A stretch of DNA of 64,000 bases, taken from an uncultured cyanobacterium (GTDB taxonomy: Bacteria > Cyanobacteriota > Cyanobacteriia > Cyanobacteriales > CAWCAG01). The stretch spans positions 608,001 through 672,000 of the forward strand of contig CAWCAG010000007.1 in assembly GCA_963793425.1 (NCBI GenBank). The letters run 5' to 3'. The notes below the pieces were generated by a model, which worked only from the letters and a program-made list of their open reading frames with translations, was not told the origin of the DNA and ran no database searches. Below are positions 1-64,000 of this stretch, in pieces. The position numbers were made by a program, and so were the translations under genes. Positions within the stretch are counted from its first letter, which is position 1. Each line of letters starts with the position of its first letter.

Positions 1-1163
1 TAGAGAAAATCTTTAACTTCAACCCCAGCAACCACTTGCAAAGCCCCCGCAGCTATGCCAGTAAAAGGGCGATCTCCTTTAATCTTTTCTGGTTCAAAAT
101 ACTTTTGCAGCCAGGTTTGTACAGCCGGAATTTGGGTAGTCCCTCCCACCAAAAGAACAGCATCAAAATCTGCCGCAGTCACCCCTGCCCGCTTACCCTG
201 TTGCAAAACCTGATCAATAAGTTCATCTAATTGCCGGAAAAAACCTCTTTCTGTCAAGATAGCCTCAAAACCCTCACGATCTAAAGCCAACTCATAACTC
301 TCTAGGGTTTCATCGTTGAAATATACCTCACTGGCTTCGGTTTGAGAGGAAAGTTGAATCTTCAAACGTTCTGCTAAACGAGTAATCAACGGAGACTTAC
401 TCAAACCCTGTTCCTGAACAAAATAGTCTACCAACCAGTTATCGAGATCGCAACCCCCCAGATTTTGCCCTACCTTCGCCAAGACACGGGCCGTTTTAGG
501 CCTTTGCCCTGAACTTTCCCCAAATAAATTCGCCCCCCATTTGAGGATAAACCCTCTAGAGGCAGGACTTTGCCCTGGTTTCAAATCCAGTTGTACCAAA
601 GATAAATCTACAGTCCCTCCACCAAAATCCACCACCAACAACAAATTCTCTTCTGCTGTTCCATATCCCAAAGCTGCTGCTGTTGGTTCATCCAGCATTT
701 GCACCTGTTCAACACCCAAAGATTGGCAAACCTGCCCCAACCAATGACGATAGGCTTCAAAACTATCAACAGGAACAGTTAAAACCAACGATTCTGGTTG
801 ATCTTCTTGCTTAAGGTTAGTTATTAACTGAGTTAAGAACAACTCACTAATCTCTTCAAAAGTAACCTCTTCCCCATCTAACTCCGGCAAAAACCCTTGA
901 ACTTTTGTACCAATACCTCGCTTAAAACTGCGAAAAAAACGAGAATCTGTGATCATATCTAAACCGCGATCACGTACCTGCTGACCAATAATCACCTGTT
1001 CCTGGCTAGCATTTTCCACATAAACTAAACTAGGAATTAAAGGCGGATTGTTTCCTAATTGCTGAGATATCCCCGGCAAATTCAAAATTTCTGCTTCCTG
1101 AGTTACCCCATTCCAACGGGCAATAACCGTGTTACTAGTACCAAAATCAATCGCGATCGCCAT
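1..1163 (-). CDS. Hsp70-family (DnaK-like) protein, N-terminal part; runs off the window start
   Basis: Hand translation of the minus strand from ATG at 1163 gives MAIAIDFGTSNT...LTVPVDSFEAYRHWL...MLDEPTAAALGYG...LVVDFGGGTVD, the Hsp70 ATPase motifs. Not in the ORF track because the stop lies outside the window. Confidence 0.9.
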   Translation of the reverse strand, partial: MAIAIDFGTSNTVIARWNGVTQEAEILNLPGISQQLGNNPPLIPSLVYVENASQEQVIIGQQVRDRGLDMITDSRFFRSFKRGIGTKVQGFLPELDGEEVTFEEISELFLTQLITNLKQEDQPESLVLTVPVDSFEAYRHWLGQVCQSLGVEQVQMLDEPTAAALGYGTAEENLLLVVDFGGGTVDLSLVQLDLKPGQSPASRGFILKWGANLFGESSGQRPKTARVLAKVGQNLGGCDLDNWLVDYFVQEQGLSKSPLITRLAERLKIQLSSQTEASEVYFNDETLESYELALDREGFEAILTERGFFRQLDELIDQVLQQGKRAGVTAADFDAVLLVGGTTQIPAVQTWLQKYFEPEKIKGDRPFTGIAAGALQVVAGVEVKDFL

Positions 1164-1201
1164 TTAGTTAATTTAATTGAGATGCCTATATTATTAATAC
1201 T

Positions 1202-1408
1202 ATGAATAACTTACTAACGAAACTAATTCTCATCGGACTTTTGCTATTATTAATCCTTGCTCCTTTTGGGGGTCTTGCTCCTTTGATGCTTATTATGTTA
1301 ATTGGGGCAATTATCTGGGGTATCGTCTCTGTTTTCCAAGTTCTTCTTTTGGGTAATGAAGAGATGGAGAGACGGGGAGATAGCGAGATGGGGAGACGAG
1401 AATTGTAA
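1202..1408 (+). CDS. small membrane protein, hypothetical
   Basis: 68 aa with two hydrophobic segments; divergent from the Hsp70 gene. Confidence 0.6.
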   Translation: MNNLLTKLILIGLLLLLILAPFGGLAPLMLIMLIGAIIWGIVSVFQVLLLGNEEMERRGDSEMGRREL

Positions 1409-1503
1409 AGCTTAAAGGATATCTTTACTCCTTACCATCAAATAAAATCTAATCTAGCTACACTACCAAAAAGGTAGATTCTTTGCCTATTCCCCATTAC
1501 CTA

Positions 1504-2184
1504 TTACTTTCCCGTCTCCCCCACCGGACTTACCTTAGCGCGATAGAGTAACTTGTTCTTCCAGGAATAGCCGAGATAGCGGACTTTAACCGGATCTCCA
1601 TCCTGGGCTGTTCCTGACATTAATTGATGCTGTTGGGGGTTGTAGGCTACTTCTTCTCCGACAGAGGCGATCGCCTCTACTCTCCAATTTTGTAAAAGTT
1701 GGGTTACGGGTTTAATTAAAGGCAATAATCTTGTGGCTGGCAATTCAGGATTATTCTCCACCGCTGCCGCCGCAGTAGGCCATTGAACTAACCAAGATTC
1801 TAGGGTTTGCAGACTCTCTTGTTGAAATTCTTGTTGCAGGCTTTCTTTTTGATTTGCTATTTGTTTTTGCAGGCGTTGATATTCCTGTTTTAATTTCGTT
1901 TTATCTACAGGTGTTGCTGCTTTTTGTGCTATAGGTTTTGATGATAAAACTTTAATTAATTTGTCTACAGATATCTGTAAAGTTTGTGCTAACTTAACCA
2001 AAGTTTCTGCCTTGGTTTGTAATACTAATCCATAACGCAAACGAATAATTTCTCTCTCCCTAACTCCCGATTTTTTCCGAAGTTCTTCATAATTAGAAAT
2101 GCCTACTTGCTGCATTAATTGTTGCAACTGGGAAGTGAAATGGGGATGAGATGATTTGAACCAACACATAATACCATTTATCAT
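1504..2184 (-). CDS. XRE-type HTH plus GrpE-like C-terminal domain protein
   Basis: N-terminal HTH (EELRKKSGV...LVKLAQTLQISVDKL), coiled coil, GrpE-like tail (VGEEVAYNPQQHQ...VRYLGY...LYRAKV). Confidence 0.8.
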   Translation of the reverse strand: MINGIMCWFKSSHPHFTSQLQQLMQQVGISNYEELRKKSGVREREIIRLRYGLVLQTKAETLVKLAQTLQISVDKLIKVLSSKPIAQKAATPVDKTKLKQEYQRLQKQIANQKESLQQEFQQESLQTLESWLVQWPTAAAAVENNPELPATRLLPLIKPVTQLLQNWRVEAIASVGEEVAYNPQQHQLMSGTAQDGDPVKVRYLGYSWKNKLLYRAKVSPVGETGK

Positions 2185-2276
2185 TTATCATTAAACATTT
2201 ATCATCGTATTCCTTTAGCTTTAGATAAGATTTGGCTTAAATCTATCTCAGCTTAAGTGGAGGGAATTGATATTTT

Positions 2277-2750
2277 ATGAAAAAAACCAATGCTGTCCGC
2301 TTACTAGATAACCTTGGTGTTACTTATCAACTTCTTAATTATGAGGTTGATATTGAGGATCTGGCCGCAGAAACCACAGCCCAGAAACTTGGTTTTCCAC
2401 CGGAACAAGTGTTTAAAACCTTGGTTGTTCGTAGTAACACCAATAATATCTACTTTGCTGTTATACCAGGAAATGCCCATCTTAACCTCAAAGCCTTAGC
2501 AAAATTAACAGGCGATCGCAAAATAGAAATGGTTCCCCTTCAGGAAGTAGAGTTTCTTGCCGGATATATTCGCGGTGGGGTGACAGCTTTGGCTAGTAAG
2601 AAAGATTATCCTGTTTATGTAGACGAAACTATAGAAGTATTTGAGAAAATAACCGTTTCGGCTGGAGTACGGGGAACTTTAATTTTACTTTCTCCTGGTG
2701 ATTATTTACAAGCAGTAAAAGGTATTTTAGGTGCGATCGCAAGTTTTTAA
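2277..2750 (+). CDS. ybaK: Cys-tRNA(Pro) deacylase YbaK/EbsC
   Basis: MKKTNAVRLLD start, VFKTLV, GYIRGG and SAGVRG motifs. Confidence 0.93.
   Translation: MKKTNAVRLLDNLGVTYQLLNYEVDIEDLAAETTAQKLGFPPEQVFKTLVVRSNTNNIYFAVIPGNAHLNLKALAKLTGDRKIEMVPLQEVEFLAGYIRGGVTALASKKDYPVYVDETIEVFEKITVSAGVRGTLILLSPGDYLQAVKGILGAIASF
2702..2750 (+). repeat. 49-bp direct repeat copy 1 (ybaK 3' end, contains HIP1)
   Basis: ttatttacaagcagtaaaaggtattttaggtgcgatcgcaagtttttaa; 46/49 identical to 4033-4081. Confidence 0.95.
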
Positions 2751-2774
2751 CTTAAGAATTTGTCAGTCCTCATA

Positions 2775-4025
2775 CTATTGAAAACTGTTGTAAATAATTT
2801 CTTTTGCTACTGCAACCCCAGATAAGTATGCTCCGTGAATTGTACCGTGGTAAGCAAAGCTTGTATGTTCACCGGCAAAAAAGAGCCTATTTAATATAGG
2901 TTTAGCTAAATTATTAAAATCTTGAGGAAGTGTTTTAGTTCCTGTAAACGAATATGCTCCCAAAGTATGAGGGTCTTAAGAACCAAAAGATAAAGCAACT
3001 AAAATATTATGTTCACTAAATGTTCGATAATTCATAAAGTAAGGCCATTTCCCCTTTACCTCTGACTGAAAACCAAAATATTGAGTATCTAGGGGCCAAA
3101 AAGCCTGGGGAAACTGTAAGGCAACTTTGGTAACATTACCTAGAGGAATTTTACCAATAGACTGTTGATAACTTTTGGGCAATGGTGGATGAAAGGCGAT
3201 TTTTCCGGCTTTCAATATGCCTAAGGGAACAGTGCAAATAACATAATCTGCAACGAATTTTTCCTTCTGGCTATTAACAATAACTCCTTGATTCTTATAT
3301 TCAATGTCTGTCACAATTGTATTTAGGCGAATATCCAATCCTTCAGTTAAGGGAGTGAGAATAGGAGTATAGCCATTAATAAGAATGACATCATCACCCT
3401 CAAAAGCTTCATCTTCATCAAAATAAGCAGCAGAAAGATTTTCAATAGGGCCACCCGTATCAAATTCTGTAAAAACAGTTAGGGCCCAATTAATTAAAGG
3501 ATCTTTTAAAAGCGTAGGATTAACTCTAGCGATCGCATCTCGTAAAGATATCAAATCATCAGCATCAACATAATCATCAACCTGCTTTAGCAAAGCTTCA
3601 AAACGGTCATCTAGTTTTGCTAAACTAGCTTTACTACTTACATTGCCCTTACGATCATAAACAAGCAAGCTATCATCTTTCGTGACAAACGTTTTTGCTT
3701 TAACCTTTTCTGCCAAAGTAGATATAGGATTGCCATCAGGGCCATGAATCCAACCTGCACCAACTTCAAATGCAGCACCTAATGAGTAATCAGTGAGGAG
3801 TCGCCCACCAATATGGGGCTTTGCTTCAAGCACAACAACATTTGCCCCTCTACTTTGCAGAGAGTGGGCAGCCGCTATACCAGCAATGCCTGCACCAACC
3901 ACAATAATACGGCTATTAACTATACTTTGCACTTTATTGTCAGCTAAACAAGCACCCAGAAATGAAACGGCACTTAATAGAGTCCACTTCAGAAAATTAC
4001 GGCGATAACAGATCGGATTGCTCAT
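2775..4025 (-). pseudogene. flavin amine oxidase with Tat signal; internal deletion and in-frame stop
   Basis: RRNFLK Tat motif, GAGIAG FAD motif, GAGWIHG. Reads ALSFGS-TAA-DPHTLGAYSF...FAGEHT...TIHGAYLSG in one frame, and the segment normally preceding the (W)xxDP motif is missing. Confidence 0.85.
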
Positions 4026-4032
4026 ATGATAG

Positions 4033-4081
4033 TTATTTACAAGCGGTAAAAGGAATTTTAGCTGCGATCGCAAGTTTTTAA
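4033..4081 (+). repeat. 49-bp direct repeat copy 2 (orphan ybaK 3' end)
   Basis: ttatttacaagcggtaaaaggaattttagctgcgatcgcaagtttttaa encodes YLQAVKGILAAIASF*. Confidence 0.95.
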
Positions 4082-4114
4082 TTTGTGGTTTAAATACACA
4101 TCAGCTTACAGCTA

Positions 4115-4272
4115 GTAGGCTGTGTTAGTGCTGTCAACAATCTTGGATAAATTAGTAAAACTTTATTCAGCACGTAACGCACCGCAAGTTAATTAAAGTA
4201 GGAATTGGTGCGTTACGGCGGATGAAGCATTGTTGCTTTAAGCACATTTAATAGCCGCCTAACACACCCTAC
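4115..4272. repeat. REP-like (GTAG-type) nested palindromic element
   Basis: GTAGGCTGTGTTAG...CGTAACGCACC...GGTGCGTTACG...CTAACACACCCTAC: outer and inner inverted repeats. Confidence 0.75.
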
Positions 4273-4299
4273 TGGCTGGCCATTAACCAATAACAAATA

Positions 4300-5850
4300 T
4301 CAATGTAAAAAATGCCTAATGCCTGTCAACACCATCACCATCCTTAACTCATTAGCTGCGGCAATAGAATCTTGATCTCGCAGGGAACCTCCCGGTTGTA
4401 CAATAGCTGTAATTCCTGCGGCGGCGGCTGTCTTTACAGAGTCATCAAAGGGGAAGAAACCATCACTAGCTAAGGTTGCCCCCTTGCTTCTCTCCCCCGC
4501 CTGTTCCAAGGCAATTTTAGCAGCACCGACACGGTTCATTTGTCCTGCCCCAATGCCTAAAGTAGTTCGATTCCGACTTACCACAATAGCATTAGATTTA
4601 ACGTATTTGCAAACCTTCCAAGCAAATAACAACTCTGCTAACTGGGCTGGGGTTGGTTGCTTTTGCGTCACCACCTGCCAATTTTGAGGATCTTCAACCA
4701 GATCGTCAGCAGTTTGTACCAAAAATCCTCCGGCGATCACCTTAATACTTTCCTTGCTACCTTTACCTAAGTCTGGCAACAACATCACCCTTAACTTCGA
4801 CTTTTTTCCTAATATTTCCTTTGCTTCGGCATCACAACTCGGTGCAACCACACATTCTAAAAAGGTTTGCTTCAAAGACCTAGCTGTCGCTGCATCAATT
4901 TCTTGGTTAAGGGCAACAATCCCCCCAAAAGCAGACATTGAATCCGCTTCAAAAGCTTTTGTATAAGCATCTGCTAAAGTTTCTCCCATAGCAACCCCAC
5001 AAGGGTTAGTATGTTTGAGGACTAGGGCTGTAGGTTCGGTTGCCGGAAACTCAGCAATAATTCTCCTGGCTGCTTCCAAATCCACCAGGTTGTTATAACT
5101 CAACTCCTTACCCTGAAGCTTTTGGGCTGCACTCCAACCCGTAGCTACATTTCCAGTTTGATACCAAGAAGCTGGTTGGTGCGGATTTTCACCATAACGC
5201 AAAGATTGGAGTTGCTTTCCTACTAAGGAATAATTTTCCGGCAAAGAAGTTCCGGACTCTTCATCCAAACCCAGAAAATAGTTAGCAATCGCGTGATCAT
5301 AAGCCGCAGTGTGGAGAAATCCTTCCTTCGCCCTAGCTTGACGAAACTCTAGGGATGTTTCTCCGTTGTACTTACTTAACTCTTCTGCATACTCCCCATA
5401 CCGCTCAGGATTGCACAATACCGTCAAATGAGCAAAATTCTTAGCTGCTGCCCTCAACATCGTAGGGCCACCAACATCTATCTTTTCAATAGCCTCAGAC
5501 ATACTAATACCCTGTTTAGCTATAGTTTCCTCAAAAGGGTAGAGGTTAACTACTACCAAATCTAAAGGACGAATCTGATTCGCTTCCATCTCCACACAAT
5601 CCCCAGGTAAGTCTCTGCGTCCCAAGATACCTCCGTGAATGCGAGGGTGAAGGGTTTTAACCCTACCCCCTAGTATTTCTGGGGAGTCTGTATAATCAGC
5701 AACTTCGGTAATAGATAATCCTGCCTCGCGCAGCACTTTTGCTGTTCCCCCACTGCCGATTAATTCAAACTCAAATTCCTCAACTAACCGTTGTGCCAAT
5801 GCTACGATGCCTGTCTTGTCAGATACACTCAGCAGTGCTAAACGTCCCAT
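4300..5850 (-). CDS. purH: bifunctional AICAR transformylase/IMP cyclohydrolase
   Basis: ALLSVSDKTG, GRVKTLHP, LRYGENPHQ, SDGFFPF, RHFLH motifs. Confidence 0.98.
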   Translation of the reverse strand: MGRLALLSVSDKTGIVALAQRLVEEFEFELIGSGGTAKVLREAGLSITEVADYTDSPEILGGRVKTLHPRIHGGILGRRDLPGDCVEMEANQIRPLDLVVVNLYPFEETIAKQGISMSEAIEKIDVGGPTMLRAAAKNFAHLTVLCNPERYGEYAEELSKYNGETSLEFRQARAKEGFLHTAAYDHAIANYFLGLDEESGTSLPENYSLVGKQLQSLRYGENPHQPASWYQTGNVATGWSAAQKLQGKELSYNNLVDLEAARRIIAEFPATEPTALVLKHTNPCGVAMGETLADAYTKAFEADSMSAFGGIVALNQEIDAATARSLKQTFLECVVAPSCDAEAKEILGKKSKLRVMLLPDLGKGSKESIKVIAGGFLVQTADDLVEDPQNWQVVTQKQPTPAQLAELLFAWKVCKYVKSNAIVVSRNRTTLGIGAGQMNRVGAAKIALEQAGERSKGATLASDGFFPFDDSVKTAAAAGITAIVQPGGSLRDQDSIAAANELRMVMVLTGIRHFLH

Positions 5851-6249
5851 AGATTAGCTTTACTCCCTGTTTTTTTATACAAATCAATCTTTAGCATAAA
5901 TTCCCTCGTCCACATTTTCATGATTATGAAATGAAATCTTCTGGATCAAGAATAGACATAGGTTTACAAGCCCTACAAAAATCAATCAATGAAGTTTGCA
6001 ACATTTTTACTAAAACCTCAGTCAAAGTGTCTCTACAAATCAATTTTGTAAGGCTATATCTAGTTAAATGCCCAACATTATTGATTTTCTTCCCGAAAGT
6101 TAGGAAAACACTGTGAAAAAACAGTCTAAATCAGAAAAGTAACCTAAAATTCGCTTAACAAACTACTTCTCTAGGAGGATTACATTTTTGATTATTTTTC
6201 AATCAATGCTATGCTTGAAAGTATAAACATTTGTTATGTGAAAAACCTC

Positions 6250-6265
6250 TGTGAGAGTTTTCACA
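6250..6265. promoter_or_regulatory. CRP-type binding site
   Basis: TGTGA-GAGTTT-TCACA, perfect TGTGA-N6-TCACA. Confidence 0.65.
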
Positions 6266-6351
6266 TAAGCAATAACTGATAACATTTGGCACATAAGAGT
6301 AATTACTGGTAAAGTAGAAAAAATGTGTTTTATCCACAGGAGGAAATTTAA

Positions 6352-6522
6352 ATGCTGGAAAAATTATTCTTGGCGGCGACCATTACATTGGCACTAAACT
6401 TTTTTATTAGCTCTAACCCTACTGGTGTAGTCAAATCTTCTCCCCGAATTAATACAGTAGAAACTCCCGAACAGCCAACTCCTTATCTGCTTGTCAACAA
6501 CAACAACCGTAATCGCCCCTAA
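6352..6522 (+). CDS. small 56-aa protein with N-terminal hydrophobic/signal segment
   Basis: AGGAGG SD 8 nt before ATG; MLEKLFLAATITLALNFFISSNPTG...RNRP*; below the ORF-track size cutoff. Confidence 0.65.
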   Translation: MLEKLFLAATITLALNFFISSNPTGVVKSSPRINTVETPEQPTPYLLVNNNNRNRP

Positions 6523-6771
6523 ACTAGCTGCTACAAAGTTGATATAATTTTTTGAGCGGGAATTTGCTTGCAAGCAATCTCGATGTTTAAAACTCTTCAC
6601 CCTTGCCTAAACTTCCCCTGCTGAAAGACAATCTCCTCCACATCTGTATCTTTCACTAGCTTTTTATCATTATTAACTTAATTAGTAAAAAAGTTTTTTC
6701 TTGGCCAAATGAAACAGCTTAACTGCTCTAATTAAGCTAAAATTGCTTTTCATTAGTTTATAGAGCAGAAG

Positions 6772-8364
6772 ATGAATTTTCTTGATCGGGGTGAAAAAGC
6801 TTTTTTTACTCCTCTTCTGATGGATAAGACAGTAATTAAACAAACTATCTTGCTTATAGATCGTGGGATGGATAGTTTGCAAATTTTGTCAGCAATACTA
6901 GAATCTCGTGGTTACCAAGTTAAAAAGGTTATGCGAGGCAAGTTTGCTTTGAGGGTTGTAGAAACAGTTCAACCAGACTTGATCTTACTAGGTATCTATT
7001 TACCTGACATTAGTGGTTATGAAGTCTGTAGGCAGCTTAAAACCATGACAGCAGTTAAGGAAGTTCCTATAATTTTTATTAGCGCTTCCAATACTATCAA
7101 AGACAAAGTTAAAGCCTTCACTTTAGGGGGGGTAGACTATATAACACAACCTTTTTATCGAGAAGAAATTATTGTTCGTGTCGAAAACCAAATATATTTA
7201 CGTTTTCTCCAAAATCAATTACAAAAAGTCGCGCAGAAATTCCAAGAAAAAAGTAGCAATCTTCGCAAAGAACTTCGGGAACGTCGCCACTCAGAGATGG
7301 AAGTGCGCTTGTTACTAGCAGTCACGCAAACCTTGGAAAGAGTTCCAGACTTAAATGCTGCTTTTGAGGTGGTTTTACGCTTAATTTGCCAAAGTATTCG
7401 TTGGGATTTAGCAGAAGCATGGCTACCGAATAAGGAATTAACAATTCTTGAATGCAATTGTATTTGGCATATGCCAGATCAGCAATTAGAAACCTTTAAA
7501 CAAAAAAGTGAAAATCTCACTCTCCTCACAAATGCTGGACTACCGGGAGAAGTTTTTACTTCGCAACAATCAGAATGGATTGAAGATATAGTCAAAGAAA
7601 AATCTTGTTTATGGCGTGACTCTCAAGCTATTGCAGCCGCAGAATTCAAAACCGCTTTGGGACTTCCTGTAATTGCAGAAGGAGAAGTTATCGTTGTACT
7701 CGTTTTCTTCACCAGAAATCAAACTTCATTCAACCAACGCACCCTCGATTTAATTGAAGCTATCAGCACTCAAATTGGTTCGTTAATCCAACGCCGTAAA
7801 ACAGAAAATGCTTTAATAGAAGCGAATCAAAAACTAGAACGCCTTGTCAATATAGATGGCTTAACCGGAGTTGCCAACCGTAGGTGTTTTGACGAGTACT
7901 TATTTCAGCAATGGCAGCAACCAGCATCAAATAAATCTCCTGTATCTTTAATTCTTTGCGATGTAGATTTCTTCAAACTTTATAATGATACCTACGGGCA
8001 TCAAACCGGAGATGATTGCCTGCAAAAAATCGCTCAGATGATTAATCAAGTTGTTACCCAACCAGCTAATTTGGTAGCACGTTATGGCGGCGAAGAGTTT
8101 GTGGTTATCTTACCTAACACCAATATTGAAGAAGCAGTTCAAATAGCTGAAAGCATTCGCCAAGAAGTAAAATCTCTAGAAATTCCTCATAACCGCTCTC
8201 CCATTAGCAGAGTTGTTACCCTGAGTATAGGAGTAGCTAGTACCATTCCCCAAGCAGAAAACCATCCTCACCATCTTGTCGAAAACAGCGATCGCGCCCT
8301 CTATGCAGCTAAAGCAGGAGGAAGAAATTGTGTTTTAGCAGCAAGACAATTACTCTATCCATAG
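6772..8364 (+). CDS. diguanylate cyclase (pseudo-REC, GAF, GGDEF)
   Basis: REC-like N-terminus, GAF, DGLTGVANRR, ARYGGEEF; start may be the ATG at 6820. Confidence 0.92.
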   Translation: MNFLDRGEKAFFTPLLMDKTVIKQTILLIDRGMDSLQILSAILESRGYQVKKVMRGKFALRVVETVQPDLILLGIYLPDISGYEVCRQLKTMTAVKEVPIIFISASNTIKDKVKAFTLGGVDYITQPFYREEIIVRVENQIYLRFLQNQLQKVAQKFQEKSSNLRKELRERRHSEMEVRLLLAVTQTLERVPDLNAAFEVVLRLICQSIRWDLAEAWLPNKELTILECNCIWHMPDQQLETFKQKSENLTLLTNAGLPGEVFTSQQSEWIEDIVKEKSCLWRDSQAIAAAEFKTALGLPVIAEGEVIVVLVFFTRNQTSFNQRTLDLIEAISTQIGSLIQRRKTENALIEANQKLERLVNIDGLTGVANRRCFDEYLFQQWQQPASNKSPVSLILCDVDFFKLYNDTYGHQTGDDCLQKIAQMINQVVTQPANLVARYGGEEFVVILPNTNIEEAVQIAESIRQEVKSLEIPHNRSPISRVVTLSIGVASTIPQAENHPHHLVENSDRALYAAKAGGRNCVLAARQLLYP

Positions 8365-8371
8365 TCAATGA

Positions 8372-11300
8372 TTACTGCCATTCTCTAATATCCACTGCAA
8401 AAGCTAAAACTGTCTCATCAATTCCTTTGAGGGTAAGGGGACGACATTTAGTAATTTCATCATCTTGCAAATAATCGGCCACTGTTGCAGAAACAATAAT
8501 TTTGTTGGGTTCTGCTGCTTCTTGCAACCTGGCTGCAATATTAACGGCAGGGCCAATAGCCGTATAATCGGCCCTTTGTCCCCCGCCAAACATTCCCACC
8601 ACAGCAGTCCCTTGATGAATGCCACAACGGAACTTCACCAAAGGTAAAGCGTGTTTGCTAAGGAAACCCTGTTCTTCCCATTTCTGATTCAATCCTTTCA
8701 GGGAATGGTGCATTTGCCGAGAAGCTGCGATCGCCCTTCTCACTTGTTCATTGGGGGTAAGTTCTTCAGGGGCTCCAAATAGGGCTACAATGGCATCGCC
8801 AATAAATTTATCCACGGTTCCACCGTTGGCAAATACAGCTTCTGTCATTGCCTCAAGATACTCGTTGAGTAATTGGGCAACCCTGCGCGATCGCAAGGTA
8901 TTGGATAGCTCGGTAAAGCCGACTATATCACTAAACAAAATCGTCACCAAACGGGGTTCAGGGCGTAAATCCAGGGCTAATTCTCCCCTCGCTGCCTTTT
9001 TTACCATCCCAGGAGGTAAGAAGCGTTTTAAAACTGATTCAGTCAGATAGCTATTAAGTTGCTTAACCTTTGCTTCATTAGCTTTCAGTGCTAACAAGTT
9101 GCGTACCTCCGCCAATAATTCGCGAGCATTAAAAGGCTTTGACAAATAGGCATCTGCCCCTCTTTCTGTTCCTTCAATGCGACTTGCTTCATCAGCTTTG
9201 GCCGTCAAAAGAATAATTGGCGTACCTTGTAATTCCTCATGATCGCGAATTCTACGCATCATTTCTGTACCAGAAAGTATTGGCATCATCAAATCCGTAA
9301 TAATCAGGTGAGGATGGCTTGCTAAAACAAGAGCAAATCCTGCTTCGCCATTATGGGCGCTACGAACTCGATAACCTGCTTCCCGTAAAATCTGCCCTAC
9401 ATAACTCCTTAAGTCGGCATTGTCGTCTACTACCATAATCAAGGACTGGGAAGTATCTTCTAACTTATCTTCATAATGTTCTACTTCCAGAATCTTTCCT
9501 TCTAAATCTGCTAATTCTACTGTCCCGCGACTTAGTTGTAATTCTTCAGGTACTTCTGAGACTTGTTTTTCTGGTAAATGAGCAGTCCCTGTTTGTAACC
9601 AAACTGTGAAGGTTGTACCTTGATTAAGCACAGACTCTACCTTAACTTGTCCTTTGTGCAACTCCACCAACTCTTTAACCAAAGCTAAACCTAAACCACT
9701 CCCTTCATGGGAACGATCTACCGAACCCTCTACTTGATGGAAACGATCAAAAAGGTTAGAGAGATGAGAAGAGGCAATACCAATACCGGTATCTTTTACC
9801 TTAAACTGAACAAAATTTCCTACCGGAGCGAGGCTTACTTGGATATTTCCTCCCGGTTTAGTAAATTTCATAGCATTAGAGAGGAGATTATAAATTACCT
9901 TATCAAACTTCTCTAAATCTACATAAACTTGCGGACAATGTTGCAATTCGGTTTTAATGATTAGTCCTTTTTTATAGCAGTGGGGGCGAAAGGTTTCGAC
10001 AATTTGCTCGATCACTTCCACTAAGTTACAAGGATGAAACTTAGGTTGCATTCTTCCTGCGTCTAAACGTTGGAGATCCAGCATTTGGTTAACTAACCTT
10101 AATAAACGCCGGGAGTTGCGGAGAGCAATTTTGGCTTGTTCGGCGGAAATCCCCTTGCCTTGACTAACAGCAGTTTCCAAAGGACCAATAGTTAAGGTCA
10201 AAGGAGTACGAAACTCATGGGAAACATTTTGGAAAAATTCTGTTTTTTGTCGATTTAACTCTAAAAGACTTTCTGCTTGCTGTCTAGTTTGTTGATAAAG
10301 ACGAGAATGTTTCACTGCGATCGCCGCTTGGGAGGCTACAGCTTCAGCTAATTCAACTTCTGCCTTTGTCCAGTTGCGGGGCTGATTTTCTTGACGTAGG
10401 GAGATGCTACCAATAATCTTTTCATCGACAATCAAAGGGACTAATAATAAGGCACGGGCAGGAGAGCGAAAGGGTAAATTAGGACTCACCTCAGAGGGTT
10501 TAGTCTTTAAATCCTCAGAAACTACAGGCTTTTTTGTTTGTAGTAGCTCTTGTAAGAGAGGATTTCCGGTGATAGGGACAAAGGATTGGGGTATAAGTTG
10601 AGCAAAGCTTGGTGTTGCAGAGTGATTAGTATCGTCTTCTTCTGCATATTCTCCAAAAGCCCTAGCTTCCCTGCCGTCATATAAACCAACGCACTGCACA
10701 AAATCGTCATCTTCTTCCCATAAAGACAAAGCACAACCATCTACTTTTAGAGCCTGTCCCAACTCCTTAGTAATAGCCATAAAAATTTCTTGGGGTTCCA
10801 AAGAAGAGCGAATGACGGTGGTAATATTATTAATTAAAGCTTCCCTTTGAGCCAAAGCCCTAACCTGTTCATAAGCACGGGCTTGGGAAATTGCCAACGC
10901 CGCTTGGTCTGCCACCATCTCTGTCAATTTAATTTCCTCTTCTTCCCAGGCATGGGGAGTATGGTGCTGATGTAAAGCCAGTATCGCCATCAGTTCTCCT
11001 TGAAAGATAAAAGGGACAATTAAAGTAGAACGAATATCAGCTTTTGCAAGGGCTATTCCCCTGAGTTGATGGACTTTCAACCTCGGATCTTTCTCTACAT
11101 CGTTGATAATTTCAATTTGCTCAGTTTCCCAAACTAATTCCAAAGGACAAAGTACCTGAGATAATTCCTGGTTATCTTTTTGGTAAATAAAGCATTCTCC
11201 ATCCCGTAACAAATGTTCGTCAGCTAGGGGACGTAAAATACCAACGTCCACTCCCAGCATTTTTCCGAGGGTGTTAACAATAGTTTGTAGGACTTCTTTT

Positions 11301-11803
11301 AAAGGAGAATGACCAGGAAAACTATATTCTGCATTCCTAATGGTACTAATTATGGAGTTAAGCAAAGATTCCCGACGCAGCATTCGACGCAAACCTTCTG
11401 TCCGAACTTTAAGAACATTGTGGGTATCTAGTGCCTGTTTAACTACGATCTTAAGCTCTTCTTCCTGCCAAGGTTTGGTAACGTACTTAAACACTTTACC
11501 TGTATTAATCGCTTCTACTAAATCGCCAACATCGGTATAACCAGTTAAAATAATCCTAATCACATCAGGATACTGAATTGCGGAAAGACTAAGCAACTCT
11601 GTCCCGCTCATTTTTGGCATCCGTTGATCGGAAATAATTACTGCTATGTTTTCTTCCCTAGCCAGAATTTCTAACGCCATAGGGCCATCTGAGGCAGTCA
11701 ATACCTGATAGTCTCGATAAAAAGTACGATATAAAAGATCGAGATTATGCTGCTCGTCATCAACTACCAGAATTTTCGGTTTATTTCTGTCTGGAGAGAT
11801 CAT
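8372..11803 (-). CDS. cyaC: hybrid sensor adenylate cyclase (REC-GAF-GAF-HisKA-HATPase-REC-AC)
   Basis: SHEFRTPL H-box, two receiver domains, class III cyclase motifs FSDIVGFT, DKFIGDA, VNIAARLQ; matches CyaC architecture. Confidence 0.93.
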   Translation of the reverse strand: MISPDRNKPKILVVDDEQHNLDLLYRTFYRDYQVLTASDGPMALEILAREENIAVIISDQRMPKMSGTELLSLSAIQYPDVIRIILTGYTDVGDLVEAINTGKVFKYVTKPWQEEELKIVVKQALDTHNVLKVRTEGLRRMLRRESLLNSIISTIRNAEYSFPGHSPLKEVLQTIVNTLGKMLGVDVGILRPLADEHLLRDGECFIYQKDNQELSQVLCPLELVWETEQIEIINDVEKDPRLKVHQLRGIALAKADIRSTLIVPFIFQGELMAILALHQHHTPHAWEEEEIKLTEMVADQAALAISQARAYEQVRALAQREALINNITTVIRSSLEPQEIFMAITKELGQALKVDGCALSLWEEDDDFVQCVGLYDGREARAFGEYAEEDDTNHSATPSFAQLIPQSFVPITGNPLLQELLQTKKPVVSEDLKTKPSEVSPNLPFRSPARALLLVPLIVDEKIIGSISLRQENQPRNWTKAEVELAEAVASQAAIAVKHSRLYQQTRQQAESLLELNRQKTEFFQNVSHEFRTPLTLTIGPLETAVSQGKGISAEQAKIALRNSRRLLRLVNQMLDLQRLDAGRMQPKFHPCNLVEVIEQIVETFRPHCYKKGLIIKTELQHCPQVYVDLEKFDKVIYNLLSNAMKFTKPGGNIQVSLAPVGNFVQFKVKDTGIGIASSHLSNLFDRFHQVEGSVDRSHEGSGLGLALVKELVELHKGQVKVESVLNQGTTFTVWLQTGTAHLPEKQVSEVPEELQLSRGTVELADLEGKILEVEHYEDKLEDTSQSLIMVVDDNADLRSYVGQILREAGYRVRSAHNGEAGFALVLASHPHLIITDLMMPILSGTEMMRRIRDHEELQGTPIILLTAKADEASRIEGTERGADAYLSKPFNARELLAEVRNLLALKANEAKVKQLNSYLTESVLKRFLPPGMVKKAARGELALDLRPEPRLVTILFSDIVGFTELSNTLRSRRVAQLLNEYLEAMTEAVFANGGTVDKFIGDAIVALFGAPEELTPNEQVRRAIAASRQMHHSLKGLNQKWEEQGFLSKHALPLVKFRCGIHQGTAVVGMFGGGQRADYTAIGPAVNIAARLQEAAEPNKIIVSATVADYLQDDEITKCRPLTLKGIDETVLAFAVDIREWQ

Positions 11804-12395
11804 GCCCCGTCTCCTGCTAAATTGAGCTAGTAATTCCAGAAAGCGGGTTTGCCCCTTCAGCGATACTTGAGTTGATATTTATGAAGGTCATAGCTATCGC
11901 TCTTTTTGAGTACAAATACTTAAACTTAAACTGGTTAAAGTATTTGTAAAGTAGATGTCTACTGCCATTAGACAAACTTGATGTCATACCCCGATCAAAG
12001 CAAATGGCACTAACTCCGGCACAAAACAATCCGGATTGAATTAACCCGGTGAATTTTTTTAACTGTTGAGGTTGGAAATCAACTAAATTCAACCTTTATC
12101 AAGAAATATTACTCTATCTAGCAGTGCCACGTTAGTTTCAGATGCCTCAATCTAGACTAGCTTATGGTTGCTTGTAAAGGGAACAGCAATACCTCGTAGC
12201 ATATCCTGTATAAGCACGTAAAGCTTTTATGTTATTTATTCTAAGATAGTTAAGTTAATTGTCCTCCCTAACTTCAGACCTGATAAACTTAATATAGAAA
12301 TGAAATATTTAAACAACCAGCTTGCTCATTAATTATTTTCTTATTTCACCATTAATATAAAGCCATTTTCTGCCCAGAAAATCCTCTCTGGGTTC

Positions 12396-13049
12396 TTGTT
12401 ACTTCCTCACTTCTTTCTATACCAGAACTTAGTTGTGAACTCTTGCTTTTCTCCTCTAACAACATCTTTGCAAACTTCTGTTGCTTCAGTAGCTAATTAC
12501 TCTCAGTTGTGCATTCGTACCGCTCATCCTAGTGATCTGAGCAATTTGGCTACAGTTCTTGCAGAAAGCTTTCATCCTCCTGAAGGATGGATGAGTTTGA
12601 TTTACCCGGTTTTGAAATTAGGAATTTACGAAGATTTGCGCTCTCGCCTCCATTCTGGCTCAGACAATTATCTTTGCTTCGTGGCGACCGTTCCTCCTTC
12701 CGGCTTGAATAAGAATAATGAAGTTGCGATCGCTACAGTAGAAATGGCTATGCGTTCTCACTGTTTTCCTTTAGAAGAGCCACGCTATCCTTACATTTCT
12801 AATCTAGCAGTTAGAAAAGCTCATCGTAGAAAAGGTATTGCTTATAAACTTTTGGCGAGTTGTGAACAAAAAGCTCTTGAGTGGGGCTTTTCTGAGTTAT
12901 ATCTGCACGTTTTAGAGAACAACGAACAGGCTAAGCAGCTTTATTTTAATTGCGGTTATCAAGTCTGTAGGGTGGAGCCTAGTTGTAGTGCTTGGTTGTT
13001 CAAAAGTCCTCGTCGCTTGTTCCTCCGTAAATACTTAGTCAATGGTTGA
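12396..13049 (+). CDS. GNAT N-acetyltransferase
   Basis: YISNLAVRKAHRRKGIA, LHVLENN...AKQLY motifs; start uncertain. Confidence 0.88.
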   Translation: MLLPHFFLYQNLVVNSCFSPLTTSLQTSVASVANYSQLCIRTAHPSDLSNLATVLAESFHPPEGWMSLIYPVLKLGIYEDLRSRLHSGSDNYLCFVATVPPSGLNKNNEVAIATVEMAMRSHCFPLEEPRYPYISNLAVRKAHRRKGIAYKLLASCEQKALEWGFSELYLHVLENNEQAKQLYFNCGYQVCRVEPSCSAWLFKSPRRLFLRKYLVNG

Positions 13050-13177
13050 GTTACCCTGGAAAAATATTTTAATTAAACAGGTTCAAATTGATTATGCTGA
13101 TTTCGTACCGATCTAAACAAACAACTTAAGAATAGTACTTCAGATCCTTGCTCCTAACTTGCCCTTTGTGATTCACC

Positions 13178-13648
13178 ATGAGCGATTCCCAAGAGAATAC
13201 ATCCCAAGCCGAAGAAATATGCGAACAGCTACGCAACAAAAAGTTACTTGTGGTTAATCCTCGCCGCAAGAATGGCTTAATCATTTATAAAAAATACCAT
13301 GCGGAGTTTGCTGGACCTGGTGCAGTAGCAGGTAGTTCATTTGATTTAGATGTCAAATTGGTTATACCAGTAGGCAATCTCTCTTTAATAACTCCTAAAA
13401 ACTCCCAAGAAAGACAAAGAGCCTATTTAATTCGCCGCCAATGGGTAAGATTAACCAAACAAATTACTGATTCCCCTGAACCCAAACAAAGGGCTAAGAT
13501 GGTGATCAATCAATTTGAACATTATTTTGGTTCAGAGATTATTTGTACAATTCCCGACGAAGCTTTTGCGCGATTAGTAGGTGTTTTACCTCAAACCGTG
13601 GCCCAGATGCGTGATGATGAGGAAAGGAAGGGTTTGGTTTTGAGTTAG
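13178..13648 (+). CDS. conserved cyanobacterial protein, possible Crp-like C-terminal HTH
   Basis: HAEFAGPGA motif; C-terminal FARLVGVLPQTV helix-turn-helix-like segment. Confidence 0.7.
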   Translation: MSDSQENTSQAEEICEQLRNKKLLVVNPRRKNGLIIYKKYHAEFAGPGAVAGSSFDLDVKLVIPVGNLSLITPKNSQERQRAYLIRRQWVRLTKQITDSPEPKQRAKMVINQFEHYFGSEIICTIPDEAFARLVGVLPQTVAQMRDDEERKGLVLS

Positions 13649-13692
13649 GGATACAAAAAAGTTATGCTATTTAAACAGGGTTTGGTATCATC

Positions 13693-15906
13693 TCAACGAT
13701 AAATTGTTTCTGCGGGAACCTCTTTTTCTCGCTCCTCAGATGTGTCATAATCAACATTTACTTCTGCCAACTCTTTTCTTCGTTCAGTTGTAGGAGGAGT
13801 TTGAGTAAGAGGAACATCTTGCTCAATATCATTGATTACCACTCCTAAAAGAGGCAATTCTGCTTCTGTCAGTTGATCAAGAGCTTCACTGAGTATACTT
13901 CCTTTCGTTTCCCCTGGACGAGCAACTATGATTATGCCGTCGGTTAAGGGTTGTAAAAGTAAAGCATCGTTGCAACTAGCGAGGGAAGGAGTGTCCAAAA
14001 CAATAAAATCAAAGCGCCCTTTCACCTCTTTTAAGAGTTGCTGTAATTCGCTAGATTCAATAATCGCTGCTGCCCGTTTTTGCTTACCAGGGCTAGGAAC
14101 GATATATAAATTTTCTACCTCTGGAACCAGGCGAATACAATCACTCCGGGAATTATAATAGCTGAGGGGTTCTAAACGAGCTTCTGGGTCAGGGGTGAGA
14201 TTAAGGTCTTTGGCTGCTGAACCGGAGCGCAAATCTGCCTCTATTAATAGGGTACGCTGACCAGCACAAGCTGAAGCGATCGCTAAATTATAAGCTGTAG
14301 TAGTTTTTCCTTCTGTTCCTAAAGTGCTAGTTACTAGTACCATCTTATGGGAAGGGGTAGCAAGACGGCGGAGCTTGCTCCGCAACCGTTCGTAGAAAGG
14401 GAGATAGGGAGAATCAAGCTCTTGTAAGATCGCTGTTTCTTCTTGTTCAGGAGCAAAGCTATAAATATAAGGAATTTCTCCTAACAGAGGAACATCTTGT
14501 TCTATAAGTTTTTCGCGAATTTCTTCTGGGGTATGTAATCGAGGATCTAAGGTGGCTAACAAGAAGATCACTCCAGCCCCAGCTAAGATACCGATTACAC
14601 CACCAGCCGCTATAACTAGGGGGGTGCTAAGGGGTTCTTTTACTTCTCCTGCTTTAGCTGCTGGAAGTTCGGCAATAGTTAAGCTAGCTGTTGTTTCTAC
14701 TTCTGCCGCTTGAGCATCCACTAAAGCAGTTTTAATTTGGGAATAAAAGGTTTGTTTGAGAGCAACTTCTTGCTGCAAACGTTGTTGCTGCATCTGCTTG
14801 TTAGGGAACTGCTCGTATTCTTGACGGAGTTCTTTTCTGATTCTGATCAGGGTTTCAATTTCTTTTTCTAAGGTATCCCTTTGGGTATCTAAGGCAACCA
14901 GTTGATTTGCTAGCTGCTGTCTGGCAGGATCTAAGCTACTCTTAATCCTCAACGCTTCTAAAGGTAAGGTAAAAACTCTGTCATTGCCGACAACATCCCT
15001 AGCTCTTTGTCGTAAAAACTTCTCGCTAATGACAAGTTGTTCCTGTAATTGCGCGAGGGGAGGATAGCTAGGAAGATAGTTTTCTTCTAAGACTTGGATT
15101 TGTCTTTCTAAATCTAAGATCGTTGCTTGAGCGCTAGCCACAATGGGATCAGCACTTAATGCTGCATTATCTTTCGCCTCGGCTGCGCTCATCTCTAGCT
15201 TACTCTCAATACTGCTCATTTGCGCTTTAACGGCTTCTAAAGCTAATTCTTTCTCCTCTTGTTGTTTTTGGGAGCCAGTAATTCTCCCTACCAAAGAACC
15301 ATCTAAAGCTGCCAAGATTTGAGAACCTTCTTTACGAATATAACTGTCAAGATTTTCTTCTGCTTGATCTAATTCTCTTTCTGCTTCTGGCAAACGCTCC
15401 CTAATAGCCTCAATCTTAGCTGTCAGTTGAGCTTCGTTAAGGTCTTCGCTATGCTCTACCATAGACTCCATCAAGACTGTCGCAACAGCTTGAGCCTTCT
15501 CTTTATCGTCGCTGGTATAACCGACAACAATTAAAGGTTGATTGTTTTTCTCATCAGGTAAAGCAATCTTGGTATTATCAACTATGTCTTGGACTAGCTG
15601 TTGAGCTTCTTCATTTTCAGGCTCAAGTTTGAACTTGGTAAGAACTTTTTCCAGTACTCCTTGAGACAGCAACATTTTTTCGTTGACAGAGCGTCCCTGT
15701 TCCTGAATTTGCTGTCCAGTTTGAGTAAAAATAGGAGGAGGAGTTTCAAAAGCCAGACTCCCTACAGCAAGAAAACTCTTGGCAGGAGGTTTTTGGATCA
15801 TCGCAAAGACTCCTGAACCACCAAGAACTAATAAAAAAATAAATAAACCAATAAATTTATTCTGGTTTAGGGAGATTACAAAACGTTTGACAATAGGGGG
15901 AGCCAT
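13693..15906 (-). CDS. Wzc/GumC polysaccharide co-polymerase with BY-kinase domain
   Basis: Two TM helices around a coiled coil; Walker A (TEGKTT), LIEADLR, VLDTPS. Confidence 0.9.
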   Translation of the reverse strand: MAPPIVKRFVISLNQNKFIGLFIFLLVLGGSGVFAMIQKPPAKSFLAVGSLAFETPPPIFTQTGQQIQEQGRSVNEKMLLSQGVLEKVLTKFKLEPENEEAQQLVQDIVDNTKIALPDEKNNQPLIVVGYTSDDKEKAQAVATVLMESMVEHSEDLNEAQLTAKIEAIRERLPEAERELDQAEENLDSYIRKEGSQILAALDGSLVGRITGSQKQQEEKELALEAVKAQMSSIESKLEMSAAEAKDNAALSADPIVASAQATILDLERQIQVLEENYLPSYPPLAQLQEQLVISEKFLRQRARDVVGNDRVFTLPLEALRIKSSLDPARQQLANQLVALDTQRDTLEKEIETLIRIRKELRQEYEQFPNKQMQQQRLQQEVALKQTFYSQIKTALVDAQAAEVETTASLTIAELPAAKAGEVKEPLSTPLVIAAGGVIGILAGAGVIFLLATLDPRLHTPEEIREKLIEQDVPLLGEIPYIYSFAPEQEETAILQELDSPYLPFYERLRSKLRRLATPSHKMVLVTSTLGTEGKTTTAYNLAIASACAGQRTLLIEADLRSGSAAKDLNLTPDPEARLEPLSYYNSRSDCIRLVPEVENLYIVPSPGKQKRAAAIIESSELQQLLKEVKGRFDFIVLDTPSLASCNDALLLQPLTDGIIIVARPGETKGSILSEALDQLTEAELPLLGVVINDIEQDVPLTQTPPTTERRKELAEVNVDYDTSEEREKEVPAETIYR

Positions 15907-15983
15907 GGCTACGGAAAAGGATTTTGGAGATGCTTACTTGTTAAAAGTAGTAAAGCTAGACTTACGTTCTATCTTAGGTTAAT

Positions 15984-17174
15984 TTATCTGGGGTTGTTAG
16001 GGGCAAATAAGTTATCTGCACTTTCTGCAAGAGAATCAAAGAAAAGCAAGAAGCCGAGAATATCTCGGAATGGTTGAGTAAAGACATTGAGAGCATTAGT
16101 AACTTTAGCAACTAAAGTGCGACCAACCACGATAACATCATTATCTTGTAAAGGAACATCTTGAGAAATATCTCCAAAAAGAGCTGCTCTACCATTGAGA
16201 ACTTGAGTAACAGCTTTACCTTGTTCTTGATCAAATCTAATTAAGGCAATTTCATTAACGTTAGCCTGGGTGATGTTACTAGCCACAGAACTTAAAGCAT
16301 CAAGGAATGTACTACCATTTGCTAAGGATATAGTACCAATACCATTATTAGGATAGCTAAGGACTCTAATGGTAATTTGCGGTTGAGCTAAATTAGAACG
16401 AGCAACTAAGGTACTATCGTAGCCTTGGTCTTGACCTAGTTCTATTCTCGAAACAATCACCGCATCCCCATCTTGCAAGCGTACATTTGGTAAAGGCATT
16501 CCATTTTGTAAAGGCGTAAATAAATCTACTTGACATTCAATGACCGAGCCATCTGTGGGGAGGATACGGCGTACAATAATAGAACGGAGATCCGCTAATC
16601 CTGTACTGCCACCAGCAGCAGTTATAACTGTGGCTAGTTGGCTGCCTGTACCGAGGGGATAATAACCCGGTCTAACTATTTCTCCGCCAACAGTAATTTC
16701 TGCTGGACGCAACCCTGCTAAGGAAACAATAACTTCGGTTTCTTTAACTAAAAAGCGCCTTAGTTCTGCGGCAATTCGGTTTTGGGTTTCGTTTAAAGTT
16801 AAACCGAGCAAAGGAACTTTGCCAATTATGGGTAAGAGAACATTGCCCTCTAAATCTAAGGTTCCGCCACCACTAAATTCAGGAAAAAAAGGAACTGTTA
16901 CGTTAACACTATCACTAATACCAAGGCGATAAATACCTATGCTACGGTCTTGCTCACAGGAGCGAGGAGAATAGTCAGCAGGGGGTAGAAGCTCTTGTCC
17001 TTCTGTACCAAAAGTTGTGGGAGGTTGTTCTGGGATGAATTCGCCTATAGGTCTTGAAGGAGTCTCTATTGAAGGGACAGGAATAGTTTGCCCCAGTCCT
17101 ATATCTGCCCAGGTAACCACCATGGCACTAGAAACAAAAAGAGTGCAAATTCGTTTTTTTTGAGCGCTGACCAT
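15984..17174 (-). CDS. Wza-like polysaccharide export protein
   Basis: Poly_export (YRLGISD...GNVLLPIIG) and SLBB repeats (GEIVRPGYY, LQDGD). Confidence 0.9.
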   Translation of the reverse strand: MVSAQKKRICTLFVSSAMVVTWADIGLGQTIPVPSIETPSRPIGEFIPEQPPTTFGTEGQELLPPADYSPRSCEQDRSIGIYRLGISDSVNVTVPFFPEFSGGGTLDLEGNVLLPIIGKVPLLGLTLNETQNRIAAELRRFLVKETEVIVSLAGLRPAEITVGGEIVRPGYYPLGTGSQLATVITAAGGSTGLADLRSIIVRRILPTDGSVIECQVDLFTPLQNGMPLPNVRLQDGDAVIVSRIELGQDQGYDSTLVARSNLAQPQITIRVLSYPNNGIGTISLANGSTFLDALSSVASNITQANVNEIALIRFDQEQGKAVTQVLNGRAALFGDISQDVPLQDNDVIVVGRTLVAKVTNALNVFTQPFRDILGFLLFFDSLAESADNLFAPNNPR

Positions 17175-17185
17175 TTTTTAGTTCT

Positions 17186-17929
17186 TTAAGTTTTTGACTG
17201 AGAAAAAGCATCTTTCAGTAAGGTGGATTGCACAGCTTCAGCAAGAGATCGGGCTTCGGGTTCAATATCTTTTAAGTCCCCAAATGGTTTCATAGGCATT
17301 TGCAGACAAACAGCAATCCAAGGAATTCTTTCTCCTTTAAGTTGTGCTATTTGATCAGCCCAAAACCAGCTTGATGGGTAAGGATCACCTCCTTGAGGAA
17401 AAGCGTACCACTGCACTACTGCCCAAGTTTGAGTTTCTGTCCAAGCCCGAAAAAAAAGTGCTTTAACATCTACATTTTTATCTATACTAAATTTCATTTT
17501 TTCGTGGGAGTCAGTTTGCCAAATCTGTATACCTCTAATATCTACCCAGTCAACTTCAGGTTTGGATTTATGATCATTTAGGGGACGGAGCAATAAATTA
17601 ACTGGTTTATCTTGACCTTTTTTGATGATCTGAACCGACCATTTGTTCCCACCAATTTGAACTTCTTCTTGTTCAAGATTTTGCCACTCTGGTATTTCTA
17701 TTGGTTTTTCGCGGACACTTTTGATTTGGCTAAGATTAGTTACTGGGATCGGTTCTTGCCAAGACCATTGCCAAGAAAAGTAACCAGGAAGAGCCTTAAA
17801 TGCCACCAGAATTAGTAACAACAATACAGGAGCAAATTTTAGAACTGATTTTAGTGAAGAGTTTTTTTTCTTAACTACTGAATCACCCAAGGGACTTTGC
17901 TCATTTTTATAAGGTTTGCTTTCAGGCAT
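17186..17929 (-). CDS. cyanoexosortase B system-associated protein
   Basis: Directly downstream of the exosortase; N-terminal TM; PEVDWVDI and QWYAFPQGG motifs. Confidence 0.8.
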   Translation of the reverse strand: MPESKPYKNEQSPLGDSVVKKKNSSLKSVLKFAPVLLLLILVAFKALPGYFSWQWSWQEPIPVTNLSQIKSVREKPIEIPEWQNLEQEEVQIGGNKWSVQIIKKGQDKPVNLLLRPLNDHKSKPEVDWVDIRGIQIWQTDSHEKMKFSIDKNVDVKALFFRAWTETQTWAVVQWYAFPQGGDPYPSSWFWADQIAQLKGERIPWIAVCLQMPMKPFGDLKDIEPEARSLAEAVQSTLLKDAFSQSKT

Positions 17930-17965
17930 GAATATTAAATAAGAAATTATCTGTTGATACTTAAA

Positions 17966-18874
17966 TTACTCTTCAGTAGCATTTTCGTAAACTTCTTCTT
18001 CTTCATAATCATAATCAGGGAACCATTTTTCTATCAAGTTAAGTAGTAAGACAATCAAACCTAACATAACAGCAGAATAGACATCTCCACCCCAACTTTC
18101 ATGAACAAAATGAAAGCCTGCTTCATTACCTGTACCGTGTAAAAAACTGAGAATAGTATTGCGGAGAATGTTAGCAGCGACACTGATAATAACGGCTCCT
18201 GAAAGTAACCAGATGATTTTCCTGCGTGATTCAATTGCCCCAGTCCAATAAAGCAACATTAGTGATACATATAAGCTGGTAAATAACATTTTTAAACCAG
18301 CACAATAGGGGGCTACTTCTACTAAACGTCCTCCTAAAAATAAGTAAATCTCTTTCACAGTGACCTCCATACCCAGTTGAATGAGAAAGAATCCTGCTGT
18401 CCCTGCAATAAACTTTTGCAAGGGCATAGTGTAAGGAGTAATTAAATAGGGAATAGAGTTAGGAGTTGCGAGTAAAACTAATAGCCAAGGAAAAAATTGT
18501 AATTTAAAACCAGGAATACCTTTTAACCATAAGCAAAGTCCAGCGAGAATAATGGGAAAAGAGAGGTTAACAAAGTCGCTAACTCCTGTTAAATAAAAAG
18601 CGGCCCCCAAACCAAGTAAAACACCGCCGAGGGGATGAGATTTATTTTTTAATTGCGCCCATTTTTCTCTTTGTGACCAAGCAATATAAGCAGCAAAGGG
18701 AAAGCCTAGTAAGCCATGACTAAAATATTCGTGTTCAATGCCGATACTTTTAAATAGCCAGCCATCACACCAATAAACAATTAAAGGGCCGTAGAGAACG
18801 GCCAAAAGAGCAAAAATTGACCAATACAGAAATTGCGGTTGAAGCAATAAAGAGGTTTTACTTTTAAGTTGCAT
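17966..18874 (-). CDS. cyanoexosortase B
   Basis: Multi-TM; EYFSHG, VAPYCAGLK (catalytic Cys), NILRN (Arg), HESWG (His). Confidence 0.9.
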   Translation of the reverse strand: MQLKSKTSLLLQPQFLYWSIFALLAVLYGPLIVYWCDGWLFKSIGIEHEYFSHGLLGFPFAAYIAWSQREKWAQLKNKSHPLGGVLLGLGAAFYLTGVSDFVNLSFPIILAGLCLWLKGIPGFKLQFFPWLLVLLATPNSIPYLITPYTMPLQKFIAGTAGFFLIQLGMEVTVKEIYLFLGGRLVEVAPYCAGLKMLFTSLYVSLMLLYWTGAIESRRKIIWLLSGAVIISVAANILRNTILSFLHGTGNEAGFHFVHESWGGDVYSAVMLGLIVLLLNLIEKWFPDYDYEEEEVYENATEE

Positions 18875-18895
18875 ATTATTTAGAGTTAATTTAAG

Positions 18896-20080
18896 TTATC
18901 TTTCCCCAGTCACTAATCCTGGTTTACCAATAAGAATTGTCTGCAAAGTTTCGACTACTTCTTGAACTTGAAGATCTTTAATACCTGGATACATAGGTAA
19001 AGAGAGAATTTCTGTTGCTAAAATCTCGGCATGAGGAAAGTCCCCTTCTTTATAGCCCAAATATTCGTAGGCTGGTTGCAAATGACAAGGAGTTGGATAG
19101 TGAATACCTGTTTGTATGCCCTGGCTGGTTAAAGATTCTTGAATTTGCTGGCGAGATGAGGGACAAGATTCTGTAACCTTAACCACATAAAGATGATAAA
19201 TATGCCCGGTATCGCTTTGATTTTGGATTGGGACTATGCCAGGAAGTTGTAATTCTTTGATGTATGTGTCGTATAGTTTCCCTGCTTTGCTGCGGGCTTG
19301 ATTCCATTGTTGAAGGAAAGGCAGTTTAAGGTTGAGAATGTTAGCTTGTAAAGTATCTAAACGACTATTCCTACCCGGTTCAGTATGGAAATATTTGCGA
19401 CAAGCCCCATAATTTCTTAAAGCCCTGGCTTTCGCTGCTACTGTTGCATCGGAAGTTAGTAGCATTCCAGCATCTCCAAATGCTCCCAAATTTTTGCTAG
19501 GGTAAAAACTAAAAGCCGCCCCTTTACCAATAGACCCAGCTTTGTAGCCTTCTTTCTTGGCTAAATGGGCCTGGGCCGCATCTTCAAAAATAATGAGGTT
19601 ATGGGTTTGGGCAAAGTTTAATAATTGCTGAGGGGAAACCATTTGCCCATAAAGATGTACTGGTACAATTGCTTTGGTTTTTGGGGTAACAGCTTCTGCT
19701 GCCGCAGTTAAATCAATTAAAGCTGTATCGCGATCGCAATCTACCATTACTGGGGTAGCACCTGTTTGGACAATACCGATTAAGGTAGCAACAAAAGTAT
19801 TGGCCGGTAAAATCACTTCATCCCCAGCCCCAATACCACAAGCTTCTAAACCTAAAGCGATTCCATCTGTACCACAGGCGACTCCTACTCCATATTCAGC
19901 CCCAGAAGCTTTACTGAAAGCTGCTTCAAAGTTAGCTACCCCTTGCCCTAAAACAAAATCTCCTCGTTGGAGGACAGCTTTAAATGCTTCTTCTAATTGG
20001 GCTTGAATCGGTTCATGTTGCGGGGCAAGATCAACAAAAGGAATCTTTACAGGGATAGCAGCCATAAGCATTGTCTCCAA
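18896..20080 (-). CDS. DegT/DnrJ/EryC1/StrS nucleotide-sugar aminotransferase
   Basis: IPFVDL, PVHLYGQ, EDAAQAH, FSFYPSKNLGAFGDAG. Confidence 0.93.
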   Translation of the reverse strand: METMLMAAIPVKIPFVDLAPQHEPIQAQLEEAFKAVLQRGDFVLGQGVANFEAAFSKASGAEYGVGVACGTDGIALGLEACGIGAGDEVILPANTFVATLIGIVQTGATPVMVDCDRDTALIDLTAAAEAVTPKTKAIVPVHLYGQMVSPQQLLNFAQTHNLIIFEDAAQAHLAKKEGYKAGSIGKGAAFSFYPSKNLGAFGDAGMLLTSDATVAAKARALRNYGACRKYFHTEPGRNSRLDTLQANILNLKLPFLQQWNQARSKAGKLYDTYIKELQLPGIVPIQNQSDTGHIYHLYVVKVTESCPSSRQQIQESLTSQGIQTGIHYPTPCHLQPAYEYLGYKEGDFPHAEILATEILSLPMYPGIKDLQVQEVVETLQTILIGKPGLVTGER

Positions 20081-20337
20081 TAAGATTAATAGCCGTCCCC
20101 TCTACCTTAAGACTGAAAACCAACTCAAACCTATAAAAGATTAGTTGGTAAAGGGACTATTACACATCTTATTTATGGCTTATCTTACCCGTTGCTGAAA
20201 ACCCCAATAGCTGAAAAATTGATAAATTTAACTGTTGTTTCTTTTTCGCAAAGATAAGATTTGATAATGATAGCTTATCAAATCTAGGAATTTAAAGTTC
20301 AAAAGGGTAATACCGTTGAGGTAGATTAGGAAAACGG

Positions 20338-20997
20338 TTATAAAAGTATCTCTTCTCCTTGTTCTGTGAAAACCACCTTTTGAACATTCCATCGAGGATT
20401 ATCCACAAGGGTTTTTTCCAAGCTACCGAAGAGGGCAAACTTTTCACAACTAGATAAAGCAGCAAAAGGCCTTTTACTATCAGGAGAACGGCGCAAATCT
20501 ATTGTGGCAACTTGACTTTGAGGATCAATATTAACCCGATAACCAGCGACAGCAAAATCACTACCAGTCATTTTATCAATCACTTGCCCCACAGCCGTTT
20601 CAACCGGACTATCATCTTCTGAAAAAGATATTTCTTGAGCCACTAAACTATTACATTGATTATCCGCTATATAAATAGTTAGAGGGGCTTTGTCATCACT
20701 TTTAGCATTTGCATCTAGAGATTGACTAGGGACTTGAGAAGGTGAAGAGGAAGGGGAAGGGGAAGGAGAAGGAGTAACTTTCTTGGGAACAGTAGGTAAA
20801 CTATCCAAATCAAAGGGAGAAGGTTGACTTTCCTGGGGAGTTTGCACCTCAGAAGTTTTAGGATCATTCTCTTTGCCATTAGGGGCTGTGGAGATAGAGG
20901 AATGATCGCGGTTCAAACCTAAAAACAGACCCAAACCACCTAAACCAAGAAGAATACCAGTAAATATAGGGATCAGACGCTTATCAATAGTTTTCAT
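20338..20997 (-). CDS. membrane-anchored GerMN-like domain protein
   Basis: N-terminal TM, Pro/Ser-rich linker, C-terminal LSSCEKFALFGSLEKTL...VVFT. Confidence 0.7.
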   Translation of the reverse strand: MKTIDKRLIPIFTGILLGLGGLGLFLGLNRDHSSISTAPNGKENDPKTSEVQTPQESQPSPFDLDSLPTVPKKVTPSPSPSPSSSPSQVPSQSLDANAKSDDKAPLTIYIADNQCNSLVAQEISFSEDDSPVETAVGQVIDKMTGSDFAVAGYRVNIDPQSQVATIDLRRSPDSKRPFAALSSCEKFALFGSLEKTLVDNPRWNVQKVVFTEQGEEILL

Positions 20998-21280
20998 GAT
21001 CTTGCCCAAAACGATTAAAAATTATCTTTGCTATGTAATCGTTTTTCAGGCTAGAAACCTATTTCTCCGGATCGATTAATAACCTTCATTCCGCTCCGCC
21101 CTAGCCCTACCGACTTTTACCTCCTTTTCTTCTCAAAGCATTGCCAACCGCTAGACATTTCTAAGAATAGTTGCAAAAAACAATTACCCGCAAATAAATA
21201 GTTACAATCATAAAAGGGATATTAATTTATCTACACTCGTAGTTTATTCATCAACTAAAGCTTACAAGTCTCAAATATTT

Positions 21281-21472
21281 ATGGAACCTGGCAGTCCGTC
21301 TAGCAACTCTTCTGAACCTCCTAATTATCGGTGGGCAGACATCATAGGTGCTTTTATAGCTCTAATTACTATCGCTGTACCTACATTAGTCATTGCATAC
21401 TACTCCTCAAATGCAACCGTAGAAATTTTACCGCAGGCGAGTTACTCCCCATCGGCAATAAGTAGGAACTAG
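21281..21472 (+). CDS. small single-TM hypothetical protein
   Basis: 63 aa; WADIIGAFIALITIAVPTLVIAYYS helix. Confidence 0.6.
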   Translation: MEPGSPSSNSSEPPNYRWADIIGAFIALITIAVPTLVIAYYSSNATVEILPQASYSPSAISRN

Positions 21473-21663
21473 GTAATTGATCAAGGCTAGAGTACTCTGA
21501 CCCCAATCTAGACAAGAAAGATTCAGGATCAATCATCAAAGCAAAGCATTTAGTGGCTCATTTGCGGTTGCGATATTTCCTCGTGCAACCCTTTTCTATT
21601 AATATGGGCTAGTGTGCTTTTTAGCGCTGTATTGTATCGTATTGCTTTTTCGGAGTTTCCAGA

Positions 21664-22173
21664 GTGGACTTATCGCGTATTCCGGCTCAACCTGAACCTG
21701 GTTTAATAAATGTCTTAATTGAAATCCCTGCTGGGAGTAAAAACAAATACGAGTTTGACAAGGATCTCAATGCCTTCGCCCTCGACAGAGTTCTTTACTC
21801 TTCAGTACAATATCCTTACGACTATGGATTTATTCCCAATACCCTAGCCGATGATGGTGATCCCCTCGACGGCATGGTACTGATGGATCAGCCAACTTTT
21901 CCTGGTTGCGTCATTCCAGCTAGACCGATTGGGATGCTAGAAATGATTGACGGCGGCGATCGCGACGAGAAAATTCTTTGTGTACCTGATCAAGACCCTC
22001 GTTATACTCAAGTTAAATCTCTTGAAGATGTCGCTCAACATCGCTTAGACGAAATAGCAGAGTTCTTTCGTACTTACAAAAACCTAGAAAAGAAGGTCAC
22101 AGAAATTTTAGGTTGGCAAAATATTGATCGAGTTACTCCTCTAGTCAAACAATGTATACAAGCCTTCGGCTAA
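21664..22173 (+). CDS. ppa: inorganic pyrophosphatase
   Basis: [21 protein letters not shown] signature. Confidence 0.97.
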
Positions 22174-22212
22174 GTGATTTTTCTTGGGAGAAAATCTTGA
22201 TTAACCCAAGTT

Positions 22213-22228
22213 TGTGATGTAACTCACA
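22213..22228. promoter_or_regulatory. CRP-type binding site
   Basis: TGTGA-TGTAAC-TCACA, perfect consensus, in the ppa / MBL-gene intergenic region. Confidence 0.65.
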
Positions 22229-22558
22229 AGCTAGCTTTATCAACAACGCTAAGATAAAATTCACAAACTAGGTTTTGTAATAGCGCTAAAATCATTAAAT
22301 AAGCTAAAACTTCCTGACCAACTTAAGGGTGCTAGTAAATCAAAATTAGGGAAATCTATTTGATAAAAGCCAAATACCTTGGCAATTCATTTCAAAGCGC
22401 TACTATTTTTGTTATGGGTCGTAGGTAACTTTCAACAAGAGAAACTATGTACCCTTGCCTGTCGAGTATTCTTGACTCCAAGCAGGTAGCTTTTAATTAG
22501 GTCAAAGTAAACGCTTTGCAATTCAGCTGCTAACTAAACGGCTAACTTAAGCAAAAAA

Positions 22559-23440
22559 ATGGCAGAACTAGAGCCAGCAGCAACAAAATCACAACCACCC
22601 AAAACAAATAATCAGCAGACAAGCTCCGACAGTGAATTTGCTGTAAAGTTTTGGGGTGTCAGAGCAAAGGTTGCTACCCCTGGGAAAAATACGATTCGCT
22701 ATGGTGGTAATACTGCTTGTATAACAATGCAAGCGGGAGAGACTTTTCTGATTTTTGATAGCGGTACAGGAGTACGCAAGCTAGGTAATAGTCTCCTATC
22801 TCAAATGCCAGTCAAAGCTTATATGTTCTTCACTCACTGTCATTGGGATCGAATTCAAGGTTTTCCCTTTTTTGTACCTGCATTTATTCCTGGTAACAGT
22901 TTTCATATTTACGGAGCAATGGCTGCTAACGGTTCTTCTTTTGAAGATCGTTTACAAGAACAAATGAGCCAGCCCAATTTCCCCGTACCGATTGGGGTGA
23001 TGCAGTCAGAACTAAAGTTTTATAGCATTGATGAAGATGGTAAATATTGCTTAGGGGATATTACTGTAGAAACTATTCCCCTCAATTATGCCCATCGTTC
23101 TGTTGCTTATCGTGTTAACTGGCAAGGCCACTCTGCCGTTTGTGCTACGGATATACCTTACTCTTCAGATAATCCTAGTCCTAATTTAATTCATTTAGCC
23201 AACCAAGCAGATTTGTTGATTTTAAACGCTCCTAAGTTTTTGCCTGGTACAGAACAATCAGCTTGGCATAATTTGGTCAGTATAGCCAAGGAAACAGAAA
23301 TAAAAAAGCTAATTCTCTCGATGTATTCCCCTGAACAAAACGACGACTTGCTTGACAAAATGAAAGACAAAATTCAAAGTGTATTCCCCAATGCAGTCTT
23401 GGCTTGTGAAGGTATGAGTTTGTCCGTAATTGATTTTTAA
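22559..23440 (+). CDS. MBL-fold metallo-hydrolase with degenerate active site
   Basis: FWGVR, YGGNTAC, FDSGTG, THCHWDRIQGFPFF. Confidence 0.85.
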   Translation: MAELEPAATKSQPPKTNNQQTSSDSEFAVKFWGVRAKVATPGKNTIRYGGNTACITMQAGETFLIFDSGTGVRKLGNSLLSQMPVKAYMFFTHCHWDRIQGFPFFVPAFIPGNSFHIYGAMAANGSSFEDRLQEQMSQPNFPVPIGVMQSELKFYSIDEDGKYCLGDITVETIPLNYAHRSVAYRVNWQGHSAVCATDIPYSSDNPSPNLIHLANQADLLILNAPKFLPGTEQSAWHNLVSIAKETEIKKLILSMYSPEQNDDLLDKMKDKIQSVFPNAVLACEGMSLSVIDF

Positions 23441-23591
23441 AACTGAGAATTATTGTTTTTTTGTGTCCCTCTTACAAAGTTATACATACCACAGCCAAGT
23501 TATTCATAAATAAAACGTGATCGCGAACGTGATCTCAAAAACTGACTAGCGATACTAAGAATATAGAAATTAGAGCAGGTCAGAAATCATC

Positions 23592-23786
23592 ATGTATAAA
23601 AGAACCACAGGGCTAACAGAAAAACAAAAAGCTTTTTTGGTTATTTACTGTGATAGCGGAAGTATTACCAAAGCATCCCAGACTGTAGGTATACATCGCA
23701 ACACTGGCAGTCGATGGTTAAAAATGCCGAAAATGAGACGAGCAGTTGCTGATTATCTAGCGATTAGGGAACTTAAATCAGCCTAA
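23592..23786 (+). CDS. small HTH protein (terminase-small-subunit-like HTH)
   Basis: LTEKQKAFL...GSITKASQTVGIHRNTGSRWLK. Confidence 0.65.
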   Translation: MYKRTTGLTEKQKAFLVIYCDSGSITKASQTVGIHRNTGSRWLKMPKMRRAVADYLAIRELKSA

Positions 23787-24266
23787 GTTAGGAAATGTCT
23801 AACATTTATGTACTAGGGATAATGGAAATACGCTAACAATCAATCATTACCCTAATGTTTCTCAAGACTTATGGGGTGCAATCGTTAGCACCCTTGAAAA
23901 TCAACTTTTAATTATTATTAATAAATAATCATAAGTACAAAGGCTTAATTTTTACTCATTACTTTATACAAAAAAATATTGTTTGTTTAGTAGTTTCACA
24001 GTAGCAAGTAACTGACTTTAGGTTCTATAGTGGGCTACTATCTTAATTCCATATGAAAATATGGGTACTCTGAATTAAAGACTTTCATAACAAAAAAATC
24101 AGTATCTTCTAATACTTAAAGCTTCCATAATTTAGCTAAGAGAGTCTAGCTGGACTCAAATTAAGAATAGAAAAATCCTGAAAATAGGTATAACTAGTTG
24201 GATTTTACTTTCAGGGAAGGTATTTTCCTTGCTGTAGTAAGTAGCCAATAGAGTAGGAGTCAGAGG

Positions 24267-25319
24267 GTGATTCAAACCCGCCAAAGCTTTTCTGTTCCCC
24301 ATACTTCCCATTGGGATGATCAAGGTCTTCCAATCTCGAAACCCCAGGCAATAATGGGCGCTTCTTTTTTAGTCGTGGGAGGAAAAGAGTTTCTCGCAAC
24401 CTTCGTAGAAAGGTATATACAGTTGTTTGAAGGCAAAATTGAGATGTCTTCTTCTCAAGAAATCATACCCTTAATTGCCAGACAACAACCTGATATTTTA
24501 ATTGTTCAAGCTGGTTATCTTGACAATGCCATTTATTATGCAGATATCAAGCAACAAGCTAAATCAAATTGGATTTATTTCATTATTCTTGAAGTAACCT
24601 CTCTCCCTTGTTTAGATGCCGTCGAACAGCTAACCAAAACAGCCCAGGCTTTAGAAAATGGCGCAGATGCCTACTTGCAAGTTAGCTACTCTACCCCAAC
24701 AGATACCTCAACCTATTTAATTCAACAGCAAGACCGTTTATTTCTAGCACAAATTGAGGTTGGTTTACAAAGAGTGCGAAAATATCGGGAAATGAGAGAA
24801 ACCAATGATTTATTATCATCCATTGCTTTAGCCGATCCTTTAACAGGTTTAAGTAACCGTCGGGCTTTAGATTGGGAATTGGGGCGACAGATTGAAAATT
24901 CTTGGCGGCAAAAAATTCCTTTAAGCTTAATTATTCTTGATGTAGATTGTTTTAAATCAGTTAATGATAGCCATGGTCATTTAGTTGGAGATCGCGTCCT
25001 TAAATCACTGGCCCAACGCTTAAAAGCACACCTACGTCTTCAAGATCGTATTTTCCGTTACGGAGGGGAAGAATTTGTAATCTTGCTAGGGCAGGTGGAT
25101 GTCGATCGGGCATTACCTGTGGCCCAACGCTTGCGGCAAGTAGTTGAAGAAGAAACTTTCTATATTAATAAAAATTTATCTCTTGCTATTACTATTAGCT
25201 TAGGATTAGCTAATCTCAAAGCCACAGACGATGGTAAGGGATTAAGCTTGTTGAAAAGAGCAGATGAAAATCTTTTAACAGCTAAAGTTAACGGGCGAAA
25301 TCAAGTAGTGAGTGAGTAA
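24267..25319 (+). CDS. diguanylate cyclase (degenerate REC plus GGDEF)
   Basis: DPLTGLSNRR, RLQD I-site, RYGGEEF; start uncertain (ATG near 24354 possible). Confidence 0.9.
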   Translation: MIQTRQSFSVPHTSHWDDQGLPISKPQAIMGASFLVVGGKEFLATFVERYIQLFEGKIEMSSSQEIIPLIARQQPDILIVQAGYLDNAIYYADIKQQAKSNWIYFIILEVTSLPCLDAVEQLTKTAQALENGADAYLQVSYSTPTDTSTYLIQQQDRLFLAQIEVGLQRVRKYREMRETNDLLSSIALADPLTGLSNRRALDWELGRQIENSWRQKIPLSLIILDVDCFKSVNDSHGHLVGDRVLKSLAQRLKAHLRLQDRIFRYGGEEFVILLGQVDVDRALPVAQRLRQVVEEETFYINKNLSLAITISLGLANLKATDDGKGLSLLKRADENLLTAKVNGRNQVVSE

Positions 25320-25347
25320 GATAGAGACGTGAATTCCGAATGAATTA

Positions 25348-25596
25348 ATGGGCAAAAAAGAAATAGAATTAATTCAAATTCAAGATGCTCTTTTACAAAA
25401 TAAGTTCATTCACTATCGTGATTGGCTAATTGGCAGCAAAACCATCAATGGCAAGTTGTGGTTGCGCTGGCAACACCCCCAAGACAACTTTCCTCGCTGT
25501 GGCTGTCCTGTCGGCGAGAAAGGACTGACGGAGGTTATTGAATTTGTTCATTACTGGATCAATTTAGCTATTGAATTAGAAGAAAACAATACTTAA
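25348..25596 (+). CDS. hypothetical protein, paralog of 48263-48607
   Basis: Shares the YRxW...KT..G.LWL.WQHPQD.FPR.GCP motif. Confidence 0.75.
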   Translation: MGKKEIELIQIQDALLQNKFIHYRDWLIGSKTINGKLWLRWQHPQDNFPRCGCPVGEKGLTEVIEFVHYWINLAIELEENNT

Positions 25597-25885
25597 GTCT
25601 TGATTCTTCCTTGATAATCCTCTGCCAAAACCACTCTTTGGGAGGGGGTTTTTCTGGCAAAATATATCTGAATAAATATTTAGTCACCTTGAATTGCCAA
25701 TTAAAGATTGGGGATCACGGAAAACTTTATTAATTTTCATTTTGTTTAAATTGACAGTGCAATTAACTTTTGTCACAATAACTATAGGAAGGTAAACAAA
25801 GCATTTATTTTTTGAAACAAAAGAACTAAGTAACTTTAAGAACCTTTTTTTCATCCTAACTTTTTTAGCATTTTTCTTATTTGAT

Positions 25886-26149
25886 ATGAATTTAACCACC
25901 CCCATAATGCAAAAAGTACATTGTCCTAACTGCGGAAGCTATGCAGAAAGGCAATATATCATCGAAAAAGACATCACTACCACTCAATGTCCTAGTTGTG
26001 ACTATTTAATGGTGAATAGTTCTAGTACTTGTCAAGTTATGGAAGCTTATGCTCCTGGCATTAATCCTTGTGCTGCGGTTGACTTTGAGAAGCCCGCAAC
26101 TGACCGCAAGCGGCATCTGCTTCCAAGCCACGGGAGTAGCGGACGCTAA
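25886..26149 (+). CDS. small zinc-ribbon protein
   Basis: CPNCGS...QCPSCDYLM...EAYAPG; 3' end overlaps convergent rlmN. Confidence 0.7.
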
Positions 26150-27161
26150 CAGCAATTTTTTCTCGCCTCAGTGCTTCGGCAAAAGCTTGGATACGTTGTT
26201 CGCTGGGGCGTTGATAATCTGCTTCTTGGATAGGATTATAGGGAATCAGATTCACATGGGTTTGAAAGCCTCTAATTTGGTTAGCTAATTGTACAGCTTG
26301 GTCTGGCCAATCATTAACTTCAGCTAAGAGAATATATTCAAAGGTAATTCGCCGCCCTGTAATAGAGACATATTGGCGACATTCTTCTAAAAGATTTTCT
26401 AAAGGATAGCGAGAAGAACTAGGAATAAGTTGCTGCCGCAGTTTCTGATCTGGGGCATGAAGACTAACAGCAAAGGTAATTTGTAATCGATGTTGTGCCA
26501 AAGCCCGAATCCGCCCCGGCAAACCCACCGTAGAAATAGTTAGGGATCGCTGTCCAATACCCACATCTTGATTAAGAGATTGAACGGCTGTGACTACCTC
26601 ATCAAGATTAATTAAAGGTTCTCCCATCCCCATAAAAACAACGTTACTAACCCTCTGGCGAAAGTCTTCTTGTACTGTTAGGACTTGATCGACAATTTCG
26701 TGGCTTTTTAAGTTGCGGCTAAATTCTCCTTTTCCTGTGGCACAAAAATCACAAGCCATGGGACAACCAACTTGGGAAGATACGCAAACGGTAAGGCGTT
26801 TAGACGTAGGTATGCCTACAGTTTCCACGATCAAGCCATCGTGAAGGCGTAAAAGATATTTGCGAGTGCGATCAGGAGCTATAGTTTTATGATCTATAGT
26901 AGAGCGACCTAAAGCAGTATCTGCTAAACTAGTGCGCCATTTTTTGGGGAAAACAGAAATATCTAAGAGGGATCGCGCCCCTTTTTGATACAACCATTTA
27001 TATAGTTGTTGCCCTCTATAGGCTGGTTGCCCTTGTTGTTGAACCCACTCAGTTAACTCACTTTGGGACATGGCGAGGAGGGGAACTTCTTTGGTTACGG
27101 TTGCTTCAATTTGTTGATTTTCTGGAGTTTCAACTGGAATAGTCATTACGTCATTTATCAT
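26061..27161 (-). CDS. rlmN: 23S rRNA m2A2503 methyltransferase
   Basis: [29 protein letters not shown]. Confidence 0.96.
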
Positions 27162-27293
27162 TAAACATTGAGCATTGATCTACTATTTCTTACCCATTAG
27201 CTAAAGAGGGATAAACTCTGGTTGCAGTATTCTCTTAGCTACTTTTCAGGGTAGATGAGCAAAAGATTTTTTTCCGTTAAATTCAAAACTTCT

Positions 27294-27914
27294 TTAATCA
27301 ATTTCTACTCTTTTTTTAAAGATGCCCAAATGTTCCTCGTTTTGCCTTGAAGGAACAGAATTAGTGACAGGATCTAGCCTGCGAATTTGCAATTCACCGG
27401 AGAACAAATCACGAATTTCTTGAGGAGTTGAACCGAAAGGAGGGCCACTAGGTCGGTTATGGGTAAAGAATACACCGATTAATTTTCCTTGGGGTTTGAG
27501 TAAAGAAGTTACTAAGTTTAGATATTTCTTACGTAACTCAGGGGCGATCGCACAAAAACAAGTATGTTCTACAACATAATCAAAATAGTTAGGAAACTCC
27601 GCAGTTAAATCGAAAATATTACGTAGCAAAAATTTTACTGATAAATTAGCTTTCGCTGCTGAAGACTTAGCTGCTGTGATCGCAGAAGGAGCCAAGTCTA
27701 CCCCTGTCACCTCGAAGCCATGATTAGCAAACAATAAAGCATCGTAACCACGACCACAACCTAATACGACTGTTTTACCAGGCGCAGGTGCATCAGGGGA
27801 ACTAAGTAAGCTTACCAAAGGAGGTGCAGCTTTACCAAGATCCCAACGAGTATTCCCGGATTGGTATTTAGATTCCCAAAAATCTTTTGTCTCATTCAAC
27901 ATCTCATTTAACAT
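27294..27914 (-). CDS. TPMT-like SAM methyltransferase
   Basis: WDLG, LGCGRGYD, EHTCFCAI, GPPFG. Confidence 0.9.
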   Translation of the reverse strand: MLNEMLNETKDFWESKYQSGNTRWDLGKAAPPLVSLLSSPDAPAPGKTVVLGCGRGYDALLFANHGFEVTGVDLAPSAITAAKSSAAKANLSVKFLLRNIFDLTAEFPNYFDYVVEHTCFCAIAPELRKKYLNLVTSLLKPQGKLIGVFFTHNRPSGPPFGSTPQEIRDLFSGELQIRRLDPVTNSVPSRQNEEHLGIFKKRVEID

Positions 27915-27979
27915 CTAACATTTACCACTTATCATTTAAGTCTTAGCTTATTGCTTAGGTTGAGAATATTTGTACATTT

Positions 27980-28984
27980 TTGTTTATGGGAATTCTAAAT
28001 CTAACTTATTTTTCCCGTCGGGTTATTCTGGGCTGGTTGGCAATTATCTTAGTGGTGATCGCTGTTTTCGGTGGCGATGTAGCAACAGCTACTGCAACTC
28101 CTGCTTCTGATTCTGATTCTCATCTTGTCCACCACCTACTAGGTGAAACCTGGGTTCCTAACTATCCCCAGAGAATTGTTACTTTAGGAAATTCTGCCTT
28201 GGAAACTGCGATCGCATTAGGTATGCAACCTGTGGGTGCTGCCCCTTGGATAGGTGCTGGTAATGTGGGGGATTTTCCAGCTTATTTTCCTGGTCTAATA
28301 CAGAAAAATGTTATTTATCTTGGGGATGTTAATCAGCCAAGTTTAGAGAGAATACTACTCCTCAAACCAGATTTAATTTTAGGGAATTTTGTTGAACATC
28401 GAGGCATCTACTCACAACTGTCTCACATAGCCCCGACAATACTTTACGACTTTATGAGGACAACTTGGCAAGAAGTTTTTAAGAGTTATGGCGAGGCTTT
28501 AGGTAAGACAAAAGAAGCAGAATTAGTAATTAATCGCTATGAAAAACGAGTAGCTGAGTTTAAGCAGATTATGGGGGATAACCTTCAGACTCAAGTTTCT
28601 GTGGTACGCTTTTTACCTAGTCAAGTACGGCTATATATGAAGGCTTCTTTCAGCGGTACAATTCTTGAGGATTTAGGTTTAGCCCGCCCTGATTCTCAGG
28701 ATCAACAGAAATGGAAAGAGTCAATTTCTGTTGAGGCTATTCCTCGTGCTGATGGAGATGTACTTTTTATTGCCCAGAGTGATCCTCATAGTAAGTTGTA
28801 CCAGCAGTTTACCAAAAATCCCCTTTGGCAAAGGCTAGGGGCAGTGCAATCCCAGCAAGTGTATCAAGTGGACTATGAATATTGGATTGGTGGTTCTGGC
28901 CCCATAGCAGCTAATCTGGTAATTGATGATTTGTTGGGATATTTGAAGCCATTGGGAATTAACGAATTTCAAGTTTTGCAATAA
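27980..28984 (+). CDS. iron-siderophore ABC transporter substrate-binding protein
   Basis: PQRIVTL, PSLERILLLKPDLILG, LSHIAPT, NPLWQRL. Confidence 0.9.
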   Translation: MFMGILNLTYFSRRVILGWLAIILVVIAVFGGDVATATATPASDSDSHLVHHLLGETWVPNYPQRIVTLGNSALETAIALGMQPVGAAPWIGAGNVGDFPAYFPGLIQKNVIYLGDVNQPSLERILLLKPDLILGNFVEHRGIYSQLSHIAPTILYDFMRTTWQEVFKSYGEALGKTKEAELVINRYEKRVAEFKQIMGDNLQTQVSVVRFLPSQVRLYMKASFSGTILEDLGLARPDSQDQQKWKESISVEAIPRADGDVLFIAQSDPHSKLYQQFTKNPLWQRLGAVQSQQVYQVDYEYWIGGSGPIAANLVIDDLLGYLKPLGINEFQVLQ

Positions 28985-29267
28985 ATCTATACATAAGTTA
29001 AAGTTTAATAATATCACCAGTTAAAAAAGCACAGCTATAGGGTTTTGTACAAAACAAATTTTCACCGCACTGACATAAATAGAGCTATTTGGCAAGAGGT
29101 AAATTTAGATCAAAACAAATTAATAAAAGCTCGTTAACATAGCTCTACAAACACTTTAATAATACTAAATAAGCTGTTAAGCATTTGAACAACCTATTGT
29201 TAAATCATTCAAGAAAAGCTTTAAATCCTGACAACTTTCCTACTTTAGAAACCATTTAATAATAATA

Positions 29268-29933
29268 ATGAGCAAAAAGAACTTAGAGGAACTATCAGTA
29301 CAATTAGATAGCCCTAACTCTCGCGATCGCATGGTTGCCCTTGCTTCCTTGCGCGAATTTTCTCCTGAAGAAGCAATGCCTTTAATCAAAAAGGTTTTAG
29401 ATGACGAAATCTTACAGATTCGCTCCATGGCAGTATTTGCATTAGGAGTGAAACCCACAGAAGAATCCTACCCAATCTTAATCAAGCTATTAGAAACCGA
29501 CCCTGATTATGGTATACGCGCCGATGCAGCAGGAGCATTAGGCTATTTAAAAGATATTCGCGCCTTGGAACATTTAGTACGGGCATTTTATGAAGATACA
29601 CAATGGTTGGTACGTTTCAGCGCGGCAGTATCTTTAGGTAATTTACAAGATTCTAGGGCGCAAGAGGTATTAAAAAAAGCTTTGGATAGTGAAGAAGTCG
29701 TTGTCCAACAAGCTGCGATCGCAGCTTTAGGAGAAATCAAAGCAATTGATAGTGTTGGTGACATTCTCCGTTTTGCTCAATCTGATGATTGGTTAATTCG
29801 GCAAAGGTTAGCAGAAGCTTTGGGCAACTTGAAAACAGACAAAAGTATTTCTGCTTTGAATTATTTAGCTAAAGACAACCATCCCCAGGTTAGTGAAGCA
29901 GCAACTATTTCCTTGCAGCGTTTGATGGCATGA
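29268..29933 (+). CDS. nblB: HEAT-repeat phycobilisome degradation protein
   Basis: RSMAVFALG, DPDYGIRADAAGALG, WLVRFSAAVSLG. Confidence 0.85.
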   Translation: MSKKNLEELSVQLDSPNSRDRMVALASLREFSPEEAMPLIKKVLDDEILQIRSMAVFALGVKPTEESYPILIKLLETDPDYGIRADAAGALGYLKDIRALEHLVRAFYEDTQWLVRFSAAVSLGNLQDSRAQEVLKKALDSEEVVVQQAAIAALGEIKAIDSVGDILRFAQSDDWLIRQRLAEALGNLKTDKSISALNYLAKDNHPQVSEAATISLQRLMA

Positions 29934-29961
29934 TAAGGGAATGAACGAGTAACTTGTAAAT

Positions 29962-30480
29962 ATGGATATAAAAGAATTTTTTGAGCAGAGTGCAGGTAAT
30001 TGGTTTGCCCAGCGTACTAGTTATAACCTCAAAGATGGCAAGGCAGAAAATAGCAAATCAGACTTAAGTACCACTCTGCTTGCTGCTGACGATCCTAGGG
30101 TAGTTAAACTCTGTCAAGAAAAGGGAATCTCTCAGGATTTAGTTTGGCAAGGAATAAAGACTAGCTGGGATAGTTCCGTAGACTGGGATGATAAAAAGGA
30201 AAAAGGTTCTAGCTTGATAGTTATCATACCCGATGCAGATAATTCTTCTCAGGGTAAGATACTCCGTTCTTTAGGTAAACTTTTGGCAGGAAGATACATC
30301 CTGGGTAGAGATGAAGCCCTTACTTTAACCGTGGAAAATGAAGATATTTACTTTGAAGAACGTATCTGGTTTGCTAGTAATAACTTAAGGATGCGTTCTA
30401 GTTTAATAAAAATGGCTGATACTTACAATGGGGCAGCTTTTTATTCAGAAGTACGTAGGATGCCGGCTAAAGATAAGTAA
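29962..30480 (+). CDS. CpcS/CpeS-family phycobiliprotein lyase
   Basis: MDIKEFFEQSAGNWFAQRT...EERIWFASNNLRMR...FYSEVR. Confidence 0.88.
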   Translation: MDIKEFFEQSAGNWFAQRTSYNLKDGKAENSKSDLSTTLLAADDPRVVKLCQEKGISQDLVWQGIKTSWDSSVDWDDKKEKGSSLIVIIPDADNSSQGKILRSLGKLLAGRYILGRDEALTLTVENEDIYFEERIWFASNNLRMRSSLIKMADTYNGAAFYSEVRRMPAKDK

Positions 30481-30493
30481 TACTAGAAAAGAC

Positions 30494-30527
30494 AAAAAAA
30501 GGGGGCGCAGCTTGATGTTGCGCCCCC
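30494..30527 (-). terminator. intrinsic terminator of groESL
   Basis: GGGGGCGCA...TGCGCCCCC hairpin followed by a T7 run on the minus strand. Confidence 0.85.
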
Positions 30528-30555
30528 ATCAATTAGCAATTAGCAATTAGCTAAA

Positions 30556-32199
<1,644 letters not shown>

Positions 32200-32228
32200 C
32201 TATTTTTCTAATGTGTTTACTTTTAAAC

Positions 32229-32540
32229 CTAAGCGACTACAGCGAGAATATCTTTCTCCGAGAGAAGTACATAATCTTCGCCACCGAGTTTAATATCAGT
32301 TCCAGCATATTTGGAATAAAGAACTTGGTCGCCAACTTTGACATCCAAAGGAACACGTTTACCATCGTTGTCCATTTTTCCAGGGCCAACAGAAACAATT
32401 TCGCCAATTTGGGGCTTTTCTTTGGCCGAGTCGGGTAAGAAAATACCGCCACTGGTTTTCTCTTCTGCTACGTCAACTTTGACGAAAACGCGCTCCCCAA
32501 GGGGGCTAACGGTGGATACATTAATTGTTAAAGCTGCCAT
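32229..32540 (-). CDS. groES: co-chaperonin GroES
   Basis: [25 protein letters not shown]. Confidence 0.98.
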
Positions 32541-32576
32541 ATAAACCTCATATAGTCGTTTTTGCGGTCGCTTAAA

Positions 32577-32603
32577 TTAGCACTCTCGACCTCTGAGTGC
32601 TAA
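32577..32603. promoter_or_regulatory. CIRCE element (HrcA operator)
   Basis: TTAGCACTC-N9-GAGTGCTAA, perfect. Confidence 0.97.
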
Positions 32604-32642
32604 TTTATCTAAATTTGGTGAGCAATGGCAACTGTATTTTCA

Positions 32643-32658
32643 GTACGGTTTCCCGAAC
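32643..32658 (-). promoter_or_regulatory. K-box upstream of groESL
   Basis: Minus strand GTTCGGGAAACCGTAC matches GTTCGG-NN-A-N-CC-NN-AC. Confidence 0.85.
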
Positions 32659-32999
32659 AAGTTAAACAATGATCATTGATCAATGATCAGTGTGTCAGTG
32701 GGTTGAGCAAGGTAGCAAGTAAGCGTGTACCGCCCACGAATGAACAGGCGATCGCTCTTTTTTATACAACCTTCAAGGCTTCTGTAACTGAAACTCTGCG
32801 AGGAGAAAGGAAAGAGATATTGAAACTTGTCTTTGGCTGGAGATGAGCCTCATTTCAAAGTGAAGATTTCGGAATCGTTGAGTTTTGGGGGCGATCGCTA
32901 TATCTTTGCTGTTAACCAACCCTAAGCATCTATTTACAGGCACTGTAATATTATTTTTATTTGTAAAAATCAATTATCTTTGCGGGATAGGAAAATCTT

Positions 33000-33603
33000 A
33001 TGCCTGATCGTAAATTTACCCTCAGTAAAGCTGTAGAAGATTTTCAACTCACTCTCATTGAAGGCGATCGCTTTGTCGAGAATATTTCTCCAGTTAATCC
33101 CAGTACTTTGCTCCAAGATACCCTCAAAGAAACACTACCTTGGGCTATCGCTGTCAGTACAGAAAAAGCACGCTCTGAAGGCATCATCAATCCGGTATTG
33201 TTAGAAGTTAAACGTCAACTCAACGGACAAATTAGCCTCTTCTCCGGTGAAGAGTTCAACGTGCAACCCGATGTTTGATTTAACCGGCTATGTCGATTTT
33301 CTAATCAGTCGTTCTCCGGAGCAATTGTATATCAAAGCCCCGGCAGTAGTTTTAGCAGAAGCCAAAAAAGAAGACCTTAAACCAGGGCTAGGACAGTGTT
33401 TAGCAGAAATGGTGGCAGCCCAACGTTTCAATCAACAGAAGCAGCAGCCTATTTCTACTATTTATGGAGCAGTTACCAGTGGTACAGTTTGGCGATTCCT
33501 CAAACTGGAAGGGCAAACCGTTACAATCGACTTGACCGATTATCCATTACCCCCAGTCGAACCAATTTTGGGCTTTCTAGTTTGGATGATGCTCAACGGC
33601 TAA
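33000..33603 (+). pseudogene. PD-(D/E)xK-like cyanobacterial protein split by a +1 frameshift
   Basis: TEKARSE...FSGEEFNV continues in another frame as [11 protein letters not shown]...EAKKE...GLGQCLAEM...[13 protein letters not shown]; extra T at about 33274. Confidence 0.75.
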
Positions 33604-33731
33604 AGTTGCTTTTAGGCATATAAATCTAGGGTTAATGGCTTTAACTTCGAGTAATGATATTATTGAGACTCCGGTTGATACCTGAAACACAGACTATAAT
33701 TAAAATTACGTGACCTAGATTACCTAATCCT

Positions 33732-34010
33732 ATGAGTCGGCAATTAATCCTGGAAATCAGCGATGAAGTTTACGCAAACCTACAGCGCAAGTCTAGTGCT
33801 GTGGGCATTTCTGTAACAGAGTGGGTTATGACACTCCTTGGCAGGCAGAGTAATGTTGTTAGTAATATGTTGCTTTCGCCAGAGCTTCAAGCGCAAGCAC
33901 GAAGCAAGTTCAGAAGTCATGCTGGTGCAGTCAGTTTGGGGTACGCTACAGATACAAATAATGACCAGATTGATGCTGACCTTGCCAAAGCTTACGCCGA
34001 TGATTACTAG
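33732..34010 (+). CDS. putative antitoxin (RHH-like N-terminus), no adjacent cognate toxin
   Basis: LILEISDEVYANL N-terminus; FRSHAGAV...NDQIDADLAKAY C-terminus. Confidence 0.6.
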   Translation: MSRQLILEISDEVYANLQRKSSAVGISVTEWVMTLLGRQSNVVSNMLLSPELQAQARSKFRSHAGAVSLGYATDTNNDQIDADLAKAYADDY

Positions 34011-34041
34011 AGGTTAGTTTTAAACAATACTGAAAGGGTAA

Positions 34042-34350
34042 TTGATGATGGTTAAAACAACCTTATATTCAATAGCAAAAGTTTTGCCAGGGAACAAAAT
34101 TGAAATTCAGGCTCCCAGTCTTTCAGTAGGGCAAACTGTTGAGGTGGTTATTTTAGTTCAGGATGTCAAGCTTTCTTCTCCTGCTATCGAGAAACAAGTC
34201 CTATCATTAGAGCAACGCCTTGCTTTACTTAAGTTACCCATTGCCGAGCGTAGGCGTATTCTCGAAAGCCAAGCTGAGAAAATGCTCAATCACTATCAAC
34301 AGGATTCCGAATGGCAGGAGTTAATGTCAGGTGACATCATCAACTACTAA
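34042..34350 (+). CDS. putative antitoxin of the PemK/MazF toxin
   Basis: Overlaps the toxin start by 20 nt; GQTVEVVIL, LPIAERRRIL. Confidence 0.7.
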   Translation: MMMVKTTLYSIAKVLPGNKIEIQAPSLSVGQTVEVVILVQDVKLSSPAIEKQVLSLEQRLALLKLPIAERRRILESQAEKMLNHYQQDSEWQELMSGDIINY

Positions 34351-34705
34351 TTCTGACGCTCCAAAACGTGGAGAAATTTGGTTGGTTAACTTCGACCCCA
34401 CTATTGGCTCAGAAATTAAGAAAGTGCGTCCTGCTGTTGTCATTAGTTCCGATGCTGTGGGAAAACTGCCAATTAAGCTCATTGCCCCAATTACAAATTG
34501 GAAACCATATTTTTCACAAAATTTCTGGCACGTCAAAATTGAACCTGATACTACGAACGGCTTGACTAAGATTTCTGCCATTGATGCTTTGCAACTAAGA
34601 GGAGTGGATTTACAACGATTTATTCGTAAGTTGGGAAGTATAGCTGAAGTCACAATGTCAGAAATTGCGATCGCCGTTGTAACTGTAATTGAGTTTGAGG
34701 TTTAA
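34331..34705 (+). CDS. PemK/MazF family endoribonuclease toxin
   Basis: KRGEIWLVNFDPTIGSEIKKVRPAVVIS, APIT, NGLTK. Confidence 0.93.
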   Translation: MTSSTTNSDAPKRGEIWLVNFDPTIGSEIKKVRPAVVISSDAVGKLPIKLIAPITNWKPYFSQNFWHVKIEPDTTNGLTKISAIDALQLRGVDLQRFIRKLGSIAEVTMSEIAIAVVTVIEFEV

Positions 34706-34757
34706 TTACTCTTACAAGTGGATTGAGCCGTTTAAGTTATTGCGATAGCTCTACAAT

Positions 34758-35357
34758 ATGCTTGAGATCAGATATTCTGTTGGAGAAGATATAGAAGTTG
34801 CAGGTACATCAACTGAATTTCAGGCGCTTCATCATGAGCTTCTAAGAATGGTTGGTCGAGATGATAGTTTCCTGTATGTAGAGACTTCCACATCTTTTGA
34901 GCCAGATCCTTATGATTCTTGTTTAGTGAGCATAGAGTTTAAACGAGCTAAAAGCAATGAGATCTGGATAGATAAAAATAGTCTTGTTGTGCAAGGCACT
35001 GACGAATTCTTACAGAATCTTGCAGGAAGTTTGCCGAGGGACGCTGAACAGCCATCTTCTGGCATTTCTTATCATATACATTATGACCCGATATCAGACG
35101 TGAGGAGAATTCACCTTTGGCGAAAATCAGATGAATTTGAGTCTGATGACTATAGCACTCTAGAAGTAACTATACGATTGCCTTTCAGAAGGATTTGTAG
35201 TTCAGATTTTGAGCCATTGCCAATTAATATGGTTCATGAAAACAAAGTCATATTTTTTTCTAGGGCTTTTTTTGAAACTCTTCAGGTCAACACCCAGTTT
35301 GTCTTTAAAGAGTGTCCTCCATTTTTGCTGAGACCTTTAATGATATTAAATTTATAA
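34758..35357 (+). CDS. hypothetical protein, N-terminus possibly Imm32-like; may be chimeric
   Basis: PDPYD...VQGTDEFLQNLA...HIHYD resembles polymorphic-toxin immunity proteins (recalled, unverified). Confidence 0.45.
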   Translation: MLEIRYSVGEDIEVAGTSTEFQALHHELLRMVGRDDSFLYVETSTSFEPDPYDSCLVSIEFKRAKSNEIWIDKNSLVVQGTDEFLQNLAGSLPRDAEQPSSGISYHIHYDPISDVRRIHLWRKSDEFESDDYSTLEVTIRLPFRRICSSDFEPLPINMVHENKVIFFSRAFFETLQVNTQFVFKECPPFLLRPLMILNL

Positions 35358-35504
35358 TGCAATGGGTTAGATAGCTATTCTTGACCAAAGGAATAGTAGT
35401 TTAGGCGTCACTGTGAATTTTGCTCTGGAGATTTTTCCGAAATTAAAGCATTCAAAAATCTTTAATGCTGAGGAATTACGTTGTTGCGATCACGTCATAT
35501 CTCA

Positions 35505-36293
35505 CTAAACATTATTCTCCTCCGGCAAGCTTCCAAACTGCTCCTGATAACGAGCTAAAAGTTCAGCCATTTCTGCTGCCTGTTGTTCGGCTGAATTTTT
35601 AGCTGCTTCTAGTTCTACTGAAGAAAGCAAACGCTCCCCTGTAGAAGCATCTTCTATTACCAAACGGCCTTCGTGCAAACTCATCAACAATCCCACCGTT
35701 TCACAAAAAATGCGTCCCTCTTCATCAGGGGTAATCGGCTGATAATAGTCTTCTACCAACCTATAACCTAAAACCTCTTCCAATATCTGCCCCCGTTGAC
35801 GACGACGGTCTATAATAACGTATTCTGCAACACCAGCACGAGCGTATTGAACAACCTTAATTTCCCTATCTTCTTTGCGGTAACGGGGAGAAACAACCTC
35901 TATAACTAAAGTGGGGCGCACTCCCTCATCTTTAACAATAAACCTGGTGCGATTCTCATTTTTGTTAGTGATGCCAAAAGCCACAAAAGTATCGGGGCAA
36001 TTGTCATTTTGCCCCGTGTCCCATTCAACAATCAAGTCGCGGAAAACTCCAACGGTAGGATCATTAGCATAGCGACGGGTCAAAACATCCTTAGCATGAC
36101 CTGCTATATCGTCGTGAAAGGTGCTATTAGGCAAGTGATAACCTTCCTGGGGATGGAGAAATTCTTCAGAAGTGAGTGGTATCCAGGTAGTACCCTCAGC
36201 TTCTGTATCCGCAACAACTCGCCAGCCTCTTTCAGCAAATTCTAGGCTGTCATATTCTTGAGTTTTAGGAGGAACTGAAGGAGAGCTTACCAT
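35505..36293 (-). CDS. Uma2 (DUF820) family putative endonuclease
   Basis: PDTFV, LVIEVVSP, K...YARAGVAEYVIID, coiled-coil tail. Confidence 0.9.
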   Translation of the reverse strand: MVSSPSVPPKTQEYDSLEFAERGWRVVADTEAEGTTWIPLTSEEFLHPQEGYHLPNSTFHDDIAGHAKDVLTRRYANDPTVGVFRDLIVEWDTGQNDNCPDTFVAFGITNKNENRTRFIVKDEGVRPTLVIEVVSPRYRKEDREIKVVQYARAGVAEYVIIDRRRQRGQILEEVLGYRLVEDYYQPITPDEEGRIFCETVGLLMSLHEGRLVIEDASTGERLLSSVELEAAKNSAEQQAAEMAELLARYQEQFGSLPEENNV

Positions 36294-36423
36294 CGTTTGG
36301 CTTCCTTTAGCGGAAGTGAATAAGTGCTTCCTAGTATATCAATTAAGGTTGAGAGCAGTGCTAAGTTAGAGGCGACTCTACTTCGGCATAGCCATAGTCT
36401 TGATTGAGCCGCCCAGTCTGAAA

Positions 36424-37725
36424 TTACAAATCAGCTAAAACTTCCTTCGCCGCAGCAATAGTCTGCTCAACATCTTCCTCGCTATGAGCCAAAGAAGTAA
36501 AACCAGCTTCAAATTGAGAAGGTGCAAGATAAATGCCCCTTTCCAACATTCCCCGATGGAAACGACTGAACTTTTCTAAATCAGACTTCTTGGCATCATC
36601 ATAATTTTTCACCTTTTCTCCGGTAAAAAACATACCAAACATGGCGCTGATTTGACCACCAGAAACCTCATGCCCAGATTCCTTCGCAGCGCTCAAAAGC
36701 CCTTCGCTTAATCTTTTAGTTATCTTGTCTAACTGTTCGTAAGTTCCTGGCTTTTTCAGTAACTTCAAGGTTTCAATCCCTGCTGTCATTGCTAAAGGAT
36801 TACCGGAAAGGGTTCCCGCTTGATACATTGGCCCAGCCGGAGCTACCATAGCCATAATATCGGCTCTACCCCCATAAGCACCCACTGGCAGCCCACCACC
36901 AATAACTTTACCCAAAGTGGTTAAGTCGGGAGTGACACCAAATTTAGCTTGCGCCCCACCATAGGAGATACGGAAACCTGTCATTACTTCATCAAAAACT
37001 AATAATGCACCGTATTCTGTGGTTAATTCTCGCAAACCTTCGAGGAAACCAGGTTCAGGAACAACAAAACCGGAATTACCAACCACAGGCTCTAAAATCA
37101 CCCCGGAGATGTCTTCAGGATTTTCTTCAAAAAGCTTTCTGACTGCTTCTAAATCATTGTAGGGGGCGGTTAAGGTATTGGCAGTGGTAGACTTAGGCAC
37201 TCCAGGAGAATCCGGTAAACCTAAAGTCGCAACTCCAGAACCCGCTTGCACGAGAAACATATCTGCATGACCATGATAGCAGCCCGCAAATTTAATGAGC
37301 TTATTTCTACCTGTGAAGGCTCGCATCAGGCGTAAAACCGCCATACAAGCTTCTGTTCCCGAATTGACAAACCGCACCATCTCGACGCTAGGAACAGCAT
37401 CTATGACCATTTCCGCAAGAACATTTTCTAGGACGCAAGGCGCACCAAAACTAGTACCCTTATCTAAAGCCTTGTGTAGAGCAGCAATCACATCCGGATG
37501 GGCATGACCACAGATTGCAGGACCCCAAGTTCCGACATAATCTATATACTTGTTACCATCAATATCCCAAACATAAGCACCTTCGACTTTATCAAATACT
37601 ATTGGCTGTCCGCCGACGGATTTAAAAGCTCTAACTGGGGAACTAACACCTCCAGGCATTAGTTTTTGGGCCGCAGTGAAAATTTCTTCTGATTTAGTGG
37701 TTTTTAAAGAAGTAGTCGCAACCAA
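36424..37725 (-). CDS. hemL: glutamate-1-semialdehyde 2,1-aminomutase
   Basis: [37 protein letters not shown]. Confidence 0.98.
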
Positions 37726-37928
37726 TTTTATCTCCTTGCCTGAGTTATTAATAATTGCCTTTCAATTTCTTTAGTTTACAACTTTTTACCACAACAATAA
37801 ACCAAGGGAATTATTGTCGGCGAATAAGGTAAAAAACTTAACATTTCTTGAAAAGTAAACTGTTATATCAAATTTTTCTAAATTAATGATTTAAAGTTGA
37901 TTTTAGCTCGTTATTATTAGTAGATTTT

Positions 37929-38648
37929 ATGTCACTAAAATTTCCCCAACCTTATCAACCTCTGTTACTTCGTATTCTTCACGGTTTAACAGGATTATTC
38001 GCAATCGCAGCTATTCTTACTGCTTTTTGGACTTACAATACTTATGATGGGCGTTGGGGAAAGATCCCCTTACCTGAATTTAGAGAAATCGAAGGGATTC
38101 ATGGCACATTCGGATTGTGGACGTTACTGGTTTTTCCTCTTTTTGTTATCTACGCTTTTAATCGAGGAAAGCAAAGATTAATCCAGAAAGATTCTTTTGC
38201 TCAACTAACTCGATTTGGGCAACAAATTTGGTGGTACAATTTGCATCGTTTGATTAATACGTTGACCATCTTCGGAGTGACTTTTGCTGTCTTTTCAGGC
38301 AAGATGATGGACGAAAAGTGGCTGCCTAAAGGTGAAGTTGATCATGGTTGGTACTATGCCCATCTTATTTCTTGGCTTATTTTAGTTAGTTGTATTGCCC
38401 TGCATTTGTTGATGAGCATTAAAGTTGGCGGGATACCTTTAATTTTATCAATGACTCATTGGCGGTTTCATAGTAAGGATAGTCCTACTTTATGGCGCAA
38501 ACACTTTTCTGATTGGCGTTCTAACTTTAGTTTCAGGACAATTAAGCAATGGCTATTATCTCTTGATTTTCTTGGTTTTTTAGAAGTTTTTATCTTAACG
38601 GCTATTGCCCTGGCTTGGATAATTTCACTAAGCAAAGAATTAACCTAG
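37929..38648 (+). CDS. cytochrome b/b6-domain membrane protein
   Basis: PYQPLLLRILH, conserved TM His residues, LHLLMSIKVGG. Confidence 0.8.
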   Translation: MSLKFPQPYQPLLLRILHGLTGLFAIAAILTAFWTYNTYDGRWGKIPLPEFREIEGIHGTFGLWTLLVFPLFVIYAFNRGKQRLIQKDSFAQLTRFGQQIWWYNLHRLINTLTIFGVTFAVFSGKMMDEKWLPKGEVDHGWYYAHLISWLILVSCIALHLLMSIKVGGIPLILSMTHWRFHSKDSPTLWRKHFSDWRSNFSFRTIKQWLLSLDFLGFLEVFILTAIALAWIISLSKELT

Positions 38649-38690
38649 TCAATAAACCATCGCTTATTACCTATTACTTATTACTTATGT

Positions 38691-39740
38691 TCACCCTCGC
38701 CACCGCAACACTCTACCTTTAACAGGATTAACAAAAGGTCTATTTTCTTCTCTAGATTTAACAAATTCAGCCTTCAAACGGTAATACCAAATTGCTTGGG
38801 TATCAGCATCATGAATTAGAGTTAAACTTGGCTCATATTTTAATCCTTCTTGTTGCTTAATAACTACATCACGATCTTGTTTTAAAAATGCTTGAGCAGG
38901 AAACTTTAAAACTGGTTTAAGAGGGTTTAACCAAGGTATATCCCAATAAGCTAAGAAAGTTACTTCAGTTTCCTGATCTGATAAAGGAGTTACAGCGGTA
39001 AGATTAGATAATTTATGACGTTTATTAGTAATATTTTCAATGCGAACTCCTGGTAACTGAAAAGATATTTCTACCTCCGGTGCGCCACCGATGATACTAT
39101 AACCGAGAGCTAAATTTTCGTTGTGGTGCTTACGCATCGTGAAGCCGTAAGGAGAAGGATCAAAAGCCCTTGCTTCTTCGTTGGTTTCGGCTGAACGCCA
39201 CCACCAAGCACGATGTACAAAAGGAGAATGGGCAGGGTCCATTAAACCAATGACTGCATGATCCACATGACAGGGAAAGTGCATGGTCATTTCAAAGTTG
39301 TAGGTTTGGTTGCCGAATTCGGGGACGAGAGGAATATCTTCTTCTAAGGCACGAAGATTATCTTGTTCTGTTTCGGCCATGTAAAGCCAAACATTGCCTT
39401 GAACTTCCTTAACTGGGTAGGTTCGGACATCAAAACGGCTGAAATTAAAATCTTTATCTTCTACCAAGGCTGGAATTGCTGTACAACTCCCTTTAGTATC
39501 AAAGCGCCAGCCATGATAACAACATTCCACTTCTTCTCCATCAAACCTGCCGCAGCTTAGAGGAATACCGCGATGGGGACAAATATCCCGCAAGGCGAAG
39601 ACTTTACCTCCACGGCTGCGCCCAAGCAGCACTGGTTCCCCTAGTAAAGTCTTTTTTAGCATTGCCCCCGGCTTAAGCTTCTTTCCTGGCAAAGCGTAGT
39701 ACCAGAGGTTGTGCAGAAGAAAGTTTTGCTTTTCTGTCAT
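38691..39740 (-). CDS. Rieske non-heme iron oxygenase alpha subunit
   Basis: CPHRG...CCYHGW Rieske motif, MDPAHSPFVH. Confidence 0.92.
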   Translation of the reverse strand: MTEKQNFLLHNLWYYALPGKKLKPGAMLKKTLLGEPVLLGRSRGGKVFALRDICPHRGIPLSCGRFDGEEVECCYHGWRFDTKGSCTAIPALVEDKDFNFSRFDVRTYPVKEVQGNVWLYMAETEQDNLRALEEDIPLVPEFGNQTYNFEMTMHFPCHVDHAVIGLMDPAHSPFVHRAWWWRSAETNEEARAFDPSPYGFTMRKHHNENLALGYSIIGGAPEVEISFQLPGVRIENITNKRHKLSNLTAVTPLSDQETEVTFLAYWDIPWLNPLKPVLKFPAQAFLKQDRDVVIKQQEGLKYEPSLTLIHDADTQAIWYYRLKAEFVKSREENRPFVNPVKGRVLRWRG

Positions 39741-40110
39741 AGAAGGTGAAAGTCTTATTTTATCTTTACATTTAGGGTAGACAATTCTAGCAGTTAATGA
39801 GTTTCTAGATTTTCATCAACATTCTGAGGAAAAATATTACAAGATATTAAGGAATCCTAACTAAGGTGAGCTAGATGCAAGAGAATATTTGCTGAAAGGT
39901 TGCTGTGTCTGGGAACATTATGCCTGATGTTAATGCCATAATTAAGGCGTTCACAAAAGCAAGTGATTTCCTTGAGAAGCTTAAAGCTTTTTGTTGAAAG
40001 ACTAGGCAGTTGATTGGAAAACAATTTTTTTATAAACCAATCAGCAACTAAAATTTAATATGCCAGTTGCCAGACATCTGGTTTAATTTTTTTATTGGAG
40101 GAATACCTCA

Positions 40111-40596
40111 ATGAGTATAGTCACGAAATCCATCGTGAATGCAGATGCTGAGGCCCGTTACCTTAGCCCTGGTGAATTAGATAGAATCAAAGGCTTTGTC
40201 AGCAGTGGTGAAAGCCGTTTACGTATTGCCCAGACCTTAACTGAATCTCGCGAACGTATCGTTAAGCAAGCTGGAGATCAGCTATTCCAGAAGCGCCCAG
40301 ATGTAGTTTCTCCTGGCGGCAACGCTTATGGTGAAGAAATGACTGCAACTTGCTTGCGCGACATGGATTACTACCTACGCTTAATCACTTATGGTGTAGT
40401 TGCTGGTGATGTAACTCCTATCGAAGAGATTGGTTTAGTTGGAGTTAGTGAGATGTACAAATCTCTAGGTACTCCTATTGCTGCGGTTGCTCAAAGCGTC
40501 CGTGAAATGAAAGAGATTGCTGCTTCTATGATGTCTTCTGAAGATGCTTCTGAAGCAGGTTCTTACTTTGACTACGTTATTGGTTCTATGGATTAG
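40111..40596 (+). CDS. apcA: allophycocyanin alpha
   Basis: [24 protein letters not shown]. Confidence 0.99.
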
Positions 40597-40664
40597 GTTT
40601 GAAAAACCTGCTTTAACCAAGAGTTAAAACATCCTAAGACAAGGTGAAATAAGGAAATAAAACT

Positions 40665-41150
40665 ATGCAAGACGCAATTACTGCCGTTATCAATTCTGCT
40701 GATGTCCAAGGCAAGTACTTAGATAGTTCTGCTATGGACAAGCTTAAGAGCTATTTTGAAACTGGCGGACTACGAGTTCGTGCCGCTAGTGTAATTAGTG
40801 CTAATGCAGCTAGTATCGTTAAAGAAGCTGTAGCTAAGTCTTTGTTGTACTCTGATGTTACCCGTCCTGGCGGTAATATGTATACAACTCGTCGTTATGC
40901 TGCTTGCATCCGCGACTTAGACTACTATCTACGCTATGCAACCTACGCTATGTTAGCTGGTGATCCCTCCATTCTTGATGAGCGGGTTCTCAATGGTTTA
41001 AAAGAAACCTACAACTCTTTAGGAGTTCCTGTTTCCTCTACTGTTCAAGCTATCCAAGCCATGAAAGAAGTAACTTCTAGCTTGGTTGGTTCTGATGCGG
41101 GTAAAGAAATGGGTGTTTACCTCGACTATATTTGTTCTGGTTTAAGCTAG
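40665..41150 (+). CDS. apcB: allophycocyanin beta
   Basis: [19 protein letters not shown]. Confidence 0.99.
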
Positions 41151-41200
41151 ACAATTTTTCTGCAACATCTGTTCTTTTTGTAGAACACTTTGTTTTCATC

Positions 41201-41295
41201 AAGGTTTGGGAAGTCGAGAGTGAGTGCTAACTGATTATTAGTTCTGCAAAGCATAACTTGTAACTGGTTAGTATTGATTCTTGACTCCCAATCTT
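41201..41295 (+). other. long stem-loop between apcB and apcC (likely mRNA stabiliser or attenuator)
   Basis: TTGGGAAGTCGAGAGTGAGTGCTAACTG pairs with GGTTAGTATTGATTCTTGACTCCCAA using G-U pairs that work on the + strand. Confidence 0.7.
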
Positions 41296-41407
41296 AACTA
41301 CAAGGGCTGCTTTTGGAAGTATCGCCCGTAAAAAATCAAGTATAATTTGCAACTTTGATAACAGACTTCAGTTAATCAGCAAAATTTTTTAGGAGAAATA
41401 AAATATC

Positions 41408-41611
41408 ATGAGAATGTTTAAAGTAACTGCTTGTGTTCCTAGCCAAACTCGTATTAGAACCCAAAGAGAATTACAAAATACCTATTTCACAAAATTAGTT
41501 CCCTATGATAACTGGTTCTGTGAACAACAAAGAATCCAAAAAATGGGAGGAACAATCAAAAAAGTTGAGTTAGTTACAGGAAAGCGCGGTGCGAATACCG
41601 GACTAAAGTAA
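41408..41611 (+). CDS. apcC: phycobilisome 7.8 kDa core linker
   Basis: MRMFKVTACVPSQTRIRTQRELQNTYFTKLVPY. Confidence 0.98.
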   Translation: MRMFKVTACVPSQTRIRTQRELQNTYFTKLVPYDNWFCEQQRIQKMGGTIKKVELVTGKRGANTGLK

Positions 41612-41633
41612 GGTGATTTTAGCTGGTCTTCCG

Positions 41634-41907
41634 CAAGAAGCCTCACACCATAATTTTTAATTTGGTGTTGAGATGCTATACGGATCTAGAACTTCGGAAT
41701 TGGTAAACCATTGTTGTACAATGTAAATGTAGGTGTAATCCAATTAAATGCTTAACAGCAGCCTACAGAAAGTTAAAGTATCATCTTTAAACCCGGTGCG
41801 GTAGGGCATTCCGTATCGTTACTAAAGCTGAGAGCCTCCGCGCGCAATAGCCGGATTGTCTCAGAAGCCTACACTGACTCTTTGAGTACAGTGTAGGAGT
41901 ATGTCAC
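41634..41907 (+). mobile_element. non-autonomous IS200/IS605-family element (internally deleted, PATE-like)
   Basis: AGAAGCC plus hairpin at both ends (41642-41672 and 41868-41897), right end ...GGAGTATGTCAC, TnpB C-terminal-like remnant GAVGHSV; left boundary +/-1. Confidence 0.8.
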
Positions 41908-41923
41908 AGAAATTCGCGCAGCT

Positions 41924-41947
41924 GGGGTCGTTTATGACCTCTTTTTT
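41924..41947 (+). terminator. intrinsic terminator of apcABC
   Basis: GGGGTC-gtttat-GACCTC followed by a T run. Confidence 0.65.
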
Positions 41948-42023
41948 ATTGGCGTTTTTTTGCTTTAAGATTACCAAGCAAATGTACCTTAACATAAGAT
42001 AAATGTTGAATGCTCAATGATAA

Positions 42024-43241
42024 ATGGTATGGACTGTGGTTCTGCGATACTTAAATCCTCTATTCGGTTCTGAAGTCAAAAATTGGGCAATTGAAGCTAG
42101 ACTGCTGCGATGGCTAACCTTTTTATGGTTGTGTATTGGTTTAGTTGTTTTATTCTCGGCTTCTTATCCTATAGCAGATGCTGAATACGGCGATGGCTTA
42201 TACTATTTCAAACGGCAAATTTTGTGGATTGCCATGGGTATGGTGGGATTTCATCTTGTGGTGGAATCGCCTCTTAAATATCTTTTAAAAATATCCCACT
42301 GGCTAGTTTTGATACTACTAGGCTTAATTTTTGTCACCCTCATTCCTAGCTTTGGAACTATAGTTAATGGTGCAAGTCGTTGGGTTGGTTTTGGTTCTTT
42401 AACGGTTCAACCTTCTGAATTAATTAAACCATTTCTCGTACTACAAAGTGCCAAATTATTTGGGCAGTGGGAACAACTGAGTTGGAAAGTACGAGGTTTC
42501 TGGCTGGGCATTTTTGCGGTGGTTTTGGGTGGGATATTAATTCAACCGAACCTAAGCACTACAGCTTTATGTGGCATGACAATTTGGTTAATGGCTGTGG
42601 CGGCGGGCTTGCCTTTCACCTATTTAGGAGGAACAGCTTTCGCGGGCTTCATGCTAGCAGTAATTAGCATCAGCGCCCAGGATTATCAAAGACGCAGGGT
42701 AACTTCTTTTCTCGATCCTTGGGCAGATCCCATGCAGGATGGCTATCAACTTATTCAGAGTCTTTTAGCCGTGGGTTCCGGGGGAACTTGGGGTTCTGGT
42801 TTTGGCTTATCCCAACAAAAATTATTTTATTTACCTATTCAATATACAGATTTTATTTTCGCTGTATTCGCCGAAGAATTTGGTTTTGTGGGTAGTGTCA
42901 TCGTCTTACTGTTACTAGTTGCCTATGCCAGCTTGGCTTTAGTTGTCGCTATGAAAACTCGCCATCCTGTTCAGCGTTTAGTGGCGATGGGAGTTATGAT
43001 TTTATTAATTGGGCAGTCTTTAATTAACATTGGCGTAGCTACAGGGGCATTACCCACCACAGGTTTACCCTTGCCTTTATTTAGCTATGGTGGCAACTCA
43101 ATTCTTTCCTCTTTGATTTTGGCAGGAATGTTAATCCGAGTTGCTAGGGAGAGTAATGAAGCCGAAGTGATTTCTTTGCAAAGTCGCCGTAGTGCCAAGA
43201 ATAAAAATCAACGCCGTAAAATACCGAAATATATAAAATAA
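42024..43241 (+). CDS. ftsW: SEDS peptidoglycan polymerase FtsW
   Basis: NGASRW, QPSELIK, GYQLIQS, TDFIFAVFAEE, PLFSYGG. Confidence 0.9.
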   Translation: MVWTVVLRYLNPLFGSEVKNWAIEARLLRWLTFLWLCIGLVVLFSASYPIADAEYGDGLYYFKRQILWIAMGMVGFHLVVESPLKYLLKISHWLVLILLGLIFVTLIPSFGTIVNGASRWVGFGSLTVQPSELIKPFLVLQSAKLFGQWEQLSWKVRGFWLGIFAVVLGGILIQPNLSTTALCGMTIWLMAVAAGLPFTYLGGTAFAGFMLAVISISAQDYQRRRVTSFLDPWADPMQDGYQLIQSLLAVGSGGTWGSGFGLSQQKLFYLPIQYTDFIFAVFAEEFGFVGSVIVLLLLVAYASLALVVAMKTRHPVQRLVAMGVMILLIGQSLINIGVATGALPTTGLPLPLFSYGGNSILSSLILAGMLIRVARESNEAEVISLQSRRSAKNKNQRRKIPKYIK

Positions 43242-43253
43242 TTTTCTGACATT

Positions 43254-43775
43254 ATGGAATTTACTCTTGATTTTGCTCAATTTGCTCTATGGACAGGTAT
43301 CTTAACTGTAGTTAGCTTTGTCATAGCAGGGTTAGCTTTTCTGTTTAAATGGGGCATTCGCTTCCGTCTTGTGGGTATTACTGGTTTCCTGGTTGTACTT
43401 ACCGTCGGTTTATTTGCCCTCAACTTCGGCTTGCTTAGCTCTAAACTAATTCCAGGGGCAGTAAAATTTTCCTTAGTCTATGATAATGGTGGCAATAAAG
43501 CTGTCATTGCTTTATCCCCGGAAGTAACAGAATCCGAAGTTGAAGCCACACTGCTACAAGCAGCCTCAAATTTATCTTCTTATGGTAGGGGCAGTAGCGC
43601 CGGAGATAATAAATTCACCATTCGCGCCCGTACTATTATTCACCCGGAACCAGGTATTTCTGTGCCTCTCTACTTAGGAGAAGTAAGAAAATCCTTAGCT
43701 TTTGAGGATCAAGCAACACCGGAAACAAGAATTTTCTCCAAGAATTTTGCCAAACTGGGAATCAATGATCAATGA
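43254..43775 (+). CDS. ycf51: Ycf51 family protein
   Basis: WGIRFRLVGITGF, VYDNGG, EATLLQAA, HPEPGISVP. Confidence 0.85.
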   Translation: MEFTLDFAQFALWTGILTVVSFVIAGLAFLFKWGIRFRLVGITGFLVVLTVGLFALNFGLLSSKLIPGAVKFSLVYDNGGNKAVIALSPEVTESEVEATLLQAASNLSSYGRGSSAGDNKFTIRARTIIHPEPGISVPLYLGEVRKSLAFEDQATPETRIFSKNFAKLGINDQ

Positions 43776-43792
43776 CCAGTAATCAGTAATCA

Positions 43793-44917
43793 ATGATCAA
43801 TATGGTAAAAACACAATCTTTAGTCACTACTCAAACATCTACTATTGCTGTTGCCCCAGCACAAGTTTTGCGGGGTTGGCAAGCTATTTCGCAAGCAGGA
43901 GAGGCGATCGCCAGTTTTGGTAATCGTCCTTTAATTGTCGGGGGCGATCGCAGTTTAAAAGTGGTCGAAGCCAGCTTGGAACCAGTCATAGAAAAATATC
44001 ATCTCCAAGCTAAACAAGCTTCTTACTCTCCTGATTGTTCAGAAAATTCCCTCACTGCCCTAAAAGTGGCAGTAGCTTCTCACCAAGCAGATTTTATCAT
44101 CGGTATTGGCGGTGGCAAAGCCTTAGACACAGCAAAACTCCTCGCCAAAGAGAGTAACCTCTCTATTATTACTATTCCTACCTCAGCAGCCACCTGTGCC
44201 GCCTGGACAGCCCTAGCTAATATCTATTCTGATCAAGGTGCTTTCCAATATGATGTACCTTTGCATAATTGTCCCCAATTATTAATTCTTGATTACGAGT
44301 TAATCAAGACTGCCCCTCAACGTACTTTAATTGCCGGAATTGGTGACGCTTTAGCCAAATGGTACGAAGCTTCCGTTAGTAGTGGCAACTCTTCTGCCAC
44401 ATTAATTATCGCTGCGGTTCAACAAGCAAGAATTCTCAGGGATATCCTTTTCCAAAAATCTGCTACTGCTTTAGAAACTCCTGGTAGCGAAGAATGGCGA
44501 GAGGTAGTTGATGCCACCGTTTTATTAGCAGGAGTAATTGGTGGGTTAGGAGGGGCGCAATGTCGTACAGTGGCTGCCCACGCTATTCACAACGGCTTAA
44601 CTCATATCCCCGCAGCACACGAAGCTTTACACGGGGAAAAAGTTGCCTACGGTATTTTAGTTCAGTTACGTCTAGAAGAAATGCTCCAAGGGAACCAATT
44701 AGCAGTTTCTGCCCGACAGCAACTATTAAAATTTTATCAAGAAATTGGCTTACCTACTAGCTTAGAAGCTTTAGGTTTAGCTAATGCTACCTTAGCCCAA
44801 CTACGCCAAGCAGCAGAAATAGCTTGTCATCCTAATTCTGATCTACATCATCTACCTTTTTCTGTGTCTCCTGAACAGTTAGTGGCAGCTATGGTTTCAA
44901 CATTGGTAAGTTCCTAA
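43793..44917 (+). CDS. glycerol dehydrogenase-like iron-containing alcohol dehydrogenase
   Basis: GGGKALDTAK, GIGDALAKWYE, AAHAIHNG, LHGEKVAYG. Confidence 0.9.
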   Translation: MINMVKTQSLVTTQTSTIAVAPAQVLRGWQAISQAGEAIASFGNRPLIVGGDRSLKVVEASLEPVIEKYHLQAKQASYSPDCSENSLTALKVAVASHQADFIIGIGGGKALDTAKLLAKESNLSIITIPTSAATCAAWTALANIYSDQGAFQYDVPLHNCPQLLILDYELIKTAPQRTLIAGIGDALAKWYEASVSSGNSSATLIIAAVQQARILRDILFQKSATALETPGSEEWREVVDATVLLAGVIGGLGGAQCRTVAAHAIHNGLTHIPAAHEALHGEKVAYGILVQLRLEEMLQGNQLAVSARQQLLKFYQEIGLPTSLEALGLANATLAQLRQAAEIACHPNSDLHHLPFSVSPEQLVAAMVSTLVSS

Positions 44918-44924
44918 CTAACTG

Positions 44925-46223
44925 TCAAGTAAGCTTTAGTATCCATTCAATCCATCCTCTGACAGTGCTAGCACGACGTTCACAGGTAGAATTTGCACTG
45001 CTAGAAATTTCCTCTGAACCATCTCTCATAATAGAGACAATTTCTTCTTTCGTTGGTGGTTGGGCTTTTTCAAAGTAAATTCTTAATGATGAATTGAATA
45101 TTCTATGACTTAGAATACATTTAACTAACTCTAAATTTCGCCTTCGTGGATGTTGAGTGATTATTTGCAAGCCCAAATTACTCAGAGAATAGTTAACATC
45201 CTGAGTTTTATTTTGTTCTCTATCAACAAGTCTTAGATAATTAGCGGCTGAAATATAGTAGTCAGTTTGTCTTATATCAAAGGCATAAATTAAGGTTATA
45301 TTATCTTTATTTAAAGGGACATTCGCACTATATAGCCTACCAAGAAGATCAATGATTCTTGGAAACATATTGGCTTGTGGAAAAGGAATTTCTTCTGAAT
45401 CCGGAACTATAGTAGTCTCATTTAGTATATCTCTAATATCTTGTAATTCTATCTCATATTTACTCAGGCAATACTTATGTTCTGAAACCAATTCGATAGA
45501 ATTATACAAATTTATATCTGAGAATCGGAACTTATAAAAAGAGAAGATATCATTCGATATAGTGAGAAAAACAGGAATCACTTCTTTATTTGTTTTTGAT
45601 TTCCAGAGTCTGTAGGGATAGTAAAGTTGTCTAATAATAAAGTCATTAACTGTCTCAGATTTAGCCTCGATAATTCCTAACTTTGTAGCACCTTCAAAAC
45701 CACCATCAATTTCACACTGCGACTTATTAACATTTATAGTTTGCTTTGTTTTATTCTTAGTATCTTGAATGTCGTAATCGAATGTTCCAGTAGACATTCT
45801 GCCAAAAACTGTCAAACTAGTCTCTTCCTCTAACACATCATCAATCATACCTGAGAGAAAAGCACAGAGGATTGCTGATGATTCAGAGTAGATGTTACTA
45901 GGATCGAGAGTTTTAATATAGTTTGGTAACTCACAATAAACAACATTCCCTAAATCTTTCTTAGGAAGTTGGAAATAGCTATTAAAAGCCCCAATTACAT
46001 ACTTTCTGCGTGAAACAGGTTGAATTGACAAACCATGATCAAGGAATATTTTGGGAAGCTGCACTACGTGATCAAACTTTGTCATGAGACGAGCTTCTCG
46101 CTGCTCGTTTATTCTGGTAGATGATATGTAAAAAAAGTCTTCTTGCTCTATCTTTTTAAGAATATTCTCTTCTTCAAAAAGGATTTCCCAAGCTTGGTCA
46201 TTTTTTGACTTTTTTGCAGCCAT
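44925..46223 (-). CDS. putative type II restriction endonuclease
   Basis: QCEIDGGFE...IIEAK PD-(D/E)xK core, RQLYYPYR; overlaps the upstream methyltransferase. Confidence 0.7.
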   Translation of the reverse strand: MAAKKSKNDQAWEILFEEENILKKIEQEDFFYISSTRINEQREARLMTKFDHVVQLPKIFLDHGLSIQPVSRRKYVIGAFNSYFQLPKKDLGNVVYCELPNYIKTLDPSNIYSESSAILCAFLSGMIDDVLEEETSLTVFGRMSTGTFDYDIQDTKNKTKQTINVNKSQCEIDGGFEGATKLGIIEAKSETVNDFIIRQLYYPYRLWKSKTNKEVIPVFLTISNDIFSFYKFRFSDINLYNSIELVSEHKYCLSKYEIELQDIRDILNETTIVPDSEEIPFPQANMFPRIIDLLGRLYSANVPLNKDNITLIYAFDIRQTDYYISAANYLRLVDREQNKTQDVNYSLSNLGLQIITQHPRRRNLELVKCILSHRIFNSSLRIYFEKAQPPTKEEIVSIMRDGSEEISSSANSTCERRASTVRGWIEWILKLT

Positions 46224-47142
46224 ATCTGTTATAAATTAACAGTTCATTTATCTTACCGCGCTTTGAACCCACTGCATTAATTGCCCTAGTAGCTTGTACC
46301 TCAACAATTTCATACCGTGAATCAGAATAAAGAGATTTAATAAAAGGGGCGGCTGAATTACTTATTAGTACTTGAACGCCTCGGTCAGATAATTGATCAC
46401 AAACTTCTTTGAGCCTAATTTGTTCATCTTCGCCAAACCCATTGACACTATAACCTGTAAAAGATGAAGTGTTAGATATGGGGTGATAGGGAGGATCAAA
46501 ATAAACGAATGCTCCTTTTCTTGCTGTCGATACAGCTTTGGCAAAATCACCTTCAAGAATGCGTACATTTGGTTGATTTAAGTAGGTACTAACCGCCCTG
46601 ATAACAGCAGAATCTGCTATGGCAGGATTGGCATAGTTACCATAAGGAACATTAAATTGACCGCTACTATTAACTCTAAATAGTCCATTAAAGCAGGTTT
46701 TATTAAGGTAAATAACTCTAGCAGCTTTCTCGATTGGAGATTGGTTTTGAAAATCGTCTTTTCTATCCTGTTCCCGTAATAAATAATAATGTTCTTTAGA
46801 ATTTTTGCTTTTATGGTACTGACAAAGAGTAAGCAATTCTTCAGGATTTTCTTTAATGACTTGATAGCAATTAATTAACTCGCTGTTAGTATCATTAATA
46901 ACGCTTTTTTTAGGCTGTAAAGAAAATAGAACAGCACCAGCCCCAACAAAAGGTTCATAGTATTGAGTATATTTGGTAGGCTGAAATTTCTTAATAACTG
47001 GCAAGAGTTGTCTTTTTCCTCCAGCCCATTTAAGAAATGGTTGAGCAAGGGCATTATATTGATATGCTTGTTTTCTGCCAATACTTTTAGTTGGTGAAAT
47101 AATATCTTCTTGCATTTTTGCTATGTTGTAATTTCCCTGCAT
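46198..47142 (-). CDS. Dam-family DNA adenine methyltransferase
   Basis: KWAGGK, EPFVGAGAV, NKTCFNGLFRVN, YFDPPY. Confidence 0.93.
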   Translation of the reverse strand: MQGNYNIAKMQEDIISPTKSIGRKQAYQYNALAQPFLKWAGGKRQLLPVIKKFQPTKYTQYYEPFVGAGAVLFSLQPKKSVINDTNSELINCYQVIKENPEELLTLCQYHKSKNSKEHYYLLREQDRKDDFQNQSPIEKAARVIYLNKTCFNGLFRVNSSGQFNVPYGNYANPAIADSAVIRAVSTYLNQPNVRILEGDFAKAVSTARKGAFVYFDPPYHPISNTSSFTGYSVNGFGEDEQIRLKEVCDQLSDRGVQVLISNSAAPFIKSLYSDSRYEIVEVQATRAINAVGSKRGKINELLIYNRYGCKKVKK

Positions 47143-47240
47143 ACAAATACAAGTGTACTATTTAATTGTATTTCCTGTATTTTTGTGATGCCTCCTCCAG
47201 ACTTGAGAATTGCTAAATCAGGGGCAACAAATCAAGACCA

Positions 47241-48197
47241 CTAATAACCCATCCTCCCATTCATCTCTGGAGGGGGGCTTAAACTCATCAAAATTTCTTG
47301 CTCTTCTGCCTCTTCATCAATATAAAAAGTCATTTGTACCGGACCATAGCCTTCGCAGATACGTGCTTCAATTTCTTCTGCAATAACTCCTGTAACGCCA
47401 TGAAAGTCAGGATGGACAACCAGGTGCATTTGAATATAAATCAAACGCCCCACAATGCCCCGCGATTGAATTTTATAACAATGGGTAACACCATTAACTT
47501 GCAAAGCAATTTCTGCTAAAACTTCTGGGGCGATCGCAGTTTGTCTTACTAACAATGGTAGCTGCCATTTAATGACTTGCCAAAAATTAACTAAGGTTAA
47601 TAACACTAAAACAATGGGCAAAATTAAATCAATCCAAATTAATCCCCACCAATTGCCAAAAAAACCACCGATAACGACTAAGGTAAGAACCCCATCTTTG
47701 ATTAGTTGAATGCCATTAAAACTTAAGGCCGGATTGCTTAAGGAACGTCCTTGAAAAACACCTAGTATCCCTAGTAATAAATTAACTCCGCCGCTTACCC
47801 CAATAATTTGCATTAAATGAACGCTAACGTCAGCAGCAAAAGGAATATCTTTGCTGTACCAAGCAGCGATTAATTGTTGACTAGAAAACCATAATAAAGC
47901 GGCACTCCCCAAACTAGCCAAAGCTACAGCTAGGAAAGTTAAAATTGTTTCTCTTATGCCATGTCCATAGATGTGTTTTCCTAAAGGGCGATCGCTACTG
48001 GTAATTGCTAGCAAGCTTAATAGAATACTGAAACTAACGCTCAAAGTATAAAAGCACTCTGCCAAGACACTTAAAGATGTAGTCACCCATCCTGCGGAGG
48101 CTTTAACTGACAAAATAAATAAAATCAGCCAAAGCATCACAAATAAAACCAAACGACTTGTTCGGTAGCGTTTCTCTCCCTGATTCATTTCTTTCAT
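47241..48197 (-). CDS. cation diffusion facilitator family protein (atypical)
   Basis: Six TM helices, YGHG..E, C-terminal ZT-dimer-like SRGIVGR..IQMHL. Confidence 0.75.
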   Translation of the reverse strand: MKEMNQGEKRYRTSRLVLFVMLWLILFILSVKASAGWVTTSLSVLAECFYTLSVSFSILLSLLAITSSDRPLGKHIYGHGIRETILTFLAVALASLGSAALLWFSSQQLIAAWYSKDIPFAADVSVHLMQIIGVSGGVNLLLGILGVFQGRSLSNPALSFNGIQLIKDGVLTLVVIGGFFGNWWGLIWIDLILPIVLVLLTLVNFWQVIKWQLPLLVRQTAIAPEVLAEIALQVNGVTHCYKIQSRGIVGRLIYIQMHLVVHPDFHGVTGVIAEEIEARICEGYGPVQMTFYIDEEAEEQEILMSLSPPPEMNGRMGY

Positions 48198-48262
48198 TTA
48201 TGCACCAATTGATGCAATTCTAACCTGCGACATTCCAGGTAGAGCCTAAAATAGCTTCTATT

Positions 48263-48607
48263 TTATTTAACCGTTGACTCTAACTCTATGCTCAAATCAA
48301 TCATATGGCATACGTAGTTAACTGTAGCAACCACATCTGCTTGATTGATTGGACAACCATATCTAGGAAATTTGTCTTGGGGATGTTGCCACTTTAACCA
48401 AAGTTGGCCATGTACTGTTTTCAGGCGGATGAACCAATTACGATATTTAGCAGGGAACTGCTGAAGATAAGAACTATCTGCCTTTGATAGGTCTAAATCA
48501 GAATAAGATTGAGAAGAAAGCATTTGAACAGTGTTGTAATCGTTGACATGAGTTATTCTTATGATTCCATTAACCCTGACAACGGCTAAATTTTGTTCTC
48601 GAAACAA
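48263..48607 (-). CDS. hypothetical protein, paralog of 25348-25596
   Basis: YRNWFIRLKTVHGQLWLKWQHPQDKFPRYGCP; true start probably the ATG near 48523. Confidence 0.7.
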   Translation of the reverse strand: MFREQNLAVVRVNGIIRITHVNDYNTVQMLSSQSYSDLDLSKADSSYLQQFPAKYRNWFIRLKTVHGQLWLKWQHPQDKFPRYGCPINQADVVATVNYVCHMIDLSIELESTVK

Positions 48608-48722
48608 TTCTCTGATTATTCTTCAAAAGAAAATTGCTTATATTTACAATATTAATTATTCTTATACCATGATTGTATTCAAATCAGCAAGAATTTTGTG
48701 GCCACACTAAAAGTTACTTCTC

Positions 48723-49532
48723 GTGCCGAAACAGAGACTTGATACTCTATTAGTTGACCTTAAACTTTGTACTTCCAGACAAAAAGCGCAAAGACTTATC
48801 CGTGCGGGGGAGGTTAAAGTAAACCAACAGCTAGTTGATAAACCAGGAACAGAAGTTAGCACCTCCGCAAATATTGAATTAAAAAAAAAGCCTCCCTATG
48901 TATCTAGGGGAGGCGAAAAACTAGCGAAAGCCTTAGAAGAATTTAAGATTGAGGTGAAAGATCGTCTTTGTTTAGATGGGGGAATTTCTACAGGAGGTTT
49001 TTCTGATTGCTTACTGAAAAAAGGGGCTTCGCGTATTTACGGCGTTGATGTTGGTTATGGACAAGTGGCCTGGAATTTGCGCCAAGATGAGCGCTTAATT
49101 TTAAAAGAAAGAACTAATTTACGTCACCTCACCTACTCAGAATTGTATGGTTCGCAACCTCCTGCTAATTTAGGAGTTGTGGATCTATCTTTTATTTCCT
49201 TAACAAAAGTTCTTGCCCCTCTCAGTAACTTATTAGTTGCCCCTAAAGAACTTGTTTTATTAGTTAAACCTCAATTTGAAGTCGGGCGATCACGGGTAGG
49301 AAAAAAAGGCGTAGTGCGTGATCCCCAAGCTCAAGCCGAAGCAATTTGGCAAGTTATTCAAGTAGCCCAACAGCTTAATTGGCAACATCAAGGTCTAACT
49401 TGGTCGCCCATAACAGGTCCGGCTGGTAATAGAGAATACTTACTCTGGCTAAGTCTTTCCCCTTCTAACCATACTCCTGATTTAAAGGAAATACAGAATT
49501 TGACAGTTTCATCTGCTGCTGATTTGATGTGA
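48723..49532 (+). CDS. tlyA: TlyA family rRNA 2'-O-methyltransferase
   Basis: KQRLD S4 domain, YVSRGGEKL, STGGFSDCLL, LVKPQFE, GPAGNREY. Confidence 0.93.
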   Translation: MPKQRLDTLLVDLKLCTSRQKAQRLIRAGEVKVNQQLVDKPGTEVSTSANIELKKKPPYVSRGGEKLAKALEEFKIEVKDRLCLDGGISTGGFSDCLLKKGASRIYGVDVGYGQVAWNLRQDERLILKERTNLRHLTYSELYGSQPPANLGVVDLSFISLTKVLAPLSNLLVAPKELVLLVKPQFEVGRSRVGKKGVVRDPQAQAEAIWQVIQVAQQLNWQHQGLTWSPITGPAGNREYLLWLSLSPSNHTPDLKEIQNLTVSSAADLM

Positions 49533-49837
49533 TCACAAATGAGCTAACGATTTTCCTTGGTAACAAATTTTCTCCATCTTGACAAGCAAGAAATATACTA
49601 TTAGGGTATCGACATTTCATGAGTCAATTCGGGGAATGCTCGTGTATACTGTTAAATCATTTTTGTTTGAAGTGAAAGAAGCAAGGCGTTACCAAATTTG
49701 ACATTCAAGAACGATCTTATGAATGTCCCCCCGTTTGTTTAACTCTTAATTCTTTCGCCGGAAAAAATTCCCATTTTTGATGTCAGGCAATCTAGTTTCC
49801 CCGTTAGAATTATTAAAGTTATGAGGTAGAGCTAACT

Positions 49838-50434
49838 GTGAACACAATCTTCACAAAGCTACGAGATTTCGTAGGTCTAAATGAAGCGGACGAATACGAA
49901 TATTACGAAGAAGACATGGAAAACGGCGATTATCAAAATCTTTATCAAGAAGAGCCTCAGACCGTAGCTGAGGAAGAACAACAAAATCGCAGACGCACTC
50001 GTGAACGTACAACAGTAACACCGGAGGCAACTATGGGGGCAGCAACAAGAAGCAACGTAATTGGTATGCCAGGCGCTGCCAACGGTTTAACAGAAGTTGT
50101 GGTTATCGAACCTCGTTCTTTTGAAGAAATGCCCCAGGTAATTCAAAGCTTGCGGGAACGTAAGTCTGTGGTTTTAAACTTAACTATTATGGACCCAGAT
50201 GAAGCTCAAAGAGCAGTAGACTTCGTTGCTGGGGGAACCTATGCTATTGATGGTCATCAGGAACGTATTGGAGAAAGCATCTTTCTGTTCACACCTAGCT
50301 GTGTACAGGTCAGTACCAACTCCGGCGGTGTAGTACATGAAGCACCTCAAGTACCTACTAGACCTGCTGCATCTCCTCGCCCCACAGCCCCAACCCCATC
50401 TTGGGCAACAGAAGCTAGCCGCATGGCCCAATAA
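49838..50434 (+). CDS. sepF: cell division protein SepF
   Basis: [23 protein letters not shown]. Confidence 0.95.
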
Positions 50435-50516
50435 ATCACAACATTGGGGAGAGGGGAGAATTTACATTTCCTCCTCTCTACGTGCTACAGAACTAATCGC
50501 CAACGCTAAATAAAAG

Positions 50517-51335
50517 GTGTCTAATAAGTTAAGTATGATTGGAGGCGGGTTCATGGGGGAAGCTCTCCTATCCCGTCTCGTAGCTAAAAAAATTTATCTT
50601 CCTAACGCCGTTTTGGTTAGTGAACCTCAACCACAGCGGCGCGATTTTTTGCAGAAGACTTATCAAGTTCAAGTAACTGCTGATAATCAAGAGGCAATGA
50701 CAGCTTCTGATGTGGTTTTATTGGCTATAAAACCTCAAGTCCTAGACAAGGTTGTAGCTGAAATGGCGGAGATAGGCAGTTCCTTGGCTCAAGAAACCCT
50801 GATAATTTCTATTTTGGCAGGAGTCCCCATAGCTAAGTTAGAAGCCACCTTCAGAAGCCAGTCAGTGATTAGGGCTATGCCTAATACTCCAGCAACTGTG
50901 GGGGCAGGTATAACAGCGATCGCCCCAGGGAAAAAAGTTCAACCCCAACAATTAGAAATAGCTAAAAAGATTTTCGCGGCGGTGGGGCAAGTGGTAGAAG
51001 TGCCAGAAAACCTTATGGATGCGGTAACAGGGCTTTCTGGATCTGGGCCGGCTTATGTAGCCGTTATGATTGAAGCCCTTGCTGATGGAGGAGTAGCCGC
51101 CGGTTTACCGAGGGGGATAGCCTCCCAACTTGCTTTACAAACCGTCTTGGGGACAGCCCAATTAATCAAAGAATCTCAATTACACCCTGCCCAACTCAAA
51201 GATCAAGTTACTAGCCCAGGGGGAACTACTATTGCGGCTGTAGCTCAGTTAGAAAAAGCTGGTTTCCGTTCAGCTATCATCGAAGCAGTAAAAGCCGCTT
51301 ACCAACGCTCTCAAGAATTAGGAGCAAAGAATTAA
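50517..51335 (+). CDS. proC: pyrroline-5-carboxylate reductase
   Basis: IGGGFMG, RAMPNTP, SGSGPAY, VTSPGGTT. Confidence 0.97.
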   Translation: MSNKLSMIGGGFMGEALLSRLVAKKIYLPNAVLVSEPQPQRRDFLQKTYQVQVTADNQEAMTASDVVLLAIKPQVLDKVVAEMAEIGSSLAQETLIISILAGVPIAKLEATFRSQSVIRAMPNTPATVGAGITAIAPGKKVQPQQLEIAKKIFAAVGQVVEVPENLMDAVTGLSGSGPAYVAVMIEALADGGVAAGLPRGIASQLALQTVLGTAQLIKESQLHPAQLKDQVTSPGGTTIAAVAQLEKAGFRSAIIEAVKAAYQRSQELGAKN

Positions 51336-51336
51336 A

Positions 51337-51390
51337 CGATTAGCGATTAGCGGATTGGCAAATGATTTTGTGATCGCTAATCGCTAATCG
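51337..51390. terminator. heptamer-built hairpin between convergent proC and psaI
   Basis: CGATTAGCGATTAGCG...CGCTAATCGCTAATCG inverted repeat followed by TTTT. Confidence 0.65.
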
Positions 51391-51446
51391 CTTTTAGGGA
51401 TAGAGTTTAGTGTCAAATAAGATACAGAATCAATATCCCTAGTAGA

Positions 51447-51563
51447 TTAAGCATCACTTTCGATGTAAAGGAATAACATACCCATAACTACAGCCGGCAT
51501 TAACCAGCACACTACAGGGATAAGAATCCAGGGTAAGAAAGAAGCAGCATATTCGCCTGTCAT
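51447..51563 (-). CDS. psaI: photosystem I subunit VIII
   Basis: Hand translation [38 protein letters not shown] (38 aa), AGGAG SD, downstream of psaL. Confidence 0.95.
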
Positions 51564-51636
51564 TTCTAATTCTCCTAATTTAAAATTATTGACAAAGTTG
51601 TGAAAGACTATGAGAGTCTAATACAGGTAGATTTCC

Positions 51637-52128
51637 TCAGTTGAAACTACCGTTGAGAATGCCATCGACGACACCAAAATTTTCTAGCAAGAAGTAAGCA
51701 AAAAATGCTCCCCCCATGCCACCAACAAAGAAACCAGCCGTAAATTGACTCCAACCTTCAGCAGTTTGCATTGGGTTAGCTTTAGCTAATTCTCCACTTT
51801 CATCTTCTTTGAAAGCGACAATACCGTAGATAGCCAAGCAAGCTGTGCCGATTAAGATCAAAGTCATTCCATTAATCAAACCGCCTAAATTAGCAAACTC
51901 CGAATCTCTCAAAGGACCAAAAACAACCCAAGGGCCACCAATAAAATAGCCGTGGGCCATGCCAATTTCCAAGCCACGTAAAATAGGCGCAAGCCCCTTA
52001 CGATAAGCTGGCAAATTGCCAATAAAAGTTCTGGTGAAATCTGAATCTGAAATCGGTGTTGACAAGTGACCCAGTTGGGGATCGCCATTGTAAGGCTTGA
52101 TTAGCTCTACGTCTCTAGAGTAAGCCAT
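51637..52128 (-). CDS. psaL: photosystem I subunit XI
   Basis: GHLSTPISDS, NLPAYRKGL, GLEIGMAHGY, GPLR. Confidence 0.98.
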   Translation of the reverse strand: MAYSRDVELIKPYNGDPQLGHLSTPISDSDFTRTFIGNLPAYRKGLAPILRGLEIGMAHGYFIGGPWVVFGPLRDSEFANLGGLINGMTLILIGTACLAIYGIVAFKEDESGELAKANPMQTAEGWSQFTAGFFVGGMGGAFFAYFLLENFGVVDGILNGSFN

Positions 52129-52337
52129 TATTTTTTTCCTCTCTTATTGAAGCTCTAAAGTTTTTAGGAAAACTTTAGAATCCATTTTAAGCAAGGAGTG
52201 TTACCAAACGGCAGTATTGCTTGTTAGCGTTAGAAAAGTTCATCATTTTTGCAATTTATGAGGTTTCTTTGGATTGCCAGATGAGAAGAAGAAATGGCAA
52301 AATAATTGAGAACTGTCAAGATGGGGAATACTGATTT

Positions 52338-53057
52338 ATGAATAAGCTCCCAACACGAGTCAATTTAAAGAAAAAATGGCTGTCCAGGTTACTTCTAGCC
52401 ATATCATCTCTGCTTTTACTAACTGGATTATGGGCTACACCAGCCCAAGCTCAAATTTACGATCTCCCTCAAGTTAGGGCCGGAGAGCCAACTTGGGTTA
52501 TAGATACAGCTAATCTACTTAGCCGCAGCAACAGAGGTAAGTTAAACAACGTTTTAGAAGACTTAGCCGACAAAACCGGAAACGAATTCCGCTTCGTAAC
52601 TGTCCGTCGTCTAGATTATGGCGAAACTATTGAAAGTTTCACTGATAAACTTTTTCAGAGTTGGTTTCCTGCTTCAGAAGACCAAGCCAACCAAAGTTTA
52701 CTTGCTTTAGACTCTGTTACTAATAATGTTGCTCTCCGTAGTGGTGATGCGGCTCAAAAGCTGTTGACGGAGGATATAGCTAGCAGCATAGTTGCTGAAA
52801 CTGTGGGCATCCCATTAAGGGAAGGAAATAAATATAACCAAGCTTTTCTTGATGCTAGCGATCGCGTATTTGCTGTACTGTCTGGACAACAAGATCCTGG
52901 CCCTCCTCAAGTAAAAGAGCAAATTAATATTGAATCTACCTATGCTACGGCTGAGGAAACCGATGACCGCAGCGCAACAGTTTGGGTAATTGGTATGTTA
53001 ATTGTGGCCACAATTATTCCTATGGCTACTTATTTCTTCTATCAAAGTGGAGGCTAA
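52338..53057 (+). CDS. psb32: photosystem II repair protein Psb32 (TPM domain)
   Basis: Signal peptide, RRLDYGET, YNQAFLDASDR, DPGPP, C-terminal TM ATIIPMATYF. Confidence 0.88.
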   Translation: MNKLPTRVNLKKKWLSRLLLAISSLLLLTGLWATPAQAQIYDLPQVRAGEPTWVIDTANLLSRSNRGKLNNVLEDLADKTGNEFRFVTVRRLDYGETIESFTDKLFQSWFPASEDQANQSLLALDSVTNNVALRSGDAAQKLLTEDIASSIVAETVGIPLREGNKYNQAFLDASDRVFAVLSGQQDPGPPQVKEQINIESTYATAEETDDRSATVWVIGMLIVATIIPMATYFFYQSGG

Positions 53058-53101
53058 ACTAATTTTTTGTTTAGGCAAGAAGTTTTTGAGGTGAAATAGG
53101 C

Positions 53102-53153
53102 AAAAAACCCCGACCGAAGCCAGGGAAAGTTTAACCATCAGGGTGCATCTACT
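53102..53153 (-). ncRNA. NsiR1-like small RNA, copy B
   Basis: AGTAGATGCACCCTGATGG...CCCTGGC-TTCG-GTCGGGG-TTTTTT; TCCGGA at 53185-53190 (about -35). Confidence 0.7.
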
Positions 53154-53184
53154 TAATGCTTTATTTCCCTGCTTCGTCTTCTAT

Positions 53185-53190
53185 TCCGGA
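53185..53190. promoter_or_regulatory. DIF1-like TCCGGA -35 element of copy B
   Basis: TCCGGA-N19-AATAAAG on the minus strand, same spacing as copy A. Confidence 0.65.
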
Positions 53191-53213
53191 TCATTTAAAA
53201 ACTAGTTAAAAAG

Positions 53214-53265
53214 AAAAAAATCCCCCGACCGAAGCCGGAGGAGGAATTACCAGGTTGCATCTACC
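53214..53265 (-). ncRNA. NsiR1-like small RNA, copy A
   Basis: GGTAGATGCAACCTGGTAATTCC-TCCTCCGGC-TTCG-GTCGGGGGA-TTTTTTT; TCCGGA at 53296-53301 (about -35). Confidence 0.7.
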
Positions 53266-53295
53266 ACTTCTTTATTGCATGGCTTTTCTTGGGTT

Positions 53296-53301
53296 TCCGG
53301 A
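53296..53301. promoter_or_regulatory. DIF1-like TCCGGA -35 element of copy A
   Basis: TCCGGA-N19-AATAAAG on the minus strand. Confidence 0.65.
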
Positions 53302-53469
53302 TGAATTCCTAAAAAGACTCTACTCAAGGCTGAAATAGTAATTCTTTTGGCTAACTAAAACTATTAAGTACCAATTTATACTTTGAAGTAATTACTCTTT
53401 TTTTTAATAAGCAGGGAATAATATATTCAACATACTTTAAAGCTTTAACATCTGAGATCAACCTTTATA

Positions 53470-53485
53470 TGTGATATAGATCGCA
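53470..53485. promoter_or_regulatory. near-consensus CRP-type site
   Basis: TGTGA-TATAGA-TCGCA (9/10). Confidence 0.45.
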
Positions 53486-53769
53486 GCAGTAAAACCACTG
53501 ATAGCTATAAGATTGTTTTGTTGCCCAATAACAGTGGATTTTCTCATTAGTAGATTTTAATAATCACTTTAGTTATTTCCAAACAGTTAAGCAGAAAAAT
53601 TATTATTCAATATCCTTAGTTTCTATTTAACCTGACAAGGAGAAGCAAGCTATGTTTTGTAGGAAAGAATCTTAAATATAGTCAACTTTGTCAGAATTTC
53701 TCTAGTTACAAAAAGCAAGTTGAAGTCTCGAAATCATCGTTAAAATTTATTTATGCCAAGGCAAGGACA

Positions 53770-54249
53770 ATGATTCAACTCCAAGAATCACTAGCCCCAA
53801 ATCAAACTTTTATAATGCCTCGTCTTATGGGAGCTAATCTTCATAAAGCTCAACTAGAACAAGCTCGACTCATGGATGCCGATCTAATTCAAGCTAATCT
53901 AGTAGGAGCGAAACTTAATCAAGCTGTTCTTACCAGGGCAGAAATGACCGTTGCTGATTTAACAGAAGCTGATTTAACAGAAGCTAATCTCGAAGGAGCT
54001 AATCTTATTGGTGCTAATCTCCGAGGTGCTAATCTCGAAGGAGCTAATCTCATTGGTGTTAAACTTATTGGTGCTAACTTAGTAGAAGCCAATCTCACTA
54101 ATGCAGATTTACGGGGTGCAGATTTAAGCGCTACTAACCTAACAGCAACTAAAGTCAAAAATGCTCGTTTCAGAATTAACAGAGGGATAACTCCAGCAAT
54201 GAAACTTGAGTTACAACAAAGAGGAGCAATTTTTGAAGAAGCAAAATGA
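53770..54249 (+). CDS. pentapeptide repeat protein
   Basis: Tandem A(N/D)Lxx repeats. Confidence 0.92.
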   Translation: MIQLQESLAPNQTFIMPRLMGANLHKAQLEQARLMDADLIQANLVGAKLNQAVLTRAEMTVADLTEADLTEANLEGANLIGANLRGANLEGANLIGVKLIGANLVEANLTNADLRGADLSATNLTATKVKNARFRINRGITPAMKLELQQRGAIFEEAK

Positions 54250-54280
54250 TTAAACTCTAAAAATAAAGTTTCTAGGGTTA

Positions 54281-54502
54281 GGGCAGGTTTATCTAGTTCA
54301 ATGTTAATCTCACAATTTGAGTTTTGAACCTGCCCCAAAAGATTGCTACATTCTTAGGTATATCAAGCTAAGCTGTCAGGTATTTAGATTGTATTGCTAG
54401 GGTAGGGGAGTAGGGAGCAGGGAGCAAGGAGCAGGGAGTAGTAAAGACATCGGGAGAAATTTGGTTAATGCCAAAAATCCCAGTTTAAATGCGTCTTAGC
54501 TT
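54281..54502. repeat. cluster of small cyanobacterial repeats (REP-like hairpin, IR element, heptamer STRR)
   Basis: GGGCAGGTT...AACCTGCCC (54281-54335); AAGCTAAG...CTTAGCTT (54365-54502) enclosing GGGAGCA-like heptamers. Confidence 0.6.
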
Positions 54503-54508
54503 AGTACT

Positions 54509-54703
54509 CTATTCTACTGTATGCCCAACAGCAACAATCATTTGCTTAACAGATGATTCTGAAGCTTGAGTATCTACCTTAACAACTTTTTTTTCTATAT
54601 CAACATCGACTTTTGCTTCTGGTTCGTGGGTAAGAATTTCTTTGGTAATCGTTTCCGCACAGCCTTCACAAGTAATGCTGGGAACTTTTAATTGCATAGT
54701 CAT
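54509..54703 (-). CDS. HMA-domain copper chaperone (Atx1/CopZ-like)
   Basis: VPSITCEGC CxxC motif; C-terminal GHTVE. Confidence 0.9.
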   Translation of the reverse strand: MTMQLKVPSITCEGCAETITKEILTHEPEAKVDVDIEKKVVKVDTQASESSVKQMIVAVGHTVE

Positions 54704-54850
54704 AAGTTAGATTTTAAATCAAGTTGAGGATATTTGTTTTTTGGGTGCATCCGTACAAGCTCTTTACACTTGTAGGGAGTCCCTCTATTTTTTAGTTTAC
54801 TAGAAACGAAACAAATGGTAAATGCCCAAGGTGGTACATAATTAATTATC

Positions 54851-55096
54851 TCACCACTTCAGCACAGCCGCCTCCTTACCCTCTTCACGACGTACTTTGC
54901 TATCTCTTTCAAACCAATCTATTAGTTGCTGATGAGTAATTTCTTCAAGGGGGACATTTATGTCTTGAGAAATAATCTTCAATAATCTTAGGGAAGAAAT
55001 TGTTAGTCGTGTCAGAAATTTTTCTGGGGTAGATAATAAGGCTTTGTCTACGTCAGCAGATTCTGAAGTGGTGAGAAATTGTTCTGTTTGGTTCAT
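54851..55096 (-). CDS. conserved cyanobacterial hypothetical protein
   Basis: 81 aa clean ORF; EKFLTRLTISSLRLL...VLKW. Confidence 0.75.
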   Translation of the reverse strand: MNQTEQFLTTSESADVDKALLSTPEKFLTRLTISSLRLLKIISQDINVPLEEITHQQLIDWFERDSKVRREEGKEAAVLKW

Positions 55097-55165
55097 GAAT
55101 ATTGCTATGCTAATTGCTAATTGCTAGTTGCTGGTTGCTAGCTATTTTCTCATTATTATTCCGCA

Positions 55166-56818
55166 TTATTTGTTATTTTGCTGAGATAACCATAAAGATA
55201 AACTGTCAGACAACTTAGCTAGAGAACTAACTATTTCTGGAGATATTTCTATGGGTAAACTACCACTAAGGAAGTTTAAATCTCTTTGGTCTATCGGGAT
55301 TTTAATCTGATTTTGACGAAGTGCTTCTTCAATGAGAAAATACATATCACTTTTAATATCAAACTGTTTATCCGGTTCTTCAATCCAAAGTAATAACTTA
55401 AATACTAAAGCATTTTCTCCGAAACCTTCAAACCAAACTTTAGGTTTTGGCTCTTTAAGTACATCCTGATGTTGAGTAGCAACTTGGAGTAGTAAAGATT
55501 GTACTAAACTAACATTAGAATCTTCTGCTACTTCCACAGGAATTTGTAAGCGAGAAGTTGGGTTGCCATGATTCCAGTTGACTACTTCTTCTTCGAGAAA
55601 GCGAGAATTAGGAATAATAACGCTAACTCTATCTGGGGTGATAATTTCTGTACTGCGGACGCTAATTCTTTCTACAGTACCAACTAATTCTCCTACTTTA
55701 ACAAACTCTCCTACTTGAATAGGACGCTCGAAAATAAGCACTAAACCGCTAACAAACTCCTTAGCAATTCCTTGAATACCTAAGCCAACACCTACTCCTA
55801 AAACCCCGGCAAAAACGGTTAAAGAACTTAAATCAAGTCCCCATAATTGCAGCAGGACAACAGTACCAATAAAAATAAAGGTATAGTTGGCAATAATTAT
55901 AATAGTTTCTTGAGCAGAACGACTCAAACCAGTAAAAGATAAAACCCGCGATCGCAAGATGGTTTTAATAGTTCTCGCAGTGAAGATTAAACCAATAAAT
56001 AAACCAATGAGAATAAAGAAGTCGAGAATAGAATAGGCTTTATCTCCGAGGGGGAAAATATCAGAGGTTAAGCTATTAATGAAAACGTTAACTAAGTCTA
56101 GGCTAAAATAAGTAAAACTGCTCCGTCCTTGACGAGTTTGTGGGAAGAGTCCGCTAATATAAATTAAGGCAACCAGCCAAATTATAGCTCGTATGAAGTT
56201 TAAGAAAGTAGTAGCGATAACTTCTATACTTTGCCTTGTTGAAGAAACACTTGATTCTTGGTTTACTGTGGAACCTCTCCATAACCACGGTTTAATTTTA
56301 CGTGACCAAAACCAGCCAATTATCCAACTTAAGAATATAGCTAAACTCAACACCAAAGCTAAGATAAAGGATGCTCTTGTCAGATATTTGGTTGTCCTTT
56401 CTTCTTGAAAACGTTGAATATTTTCTTCTAATTGCTTTGCCCAATTTTCTGCTTGTTCTAAGGTTGTTCTTCCCGGAGGTACGTCTGTTTCTGTTACAGA
56501 TAATAAATGCTCACGATTAATTCTAATTGCAGGTAAATCTTCACTACTATCAATATTCACTCTAACAACAGTAGTACTAGTAATATCTTTTAGATTGTCT
56601 TTTAAAATAAGATTAATATCTTCCGCTCTTTTTTGTGCCGTCATTTCTTCTGAAGGGCCAATTTCAAAGACTTTTTGTCCATTTAAAATAATAGGGGCGC
56701 TACTTTGTTCTTCTTGTAAAACAGGAGAAATCGAAATCACATAACCGAGGGCGATCGCAATAATTATAATGCGAACAATCTGAATTAAAAAGAATTTAAA
56801 GCGAGAGTAAGTTCTCAT
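55166..56818 (-). CDS. small-conductance mechanosensitive channel (MscS family)
   Basis: GVLGVGVGLGIQ...FVSGLVLIFERPIQVGE, IIPNS, VVNW. Confidence 0.92.
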   Translation of the reverse strand: MRTYSRFKFFLIQIVRIIIIAIALGYVISISPVLQEEQSSAPIILNGQKVFEIGPSEEMTAQKRAEDINLILKDNLKDITSTTVVRVNIDSSEDLPAIRINREHLLSVTETDVPPGRTTLEQAENWAKQLEENIQRFQEERTTKYLTRASFILALVLSLAIFLSWIIGWFWSRKIKPWLWRGSTVNQESSVSSTRQSIEVIATTFLNFIRAIIWLVALIYISGLFPQTRQGRSSFTYFSLDLVNVFINSLTSDIFPLGDKAYSILDFFILIGLFIGLIFTARTIKTILRSRVLSFTGLSRSAQETIIIIANYTFIFIGTVVLLQLWGLDLSSLTVFAGVLGVGVGLGIQGIAKEFVSGLVLIFERPIQVGEFVKVGELVGTVERISVRSTEIITPDRVSVIIPNSRFLEEEVVNWNHGNPTSRLQIPVEVAEDSNVSLVQSLLLQVATQHQDVLKEPKPKVWFEGFGENALVFKLLLWIEEPDKQFDIKSDMYFLIEEALRQNQIKIPIDQRDLNFLSGSLPIEISPEIVSSLAKLSDSLSLWLSQQNNK

Positions 56819-56845
56819 ATAAATTTCTTTGTTTAGTACTCAAGA

Positions 56846-57285
56846 CTAATTGATGAAAATATGCCAAATAATAGGACCACAGAGAAAAAACATCACTAAA
56901 ATACCAAGGAGATAAATTAGATTTCGTAGTGGCTGAATTGAGCGAATATAAGCTACTGCATGAACAACACAAGAAAAGAAAAATAAAGGGAAATAAATTA
57001 ATGTTCCTGTTTCCCAACAATCAAGCTGTACATAAGTCATGCTAAAAACAAGAAAATCGGAATATTTTCTCCATCATTACGAAGAATATTTTGAGCGCGA
57101 CGGACAATATCATTTTCTTTTACATCCACATCTTTTTTTCCTACAATTCTCTCAGCAAGCACTAAATCTTCTGGGTTAGAAAAGCTGTTAGACTTAAACC
57201 TGCCATATGCTTGAATTAGAATTGTGACAAACATTTTCACAAATAAAGCAACAACTGTTAAGCCATAAATTTCCCAGGTATTCAT
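56846..57285 (-). pseudogene. MAPEG family protein split by a 1-nt frameshift
   Basis: RAQNILRNDGENIPIFLFLA stops at GCA-TGA; the overlapping ATG frame continues MTYVQL...VVHAVAY...QPLRN, the MAPEG C-terminal half. Confidence 0.75.
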
Positions 57286-57322
57286 AAGTACAAATATCTA
57301 ATCCTAAAAAATCACCACTTTC

Positions 57323-58336
57323 TTACTTTCGTAAAAGACCACTTAGTAAAGAAGTAGGAGGCTGACTATGAGGCCAAGCAAAACCATGACGAAAAGCAGC
57401 ATCTTGACAGGCTTGTAATTGAGAAAAACCAATTACATCTTGAGTAAGCAGATTCTCATATTCAAAAGGCAAACGGACATTATGTAACCCCGCATTGTCA
57501 GTACAAATAGCAATATCAACTCCTGCTTCAAAACAGCGCTCAAAAACTATTTTAAGCTGAGACAAATCCTCTAATGTTCCTGTTTTTAAATAAGTAGTTG
57601 GGCAAACTTCTAAACATTGCTTTCTTTCTACTAAATCTGGTAATAATTCTGGATATTTAAGAGGGATTTGAATACCATGACCAATACGCATTAAATAGGG
57701 TAATAATTCTGGATAACAACCATCTTTTGTTTCATAAAGATGTCCTGTGGTTTTAATATTTAGCGATCGCGCATATTTGTATAAGCCCACAAACTCTGTC
57801 AAACGTTCGCCAATATGACTATCTCCCCCCGCCATATCCACAGCACAAACGTACTCTTTTGCCGTCGCTGCTAAATCGACAATTGCTTTATTAACCTCAT
57901 AAGGAAGCCGGGAGTGGGTACAAAGAATCTGGCTAATAATAATCGGAAACTCTTTAACTTGACTGGCTAAACCGACAATTTTCACAATCTTAGCCATCTG
58001 TTCAATACGTTCTGTTTGGGTCAATCTTTCATCTGTTCTTAAATAAGGGGTATAACGTAACTCCAAATAAGCCAAATTTTCAAAGATATAAGCACCTCGA
58101 ATTAACCGATAAATAAAGTAAGGTAAAGTCTCGGCGGTTTGGACACTTTCAACTAAAGTATGTAACTCTAAATATTCTTCTAAAGTATTACGAGGTCTGG
58201 TATAAAATCCCTCAAATTCCGGATAATCTGGAAATCTTTCCCTCATAACTTGATGATGACGTTGAAAATAGCGCCAGAGAATGCGCGGTACAACGGAACC
58301 ACCTAAATGACGATGTAAATCTGCGTATAGAGCCAC
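57323..58336 (-). CDS. adenosine deaminase family protein
   Basis: DLHRHLGGS, YLELRYTP, GHLYE, RIGHG, EVCPT, CTDNA. Confidence 0.92.
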   Translation of the reverse strand: MALYADLHRHLGGSVVPRILWRYFQRHHQVMRERFPDYPEFEGFYTRPRNTLEEYLELHTLVESVQTAETLPYFIYRLIRGAYIFENLAYLELRYTPYLRTDERLTQTERIEQMAKIVKIVGLASQVKEFPIIISQILCTHSRLPYEVNKAIVDLAATAKEYVCAVDMAGGDSHIGERLTEFVGLYKYARSLNIKTTGHLYETKDGCYPELLPYLMRIGHGIQIPLKYPELLPDLVERKQCLEVCPTTYLKTGTLEDLSQLKIVFERCFEAGVDIAICTDNAGLHNVRLPFEYENLLTQDVIGFSQLQACQDAAFRHGFAWPHSQPPTSLLSGLLRK

Positions 58337-58433
58337 CCTAATTAACCTCCTTGTTATCTCAACAATCTCTTCTCTTTGTAAGTTGACACCGTAGACAAAA
58401 GATGTTGATAATAGTCGTTTGTGGAAACTTTAG

Positions 58434-59786
<1,353 letters not shown>

Positions 59787-59842
59787 CGCTTAATCATTGA
59801 TAAACTAATAAATTTGTAAACATCAAACTCTCATAAATTATT

Positions 59843-60472
59843 ATGCCTGTAACAGTTGAATGTCAAAAAAGAGCCGAAGGTAGCAAACCCAGGGCTTTAC
59901 GTCGAGAAGGACTTATTCCCGCAACCTTATATGGCCATGAAGGCGTTGAGTCAATGATGTTGACTCTCAAAGCTAAAGATGCCCAAAACTTACTTAAAGA
60001 AGCTTCTCTTAACAATACCTTAGTGGATGTTAAAGTTCCTGACCTTTCTTGGCAAGGTAAAGCCCTGATTAGAGAAATACAAACTCATCCTTGGAAAAGA
60101 ACTCTGTATCATCTTAGTTTCTTTTCTGTAGCTTCCCAAGCTACTATTGATGTAGTAATTCCCATCAACTTAGTAGGAGAAGCCGTAGGGCAAAAAGCGG
60201 GTGGTATTGTTGAGCAACAAATGAACGAATTGCAACTACAATGTAAACCAGATAGTATCCCCGAAGATATTGAAGTAGATATTTCTGATTTGGAAATTGG
60301 TTCTACTTTATTAGTTCAGGATTTAAAAGTTCCAGAAGGTGTTACAGTTGCCGCAGAACCTGATACTACGGTTTTAACTTTGGTAGCACCTAGAAGTTTA
60401 ACTAGCTTAGAAGAAGAAACCGCGACTGAAGAAGAAGTGACGGATGTTATTTCTGAAGCTATGGGAGAGTAG
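59843..60472 (+). CDS. rplY: 50S ribosomal protein L25/Ctc
   Basis: ALRREGLIPATLYG, IQTHPWK...HLSF, CTC C-terminal domain. Confidence 0.95.
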   Translation: MPVTVECQKRAEGSKPRALRREGLIPATLYGHEGVESMMLTLKAKDAQNLLKEASLNNTLVDVKVPDLSWQGKALIREIQTHPWKRTLYHLSFFSVASQATIDVVIPINLVGEAVGQKAGGIVEQQMNELQLQCKPDSIPEDIEVDISDLEIGSTLLVQDLKVPEGVTVAAEPDTTVLTLVAPRSLTSLEEETATEEEVTDVISEAMGE

Positions 60473-60517
60473 GTAATGGGTAATAGGTAATAGGCAATAG
60501 GTAGACAAACTTATTGC

Positions 60518-62881
60518 TTATTGCCTTTTTTCTAAAGGAACTAAACCAGTTTTTTCTATTAAATCTTGTGCTTCTTTGGTTTTAAGAATCGCTGCAAATT
60601 TTTCTCCTACTGCTTCTCTACTATTATCTCTGGGATAAATAACTGCTAGGGCATAAGCTAAAGGATACTCTTGATTAGCTATCTGTTCGGCGTTAGGTGC
60701 ATAACTACCTTTTTGATCGCATAAATCTGTCTGAGGAGTTACAGGTTGGTTATTTCTTTTCTTTAAGGGAGAAACTGTTACTTCTTGACCAGATTTTAAA
60801 GCTAAAGGATAAACGCTACATTGCCCCACCACCTTGCTAATGGGGGCAAAACCAATGCTTCCGGTAGCTGTCTTTTCAAAATCCCCATAAACATTTCTCA
60901 GCATTTCAAAGGTTTGTAGGGGAATAATCTCTGGGTTACTAGCGAAGGAACGGCGTTGGTTTTTCGACTTAATTAAATCTCGGAATTGAGAAATAGCTTG
61001 AGGGGTTTTGAGTACCTGTTTTTCAAAAATCTCCCTAGCTTCTTTTTCTAAAGGTATGTAGAGTTTTACCGGCAAAGAAGGAAAGCGAGAATCTAATTCT
61101 TTCCAACTACTAATTTTACCTGTATAAAGTTGCTGTAATTGTTCAAAGGTAATACTTCCTTGCAAAGCTTGGGGGAGGCTATTTTCTCTTTGGGCAGAAC
61201 TAAAAGCAACAAAAAAGACTAAGCCATCATAGGCAATAGTTTCGCCGTGTAAATCAGCATCAACAGAACTAGTCACACTAGCGATCATAAAATCAACTTC
61301 TCCCTCCCGCAGTTTTTCTTCCATTGCCGCTTGGACTTGGGGGTTAGAAGGTTCGGGGCGATATAACCAGTCTAACTTAGGTTGCTTTTCTTCAATTTCT
61401 TGTTTTAAAGTTCTGTCTCTAAGAATAAGGTTAATGGTAGTAAAAGCATAATCCCAGGAACTATTTTGTTCTGCTGTATAAACAAAGTCACCAGGGGTTA
61501 CTCCTTTAATATTTTCAATACAACAGATTTGTGGTTTATCAAGGGCCGCAACTTGTCCCTTACCACGACCAAAAATTAACCATAAAAGAATACCAAAAAG
61601 TAATAAACCTCCGGTTAAACCAAGTAATTGTAATAATATTCTTCCTAACTTTTTTTTCTGCTTCTCTTCTGCTTCTTTGTCGGCAATGTCCTGAAATTCC
61701 ACAACAGGAAGTGGTTCGTCTAAAGGTATGCGTAGCAGTTGTTTCCGGGCAGCCTCCGCACTATCAAAAGGTACTGCCCCAATCCCCATCAAGCGGAGGA
61801 TAAAATGCTTCAAATCCGGTCTGACAAAAGGCCAATGTGGTTCAAATCTGGGGTCGAGGGTTTTTCCTGAAATAGCTAAATTCCAAGCTAGACATTGATA
61901 GGCGACATAACCTAAATCTGCTAAATCCTGAACTTGTGTAGAAGTAGGGGCAGAATTTAAGGGAGGATAAAAACGATCTTCCCACAGAGAAAAGTCGCAT
62001 AGATAAACATAAAATCCCTGAAAATTGGGTGCAATCAACAAACTATTAAGATTAAGATTGCCGTGGGCAATATCTTGCTGTACCTTCCCGGAAGGAAGGC
62101 GAAACTTCTGGCTATGTAAACACTCAAGGCTTTGTAAAACCTGATTAAGCAACTGATATACTTGCCTATCACTCATCGCCCCATTGAGGTGCAAATAATT
62201 AACTAAGCTAGGGTAAACATCTAAATTGCTGGGGGTAACTAAATAACAACGAGGTTGATGAAAATCTGCGATCGCCTCTATAGGAGTAATGAGACGATAA
62301 TCATGGAGTCGATTATCAACTAAATCTATCCCAGCCAGACTTTGAAAGGAGTCTTTACGGGCTTTTGCTTCAGGTAGGTTAAAATATTCTTCTGGCAACA
62401 AGTATTCCTTAACCACAAAAGTCTGACCATCAGGTACACGAGTTGCTGAGTAAAGACGACCCATACCGCGATGATTAAGGAACTGTTCTATTTGATAAGT
62501 ACCACGAATGCCCCTAATTTGGCTTTCTGGAGGTAAGGTGGCTTGTAAGCTAGCTTGAGGATAAATTTGGTCAATTTTCTGTGCGACAGAGAAAGCTTGT
62601 AAGGCTTCTGCTTCTGTTAAAAGTTCTTCTGTTTCTGTCTCTAAACCTTTTTTCCTAAACCTAGCCGGGAGTCTAGCCCGTAGTTTTTCCCAACCAGGAA
62701 TCCTCACTTGCTGCAAGTTTTCCTGTACCACAGGAACAATCCAACGCAACCTGGTGGGGATAAAGCGGGAAGTTAAGTTAGAAGCCGTTGCTTTTTGAGA
62801 AAAAACAATTCTACTAGTTACTCGACTAGCTTCCCTTCTCGCTATTTCTCGCCCAACACTCTTACCAACGTTTTTAACCAC
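60518..62881 (-). CDS. membrane protein: degenerate Ser/Thr kinase domain plus PstS-like substrate-binding domain
   Basis: RGMGRLY, VVKEY, AHGNLN, LCDFS; single TM; IAYDGLVFFV...LQQLYTGKISSWKEL...YPL. Confidence 0.8.
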   Translation of the reverse strand: MVKNVGKSVGREIARREASRVTSRIVFSQKATASNLTSRFIPTRLRWIVPVVQENLQQVRIPGWEKLRARLPARFRKKGLETETEELLTEAEALQAFSVAQKIDQIYPQASLQATLPPESQIRGIRGTYQIEQFLNHRGMGRLYSATRVPDGQTFVVKEYLLPEEYFNLPEAKARKDSFQSLAGIDLVDNRLHDYRLITPIEAIADFHQPRCYLVTPSNLDVYPSLVNYLHLNGAMSDRQVYQLLNQVLQSLECLHSQKFRLPSGKVQQDIAHGNLNLNSLLIAPNFQGFYVYLCDFSLWEDRFYPPLNSAPTSTQVQDLADLGYVAYQCLAWNLAISGKTLDPRFEPHWPFVRPDLKHFILRLMGIGAVPFDSAEAARKQLLRIPLDEPLPVVEFQDIADKEAEEKQKKKLGRILLQLLGLTGGLLLFGILLWLIFGRGKGQVAALDKPQICCIENIKGVTPGDFVYTAEQNSSWDYAFTTINLILRDRTLKQEIEEKQPKLDWLYRPEPSNPQVQAAMEEKLREGEVDFMIASVTSSVDADLHGETIAYDGLVFFVAFSSAQRENSLPQALQGSITFEQLQQLYTGKISSWKELDSRFPSLPVKLYIPLEKEAREIFEKQVLKTPQAISQFRDLIKSKNQRRSFASNPEIIPLQTFEMLRNVYGDFEKTATGSIGFAPISKVVGQCSVYPLALKSGQEVTVSPLKKRNNQPVTPQTDLCDQKGSYAPNAEQIANQEYPLAYALAVIYPRDNSREAVGEKFAAILKTKEAQDLIEKTGLVPLEKRQ

Positions 62882-63057
62882 GGGTTTTCATTTAACATTT
62901 ATCATTTATCAAAGATGCAGTGCCTCAATTAAAGGCAAGACGTAGCATTTCTCACTCGTGAAATTTCAATAACTCTCTTAAGTTATTACTTATTACTTAC
63001 CCTATCACCTGTGTTAGTTTAACTTTAAAAGTAAAGTTATCAAGAGGAATTGCTCAG

Positions 63058-63267
63058 ATGGCCAGAGAACAAGTTGTGAAATTATTTCGCGATACCCAAG
63101 CAGATCCAACCCTCAAAGAAAAATTGAACCAGGCCCCTAACCCAGAGAAGTTTGTCGAAATGGCAAGTCAACTGGGTTATGACTTTACCGTAGAAGAATG
63201 GCAAGAAGTAACAGGTTTCCAAGTTGAAGAATTAGAAAGTAAACTCTCAGAAATTCCTGGTATTTAA
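63058..63267 (+). CDS. Nif11-like leader peptide family protein
   Basis: DPTLKEKL...FVEMASQLGYDFTVEE. Confidence 0.85.
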   Translation: MAREQVVKLFRDTQADPTLKEKLNQAPNPEKFVEMASQLGYDFTVEEWQEVTGFQVEELESKLSEIPGI

Positions 63268-63359
63268 TAAACTCCTAAAAGATTTGGCGGTAAGGGTTTT
63301 TGGAGGGGGACAATTCAACTAAATCACCCTCTCCCTACTCCTTTTTTCAGACTTTAATT

Positions 63360-64000
63360 TTAATCCTCAGCTTTAACAGCACCACCATTTTGTTGAACAA
63401 CATGGGTTAATTCATGGGCAATTAATTCCTGTCCATCTTTGCTGCTAGGATCGTAAGCCCCTTGGCGGAAGAAAACATCTTGTCCTGTGGTGAAAGCCCG
63501 TGCTTGAATTGACTGATTAAGCTGATCTGATTGACTATCGGTATGGACGTTAACGCCACTAAAATCTGCCCCAAAAGACTCTTCCATTGAGCCGCGAATG
63601 TTATCGCTTAAGGGTTGTCCATTGCCTCGTGATTGTTCAATAGAAGATTCTATATCTTCTCCTGCGGGTGTTCCTCCCCCTCCTGGTTGGCGTTGAAGAG
63701 TAGATTCTGGTTTCATTTGAACTTCTTCCTCTTCTTCAGGTAAAGCTTCTCTTTGAATGCTAGATTCTGGTTTCATTTGAACTTCTTCCTCTTCTTCAGG
63801 TAAAGCTTCCCGTTGAATGCTAGATTCTGGCTTCATCTGAAGTTCTTCCTCTTCGGGTAAAGCATCTCGTTGTACAGAAGCATTTTGTCCAGGAGAATTA
63901 ATCTGCTTAACTACTTGTGCTGCGGTAGCGTCTGCTTCTTGTTCATATTTATCTCCCACCTCACCAATAGTCAGCTTCGTTTGAATTGGTTGGGCTGGGG
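63360..64000 (-). CDS. DUF4157 (eCIS core-like) protein, C-terminal part; starts beyond the window
   Basis: IQTKLTIGEVGDKYEQEAD, FGADFSGVNVHTD, ARAFTTGQDVFF, AHELTHVVQQ. Confidence 0.92.
   Translation of the reverse strand, partial: PAQPIQTKLTIGEVGDKYEQEADATAAQVVKQINSPGQNASVQRDALPEEEELQMKPESSIQREALPEEEEEVQMKPESSIQREALPEEEEEVQMKPESTLQRQPGGGGTPAGEDIESSIEQSRGNGQPLSDNIRGSMEESFGADFSGVNVHTDSQSDQLNQSIQARAFTTGQDVFFRQGAYDPSSKDGQELIAHELTHVVQQNGGAVKAED
63691..63872 (-). repeat. about three 60-bp coding tandem repeats (QREALPEEEEEVQMKPESSI)
   Basis: Near-identical 60-nt units visible in consecutive sequence lines. Confidence 0.9.

Follow-up and report, generated by a model that had tools for sequence, protein, structure and literature searches.

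Two tandem NsiR1-family small RNA genes with putative sigma-HetZ promoters in a hetR-bearing cyanobacterium that appears non-heterocystous

NsiR1, HetR and sigma-HetZ in described systems

Passages of PMC6596454 and PMC4030482 describe NsiR1 as specific to the heterocysts of the cyanobacteria that form them. In Nostocales its expression depends on HetR and is confined to heterocysts under development. In Nostoc/Anabaena sp. PCC 7120 this RNA (Rfam RF02399) is about 55-60 nt long, begins with (U)GGUAGAUGCACCCUGAU, ends in a Rho-independent terminator, and is encoded in a tandem array of 12 direct repeats, every one behind a TCCGGA promoter of its own (parts of PMC9045159 and PMC4030482). The array adjoins hetF (PMC4030482, in part), and the targets named for Nostoc in passages of PMC9045159 and PMC11797042 are hetF, by antisense pairing, and alr3234, a gene that resembles hetP. 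Homologues outside heterocystous strains are also on record. The part of Table S3 of PMC4734099 (2016) that bears on the family gives 38 NsiR1 homologues for 89 genomes, 27 of them heterocystous, and names homologues for Trichodesmium, Arthrospira, and Oscillatoria; for Limnospira indica PCC 8005 an NsiR1-like RNA162 was recorded in 2021 (PMC8400943, in part). Within the relevant portions of these two sources, the records amount to a table in a supplement and a remark made in annotation, without promoter, copy-class or target analysis.

Promoters of this kind carry the DIF1 motif. A promoter read by the alternative sigma factor HetZ has TCCGGA at -35, a spacer of 16-17 bp and TGnA at -13 to -10; by published mutagenesis, G at -13 substitutes only partially and A at -10 is important (PMC13342950, in part). 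In Anabaena PCC 7120 such promoters precede patS, patX, hetR, and patU5-patU3 (parts of PMC13342950 and PMC7377430); a promoter inside hetZ is known to serve patU5-patU3 (PMC7377430, in part), upstream of which sigma-HetZ binds (PMC13342950, in part). Predictions of DIF1 promoters extend to a Leptolyngbya that forms no heterocysts (PMC11298460). HetR itself recognizes, in the hetP promoter, a 17-bp inverted repeat in which GGGnnnnnCCC is required (PMC4192349, in part). What HetR, PatX, HetZ, and PatU do in filamentous non-heterocystous cyanobacteria has been called a "mystery" (PMC11298460). Here, we describe two NsiR1-like units in a 64-kb stretch of cyanobacterial DNA (the window) and compare them with these systems.

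The two units and their family

The features of the locus are as follows, the two protein genes being given for context only.

53296..53301, minus strand: -35 element of unit 1, TCCGGA (DIF1 motif), by direct reading and pattern match
53276..53279, minus strand: putative -10 element of unit 1, TGCA, 16 nt past TCCGGA, which fits the published TGnA (PMC13342950, in part)
53214..53266, minus strand: predicted sRNA of unit 1, NsiR1 family, about 53 nt, seed UGGUAGAUGCAACCUGG, hairpin 53242-53221, U-tract (RF02399, 44 bits)
53185..53190, minus strand: -35 element of unit 2, TCCGGA, by direct reading and pattern match
53165..53168, minus strand: putative -10 element of unit 2, GGAA, 16 nt past TCCGGA, compared with the same consensus (PMC13342950, in part)
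53100..53155, minus strand: predicted sRNA of unit 2, NsiR1-like, about 55 nt, seed (UA)AGUAGAUGCACCCUGAUGG, hairpin 53125-53108, U-tract (RF02399, 33.5 bits)
52338..53057, plus strand: psb32, a photosystem II repair protein gene, downstream and convergent (NCBIfam NF047379, 319.8 bits, cut-off 160)
53770..54249, plus strand: pentapeptide-repeat protein gene, upstream and divergent (NCBIfam penta_HetL, 82.7 bits, cut-off 260)

Both units consist of TCCGGA, a 16-nt spacer, a -10 element, a 5' end of the form GUAGAUGCA(A/C)CCUG and, after it, a GC stem closed by a UUCG loop and followed by a U-tract. A sequence-only reading of the window had proposed that they share, 111 bp apart, a layout of TCCGGA, AATAAAG, seed, stem, and U-tract, and pattern matching confirmed this: TCCGGA-N30-33-GTAGATGCA occurs twice in the window, both times on the minus strand (53301-53256 and 53190-53144), and in none of 100 dinucleotide-preserving shuffles of it. 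TCCGGA stands 31-32 nt ahead of GTAGATGCA in both units, the unit-to-unit distance is 111-112 bp, and the two TCCGGA elements lie 111 bp apart. A terminator scan returned a terminator-like hairpin with a TTCG loop and a following T-run in each unit, one of 9 pairs at 53242-53221 and one of 7 pairs at 53125-53108, and a promoter scan found no sigma-70-type match ahead of either unit. Alignment of one unit with the other agrees with the earlier remark that the spacers have diverged while the motifs are kept: TCCGGA, AATAAAG, GTAGATGCA, the loop and 3' arm of the hairpin, and the T-run are retained, and the promoter spacer and the linker differ. Neither unit is antisense to any ORF in the window, their place being between psb32 and the pentapeptide-repeat gene; the latter was considered as HetL and rejected, its score lying under the cut-off.

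That each unit has its own DIF1-type promoter, as had been proposed, is supported by the TCCGGA-N16 arrangement with a putative -10 element in both. Unit 1 (TCCGGA-N16-TGCA) is a complete fit to the sigma-HetZ promoter and in this respect fully resembles those of Anabaena, and unit 2 (TCCGGA-N16-GGAA) deviates from TGnA by its G at -13. From TGnA at -13 to -10 and the spacer rule, the start of unit 1 is placed at 53266, which is also the first position matched by the Rfam model, and the 5' end of unit 2 is predicted at about 53155; the ends proposed before, 53265 and 53153, are corrected by these values. A search for public RNA runs covering 52300-54300 of the window gave none. Genome-wide, the intergenic pattern TCCGGA-N16/17-[TA]G[ACT]A has 29 sites, five of them ahead of NsiR1-like genes. 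We refer to copies with a TCCGGA promoter, both window units included, as class A. Exact TCCGGA was present in 49 of the 60 NsiR1 copies checked, and the spacers of the NsiR1 promoters are not conserved across copies. Measured against the published consensus, class A promoters of other genomes (n = 65) gave a strict fit in 29 cases, a loose one in 15 and none in 21, many of them being without the important A at -10. Many copies of the relatives, like unit 2 and unlike the sigma-HetZ promoters of Anabaena, deviate at -13 or -10.

Sequence comparison supports both units as NsiR1-family sRNA genes, unit 2 alone falling short of the Rfam cut-off. The identity claimed earlier thus stands for unit 1, whose 44 bits over model positions 1-60 exceed the RF02399 gathering cut-off of 39, but by this measure not for unit 2 (33.5 bits, E 2e-4 in a 1.5-kb search). 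The seed of unit 2 equals the family consensus over GUAGAUGCACCCUGAU, and that of unit 1 differs from it at two positions, with GCAACCUGG in place of GCACCCUGA. Folding gave a clean terminator hairpin for unit 1 and a less clean minimum-energy fold with a weak hairpin for unit 2. The whole genome has 11 matches to RF02399, eight above the cut-off, compared with none above it in any of 14 control genomes; altogether, the family comprises about 12 members at about nine loci, with two promoter classes. The layout is therefore like that of PCC 7120 in its tandem direct repeats with a TCCGGA promoter for each copy, and unlike it in that the array in the window has two copies and the family is dispersed. 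Since the family matches RF02399 and its homologues are on record in parts of PMC4734099 (Table S3) and PMC8400943, the suggestion of an undescribed module was not borne out; a match to a described family was what the first reading itself had set as counting against novelty.

Conservation is concentrated at the 5' end. Across 111 distinct copies, which carry 108 distinct 3' parts, GTAGATGCACCCTG is at least 90% conserved, and the first 16 nt are near-invariant among 29 copies taken from 28 genomes. When these 29 copies were aligned with MAFFT, the variable hairpins were misaligned, and RNAalifold gave only a pairing of the seed with the 3' arm and no compensatory changes.

Host genome, distribution and a second promoter class

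The host appears to be a non-diazotrophic, non-heterocystous filamentous cyanobacterium with a HetR/PatX/HetZ/PatU core circuit, as judged from its gene content. Next to hetR, it encodes hetZ (G000:C7:380570-381712; NF037963, 634.2 bits, cut-off 550) and a HetZ-related gene (NF037964, 621.3 bits, cut-off 612); HetZ was located through the residues that parts of PMC13342950 assign to -35 contacts, R..DY..Q, which both genes have. A hetZ gene with a paralogue is also what the sigma-HetZ system of Anabaena PCC 7120 has. The patX gene, encoding an ERGSGR peptide, is preceded by its own TCCGGA, and patU was named from two UniRef homologues and synteny (PMC7377430, in part). Another gene, L165 (C5:1606629-1607978), a candidate for HetZ on account of its HetR-like site, was rejected: its product is a conserved hypothetical protein (PF27138/PF27130) that has neither a relative in the PDB nor a HetZ name.

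The earlier judgement that the host is probably not heterocystous and looks non-Nostocalean is in agreement with these data. Its HetR is closest (77-80%) to those of Spirulina, Lusitaniella, Lyngbya, and similar genera, and no Nostocalean title occurs among the best 80 matches. No nifH match reached the cut-off. A search for HetP-family genes gave none in this genome, which is 98.6% complete, as against four in G051 and one in G064. Heterocysts are therefore unlikely, which sets this host apart from PCC 7120; heterocyst cell-type-specific expression cannot apply to its NsiR1 in the Nostoc sense, and the published target alr3234, a member of the hetP family, was not found here. Likewise unlike PCC 7120, the units do not lie beside hetF, as the first reading had noted: there is no CHAT-domain (hetF-type) gene in the window, and the nearest of the 34 CHAT-domain matches in the genome has its end about 10.6 kb ahead of the first window position. 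One CHAT gene (C5:299318-301183) lies 2.6 kb from a pair of NsiR1 copies of the second class described below, with glmU in between. It gave no HetF model match and was set aside; as CHAT matches number 34 genome-wide, the closeness may be chance.

Nor is the module special to this genome. NsiR1 was found above the cut-off in all 43 named non-heterocystous genomes that bear hetR. Among the host and 30 relatives, every HetR-positive genome (16 of 16) has NsiR1 above the cut-off, compared with only one of 15 HetR-negative relatives, and that genome is 92% complete and in 850 contigs. The NsiR1 family travels with HetR rather than with heterocysts. Outside heterocystous strains it is neither unique to the present host nor wholly undescribed, the host's genes being in this respect like Limnospira RNA162 and the homologues in the relevant part of Table S3 of PMC4734099. 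A module older than heterocysts would fit this distribution.

The remaining copies, class B, have in place of TCCGGA a GGGTGACACCCC-type palindrome resembling a HetR site in the -35 region, together with an ordinary -10 box. The host has five such copies, with GGGnnnnnCCC 26-28 nt ahead of GTAGATGCA; the RNA starts about 33 nt past the centre of the palindrome. Of 73 genomes, 59 contain the pattern GGGN5CCC-N22-32-GTAGATGCA, the 43 named ones all among them, whereas the reversed pattern gave three matches. Like the HetR site of hetP, the palindromes of the host and of 58 other genomes, of the type GGGTGACACCCC(T/C)C, satisfy GGGN5CCC; the window units differ from that site in carrying TCCGGA instead. 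GGGGTN3ACCCC occurs 11 times in the host genome against about 1.2 expected. Class B is a second, widely conserved promoter class with candidate HetR sites, and two of its palindrome strings had no mention in the full-text literature searched. In 24 of 31 genomes, the host included, the 900 bp upstream of hetZ contain no GGGN5CCC, and the link from HetR to hetZ, assumed from Anabaena, was thus not confirmed here.

Two further observations concern these palindromes. That of one class B copy could double as the gatB terminator. An exact 17-bp hetP-type HetR site is present in the host at C9:228375, and the ORF behind it (C9:228466-229056) belongs to no NCBIfam family and has a weak seed match (-15.4 kcal/mol) near an internal ATG.

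Predicted targets and the place of NsiR1 in the circuit

A target scan in a single genome, with the first 24-26 nt of each unit against the 100-nt start regions of 6136 ORFs, proved too noisy on its own; its top match was discarded because it pairs only with the non-conserved part of unit 1, and a G:U-tolerant 11-mer scan was similarly noisy (516 sites). In a ranking of 3663 leaders of the host, hetR came 33rd and patU 39th, the top three being artefacts antisense to sRNA genes. Compared across genomes, both the patU translation start and the hetR leader show complementarity to the invariant seed, and pairing with both is predicted. Over 31 genomes, seed duplexes at the hetZ-patU junction averaged -20.05 kcal/mol, compared with -14.22 +/- 1.12 for 40 shuffled seeds (best -16.66) and -13.35 for the antisense strand. 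Of 28 patU starts, 21 have a duplex of -17 or below at positions -18 to 0, a level found in 1.1% of 3665 start regions of the host, whose own patU duplex has internal mismatches and -17.7 to -21.7 kcal/mol. For 80 hetR leaders the mean was -17.47, compared with -13.40 +/- 0.76 for 60 shuffled seeds and -13.9 to -15.4 in eight control regions. A 10-bp pairing motif was present in 14 of the 80 leaders, at -105 to -214, and in 0-2 cases in each of seven control regions. This candidate hetR site lies about 105-140 nt upstream of the start codon, far from the ribosome-binding site, and is weak (-13.2) in G051, the sole probably heterocystous relative. As the seed is invariant, compensatory changes cannot be counted, and as the compared genomes are related, the statistics overstate independence.

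With some reserve, we consider it probable that the units are independent NsiR1 sRNA genes of about 53-55 nt, transcribed with sigma-HetZ within a HetR/PatX/HetZ/PatU circuit, whose seed pairs with the patU and hetR mRNAs. RNA polymerase with HetZ would most likely transcribe each unit, reading TCCGGA at -35 and TGnA at -10. Since a non-heterocystous host keeps the circuit, the RNAs would belong to the circuit itself rather than to the making of heterocysts. The single-stranded 5' seed may then pair with mRNAs of the same circuit, and one such site would span positions -18 to 0 relative to the start codon of patU. PatU is the anti-sigma-like inhibitor of sigma-HetZ, and a block of its translation would reinforce sigma-HetZ activity in a positive loop. 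Pairing at the second site, upstream of the hetR start, could affect hetR in either direction.

It is also conceivable, though rather unlikely, that these are real NsiR1 genes with sigma-HetZ promoters and other targets, and that the complementarity at hetZ-patU is a by-product of an internal promoter and of HetZ coding. The 3' end of hetZ carries a conserved TCCGGA-N17-TGAA element with the patU site exactly in its spacer, and in most genomes the stretch encodes the HetZ C-terminus, SG(A/S)GAS(T/S), so its conservation may have causes other than pairing; a transcript from that promoter would be without the site. The known hetZ-internal promoter of patU5-patU3 and the binding of sigma-HetZ upstream of it (parts of PMC7377430 and PMC13342950) point in the same direction, as does the noise of single-genome target lists. 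However, promoter function leaves the conserved GGTGCATCTAC spacer unexplained, given that the spacers of NsiR1 promoters are not conserved, and HetZ coding does not account for the nine of 31 genomes in which hetZ stops earlier and the element is still kept, or for GCA TCT being retained at synonymous positions in most genomes. The hetR leader, moreover, is a second, independent complementarity. That the units would act as in Nostoc, through hetF by antisense and a hetP-like commitment gene, is hardly credible: the RNA family is the same, the seed equals the Nostoc PCC 7120 entry in Table S3 of PMC4734099 (in part), and the Nostoc targets hetF and alr3234 are known (parts of PMC9045159 and PMC11797042), but in the host, as opposed to G051 and G064, no HetP-family gene was found, nor any nifH at the cut-off, and in the window the units are antisense to no gene and accompanied by no CHAT-domain gene.

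Very improbable, too, is that they belong to a dispersed repeat as copies that are decaying or have fallen silent and have lost their function. The poor fold of unit 2 and its Rfam score under the cut-off, the two substitutions in the seed of unit 1, and clearly diverged copies elsewhere in the genome (C7:66770 and C5:1627315) would all suit decay. Against this, a genome of the same genus (G044) keeps both units almost unchanged, including the promoter elements, the terminators, and the seeds with the two substitutions of unit 1, with one difference, a loop base, between TGCAATAAAG and the end of the U-tract of unit 1, while the region downstream of unit 2 has diverged; and the same architecture is present in all 43 named genomes.

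By itself, the window holds an ordinary result, two further members of a known family. New leads are the class B palindromes and the complementarity of the seed to the patU start and the hetR leader. If the predictions drawn from them hold, an ancestral circuit would be open to cheap tests, for which hetR and patX deletions exist in the tractable Leptolyngbya BL0902, and they suggest the hetZ-patU5 junction as an unexamined NsiR1 target in the Nostoc model. Tentatively, NsiR1 may have arisen not with heterocysts but as an ancestral RNA arm of the HetR/sigma-HetZ/PatU/PatX circuit in filamentous cyanobacteria that bear hetR, with paralogues under HetR palindromes and under TCCGGA and a seed that pairs with the patU start and the hetR leader. 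If so, RNA-mediated feedback would sharpen an on/off decision in hosts in which the role of HetR is puzzling.

Two NsiR1 genes next to psb32

The two NsiR1-like units of the window occupy a 712-bp gap between psb32 and a pentapeptide-repeat gene, and no gene is antisense to either of them. Reading of the sequence gives both a common layout on the minus strand (53100-53301), with the following features:

52338-53057, psb32, convergent, its 3' end bordering the gap
53125-53108, minus strand, unit 2 hairpin of 7 pairs with a UUCG loop as in unit 1, U-tract next
from about 53155, minus strand, predicted start of the unit 2 RNA, (UA)AGUAGAUGCACCCUGAUGG
53190-53185, minus strand, unit 2 TCCGGA, then 16 nt and GGAA
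53242-53221, minus strand, unit 1 hairpin of 9 pairs, GC-rich, with a UUCG loop, U-tract next
from 53266, minus strand, predicted start of the unit 1 RNA, UGGUAGAUGCAACCUGG
53301-53296, minus strand, unit 1 TCCGGA, then 16 nt, TGCA, 9 nt and the RNA start
53770-54249, pentapeptide-repeat gene, divergent, bordering the gap on the other side

The pattern TCCGGA-N30-33-GTAGATGCA matches twice in the 64-kb window and in none of 100 shuffles. A terminator scan of the units' stretch returned exactly the two hairpins, and the promoter scan gave no sigma-70-type promoter before either unit. When the units are aligned with each other, the promoter elements, the seed (the conserved 5' part), the hairpin loop with its 3' arm and the T-run are common to both, whereas the promoter spacer and the linker differ.

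NsiR1 (RF02399) is the sole Rfam family at its cut-off within the whole window. Unit 1 matches it end to end with 44 bits (cut-off 39) and unit 2, also end to end, with 33.5 bits, which is under the cut-off (E 2e-4 in a 1.5-kb search), so the family had been named correctly in the sequence-only reading. The genome (5.28 Mb, 9 contigs, 98.6% complete) contains 11 matches, of which 8 exceed the cut-off, and a seed scan gives about 12 copies at about 9 loci, while none of 14 control genomes has a match over the cut-off. The units are new members of a known family and not a new kind of RNA. The minimum-energy fold of unit 2 (53100-53155, minus strand) pairs the seed (CCCUGAUG) with the terminator 3' arm instead of leaving it free; with a z-score of -0.49 this fold is not distinctive, and the same pairing is chosen by RNAalifold over 29 copies.

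The host and the association of NsiR1 with hetR

The genome encodes hetR and, just upstream of it, a patX-type gene for a signal-peptide-like protein with ERGSGR and its own TCCGGA in front. It also encodes hetZ (NF037963, 634 bits, cut-off 550), a HetZ-related paralogue (NF037964, 621 bits, cut-off 612) and, directly 3' of hetZ, patU, a name carried by two UniRef homologues; this synteny has been described (PMC7377430). No nifH exceeds the cut-off in this genome (single match, 215 bits against 394), and no HetP-family gene was found by a search that gave four in the relative G051 and one in a further genome, G064. Among contigs from one genome per species, the 80 closest relatives of HetR are 74-80% identical to it, and their titles include Spirulina, Lusitaniella, Lyngbya, Arthrospira, Planktothrix, Microcoleus and Leptolyngbyaceae but no Nostocalean name. 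Since the circuit genes are present, nifH and the HetP family were not found and HetR kinship is non-Nostocalean, the gene content points to a non-diazotrophic filamentous cyanobacterium that is very probably non-heterocystous, as had been suspected.

NsiR1 has been presented as a DIF1-driven RNA of heterocystous strains, encoded near hetF (PMC4030482; PMC9045159; PMC6596454). Table S3 of PMC4734099 lists 38 homologues in 89 genomes, 27 of them heterocystous, with plus signs for Trichodesmium IMS101, Arthrospira PCC 8005, Oscillatoria PCC 7112 and others, and an NsiR1-like RNA of 57 nt is reported for Limnospira PCC 8005 (PMC8400943). Homologues outside heterocystous strains are thus already on record, though barely discussed, and the suggestion of an undescribed module does not hold in the form in which it was made. 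NsiR1 exceeds the cut-off in all 43 named hetR-bearing genomes from the list of HetR relatives, often in tandem arrays. Among our genome and 30 relatives (one per genus), NsiR1 is over the cut-off in 17 and HetR is present in 16, all 16 of which have NsiR1. As every HetR-positive genome carries it, NsiR1, on this survey of genomes, accompanies hetR rather than heterocysts. hetZ was found in 34 of 34 genomes examined, in 32 over the cut-off.

Only G054 among the 31 combines a missing HetR_C match with class B patterns (see below) and NsiR1 (3 matches, the best at 54.5 bits). Its assembly is 92% complete in 850 contigs, and most likely hetR is absent from the assembly alone. The window locus is kept in a genome of the same genus, G044, where unit 1 is identical from the -10 region to the U-tract bar one loop base, and the alignment is lost downstream of unit 2.

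Two classes of promoters

HetZ has been shown to be a sigma factor (PMC13342950, 2026), which recognises a -35 TCCGGA and, across a spacer of 16-17 bp, TGnA at positions -13 to -10. By this rule the promoter of unit 1 fits fully, with a predicted +1 at 53266, and that of unit 2 partially; the earlier claim that each unit has its own DIF1-type promoter is borne out. The exact-TCCGGA promoters of relatives (n=65) fit strictly in 29 cases, loosely in 15 and not at all in 21. Among 60 copies from the 30 best loci, the -35 region contains an exact TCCGGA in 49, one mismatch in 10 and none in 1. For the non-heterocystous Leptolyngbya BL0902, a DIF1 promoter has been predicted upstream of patX-hetR (PMC11298460).

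Besides this class A, five copies in the genome, outside the window, lack TCCGGA (class B; C5:302890, 303114, 1627637 and 1627313; C9:1006366). In all five, a GGGTGACACCCC(T/C)C-type palindrome precedes GTAGATGCA by 26-28 nt, and after the palindrome comes an ordinary -10 box resembling TATATT/TATAAT. The palindrome satisfies GGGnnnnnCCC, the structural requirement for HetR binding, and is similar to the 17-bp site of hetP given in PMC4192349, so that HetR may bind there. The pattern GGGN5CCC-N22-32-GTAGATGCA was found in 59 of 73 genomes, among them 43 of 43 named ones and 15 of 29 relatives searched, all 15 with NsiR1, whereas the reversed pattern gave 3 matches in total; a few clearly non-palindromic matches in the real direction are probably due to chance. 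The palindrome of one class B copy could double as the gatB terminator. G051 is probably Nostocaceae-like, given its four HetP paralogues, its tandem NsiR1 array and, upstream of hetZ, a HetR site of the published type. The RNA of its one class B copy is almost identical to that of our genome. The seed 9-mer occurs in Table S3 of PMC4734099 in the NsiR1 entry only, and two class B palindrome strings had no occurrence in the full-text literature searched.

Further palindromes were observed outside the window. At C5:1627086, 230 bp past two class B copies, a third palindrome of this type (GGGGTATCACCCCTCACCCC) is followed by sequence that is not an NsiR1 seed; the locus could be a degenerate copy or a further promoter with a HetR site. 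The 17-bp hetP-type site recurs exactly at C9:228375 (within GTGAGGGGTCTAACCCCTCAT), upstream of an ORF of 146-196 aa without an NCBIfam family, in this genome without a detected HetP-family gene. Within C5:1606494-1607978, a HetR-like palindrome (GTGATGGGTGTCACCCCTCAT) precedes the gene of a 449-aa conserved hypothetical protein (PF27138/PF27130). At E <= 1e-10 this protein has 1140 relatives, of which most are unnamed or 'hypothetical' and the few with names are cyanobacterial; by sequence it has no PDB relative. Three tandem arrays (C7:405658-406880, C9:49140-50950 and C1:274030-275150) consist of units of about 152 bp (8 copies), 203 bp (9) and 311 bp (4), each opening with a GGGGGN5CCCCCC palindrome, after which come conserved hairpin-like segments. 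They have no Rfam match at E <= 0.01, and part of the NsiR1 seed has its complement, TAGGGTGCAT, in the 203-bp units.

Predicted pairing of the seed with patU and hetR

Across 111 distinct copies with 108 distinct 3' parts, the conservation of GTAGATGCACCCTG is 90% or more in both promoter classes, and in a set of 29 copies from 28 genomes nucleotides 1-16 hardly vary. As no hetP-family target was found and the units are antisense to no gene, complementarity to the seed was sought in the circuit genes. The genomes compared are related to one another, so that the figures below overstate their independence, and the invariant seed leaves no compensatory changes to count.

Over the hetZ-patU junctions of 31 genomes, the best seed duplexes average -20.05 kcal/mol, in energies that take no account of target accessibility, against -14.22 +/- 1.12 for 40 shuffled seeds (best -16.66) and -13.35 for the antisense strand. 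Relative to the ATG of the downstream gene, this GGTGCATCTAC-type site occupies -18 to 0; its duplex is at -17 or below in 21 of 28 genomes versus 1.1% of 3665 start regions of our genome, where patU ranks 39th of 3663 leaders. Copies ending in CCCUGGU (unit 1 and two others) pair best with the patU start (-19 to -22 kcal/mol). The nine of 31 genomes with an earlier end of hetZ retain the site sequence, and elsewhere the synonymous positions are kept. A conserved TCCGGA-N17-TGAA element at the hetZ 3' end, which looks like a sigma-HetZ promoter, has the site in its spacer, and a promoter internal to hetZ has been described for patU (PMC7377430); a transcript starting there would be without the site. 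Because PatU3 inhibits sigma-HetZ (PMC13342950; PMC7377430), repression of patU by an NsiR1 RNA driven by sigma-HetZ would form a positive loop.

In six of the nine genomes with the earlier hetZ stop (L230-L232, L235-L237, L212, L219, L233), it is a TGA that makes TCCGGA TCCTGA. The GGGGCATC...ATGAAT element after the early stop is kept though it no longer codes for HetZ.

For 80 hetR leaders (-350 to +30), the mean seed duplex is -17.47, compared with -13.40 +/- 0.76 for 60 shuffled seeds (best -15.68) and -13.9 to -15.4 for eight control regions of the same loci. GGGTGC is found in the sense strand of 54 of the 80 leaders and its complement in 16. The 10-bp pairing motif [AG]T[CT][AG]GGGTG[CT] occurs in 14, mostly at -105 to -138, and 0-2 times in each of seven control regions; the two variable positions differ only in ways that G:U pairing tolerates. 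hetR ranks 33rd of the 3663 leaders of our genome, the top three being artefacts antisense to sRNA genes. Copies ending in CCCUGAUG(A/G) (class B and unit 2) pair best with the hetR site (-21 to -24 kcal/mol), which is far from the start codon and weak in G051. The leaders of hetZ (-350 to +30; 31 genomes, L208-L237 and our own) show some enrichment (mean -17.94 versus -15.07 +/- 0.82 for shuffled seeds).

These complementarities suggest that the seed may act on the patU and hetR mRNAs. What seems to be new is the strict association of NsiR1 with hetR across non-heterocystous lineages, the class of promoters with a HetR palindrome, and the conservation of matches to the seed at patU and hetR, all three of which are leads.
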